59,931 nucleotides of DNA, from the NCBI GenBank assembly GCA_947593355.1, contig CANQDO010000002.1:1-59931 (forward strand), given 5' to 3'. The stretch is from an uncultured Clostridia bacterium. GTDB taxonomy: Bacteria > Bacillota > Clostridia > TANB77 > CAG-508. The notes under the pieces were generated by a model. The model worked only from the letters and a program-made list of their open reading frames with translations, had not been told where the DNA came from and ran no database searches. Positions 1 through 59,931 of this stretch are shown piece after piece (the stretch's first letter is position 1; every line of letters starts with the position of its first letter). Both the position numbers and the translations under genes were made by a program.

Positions 1-83
1 AAATAAAATATTAAATAAAGAATATGTTTATAAAATCTATATTAAATAAACCTTATAAACATATTATACGAGGAGAATAACAC

Positions 84-1301
84 ATGAAAAAAAACAATAA
101 CAATGAGAAAACAGATAAAGAAGAAACATTATCCCCCCAATTAAATAAGAAAAAGGTACTCGTAGCAGTAGTCGTAATAATAATAATTATCATAGCAGGA
201 TCACTATTTTTAGCATATTCATTAAACAGAGACTTTAGAAATTTATTAGACAAATATGTATTAATGAAAAATGTAACAGAAAGTAGTTTAAATTCAATAG
301 AATTAGAAGAAAATGCTAACAACTACATATATGCATATGACAAATACATAGCAGTGTTAAATAATGGAAAGCTAACCCATTACAATACATCTGGAGATGA
401 GCAATATTCGCAAACTGTAGAAATAGCCACACCTTTAGTAGACACAAATGGAAAATTTATATTAATAGCAGACAAGAATGGTCAAAAAATATATTTAATA
501 TCAGGGGAAAACAAAATATGGGAAAAAGACCTAGAAGGAAATATATCAAGGGTATGTGTCAATAAAAATGGTTATGTAGCTGTAGTATTAACAGGAACAA
601 TTAATAAATCAGTAATACAGGTGTATGATGCAGATGGAAAAGACTTGTTCAACAATTATCTTTCAACTACAATTGCAATGGATGTAGACATATCATATGA
701 TAATAAATACGTTGCTTATGCAGAAATAAGCACAGAAGGAACACTAGTGCAATCAAGAGTAAAAACAATATCAGTAGAAAAAGCAAAAGACAGTGCATCA
801 AAATCAGAAGCAATAATATATTCATATAATGCGCCAATGGGTAGCTTAATAACAGACATAAAATATGATGAACAAAATAAAATAGTTTGTATGTACTCAA
901 ATGAAAGTATACATGTAATAAAAGAAGATAAAGATGAAGAAATACTAAAATTAAATGAAGAAAATCAAAAAATTAATTTTGGTGGAATAGAAGTAAATCA
1001 AAATGTATACAGAATAATAGAAAAATCAGAGTTATTTAATACTAAAAATTTAGTAGAAATAGTAAATATAAACAGTAAAAGTACAAATATATATATAATA
1101 GACGGAACAGGAACAGTAAGAGACGTATACAGTTATGGGGGAACAATAGCCATAAACTTAGGGTCAGAAGTACACTTTATAGCAACAAACGGCTGGTTAA
1201 TAAAGAAATATACATCAGCACAAGAAATAAAAGATATTGTTATAAGTGACGGCTTTGCAGGAATTATATATAGAAACAAAATAGAAATAATAAACTTGTA
1301 A
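84..1301 (+). CDS. membrane-anchored hypothetical protein (N-terminal TM helix, beta-rich ectodomain)
   Basis: 405-aa uninterrupted ORF. aggag RBS upstream of the ATG. Lys-rich N-terminus then hydrophobic helix VLVAVVVIIIIIIAGSLFLAY. No catalytic motif recognised. Confidence 0.55.
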   Translation: MKKNNNNEKTDKEETLSPQLNKKKVLVAVVVIIIIIIAGSLFLAYSLNRDFRNLLDKYVLMKNVTESSLNSIELEENANNYIYAYDKYIAVLNNGKLTHYNTSGDEQYSQTVEIATPLVDTNGKFILIADKNGQKIYLISGENKIWEKDLEGNISRVCVNKNGYVAVVLTGTINKSVIQVYDADGKDLFNNYLSTTIAMDVDISYDNKYVAYAEISTEGTLVQSRVKTISVEKAKDSASKSEAIIYSYNAPMGSLITDIKYDEQNKIVCMYSNESIHVIKEDKDEEILKLNEENQKINFGGIEVNQNVYRIIEKSELFNTKNLVEIVNINSKSTNIYIIDGTGTVRDVYSYGGTIAINLGSEVHFIATNGWLIKKYTSAQEIKDIVISDGFAGIIYRNKIEIINL

Positions 1302-1319
1302 AAAATAGGAGGAAGGAAA

Positions 1320-1979
1320 ATGTCAATAATAATTGATTTAATAATAGTAGGAATAATTGCTTTATGCGTGGTATTTGGGTATAAAAAAGGTTTAACAGGG
1401 TCAATATTAAAAATAATATCATTCATATTAGCATTAGTAATAGCATTTATATTTTATAAACCGGTAGCAAATTATGTAATAGAAAACACAGAGTGGGACA
1501 ATAACATAGAAAAATCAATAATAGAAATGTTAGAAGGAGAAGTACAAGAAAAAGGAAAAATAGATGAAGAAAGTACGAATTTACCAGACATAATAGTAAA
1601 CTACATAAATGAAGCATTAGAGCAAACAGTAGGAAAAACGCAAACAGAAATATTACAAGAAACAGCAGTAGGAATATCAACAACAATAATAAATGCAGGA
1701 TCATTCATAGCAGTATTAATAATAGCAAGAATACTATTAATAGTAATAAGGCTATTTGCAAAATTTATTACAGACTTACCAATAATAAAACAAGTAGACA
1801 AAACAGGAGGAATAATTTATGGAATAATAGAAGGTCTAGTAATAATTTGGGTAATAATATCAATCATATCATTTGTAAGTCCTGTAATGGAAGGCTCAGG
1901 AATAGTAGAAGCCATCAACAAATCATTCTTAGGAGGAATATTATACAACAACAACTTACTACTAAAAATAATACTTTAA
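1320..1979 (+). CDS. CvpA-family membrane protein
   Basis: 219-aa ORF with ggagg RBS. Starts MSIIIDLIIVGIIALCVVFGYKKGL and has several TM helices, the typical CvpA (colicin V production) family layout. Confidence 0.7.
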   Translation: MSIIIDLIIVGIIALCVVFGYKKGLTGSILKIISFILALVIAFIFYKPVANYVIENTEWDNNIEKSIIEMLEGEVQEKGKIDEESTNLPDIIVNYINEALEQTVGKTQTEILQETAVGISTTIINAGSFIAVLIIARILLIVIRLFAKFITDLPIIKQVDKTGGIIYGIIEGLVIIWVIISIISFVSPVMEGSGIVEAINKSFLGGILYNNNLLLKIIL

Positions 1980-2063
1980 AAAAACAAAGAATAATAATTT
2001 AGTACAAATAATTGATATTTATCAAACAATTTGATATAATTTGAAACAAAAGAAAAAGTAGGA

Positions 2064-3431
2064 GTGAAAAAATTGGGAAAAGAAGATATAAACAAAAAAG
2101 AAAAACCAAAAAAGAAAAAGAAAAAAAGAAGCAAATTCAATAGAATAATAAGAAAAATATTATTACTTATATTAATCGTATTAATAGGCTTTGCAATATG
2201 GTTTACATGTAGAGTAATAGAAAATGGAGGAGGGCTAAAAGGATTCTTAGCTGCAGCAGTAGGCCACGACAAAGAAACACTAAAAAACCTAGACAGGATA
2301 AACGTATTAGTAATGGGTGAAAGTGGAGTAGGAGATGGCTACAAATTAGCAGACACAATAATGGTAGTATCATACAACCCTAAAAATCAACAAGCAGGGT
2401 TATTATCAATACCAAGAGATACATATGTAGGAAGCAGAGATAAAAGCACAGCCACCCAAAACTATTTAGCAAGTTATAAAATAAATGCAGCATATAGAAA
2501 TGGGACAAACATTCCCGAAACAGTACAATTAGTAAAAAACTTATTAGGAATAGACCTACAATATTATTTAATATTAGACACCGAAGCGGTAGTAAAACTA
2601 GTAGATGCAATGGGAGGGGTAACATTTAATGTACCAATAGACATGAAATATGATGATTCAACCCAAAACTTGCACATAGACTTAAAAGCAGGTGAGCAAC
2701 TATTAAATGGAGCACAAGCAGAGCAACTATTACGTTTTAGGCATAACAATGACATGACATCATATCCTTCATCATATGGAGATAATGATATAGGAAGAAT
2801 GAGAACACAAAGAGAATTTATAGAAGTAGCAATGAAGCAACTATTAAGGGTAGAAAACTTATTTAAAATATCAGAATTAATAGACATAGCATTTAATAAT
2901 ATAAACACAAACTTAAGTATAGACACAATAAAAGACTATGTACCATATGTTGTAGAATTCAATCCATCAGACTTAAAAACAGGAACGCTACCAGGTGCAT
3001 CAGAACAATGCAATGGAATATGGATTTACACATATAACAAAACACAAACAGCAACAATGGTAAAATCATTATTTGAAGATGAAGAGCCAATAACAGACGA
3101 AGAAGTAGCAGGAACCTTAACAGAAGGGGAAAGTCAAGAAAATCCAGAAGAAACAAAAACAAAAGCAAAAATAGAAATACTAAATGGAACAGGAAGCACA
3201 AGCACATTAAAGAAAGCTGCAGAAGCATTAAAAGAAGCAGGTTTCGACGTAACAAAAACAGGTAAATCATCAACAGCATCAAGAACAACAATAATAAACA
3301 GAACAGCAAAATCAGAAAGCATAACAGAAGACATAAAAGATATATTAGGAGTAGGAACAGCATCAAGTGGGGAAGACAATGCAAATGTAGACTATACAAT
3401 AATACTAGGAAAAGACTACGTAGGAAAATAA
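2064..3431 (+). CDS. LCP (LytR-CpsA-Psr) family cell-wall polymer ligase with C-terminal LytR_C-like domain
   Basis: GTG start after aggag. Basic N-terminus plus TM helix. Core INVLVMGESG...LADTIMVVSYNP...LLSIPRDTYV matches the LCP signature. Confidence 0.8.
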   Translation: MKKLGKEDINKKEKPKKKKKKRSKFNRIIRKILLLILIVLIGFAIWFTCRVIENGGGLKGFLAAAVGHDKETLKNLDRINVLVMGESGVGDGYKLADTIMVVSYNPKNQQAGLLSIPRDTYVGSRDKSTATQNYLASYKINAAYRNGTNIPETVQLVKNLLGIDLQYYLILDTEAVVKLVDAMGGVTFNVPIDMKYDDSTQNLHIDLKAGEQLLNGAQAEQLLRFRHNNDMTSYPSSYGDNDIGRMRTQREFIEVAMKQLLRVENLFKISELIDIAFNNINTNLSIDTIKDYVPYVVEFNPSDLKTGTLPGASEQCNGIWIYTYNKTQTATMVKSLFEDEEPITDEEVAGTLTEGESQENPEETKTKAKIEILNGTGSTSTLKKAAEALKEAGFDVTKTGKSSTASRTTIINRTAKSESITEDIKDILGVGTASSGEDNANVDYTIILGKDYVGK

Positions 3432-3477
3432 GAGGTAAACAAAATTTAAACCAAAATATAATAAAAAGAGGATAAAC

Positions 3478-3521
3478 AAAAAAGGGCTAATGATAGAAAA
3501 ACTATCATCATGCCCTTTTTT
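3478..3521. terminator. bidirectional rho-independent terminator between convergent genes
   Basis: GC-anchored inverted repeat gggctaatgatag / ctatcatcatgccc, flanked by an A-run and a T-run. Confidence 0.6.
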
Positions 3522-3531
3522 AATTATAAAA

Positions 3532-4872
3532 TTACTCCTCAACATCTTCAAAATTAGGTTTAGTTTTCTTACGAATAGCCATATATACAACAAACAAAAT
3601 AAGTATAACAAAAACAATTCCAATGCACACATAAAAATCTCTAGAAACTTCCACATTAGAACCAGCCAATAATTCAGAAGAATACAATTTTCCATCAACA
3701 ACATAAGAAACCTTACCAACAACATCATACATTTTAATAGGAGCACCCAAAATAGGGTTAATATCAACAATAGGATGAAGGCTTTCAATATCAACAGAAT
3801 TACTCATATAAGCAGAAATATCAGACTTAATAAGAACATCTAAATTTTTAGTATCAGCACTACCATTAAAAATAGAAATTTGTTTCAAAACAGTACTAGC
3901 AGTCTTTATAGTTCTAACCGAAAAATTATTAAAAGCATAATCGAAAAGAGCTTTACAATCTACATATCTAGAATCCAAGCCATCAGGCATATCATCTCCC
4001 TTTAAAACAACCGCAATATACTCAATACCATCTTTTTTGCTACTTGCAACAATGCAATTACCAGCAGGGTCAGTATAGCCAGTTTTAATACCAGTACAAT
4101 ACTCATAATAATAATTCAAAGTAGGTCTAGGGTTATGCAAAAGCAAATTAGAATTAAAAAAGCTTCTATCATCAGCAGGGTGCAAATTAGTAGCAGGGAG
4201 CTTATAACTCGTAGTACTAACAATACTTCTAAATTTAGCATTTTGCATAGCATATCTACCAATTAACGCCAAATCATAAGCACAAGAAAAATGATCCAAA
4301 TAACTTTTACCACTACTATCCTCATAATGAATACCATTAGGGTTAACAAAATGGGTATTAATACAACCAAGCTCATTTGCCTTATCATTCATCATGGAAG
4401 CAAAATTCTCTACGGAACCGCCAACAAATTCAGCAAGAACAACAGCAGCATCATTAGCAGAAGGAAGAAGCAATAAATACAACAACTGCTCAACAGTTAA
4501 TTGCTCTCCAACTTGTAAATTAGCAGTAGAATAACTATAAGGAATAGACTCCACAGCATTTTTGCTAACCGTTGCAACATCACTCAAATTACACTTTTCC
4601 AAAGTCAAAATAGCAGTCATTATTTTAGTAGTACTAGCAGGAAACATTTTCTTCTTCGAATTTTTATCATATAAAATTTTCCCAGAATCACAATTAATTA
4701 AAATACAAGCCTCAGAAAAAGTTTGAATCTCATCATCCCTTTTTGTCCAATCAAAATCAGACAAAGTAAATTTATCAGAAGCCGTTTCAGGTGTTTGCAC
4801 ATTAGCAGAAACAAATGAAAAATTTATAATAAAAAAGCATACAAAAATACACTTAGCAAATTTTTTAATCAT
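3532..4872 (-). CDS. serine-type D-alanyl-D-alanine carboxypeptidase (PBP5/DacF-like)
   Basis: 446-aa ORF with signal peptide. Has SxxK (ASTTKIM), SxN (PSANDAA) and KTG (IKTGYT) motifs, plus a C-terminal TM anchor. Confidence 0.85.
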   Translation of the reverse strand: MIKKFAKCIFVCFFIINFSFVSANVQTPETASDKFTLSDFDWTKRDDEIQTFSEACILINCDSGKILYDKNSKKKMFPASTTKIMTAILTLEKCNLSDVATVSKNAVESIPYSYSTANLQVGEQLTVEQLLYLLLLPSANDAAVVLAEFVGGSVENFASMMNDKANELGCINTHFVNPNGIHYEDSSGKSYLDHFSCAYDLALIGRYAMQNAKFRSIVSTTSYKLPATNLHPADDRSFFNSNLLLHNPRPTLNYYYEYCTGIKTGYTDPAGNCIVASSKKDGIEYIAVVLKGDDMPDGLDSRYVDCKALFDYAFNNFSVRTIKTASTVLKQISIFNGSADTKNLDVLIKSDISAYMSNSVDIESLHPIVDINPILGAPIKMYDVVGKVSYVVDGKLYSSELLAGSNVEVSRDFYVCIGIVFVILILFVVYMAIRKKTKPNFEDVEE

Positions 4873-5025
4873 ACAAAAACTCGTTCCTCTCTTGTTTTAC
4901 AAAAATAAACATATCGTAAAAATATATGTACTAATAATATCTTAATACTAAATAAAATTCAATACCCAAATAAAGGTTTATAGATAAATCCTTAAAATCT
5001 AAATATAAAAAAAGGAAGAAGAAAA

Positions 5026-5787
5026 ATGAACATAGAAGAATTAATAAAAAAAGCAAGCAAAAGAAAAATAATATTAATAATATCAATTATAACCATAACA
5101 GCTATAATTATATATATTATAACAACAAACAATTTAGAAGAAGAAATTTTAATAAGTGAACTTAATGAAAATAATAGTGCTTTAAACAATATAGAAGAAA
5201 CAAACATAAACGAAAATAACTTAAGCAACAATAGTACAAACGGAACCAACTTAAGCACAAATGATATAAACGAAAATAAACAAAACAATAAACAAGAAAA
5301 AAACAAAATCATCATACACGTAGCAGGAGCAGTAGTAAAAAATGGAATAGTAGAAATAGAAGAAGGGCAAAGAATAATAGATGCAATAGAAAAAGCAGGA
5401 GGAGCAACAGCACAAGCAGACTTATCAAAAATAAATCTAGCATATGTACTTTCAGACGGGCAAAAAATATACATACCAAAAATAAACGAAAATTACACAG
5501 GCGAATATGTAACAGGTGCAAGTAGTAATGAAGAAAAAAATAGTACTAGTACAAGCAATACTAGCACTAGTGCAAACAAAAGCGAAACAAACAAAATAAT
5601 AAACATAAATACAGCAAGTGCAGAAGAACTACAAAACCTGCAAGGAATAGGAGAATCAATAGCAAAAAGAATAGTAGAATACAGAAAAGAAAACGGAAAA
5701 TTCAATAACATAGAAGACATAAAAAATGTTAGTGGAATAGGAGAAGCCAAATACAATAAAATAAAAAACAATATTTGTGTAAAATAG
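5026..5787 (+). CDS. comEA: ComEA-type competence DNA receptor (SLBB domain plus tandem helix-hairpin-helix)
   Basis: N-terminal TM helix, low-complexity linker, IIIHVAGAVVKNGIVEIEEGQRIIDAIEKAGG (SLBB), and C-terminal INTASAEELQNLQGIGESIAKRIVEYR...VSGIGEAKYNKIK (HhH). Confidence 0.8.
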   Translation: MNIEELIKKASKRKIILIISIITITAIIIYIITTNNLEEEILISELNENNSALNNIEETNINENNLSNNSTNGTNLSTNDINENKQNNKQEKNKIIIHVAGAVVKNGIVEIEEGQRIIDAIEKAGGATAQADLSKINLAYVLSDGQKIYIPKINENYTGEYVTGASSNEEKNSTSTSNTSTSANKSETNKIININTASAEELQNLQGIGESIAKRIVEYRKENGKFNNIEDIKNVSGIGEAKYNKIKNNICVK

Positions 5788-5935
5788 AAGTGTAATAAAA
5801 GGAGTTAGAATAATAAATTAATAAACTTCGGTTTACATTTTACATAATATATGTTATAATACTTATGTTACAAATTTAATTTGTTTTGACATATTTTGCA
5901 AAACGTACAAAAATAATTTTTCAGGAGGACATATT

Positions 5936-6658
5936 ATGGCAACTAAAAACAAGTATTTAGTAGGATTAATCTTTTGCTTTTTAGCTTTTGTAGGAAGTTG
6001 TGCAAAATTTTGTAAATCAACACACTCTATAGTTAATGTAATAATTCTTTTTGTTATCTTAGTTTTAATTTTGGTGGTTGCAGGTTTTTGCTTTATCAAG
6101 TACAGGGAATTGGCATCAATAGATTTATATGCTGAGCGGAAAGCTAAAATTTCAGATTTAGAAGATCAGTACAACTTATTTCTTTTCGTTGTAGATTCTA
6201 TTATCGAAACTGATGTTAAGAATCTTTTATACGAAATAAATGAGCCTGGTCGACCTATTATGAAAGCAACTGTTCATAAGCATAATTATTTAATTACTTT
6301 TGAACAAATTCTTAATGATGTTAGCCAACAATCAGCATTTGTAGAGCCGGATGAGTTTTTAACGGCCTCATGTTTGATGTATAGCCTTTTAAGCGATCTT
6401 ACTGTTAAAGTTAAAGATTCTCACACCAAAAGGATTAGTTTATCCAACAAATTAAAAGCAACTATTGCTTTCGACTGTGCCTTGGAGGTTGTTCTTAACA
6501 CAGCAAATGTTACAAACGGCATTTCTTTAGAGCAAATAAAAGATATGCCAATATATGATAACATTGTTTGTACACTTATTAAAGATTATTGCGTATCTGG
6601 TATTATGTATGTATCGCAATTTGCAAATTTGCTTTATTTGCTAGTATGTCAAAACTAA
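5936..6658 (+). CDS. hypothetical membrane protein (two N-terminal TM helices)
   Basis: 240-aa ORF with ggagg RBS. Somewhat GC-richer than its neighbours. Contains an in-frame CGG (6137..6139) that is read without any frame change. Confidence 0.5.
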   Translation: MATKNKYLVGLIFCFLAFVGSCAKFCKSTHSIVNVIILFVILVLILVVAGFCFIKYRELASIDLYAERKAKISDLEDQYNLFLFVVDSIIETDVKNLLYEINEPGRPIMKATVHKHNYLITFEQILNDVSQQSAFVEPDEFLTASCLMYSLLSDLTVKVKDSHTKRISLSNKLKATIAFDCALEVVLNTANVTNGISLEQIKDMPIYDNIVCTLIKDYCVSGIMYVSQFANLLYLLVCQN

Positions 6659-6685
6659 AGTACTTATGTATAAGTACTTGATATG

Positions 6686-6716
6686 CCGAATGTTATTTAT
6701 ATAACATTCGGTTTTT
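6686..6716 (+). terminator. rho-independent terminator
   Basis: ccgaatgttat / ataacattcgg stem followed by ttttt. Confidence 0.65.
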
Positions 6717-6768
6717 CTATAAATTTTTTATATTTTTAGGAATATTTTGTAAAAATGTGAATATAATA

Positions 6769-6798
6769 TTGACAACAGTGCACTTTGAGATGTATAAT
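6769..6798 (+). promoter_or_regulatory. sigma-A type promoter of the (now split) chromosomal tRNA gene
   Basis: TTGACA (6769..6774), 18-nt spacer, TG-extended TATAAT (6791..6798). Lies about 17 nt upstream of the tRNA 5' end. Confidence 0.55.
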
Positions 6799-6814
6799 TA
6801 AAATTGTTATATAT

Positions 6815-6852
6815 CGCGGGGTGGAGCAGTTGGCAGCTCGTTGGGCTCATAA
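6815..6852 (+). pseudogene. 5' half of a chromosomal initiator-type tRNA-Met(CAT) gene, truncated after the anticodon loop (attL side)
   Basis: cgcggggtggagcagttggcagctcgttgggctcataa gives the acceptor 5' strand, D arm, anticodon stem 5' strand and loop with CAT at 6848..6850. The sequence after 6852 has no anticodon-stem complement or T arm. Confidence 0.85.
6838..6852 (+). repeat. attL core: 15-bp direct repeat tcgttgggctcataa shared with 58631..58645
   Basis: Exact 15/15 identity with the attR copy. The flanking bases differ on both sides. Confidence 0.85.
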
Positions 6853-6993
6853 AACAATTTTACTTCAAGTTGTCACAAAGTCCACAATCGTTGATACAGC
6901 TAAAAAATGTTGAAATTTCAATACTTTGCCCATTGTTTAATTAATCCTTTTATACTTATTTAAGGTTAATAAAATTTAATAAAAATTATTTGA

Positions 6994-7015
6994 TAAAGGG
7001 ACATTAAAGGGACAT
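6994..7015 (+). repeat. tandem 11-mer taaagggacatt-aaagggacat; candidate arm-type integrase binding site (left arm)
   Basis: The 22-nt string is identical to 58511..58532 in the same orientation, about 140 bp inside attL. Confidence 0.6.
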
Positions 7016-7042
7016 AAAAATTTAGCATTTAACTTTATATAT

Positions 7043-7118
7043 CGCGGGATGGAGCAGTTGGCAGCTCGCAGGGCTCATAACCCTGAGGTCGGAGGTTCGA
7101 GTCCTCCTCCCGCAACCA
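7043..7118 (+). tRNA. element-borne complete initiator-type tRNA-Met (anticodon CAT)
   Basis: 76-nt cloverleaf folded by hand. Has the C1:A72 mismatch, G29-G31:C39-C41 in the anticodon stem, CAT at 7076..7078, T loop ttcgagt and encoded CCA. It differs from the split host copy by compensated stem changes. Confidence 0.85.
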
Positions 7119-7122
7119 ATTC

Positions 7123-7156
7123 GAGGTTTTACTAGCAATAGTAAAATCTCTTTTTT
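7123..7156 (+). terminator. rho-independent terminator after the element tRNA
   Basis: gaggttttacta / tagtaaaatctc stem followed by tttttt. Confidence 0.6.
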
Positions 7157-7177
7157 AATATGTTTAAGGAGGTAAAA

Positions 7178-7867
7178 ATGAATGAAGAAAATCAAATTAG
7201 TTATTATTCAGTTATACCTGCAACCGTTAGATATAATGAGGAATTGAAAGCATCTGAAAAGCTATTATATGGTGAAATTACATCATTAACTAATAAGATG
7301 GGATATTGTTTTGCAACTAATAAGCACTTCTCAAACTTATATCATGTAGATCCTCATACGGTATCTCGTTGGATTTCTCATCTGGAGAAATTAGGATATA
7401 TTCGCATAGAACTAATAAGAAACGATAATAAAGAAATTATAGAAAGAAGAATATATATACAAGATACCCCCTATGTACAAAAAAATACATACCCCTATAC
7501 ATATAAAAGTACATACCCTATGTATAAAAATATACAAGATAATAATATAAAGATTAATATAGATGATTTATTTTATTTGATAAAGAATGGTAGCCATCAA
7601 ATTTCGGATAATTTTTATTCTATTTTAAACAGATTAGAATTTATTTATACAGATAAAATGCTCTCGCATATGCAATTTGATAAGATTTCAATGTTAAAAG
7701 AAATAATTTATGTTTTATATGATATATACAATAGTAATTTCCACTCTCTACTTTCTAAAACAAGTAGAGAGTGTTTATTAAATTTATACAATTTAGCTAA
7801 AATGCATAATCCCAATGATTTATTAAACTATTATAAAAAGATGATTATCAATACCTATAGAAGTTAG
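7178..7867 (+). CDS. HTH protein resembling RepA_N-type replication initiators
   Basis: aaggagg RBS. YYSVIPATVRYNEELKASEKLLYGEITSLTNKMGYCFATNKHFSNLYHVDPHTVSRWISHLEKLGYIRIE resembles the RepA_N / winged-HTH pattern. Family assignment is from memory. Confidence 0.5.
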   Translation: MNEENQISYYSVIPATVRYNEELKASEKLLYGEITSLTNKMGYCFATNKHFSNLYHVDPHTVSRWISHLEKLGYIRIELIRNDNKEIIERRIYIQDTPYVQKNTYPYTYKSTYPMYKNIQDNNIKINIDDLFYLIKNGSHQISDNFYSILNRLEFIYTDKMLSHMQFDKISMLKEIIYVLYDIYNSNFHSLLSKTSRECLLNLYNLAKMHNPNDLLNYYKKMIINTYRS

Positions 7868-7880
7868 AAGGAGCTTTCAT

Positions 7881-8129
7881 ATGACAAATTATTATATAGA
7901 TAATTTTGAAAACATTGTATCTTCCATCTTTTTTGTAAGTTTTAAGGTAATTGCCATCTTACTAATAATTTTACTTATATTATCTTTAATATTACTTGCA
8001 ATAGGATGTTTGATAAAATCACAAAAGATAAAATCTAAATTCTTAATGACTGTACCACTTTTATTGCTAGTAAATATATTTTTTCTAGCCCTCCCTTTAC
8101 TTTTTGTGTACCTTAAGAATTTGATTTAA
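7881..8129 (+). CDS. small two-TM membrane protein
   Basis: 82-aa ORF with ggag RBS and two long hydrophobic helices. Confidence 0.5.
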   Translation: MTNYYIDNFENIVSSIFFVSFKVIAILLIILLILSLILLAIGCLIKSQKIKSKFLMTVPLLLLVNIFFLALPLLFVYLKNLI

Positions 8130-8190
8130 TATTTTATAGCACTTCTTTATAATTTGCCCTTTTAGAAATTATAAAAGGAGTGATATCGTT

Positions 8191-8571
8191 ATGAGTTCAT
8201 CAAGAAGAAGAAATGAAACATTACCAATTTCTTCAAAACTTATACCTATTATTACAGTACTTGCATTAAAAACAAATGAATGTCTTGCAAGTGGAATAGG
8301 TACTGCAGAAGTACAAACTGCAACAGATAACATTAAAAGGGTTATCACAAGTATTGCTATGCCTTTAGGAGGTGTATTAATTTTTGCTAGTATTGTTATT
8401 GCCGCAATAAAAATGATTGCAAATGCCAATAATCCTCAAAAGCGTTCTGAAAGTATAGGAAGTTTAGCTTGGATTTGTGGGGGTGGTGTTATTTTAGGTG
8501 CATCTCTAATAATTGCAGGTATTATAATTAATATTGCAACAAATAATTCAGGTAACCTATTGGGTAGTTAG
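8191..8571 (+). CDS. VirB2/TrbC-like small membrane (pilin-like) T4SS protein
   Basis: 126 aa with a signal-like N-terminus ending LASG, then two hydrophobic helices separated by a short basic loop (NNPQKRSES). Sits immediately upstream of the PrgI/VirB3-like gene. Confidence 0.5.
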   Translation: MSSSRRRNETLPISSKLIPIITVLALKTNECLASGIGTAEVQTATDNIKRVITSIAMPLGGVLIFASIVIAAIKMIANANNPQKRSESIGSLAWICGGGVILGASLIIAGIIINIATNNSGNLLGS

Positions 8572-8581
8572 GAGGCAATAT

Positions 8582-8875
8582 ATGAAAGTTTTTAAAATTC
8601 CTTTTGATGTAAAAAGAGAAGAAAAAATATTCGGTGGCTATTTAAGTTTAAGGCAAGTGTTATATTTAATGCTTTCCTGTTCTAGTCTTATATTATTAGT
8701 TACACCTTTACCCCATTTAGTAATTTTTCTATTAATAGGGTTAATATCTACTTTCTTTTTGTTATGTGCCTTTCTAAAAATTAATGCGCAGAACTTTGAT
8801 AAGTTCTTTTTTTATGCTCTTAAATACTTATTTCGCAAGAAAAACTACATATATGAGAGGTGTAACAAATGTTAA
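8582..8875 (+). CDS. PrgI-family (VirB3-like) T4SS membrane protein
   Basis: ATG at 8582 after aggagg. MKVFKIPFDVKREEKIFGGYLSLRQVLYLM matches the PrgI-family N-terminal motif, followed by two TM helices. Confidence 0.65.
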   Translation: MKVFKIPFDVKREEKIFGGYLSLRQVLYLMLSCSSLILLVTPLPHLVIFLLIGLISTFFLLCAFLKINAQNFDKFFFYALKYLFRKKNYIYERCNKC

Positions 8876-9582
8876 TTATGATTATATTTTTAGTATTAAG
8901 TTTATTACTCATAATCGCAACGGTTATTTATATTAATAAGAAGAAAAGTAATGCAAATACTAATATGTCTAATAAAGAAACTAAAGAAAGAAGAAAAAAT
9001 AGAAAGTATTTATCTAATATATTAGAAATAAAAATTAAAGATAATATTATTTGTCTAGGAAATAGATATTCTATTATTTTAAAGTTAGGAAACTTAGACT
9101 ACAATATGTTGTCGGAAAGTGAACAAGATTCTGTAGAAAATGTATTAGTACAAACTTCTCTATCAATAGATTATCCTGTTCAATTTTTTTCTACAACAGA
9201 ATTTATTGATACAAGTAAAGTGATTTCATTAATTAAACAAAATAATGTAAATAGTATTCCTTTACGTAACTATCAAGATGCTCTAATTAAATATTTAGAG
9301 AATTTAATGGAAAATAGAACAATTTCCGTTGTAAAAAATTATTGCATTATAAGCTTTGATGGGTTATATGAAAATGCTATAGATGAATTAATTAGAAAAG
9401 CAACATCTTTTAAATTGAACTTATTAAGAGCAAAAATTCAATGTGAGATACTAAATGAAGATGAATTATATAATTTAATTTATAGAGAATTAAATAAAAA
9501 TTCTTCTATTAATATTAATCTTTTAAAAGAAGGAGGAAAAAACTTATATGTTGGGAAAAAACAAAAGGCAAAGGCAAAATAA
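8869..9582 (+). CDS. T4SS-associated membrane-anchored protein (function unknown)
   Basis: 237-aa ORF with N-terminal TM helix. It overlaps the VirB4 start by 35 nt, and that start has its own strong RBS. Confidence 0.45.
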   Translation: MLIMIIFLVLSLLLIIATVIYINKKKSNANTNMSNKETKERRKNRKYLSNILEIKIKDNIICLGNRYSIILKLGNLDYNMLSESEQDSVENVLVQTSLSIDYPVQFFSTTEFIDTSKVISLIKQNNVNSIPLRNYQDALIKYLENLMENRTISVVKNYCIISFDGLYENAIDELIRKATSFKLNLLRAKIQCEILNEDELYNLIYRELNKNSSININLLKEGGKNLYVGKKQKAKAK

Positions 9583-48209: not shown

Positions 48210-48584
48210 TTATGCAGCAACTAATTCTTGCATACAATATTGATTTTGTGATATTTTAGTTAAATCAATAGTATAAATAGGATAGACTGTAAAATTTACT
48301 ATACAAATTCCAACTTTTTCTTTTAGAATACCTAGTTTTTTTAACTGTGGTATTAATGTAGGTTTATATAAATAATCTACTACTATTTCATTATCTTCTA
48401 ATTTTTTTTGACTTTGTTGCAATGTTATATCTGCAAAATGAGCAGTTTCATTTGTATTCGGATCTACTCCAAATAAGCTTAACTGTAAATTTCCATTTGC
48501 ATACCTTGAAGTATGAATGAAACATCTTTTAAAAACCATTTCATACAATTCAAAATTAAAACCATTTCTCATAATAAAATACAT
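48210..48584 (-). CDS. DUF4313-like protein (first gene of the leftward operon)
   Basis: YANGNLQLSLFGVDPNTNETAHFADITL...VDYLYKPTLIPQLKKLGI fits the DUF4313 pattern. Ends in LVAA. The start could be 48584 or 48572. Confidence 0.5.
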   Translation of the reverse strand: MYFIMRNGFNFELYEMVFKRCFIHTSRYANGNLQLSLFGVDPNTNETAHFADITLQQSQKKLEDNEIVVDYLYKPTLIPQLKKLGILKEKVGICIVNFTVYPIYTIDLTKISQNQYCMQELVAA

Positions 48585-49022
48585 TCTCCTTTCTAAATTT
48601 TGTGTAAAAGATTTTTTGATAATCCTCCTTTCCTTTATTTTTGGGTAAAAAGAGAGAAAGTAATTAATTCTTTGTAGGGGGACATTTACATTGAATTTCT
48701 TACTTTCTTTTTATTTAAGGCACAATAAATAATCTATACATTTAATTGGCCTAAATCCCAATTTTTTGCTACATATAAAATATGTAGATGTACTGCTATT
48801 AACTAAAATTTAATAGCTATGCCACAAATATTTGTGGATAGTTATAGAAAATCTATAACATTATCTTTATACACACTTATATTTTATATTTTTTCGATTT
48901 TATATTCAATAAGCACATATAAAAAATTTTTTTCTTTAATTTTCAACATATTTCTTAACTTTTTTGTATAGTATTTTATTATAACTTAAAGAATTTTAAC
49001 TATATTTACATATTTTTTTATT

Positions 49023-51473
49023 CTATTGTATATCATTTCTTGATAATATTTTAGCTGGAGTTTTTCGAGTTATCTTATATAATGGTAATAATCCAACAAC
49101 TATATTAAATAAATACTCTATTAAAATTGAAATTCCAACTGTTGCTAAATTTATAACATATATTCTATCTATAAAAGGAATCATAGATACTTTGCTTAAT
49201 ATATATGACATAAGAATTATGCCTGGTATACTTGCTAATGTTGTAATTGAAATAATTTCTCCAAGAAACATTCTATATATATCTTTCCTTTTTACTCCTA
49301 TTGCCCTTAATATTCCAATTTCTTTTACTCTTGACATAAATGATGATCTTATCATTAAATAAATTTCTATTAAGGATATTGTAAGCATTATTGTTGCAAA
49401 AATTACTGCATTTATTATCTCATCTTTTTTACTATCTATATAATCTCTTTTATCTTTTTCATATCTATCTATAATATTTAAGTTATATTCATTTTTAAAT
49501 TGTGCAATTACATTTGACTTTTCTTTAGTATATATAGTAAATCCATTATTCTTTGAAATCACATTATATTTTACAGTGTTATTATTTACTAAATAATCTT
49601 GTTTATTTGTTTGACTGTCATAATATCCTACAACTACTAATTGCTTTCCGTTTATTTCCTTATCAATTATTTTATTGATTTTCATTTGTTCTGAATTACT
49701 CTTGTTTACAATTACTTCATAGTCATTTTCTGGATATCTACCTTTCGTTATAGTTATATCATCTAAATATAGTGCATAATCTTTAATATCAACTTCTGTT
49801 TCACTATCATTTGACCTATAAATTCCTATTCCAAGTTCATTCTTTTTCATATTGTTTAATATATTAACGAATAATGATTTTTTAACATATATTGAAGCAC
49901 TTAGCTTGTCTACAATACCTACTATTGTAAAGTCTTTCATTCCATCTATAGTAATCTTTCTATTTAAAAATTCCTCTTCACTTTTTATTCCCATTCCTTT
50001 AATTGATGAAAACTGTGAATTGAACATATTATCTACAACCTTCTTGTCCAAAACTACCTCATATTCATTTTGTGGGTATCTTCCTTTTACTATTTCATTC
50101 TCACTAATCTTATCAATATCTGTAAGCGAACCTGAACATTCATAAGAATATCGCGATAATTGATAATAATCGTCTATTTTCATTTTAAAACTTACATTAG
50201 TATCTCCTGGTATAATATAATCAACATTTTCTAATTGCTCATATTTTAAATAATCATCTACATTTACTTTCGCTATATCTACTTGTAGATAATTTTTATC
50301 AATTTTTATATAATCTGATTCTTTTATATTAATTATTCCTACAATATTACTTATACTATATACTATAAACATACTAGAAGCAAAAAAACCTAAAAGTAAA
50401 AATTTTTTTAATACTGTATAATTTAGTATTCTATTAAATCCATTTTTTATTGATTTTGCTATTCCATATATAGAACTATATTTTATTTTATATTTATTGT
50501 CTATAATTTCATTTATATTGTATTTATGTTGCTCATAAATGCTTTTATCTATTTTTTTATAATGTTCATTAATAAATTCTATAGGCGATTTTTCATCAAC
50601 TACTTCTACTTTTTTATTGTTTACTGATATATATATATTGTTATTTTTTAATACTATTTTTATATCAAGTTTTGAATCTCTATCATTTGAATAAACATCT
50701 ATATTAATATCTTTATCTTTTAAATTATTAATTTCTTTAAAATCCTTTAGGTATATTTTATTATCTAATCTATATTCCAAAGATTCATTAATGTTATTTT
50801 CATAATCTCTTATGATTTTTCCATCTTTTAATTCTATTATCCTTGTTGCGTAAAATTTTGCTAAACTAGTCTCATGAGTTACTAAAATTACTAATTTATC
50901 TTTTGAGATTGATTTTATAATATTCATTATTTCCAGTGAATTTTTACTATCCAAATTTCCAGTTGGCTCATCTGCTATTACAATGCTTGGATTTTTAACA
51001 ATAGCCCTCGCTATTGCTATCCTTTGCTTTTCTCCTCCAGATAACATTTTAGCTGGTCTATTTCTATATCTATACATATCTACAGCATCTAAAACGTATT
51101 TTACTCTTTTTGAAATTTCTTGCTTATTTTTTATTCCGTTTAATTTTAGACTAATTGCAACATTATCAAATACAGACATATTTTCTATTAGTTTATAATC
51201 TTGAAATATGTATCCAATATTTAAGCTTCTTATTTTATCTACAGTATATGTTCTTCTCTTTGTTATCTTTTTATTATTTATATAAATATTTCCGCTATTT
51301 ACCCTATCTAGTCCACCTATTACATTTAAAAGTGTTGTTTTTCCACTTCCTGATTCTCCTAAAATAGCAACTAATCCCTTATCTTCTAATTTTAATGAGG
51401 TATTATTAATAATATGAATTTCGTTTTTTCTTCTTCTATTAAAATATTTATTTATTTTTTCTATTTTTATCAT
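49023..51473 (-). CDS. fused ABC ATPase / FtsX-type permease (MacB-like exporter)
   Basis: Walker A GESGSGKTT, signature LSGGEKQR, Walker B IVIADEPT, and C-terminal FtsX-like TM bundle. Confidence 0.8.
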   Translation of the reverse strand: MIKIEKINKYFNRRRKNEIHIINNTSLKLEDKGLVAILGESGSGKTTLLNVIGGLDRVNSGNIYINNKKITKRRTYTVDKIRSLNIGYIFQDYKLIENMSVFDNVAISLKLNGIKNKQEISKRVKYVLDAVDMYRYRNRPAKMLSGGEKQRIAIARAIVKNPSIVIADEPTGNLDSKNSLEIMNIIKSISKDKLVILVTHETSLAKFYATRIIELKDGKIIRDYENNINESLEYRLDNKIYLKDFKEINNLKDKDINIDVYSNDRDSKLDIKIVLKNNNIYISVNNKKVEVVDEKSPIEFINEHYKKIDKSIYEQHKYNINEIIDNKYKIKYSSIYGIAKSIKNGFNRILNYTVLKKFLLLGFFASSMFIVYSISNIVGIINIKESDYIKIDKNYLQVDIAKVNVDDYLKYEQLENVDYIIPGDTNVSFKMKIDDYYQLSRYSYECSGSLTDIDKISENEIVKGRYPQNEYEVVLDKKVVDNMFNSQFSSIKGMGIKSEEEFLNRKITIDGMKDFTIVGIVDKLSASIYVKKSLFVNILNNMKKNELGIGIYRSNDSETEVDIKDYALYLDDITITKGRYPENDYEVIVNKSNSEQMKINKIIDKEINGKQLVVVGYYDSQTNKQDYLVNNNTVKYNVISKNNGFTIYTKEKSNVIAQFKNEYNLNIIDRYEKDKRDYIDSKKDEIINAVIFATIMLTISLIEIYLMIRSSFMSRVKEIGILRAIGVKRKDIYRMFLGEIISITTLASIPGIILMSYILSKVSMIPFIDRIYVINLATVGISILIEYLFNIVVGLLPLYKITRKTPAKILSRNDIQ

Positions 51474-51477
51474 ATTA

Positions 51478-53682
51478 TTACACCTCCTCATTATATGTGT
51501 TTATTGTAGTATTGTTAAATAATTTTTTTGTGAATTTTAATGATACAATTTTTGAAATTAATATTAGTAATATATATACTGCTAAATACTCTATTAATCC
51601 TAAATAATTACTTAAATTTGCAATATATACTATATTAATAAAATTCAATTTAATCACATAAATAAAGGTTAATAAGCTAACATATGCAAGAGTTGCAGTT
51701 ATAAATAGTTCTATATTTAATATAGCTTTAACATTTTTGCGCGTTGCTCCCAACATTCTTAACGTTGTATAATATATATTTCTTGATTTTAGTATTAATT
51801 TGATAACTAAATAAGAAATACCAAATAATACAATTACTAATATAATGGTCACTACTATTTTTATAATTTCCAATATTTTTTGATATATTTCAGTTTGATT
51901 TATTTTAAAATCGCTTACTTTTTTAGCTTCAATACCCATATTATTAAGTTGTATTATTGTTTCATCAATATTTTCTTCTTCTTTCACAAAAACACTAGAT
52001 TGATAAGATGGTTTATTATAAAGTGAATTATAGTCATCCATATTTATAAATATTCTATATCTAGATTCTTTATAATTGCTTAAACCTGTCATTTGTTTAA
52101 AATTCGATTCTTTATATGTATTTGATATATTTAAGTTTAGCTCTGCGTTATAATAAATATTGTTTACATATATATTTAAAGGTTGTCCTTTTATTCTGTT
52201 ATTTTTATATTGATATTTAAATTCATCATCTACTAGTGCTTTTCCTTTCTCTACTAGGTCACAAGGTTCTATTGAATATGATTGATATTTATTATTTAAT
52301 AATACTTTAACATTACTATAATTTTTATTTATCTGACTTCTTAACTCATTTAATATGCTCTCTGAAACATAAAATGTAGCATTATAATCACTTTCATCAT
52401 TATATTGAATTCCTACTATTGTTAAATTCTTTATTTCTTCATTAGTATATGAATTTATTGATTGAGATTTTAATATCGAAAAAGTTTTATTTATTACTTC
52501 ACTTTCAATCCAATTTATATCATAATGATTTTTATTTATTTTTATAATGACTTCGTCTTCATTTTGTGGCATTCTTCCTATATCAATAGATCCTCTTAAA
52601 TTATTTATATTTAGTAAGTTTCCATTAAATTTCACATTTCTACTTACTAAAGGAATATTACTGTCTAAGAAAATATCATCTTCTACTATATAATCAATAT
52701 TGGGTAAGTCCTTTATTTTTTTATAATCTTCAAGAGTAAAACTCGTTCTATCTGCTTTTTTTATTAGAACTCTATTTTCGGATAAGTCATCAAAAGCTAA
52801 ACTATATGAATAATCATCTTTTTCTTCTAACATTTGAAAACTTGCATATTCTACAAGAATAGCAGAACATATAAAAAAGAAAACTGAAAATAGTAATAAA
52901 AATTTTATTGGTATATTAAATGTATTTCTTATACCTAATCTGCATTTGTTAAATATATTTGTATTTTTATATACACTTTCCTTTATCTCTTTGTTATCAA
53001 TTACATTTTTTATTTCTATATTTTCAATTATTTTGCCATCATTCATTTTTATAATCTTAGTAGCATATTTCCTAAATTTTTCAATATTATGAGTTACAAC
53101 TACAACGAGTTTATCTTTAGCCACTTTCTTTAATACTTCTATAACATCTTTTGCAGAATTTGAATCTAAATTACCTGTTGGTTCATCGGCAACAATAATT
53201 GGTGTATCCTTTACAATTGCTCTAGCTATTGCTACTCTTTGTTTTTGACCTCCAGATAGTTTAGATACTTTTGTATTTTTAAATTCTGTAAGTCCTACTT
53301 GATTAATAGCCTCTAATATTTTATTTTTTACTCTTTTCTTTTTATAGCCATTAAGTAATAATACTAATTCTACATTTTGGTAAACAGTATAACTATTAAT
53401 TAAATTATAATTCTGAAAAATATTAGATATATATTTTTTTCTATATTCTTCGAAATCTCTTTCTACATAGTGGCTCGTTTCCTTGCCATTTATATACATT
53501 TCACCTTCTTCATAGCTATCAAGACCTGATATAACATTTAATAATGTACTTTTTCCACTTCCAGATTCTCCTGTTATTATGACAAATTCTCCTAATTTTA
53601 ACTCTAAATTTATTTTTGAAAAACCCGTAGAAATTATGCCATTATTATAATAAAATTTAGATACATTTTCTAATTTTAACAT
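51478..53682 (-). CDS. fused ABC ATPase / FtsX-type permease (MacB-like exporter), paralogue
   Basis: GESGSGKST, LSGGQKQR and IIVADEPT, plus a large extracytoplasmic domain and C-terminal TM helices. Confidence 0.8.
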   Translation of the reverse strand: MLKLENVSKFYYNNGIISTGFSKINLELKLGEFVIITGESGSGKSTLLNVISGLDSYEEGEMYINGKETSHYVERDFEEYRKKYISNIFQNYNLINSYTVYQNVELVLLLNGYKKKRVKNKILEAINQVGLTEFKNTKVSKLSGGQKQRVAIARAIVKDTPIIVADEPTGNLDSNSAKDVIEVLKKVAKDKLVVVVTHNIEKFRKYATKIIKMNDGKIIENIEIKNVIDNKEIKESVYKNTNIFNKCRLGIRNTFNIPIKFLLLFSVFFFICSAILVEYASFQMLEEKDDYSYSLAFDDLSENRVLIKKADRTSFTLEDYKKIKDLPNIDYIVEDDIFLDSNIPLVSRNVKFNGNLLNINNLRGSIDIGRMPQNEDEVIIKINKNHYDINWIESEVINKTFSILKSQSINSYTNEEIKNLTIVGIQYNDESDYNATFYVSESILNELRSQINKNYSNVKVLLNNKYQSYSIEPCDLVEKGKALVDDEFKYQYKNNRIKGQPLNIYVNNIYYNAELNLNISNTYKESNFKQMTGLSNYKESRYRIFINMDDYNSLYNKPSYQSSVFVKEEENIDETIIQLNNMGIEAKKVSDFKINQTEIYQKILEIIKIVVTIILVIVLFGISYLVIKLILKSRNIYYTTLRMLGATRKNVKAILNIELFITATLAYVSLLTFIYVIKLNFINIVYIANLSNYLGLIEYLAVYILLILISKIVSLKFTKKLFNNTTINTYNEEV

Positions 53683-53790
53683 TTTTTTCCCCTCTCAATA
53701 ATATATCTCTTATTAATGATATATCATAGAAGAATTATTATCAATGAGATATCTTCTCATTTTTTTACACTTATTTACTCTTTATTTTCT

Positions 53791-53841
53791 TTTTTTACTT
53801 TTTTCATTTTTTTTTTACTTTTTTCATTTTTTTTTTACTTT
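53791..53841. repeat. 20-bp tandem repeat (ttttttacttttttcatttt), 2.5 copies
   Basis: Two exact copies (53791..53830) plus a partial third, in the divergent intergenic region. Confidence 0.8.
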
Positions 53842-53946
53842 TAGTTTTATAATATATATATAGCTTATGTAATATGAATAGGTATTTATACTTGTTCTAT
53901 AAGCTAAAAACTATGGGAAATACTTTTTTTGTTAGGAGGCAAATTT

Positions 53947-54465
53947 ATGAAAAGGCATTTTAGTATTCTCATGGCACTCGTGATGCTTTTCAGTTGTCTG
54001 TGTGGCACAAGTGCCTTTGCGACAGAATCTGCAACTTCTGCCGAGGCTACAGTTTCTCCTCAATCAGCTGACAGCGAAATTCGCCCAATTGGTTCTTTGA
54101 GTGGTTATGGATCTCATTGGTATAATTCAGGCGAACCTGTTACTGGCAGTTTTACTGTCGAAGTTACTGGATCTTGGTGGATTGATGCACAACTTACAGT
54201 AAATATCGATAGTTTTACTGACAATACAGCCGTAACCATTATTGTATATAGACCTGATGGAACACAAGCTTGGTCTAGTATGGAAAATGGTAATAACTAT
54301 GGTTACGCTGGAGACATCACTATGGCTAATAGGGATGATTGGCATAATATTAAATTTGGTGATGGAGAAGTTGGCACATACACTGTTGAGTATTATATTC
54401 AAAATACTGATGATCTTTTGTTTAGCTATCCATCATCTGGGCGAATCAACTGTTGGATTTACTAA
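53947..54465 (+). CDS. small secreted beta-rich protein, family member 3
   Basis: aggagg RBS. Signal peptide MKRHFSILMALVMLFSCLCGTSAFA. GC-richer than its neighbours. The C-terminal pattern GTYTVEYYIQN...RINCWIY parallels members 1 and 2. Confidence 0.65.
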   Translation: MKRHFSILMALVMLFSCLCGTSAFATESATSAEATVSPQSADSEIRPIGSLSGYGSHWYNSGEPVTGSFTVEVTGSWWIDAQLTVNIDSFTDNTAVTIIVYRPDGTQAWSSMENGNNYGYAGDITMANRDDWHNIKFGDGEVGTYTVEYYIQNTDDLLFSYPSSGRINCWIY

Positions 54466-54518
54466 CTTTCATGCAACAAGCTAACTTGTAATTAGTCATT
54501 AATATTTCCCATAGTTTT

Positions 54519-54551
54519 CCGTAGACTCTGTTTTTCAGGTCTACGGTTTTT
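54519..54551 (+). terminator. rho-independent terminator
   Basis: ccgtagac / gtctacgg stem followed by ttttt. Confidence 0.7.
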
Positions 54552-54591
54552 ATTTACTATTTTTATACAAAAAAGATAGTAATCGAATTTA

Positions 54592-54930
54592 CTATCCCTT
54601 TTTCATATAACTTTTTATGGTGCAAATACACTCATAGTACATTTTTAGTTCATCTTTACTACATTTTTCTATTATATCAATTAAATTTTCTTTTACCTTC
54701 GTTTTTCTTTTTTCTCCTTTACCATATAAAATATAATCTGTATCAATACCTGTTGCACTAGAAATCATATCTAAAGAAGATAAGCTAATTAAAAATTCTC
54801 CTCGTTCTATTTGTCCAATATATCTTTCTGTTAAATCACATCTTTTAGCAAATTTTCCTCTTGTTTCATCGAAAATTTTTTCTCTTATCTTTCTAATTCT
54901 TGCCCCAATTACTATTTTATCTAATGCCAT
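54592..54930 (-). CDS. Xre-family HTH regulator
   Basis: IGARIRKIREKIFDETRGKFAKRCDLTERYIGQIERGEF is a typical HTH_3 pattern. Confidence 0.65.
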   Translation of the reverse strand: MALDKIVIGARIRKIREKIFDETRGKFAKRCDLTERYIGQIERGEFLISLSSLDMISSATGIDTDYILYGKGEKRKTKVKENLIDIIEKCSKDELKMYYECICTIKSYMKKG

Positions 54931-55369
54931 ATTGATACCTTCTCTCAATAAAGTAGTTTATATTAATATTTTACATTGTTTTGCTTAAACATTATATACT
55001 TTACAACTGTAAAAATTTGTACTTTGTCAAAGTATGTCGAATTTTGTTGAATAAGTTGTAACATACATTACACGCTTTTTAATATCTTATGCATTTAAAG
55101 ATTTTTTATACTATGCATCCAGTTTTCGACAAATTTTGCAAAAAAAATTTTGTATAATCCCTCGCAAGGGGCATAATGTTCCTGTTTAAAGTAGAACATA
55201 TCGCAAAAGAAGTATTTAAAATATACTTATGATAAATGATTTTACTTAAACAGTGTGTATTTATGCTCTTTTTTATTTATATAATTATTATAGGAAGGAG
55301 GATTTTTGTTTTTTATATGTTCCTTTTAGCAGGAATGTTAGTCCCAAATAAAATTTGGGAGGTATACAT

Positions 55370-55762
55370 ATGGAAAACAAAAAAAATTTTAAAAATGAGA
55401 GATTTGATAGTTATATTAATAAAATTATCATTTTCTCTTCTAAAGGTTTCTTCAAAAAGCAAATGAGTGTAATTAATAAAGAAAGAACTATTGTCGATGA
55501 TGAAGATTCCGCATCATTCTTAAATAAATTTCTCATGATAAATTATGCTCTTTCTTCCTTTGACGATGTTGAAAATAATTTAGAATTAAATAATGCCATA
55601 AAATCACTGACTGCTATTGAACAGTCAGTGATTTTTTTGTTGTTTAAAGAGGAATTATCACAAGAAGAAGCAGGTAGAATTTTAGAAATATGTTCTAAAT
55701 CCGTTAGTAGAATAAAATTACGAGCAATTAACAAATTAAAAAAATATTTGGAAGGAGATTAA
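55370..55762 (+). CDS. sigma-70 region-4-like regulator (Tn916 Orf7-like)
   Basis: LTAIEQSVIFLLFKEELSQEEAGRILEICSKSVSRIKLRAINKLKKYL is a region 4 HTH. Confidence 0.6.
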   Translation: MENKKNFKNERFDSYINKIIIFSSKGFFKKQMSVINKERTIVDDEDSASFLNKFLMINYALSSFDDVENNLELNNAIKSLTAIEQSVIFLLFKEELSQEEAGRILEICSKSVSRIKLRAINKLKKYLEGD

Positions 55763-55766
55763 ATAG

Positions 55767-55946
55767 ATGAAAAATAAAACTTTATATGAGTTGGGAAAAC
55801 TTGCACAAAATGGTAATCAAATGGCAATGTTAGAAATTATTGAAAGAAAGAGAAAAATGCTTAAAAGATATAGTTTTGGAGATGAAGATAGGTATCAATT
55901 TTTAGTTTTAAAACTAATCGAAGGAATAAAAAAATATAAATTTTAA
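55767..55946 (+). CDS. small helix-rich regulator (Tn916 Orf8-like position)
   Basis: 59-aa ORF, not in the supplied track. ATG 6 nt after ggagat. MKNKTLYELGKLAQNGNQMAMLEIIERKRKMLKRY... Confidence 0.4.
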   Translation: MKNKTLYELGKLAQNGNQMAMLEIIERKRKMLKRYSFGDEDRYQFLVLKLIEGIKKYKF

Positions 55947-56085
55947 AATTTATCGGTAGAAAATTTTAAATTACTTAAATGTATATATATCGAAGGGCAA
56001 ATTTTAAAGGAAGCACTATATTATAAGGACAGATGGGACAAGCTCTTATCTGTCCTCTACTAAATTATGAAAGGAGAATATAAAG

Positions 56086-56256
56086 ATGTTCTTAAAATTA
56101 TTATTGTTATTTTTTTCTCTTGCTATAGTTATATTAGTCTTTGATGTTATCATACCAAAAATCAAATTGAAATATAGACTATTTAAAGAATTAAGAATAA
56201 AGAGAAAAAGAGAAAAAGCATTTGCAAAAAGAATGAAAGAATTAGAAATTAAATAA
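56086..56256 (+). CDS. 56-aa single-TM peptide
   Basis: aaggag RBS. MFLKLLLLFFSLAIVILVFDVIIPK then a basic tail. Preferred over the antisense track ORF 56046..56276. Confidence 0.4.
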   Translation: MFLKLLLLFFSLAIVILVFDVIIPKIKLKYRLFKELRIKRKREKAFAKRMKELEIK

Positions 56257-56318
56257 ATTTCTAATAGTCTTGTCATTTCTGAAAAGTGTCGACAAATAAT
56301 TAACTAAAAGGTGATTAG

Positions 56319-56747
56319 ATGAATATGTCAAAAGAAAATATAATTAATTTATTTTACAATGAACATTTAAAAGTAAAAGAAATAGCAGAAAAAATACATA
56401 CTTCATCAGCATATATAACAAAAATTGTAAAACAAGATACTAGATATTTACAAGAAAAGAATTTAAGACAAGCAGTATCAAAAGACAAAAGGAAGAAAGA
56501 CCAAAATAAATTTATAAAAGAAAAAAGAGAATTAAAAAGAATTGATGATAATTACTCTTTTGTACAAGCTCAACATTTTCAAGCAAGTAAGGAATTATCA
56601 AAATCAAATAGATTATCTAATGAAAATTATAGAAAATGGAATTATAGTGCTTATAATTATAACCCTTTTAAAAAAAGATATGAATTTGATTCAAATCTTG
56701 GTCGTTCTTATGATGTACCTAAATATATAAAAGAGAGGTGTAATTAA
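56319..56747 (+). CDS. hypothetical DNA-binding protein (N-terminal HTH-like)
   Basis: LKVKEIAEKIHTSSAYITKIVK is HTH-like, followed by a basic middle region. Confidence 0.4.
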   Translation: MNMSKENIINLFYNEHLKVKEIAEKIHTSSAYITKIVKQDTRYLQEKNLRQAVSKDKRKKDQNKFIKEKRELKRIDDNYSFVQAQHFQASKELSKSNRLSNENYRKWNYSAYNYNPFKKRYEFDSNLGRSYDVPKYIKERCN

Positions 56748-56965
56748 TGAATAAAAAAGAAGCTATTGCTTATGCTCAAGTTACTTTAAATTTTATGCAA
56801 AGTTCTAAATATAATTGTAATATTTCTCCTAAAACATTTGCTATTGAAATGAAACAATGTTTTAAATTGTATCCTCGTAATATTATAGTTGGAATTGCTG
56901 AAGCTCAATGCTTTGCTAAAGACTACTCACAAAATATAAAAAATGGAAGTGATACTAATGAGTGA
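56747..56965 (+). CDS. hypothetical small protein
   Basis: 72-aa ORF whose start overlaps the upstream stop. Confidence 0.35.
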   Translation: MNKKEAIAYAQVTLNFMQSSKYNCNISPKTFAIEMKQCFKLYPRNIIVGIAEAQCFAKDYSQNIKNGSDTNE

Positions 56966-57149
56966 ACTAGAAAAAATGGGATTAAATATTAGTGAAGCAG
57001 CATCTTTGATGGGAATTAGTAAAAATTTAATGGCTGAATTGGTAAAATACCCTGATTTTCCATGCATCAAATTTAAAAGGAGAATTGTAATAAATAAAAA
57101 AATGTTGCAAGAATGGTTTGACCAAAATTCAGGTAGATTTTTTGTATAA
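56958..57149 (+). CDS. xis: excisionase-family HTH protein
   Basis: LNISEAASLMGISKNLMAELVKYPDFPCIKFKRRIVINKKMLQEWF is the MerR-like excisionase pattern. Lies directly upstream of int. Confidence 0.7.
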   Translation: MSELEKMGLNISEAASLMGISKNLMAELVKYPDFPCIKFKRRIVINKKMLQEWFDQNSGRFFV

Positions 57150-57253
57150 TATTGTACTTTAGAAAAAATTATTTTATAATGAGAATATCAGATGCTAATT
57201 TTTTATGTTTTCCATATATATATGATGTTCTCTTTTTTTGGAGGTGAACACAA

Positions 57254-59931: not shown

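Follow-up and report, generated by a model that had tools for sequence, protein, structure and literature searches.

A conjugative-type element in Clostridia splits a host initiator tRNA gene and carries a complete initiator tRNA gene beside its attachment core

We analyzed a stretch of 59,931 bases from an uncultured Clostridia bacterium (contig CANQDO010000002.1; hereafter, the window) that holds an integrated element of 51,793 bp (6853..58645) between host sequences (Table 1). An exact 15-bp repeat, TCGTTGGGCTCATAA, lies at both borders and is the longest exact repeat common to the two junctions. As in ICEs, site-specific repeats bound the element, and an integrase and an excisionase-like gene lie together at one of its ends. 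It also carries a conjugation and surface module and additional genes of conjugative elements, and none of the phage structural families (capsid, terminase, tail) was found among the 50 ORFs scanned. The nearest solved structure to the integrase was the Tn1549 Int (E 5e-9); we found no close characterised relative of the protein, and its identity to phage integrases was below 30%. Integrases 72-78% identical to it adjoin attR in 11 related loci. The element has pilin-like and VirD4-like genes; of VirB4-like sequence, a partial ORF is all that was recognised, and the Pfam scan of the element ORFs identified no relaxase. Two adjoining ORFs hold the parts of the VirD4-like coupling-protein gene, and this split recurs in two independent short-read assemblies. 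With the coupling gene split and the VirB4-like gene only partial, the element of the window may no longer be self-transmissible. The cargo includes two ABC-transporter loci, an ECF-type sigma factor and a Spo0A-like regulator.

Table 1. Coordinates of the split tRNA-fMet unit and of the integrated element, as positions in the window.
Feature	Position	Strand	Basis and remarks
Host tRNA-fMet promoter, TTGACA-18-TATAAT	6769..6798	+	12/12 consensus match
Host initiator tRNA gene, orphan 5' half (tRNA positions 1-38)	6815..6852	+	CGCGGGGTGGAGCAGTTGGCAGCTCGTTGGGCTCATAA; stops exactly where the anticodon loop ends
15-bp common core TCGTTGGGCTCATAA, left copy (crossover region at attL)	6838..6852	+	No longer exact repeat is shared by the two junctions
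Element P' arm, 190 bp	6853..7042	+	Anticodon-stem mimic at its start; no T arm, acceptor strand or terminator-like site
Arm-type repeat doublet AAAGGGACATTAAAGGGACA, P' arm	6995..7014	+	20-mer, 142 bp right of the left core; recurs in the P arm
Complete initiator tRNA of the element (tRNA-fMet, CAT)	7043..7118	+	ARAGORN; Rfam tRNA, 63.3 bits at 7043..7115
Intrinsic terminator directly 3' of the element tRNA	7123..7156	+	12-bp stem and T run
First element gene, HTH_36 protein	7160..7867	+	Pfam; homologues 44-74% identical follow the tRNA in 21 related loci
Conjugation and surface module	8191..27187	+	Pfam: T4SS pilin-like, VirB4-like fragments, sortase, SpaA-repeat adhesin (1659 aa), VirD4-like coupling protein in fragments
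Further conjugative-element genes: ArdC-like, PcfJ-like, SSB, protein with Gp3-like RDF domain	38347..48188	-	Pfam
Excisionase-like HTH_17 protein, 63 aa	56958..57149	+	Pfam PF12728, E 8e-7; gene also called in an independent assembly
Tyrosine integrase, 415 aa	57254..58501	+	Pfam Phage_integrase, Phage_int_SAM_3
Arm-type repeat doublet, P arm	58512..58531	+	Same 20-mer; the right core lies about 100 bp further right
15-bp core, right copy (attR)	58631..58645	+	Same exact repeat
Host initiator tRNA gene, orphan 3' part (tRNA positions 39-76)	58646..58683	+	CCCAAAGG...CCCCGCAACCA
Original terminator of the host tRNA gene	58695..58728	+	10-bp stem and T run

The 15-bp repeat falls inside a tRNA-fMet gene, so that the attB of the tyrosine integrase overlaps the host tRNA gene, and the conjugative-type element cuts this gene after the anticodon loop without repairing it. 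Element DNA takes over directly after position 6852 (AACAATTTTACTT...) and supplies no T arm. ARAGORN found no tRNA in the attL region taken alone (6700..7000) or, in a default run, in the attR region (58500..58800). A lowered threshold at attR returned only a spurious 88-nt call on the minus strand. The split of a host initiator tRNA into 6815..6852 and 58646..58683, left unrepaired, was the starting point of the original prediction and stands on these ARAGORN results at both junctions and on the Rfam run at attL, in which 6815..6900 gave no tRNA match even at E<=1; neither program folded that segment into a tRNA. Joining the host halves in silico at the repeat, as an excision would, yielded a valid 76-nt tRNA-Met that ARAGORN accepted. 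The acceptor strand of the orphan 3' part (CCCCGCA) matches the CGCGGGG of the host 5' half, unlike that of the element allele (TCCCGCA). The common core is short, and ARAGORN found no valid tRNA at either attL or attR.

The sole tRNA called by ARAGORN in the whole window is a tRNA-Met(CAT) on the plus strand, which starts 190 bp inside attL. This is the complete initiator tRNA that had been proposed to lie just inside the left end of the element, and both ARAGORN and Rfam recognise it. The rejoined host gene and the element gene share the initiator hallmarks, namely C1 opposite A72, the G29-G31:C39-C41 pairs, A11:T24 and the anticodon CAT. They are nonetheless distinct alleles, as originally read. 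ARAGORN drawings place the differences at pair 7:66 (G:C in the host gene, A:T in the element gene), at pairs 27-28:42-43 (TT/AA vs CA/TG) and in the T stem (GTAAG/CTTAC vs GGAGG/CCTCC), all of them compensated stem pairs, and all loops and identity positions are identical. The same pattern extends to relatives of the element. In 15 distinct element alleles, standard pairs make up 99.3% of cells, 7 pairs have changed on both sides in a compensatory way, and the initiator identity positions are invariant. None of 500 shuffles reached the covariation score of this set, and sliding the register of the alignment lowered pairing to about 45-49%. By sequence criteria, then, the element tRNA is a working gene whose fold is under selection. 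Its origin may lie in a host chromosome. The window's allele type (anticodon stem CAGGG/CCCTG, T stem GGAGG) is also found in three other Clostridia assemblies (L176-L178), where it is a normal gene of the chromosome with a promoter, and the terminator of the chromosomal tRNA-fMet gene in L178 has the stem of the element terminator, GAG(A/G)TTTTACT..AGTAAAATCTC. The shared allele type and terminator stem suggest that the element captured the gene together with its terminator but minus its promoter.

Could the tRNA be cargo with another purpose, either anti-defence against initiator-tRNA nucleases or translation tuning, that lies close to attL by chance? Its stem sequence is unlike that of the host allele, and anti-defence has been raised as a possible selective force on phage tRNAs (Guerrero-Bustamante and Hatfull, 2024; PMC10865867). 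We consider this very improbable, because the loops and every identity position match the host gene, the alleles of several relatives have a 5' half identical to that of the host, the position of the gene and its spacing to the core are fixed throughout the family, and no toxin or nuclease gene was identified. The translation tuning put forward in the original prediction loses its footing for the same reason, the two alleles differing in compensated stem pairs only.

The anatomy of the attachment site points to splitting as a built-in property of the element. Where a tRNA 3' half could have been expected, the P' arm begins with a degenerate mimic of the anticodon stem, AACAAT in the window and NCCGAG in most relatives. 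Together with CTCGGG-CTCATAA, the NCCGAG motif forms an imperfect inverted repeat that mimics an anticodon stem-loop, the expected arrangement for a pair of core-type sites around a 7-bp overlap. Arms bearing the AAAGGGACA doublet flank the core on both sides. The core GGGCTCATAA is common to the attL and attR junctions of the family, with the exception of L142, in which the attL copy is mutated to GGGTTCATAA. We also considered the spacer between core and tRNA as a decayed tRNA 3' half. This idea was discarded, as the ungapped identity of the first 38 nt did not exceed that of shuffles or shifted registers for most of 22 distinct arms, and the likeness to tRNA in these arms was limited to NCCGAG and a loosely placed AACC. 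Since the attP of the family never has the 3' half, every integration would be expected to split the target. An inverted pair, AAAGGGAT/GTCCCTTT, lies behind the tRNA in most relatives and places the tRNA gene between arm-type repeats inside attP; the pair is missing from the window. Scans of viral contigs (one unrelated hit) and metagenome contigs for the excised circle gave no clear circular attP. Locus L131 shows P arm, core, P' arm and tRNA in tandem, and L206 and L212 have only the side with core, P' arm and tRNA, preceded by other, non-tRNA DNA.

The layout of the window recurs in many other genomes. Scanning AAAGGGACATTAAAGGGACA against one genome per species returned 46 stretches of genome contigs, the majority being attL or attR junctions of the same family. 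The attL layout was found at 31 other junctions in 31 GTDB representative assemblies of uncultured Clostridia, always in the order of a species-specific promoter, a tRNA-fMet 5' half ending in CTCATAA, a homologous arm, the doublet, about 27 nt and a tRNA-fMet gene. The spacing from core to motif is near-constant at these junctions (151-153 nt) and the host promoter flank is different at each. At 13 attR-type loci we found the integrase, the doublet, about 100 bp, GGGCTCATAA and the tRNA 3' part, and joining the two ends in silico gave a valid tRNA in the five other assemblies that have both. Further, four species-level genomes (L133, L147, L155 and L162) have an identical arm and tRNA behind different host flanks, which indicates that the tRNA moves with the element. 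Judged across these junctions, splitting the host gene and carrying a substitute is a trait of the family and not an accident.

The same comparisons bear on a simpler history, in which the element entered the upstream member of two adjacent tRNA-fMet genes and the gene at 7043..7118 is chromosomal. Tandem tRNA-fMet genes are known in some genomes (L054, L014), and the allele type of the window is chromosomal in the three assemblies already mentioned. However, insertion into a tandem pair would place the second gene beyond attR, and only a terminator was found after 58683. The 190-bp arm, the tRNA and the HTH_36 gene form one conserved block behind 31 unrelated host flanks, and the doublet near the tRNA is repeated beside the integrase. 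At the syntenic locus of Clostridium sp. CAG:571 (PBP5-like, ComEA-like, tRNA-fMet) there is a single, uninterrupted gene. A history of tandem host genes is, on this evidence, hardly credible. The original prediction had named a chromosomal gene present without the element as the observation that would speak against it; the element-type tRNA was accompanied by the element arm in all 31 other assemblies. Searches with both flanking host proteins for an empty site in the same species returned nothing but sites already occupied and contigs broken at the tRNA, and all of these came from a single study.

Transcription signals at the junctions are those of a host unit into which the element has been placed. 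The original unit consisted of a promoter, a single tRNA-fMet gene and a terminator, and the terminator of the gene that precedes the host promoter lies at 6685..6712. Downstream of the host promoter now follow, in order, the orphan 5' half, the element arm and the element tRNA, with no terminator-like site between promoter and element tRNA in the window and no promoter-like site recognised beside the tRNA there. A weak but conserved promoter-like site (GGGACA-18-CACAAT, 8/12) overlaps the doublet in most relatives, 14 nt before the tRNA, so independent transcription of the tRNA is possible in them; the window lacks this site. The orphaned host promoter had been described as pointing towards both the element tRNA and the T4SS operon. 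The first part agrees with the 12/12 promoter and the uninterrupted path to the tRNA. The second is not supported, since the terminator right after the tRNA makes it unlikely that the host promoter feeds the T4SS genes.

A conjugative-type element has split the host tRNA-fMet unit, and we consider it likely that its own complete tRNA-fMet, transcribed from the host promoter, replaces the split gene. In the pathway that we propose, the element, which encodes a tyrosine integrase and an excisionase-like protein, would recombine into the anticodon loop of the single-gene tRNA-fMet unit of the host. As its attP offers only a short anticodon stem-loop mimic and no tRNA 3' half, integration would leave two dead tRNA halves. 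The P' arm includes, 190 bp from the crossover, a complete initiator tRNA that has its own terminator but lacks a recognisable promoter, and integration would put this gene directly behind the strong promoter of the host tRNA, no terminator intervening. Transcription from that promoter would then run through the orphan half, the arm and the element tRNA to give a single precursor, from which the nucleases that usually process tRNA 5' and 3' ends could free a functional initiator tRNA to take the place of the split gene.

The attP region of Haemophilus phage HP1 holds tRNA sequence beyond the crossover, and the tRNA operon is functional after integration. HP1 rebuilds the split gene at the junction, unlike the element described here. 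The usual rule, as given in the Islander paper, is that island sequence restores the split tRNA gene (PMC4383910). The family shares with classical tRNA-targeting elements, as classed by sublocation (Williams, 2002; PMC4383910), a crossover in the anticodon loop, a symmetric anticodon stem as the likely core-type sites, an integrase that adjoins attP and arm-type repeats on both sides. The classical elements, however, carry the tRNA 3' part in attP and regenerate the gene (PMC4383910), whereas attP here has a stem mimic of only about 5-6 nt. A closer parallel is tRNA-dependent lysogeny in actinobacteriophages (Fionnbharth, LeBron, Gaia and others), whose tyrosine integrases use 8-17 bp cores in tRNA-Lys, tRNA-Ile2 or tRNA-Leu genes, with no tRNA rebuilt; experiments with mycobacteriophages showed that the cognate tRNA encoded by the phage is required for survival of the lysogen (Guerrero-Bustamante and Hatfull, 2024; PMC10865867). 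The arrangement has more precedent than the original prediction implied, the same logic having been shown for those phages in 2024. Lactobacillus johnsonii prophage Lj965 is cited in that paper as another case in which no tRNA is rebuilt at the junction and the cognate tRNA is encoded; Lj965 is a prophage, and the element here is of conjugative type.

Common to tRNA-dependent lysogeny and the family described here are a tyrosine integrase, an attB within a tRNA gene, a short core (15 bp in the window), the lack of a tRNA at the junctions and a cognate tRNA encoded by the element. The two differ in several respects. T4SS genes are present here and no phage genes were found among those scanned, the hosts are Clostridia and not Actinobacteria, and the target is the initiator tRNA, the published isotypes being Lys, Ile2 and Leu. 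The replacement gene here sits in the P' arm at a fixed distance of about 190 bp from the crossover, with no recognisable promoter, behind that of the host. Stacks of successive elements are seen here, and a requirement for survival is known for the phages, the evidence in Clostridia being that of sequence. A limited literature search found no description of a conjugative element, or of an initiator tRNA, with the same scheme. The logic of splitting a tRNA gene and substituting for it was already published in 2024, and the present case differs in its use by a conjugative element, the initiator tRNA as target, the apparent capture of a host promoter and relay stacking. Known so far only from actinobacteriophages, the mechanism is here extended to conjugative elements of uncultured Clostridia that are abundant in the gut, and the tRNA concerned is the one on which every protein synthesis event relies. 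Splitting and substituting can thus be a stable att-site design of a whole family, present in 31 or more species-level genomes, in which the host promoter is apparently captured. Island finders that rely on a regenerated tRNA and a displaced fragment will misplace or miss such elements, and tRNA annotation will count their genes as those of the host.

An addiction-like arrangement was part of the original prediction; under addiction, the host would be dependent on the element and its loss lethal. Some relatives lend it support. The orphan 5' halves are mutated at otherwise invariant positions in five species, with C3T in L142 in addition to its core change, C3A in L139, C3T in L135, C1T in L145 and G12A in L114, and excision in these relatives would not be expected to rebuild a good gene. 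Both halves are intact in the window, though, and precise excision restores the host gene. Moreover, the metagenomic relative L204 has the arm and the doublet but no tRNA in 4.4 kb, and two other elements at the same site (L005 and L038) have no tRNA nearby, so the element copy appears not to be indispensable everywhere. L204 in particular argues against a universal requirement of the element copy for survival. We find addiction quite unlikely; any dependence that exists looks like a late result of decay and not like a designed function.

The element copy also recreates an intact target, into which later elements can insert and bring copies of their own. Loci of this kind were found among the relatives. 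L149 has three successive split 5' parts, each with a different arm and its own repeat doublet, followed by one complete tRNA; L136 has two split 5' parts and then one complete tRNA; and in L213 a second arm belonging to the same family interrupts the element tRNA itself. No terminator-like site precedes the last tRNA in the L149 and L136 stacks, whose transcription signals follow the pattern of the window. The different arms of the stacked parts indicate that at least three other att lineages use the same scheme at tRNA-fMet. These stacks could also mean that the complete tRNA was selected mainly as a portable landing pad, recreating attB for further elements. This we regard as unlikely. The resident element gains no obvious benefit from being split, classical elements also recreate attB as a by-product, and the core is broken by a group I intron in some of the element tRNAs (intron-bearing copies in L129, L131 and L195). 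The AAAATTGTGGCTC junction, which we had considered as a separate small element, is in fact a group I intron-like insert of this sort inside an element tRNA. Self-immunity through an altered anticodon stem was also considered and set aside, because the alleles of several relatives have the exact host core and later elements do split element tRNAs.

Seen together with the proposed replacement of the split gene by the element copy, the stacks, the decayed halves and the introns allow a broader reading that we offer tentatively and as one possibility. In many gut Clostridia the working initiator tRNA at this locus may be a promoter-less gene of a mobile element, re-installed by each newcomer behind the same host promoter. 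Once the orphan half has decayed, as in the five species above, initiation would depend on the element, and the introns in some copies may shield them from the next invader. The stacks themselves preserve, in nature, the history of successive invasions of a single site.

Successive insertions at a single tRNA-fMet site were found in three of the related loci (L149, L136 and L213). In L149 and L136 a series of split 5' parts of the gene ends in one complete copy (see table). Behind every split 5' part lies a different arm (the element DNA beside the crossover core), and each arm has a repeat doublet of its own (AAAGGGACA, GGGGACTA, TTGACGAC and CCAACTATT). The stack ends in the single complete tRNA and a hairpin, and no terminator-like site was seen ahead of this final tRNA in the stacks. 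In L213, the tRNA carried by a family element itself holds an insertion by the same family.

In some of the tRNA-fMet genes carried by elements, a group I intron-like sequence of approximately 245 nt lies between the CAT and the 3' part of the tRNA. Besides the three examples in the table, the insert is present in the element tRNAs of L201 and L202. Its terminal G, as modeled by Rfam, falls 7 nt ahead of the AACCC that the normal loop needs. With the insert in place the integration core is no longer intact, and the putative intron might shield the element tRNA from later elements. One of the interrupted tRNAs belongs to a mini element of approximately 4.4 kb (L131) comprising an arm, the intron-tRNA, three ORFs, a 435-aa integrase and a P arm (the arm at attR). 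The second family element in tandem with it carries a tRNA (6393..6468) that is a mismatched hybrid (A7.C66, A27.A43).

Stacked insertions, mini elements and intron-like inserts among the relatives
Feature	Locus	Position	Strand	Detail
Stack	L149	1950..2800	+	successive split tRNA-fMet 5' parts, then one complete tRNA
Stack	L136	2800..2100	-	successive split tRNA-fMet 5' parts, then one complete tRNA
Mini element	L131	1..6675		range covers ~4.4-kb unit and second family element in tandem
Mini element	L125	attL at 1303		family integrase at 6975..8000
Intron-like insert in element tRNA-fMet	L129	1704..1950		Rfam RF00028, 86.1 bits
Intron-like insert in element tRNA-fMet	L131	1915..2180
Intron-like insert in element tRNA-fMet	L195	248..510

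At the attL junctions of five other loci (L142, ~6275..6240 on the minus strand; L139; L135; L145; L114), the orphan host 5' halves are mutated at otherwise invariant positions (C1T, C3T, C3A and G12A), and in L142 the core is also altered, to GGGTTCATAA. Judging from these junction sequences, the five elements appear to be locked in and the host tRNA-fMet gene irreversibly lost. Replacement of the split gene by an element-borne copy is not universal: the metagenomic relative L204 (2630..7008), a counter-example, has the host 5' half, a family-type arm and the doublet, and no tRNA was found in the 4.4 kb that follow.

The sequence context of the arms also varied. In most relatives (e.g., L079, 1680..1640, minus strand) the arm motif recurs as an inverted pair (AAAGGGATGTCCCTTT) directly 3' of the element tRNA, which thus sits between arm-type repeats; the pair is absent at 7119..7160 of the window. 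In L206 (3470..2900, minus strand) and L212, the family P' arm (the attL arm) and tRNA are preceded by ...ACTTACGGGCTCATAA rather than by a tRNA 5' half, with a GTCACAC doublet and a Spo0A-like gene further upstream. The family DNA here either stands in tandem with an element of a different type or occupies a secondary site. Two loci on contig CAMOBD010000001.1 (L038 and L162) share an identical 5' half together with its 26-nt promoter and leader, one copy being followed by the family arm and the other by unrelated DNA (TTCTTCTTTT...). Either both loci are occupied members of a paralogous pair of host genes, or an element brings a 5' half with it.

The conjugation-gene regions of the window's element (8869..11163 and 22229..24872) contain a VirD4-like coupling-protein gene that is broken into a pair of adjoining ORFs, and the only VirB4-like ORF recognized in the element was a partial one. 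The VirD4-like split is real, because independent assemblies (ERZ27249453 and ERZ27249239) have it too. The element is probably defective for transfer. Its cargo and surface gene regions (14506..21040, 28425..36066 and 49023..53682) hold genes for a sortase and for a 1659-aa adhesin bearing 12 SpaA repeats. They also include two ABC-transporter loci, one of which has an FtsX-type permease, along with genes for a Spo0A-like response regulator and for an ECF-type sigma factor accompanied by a DUF4179 protein.
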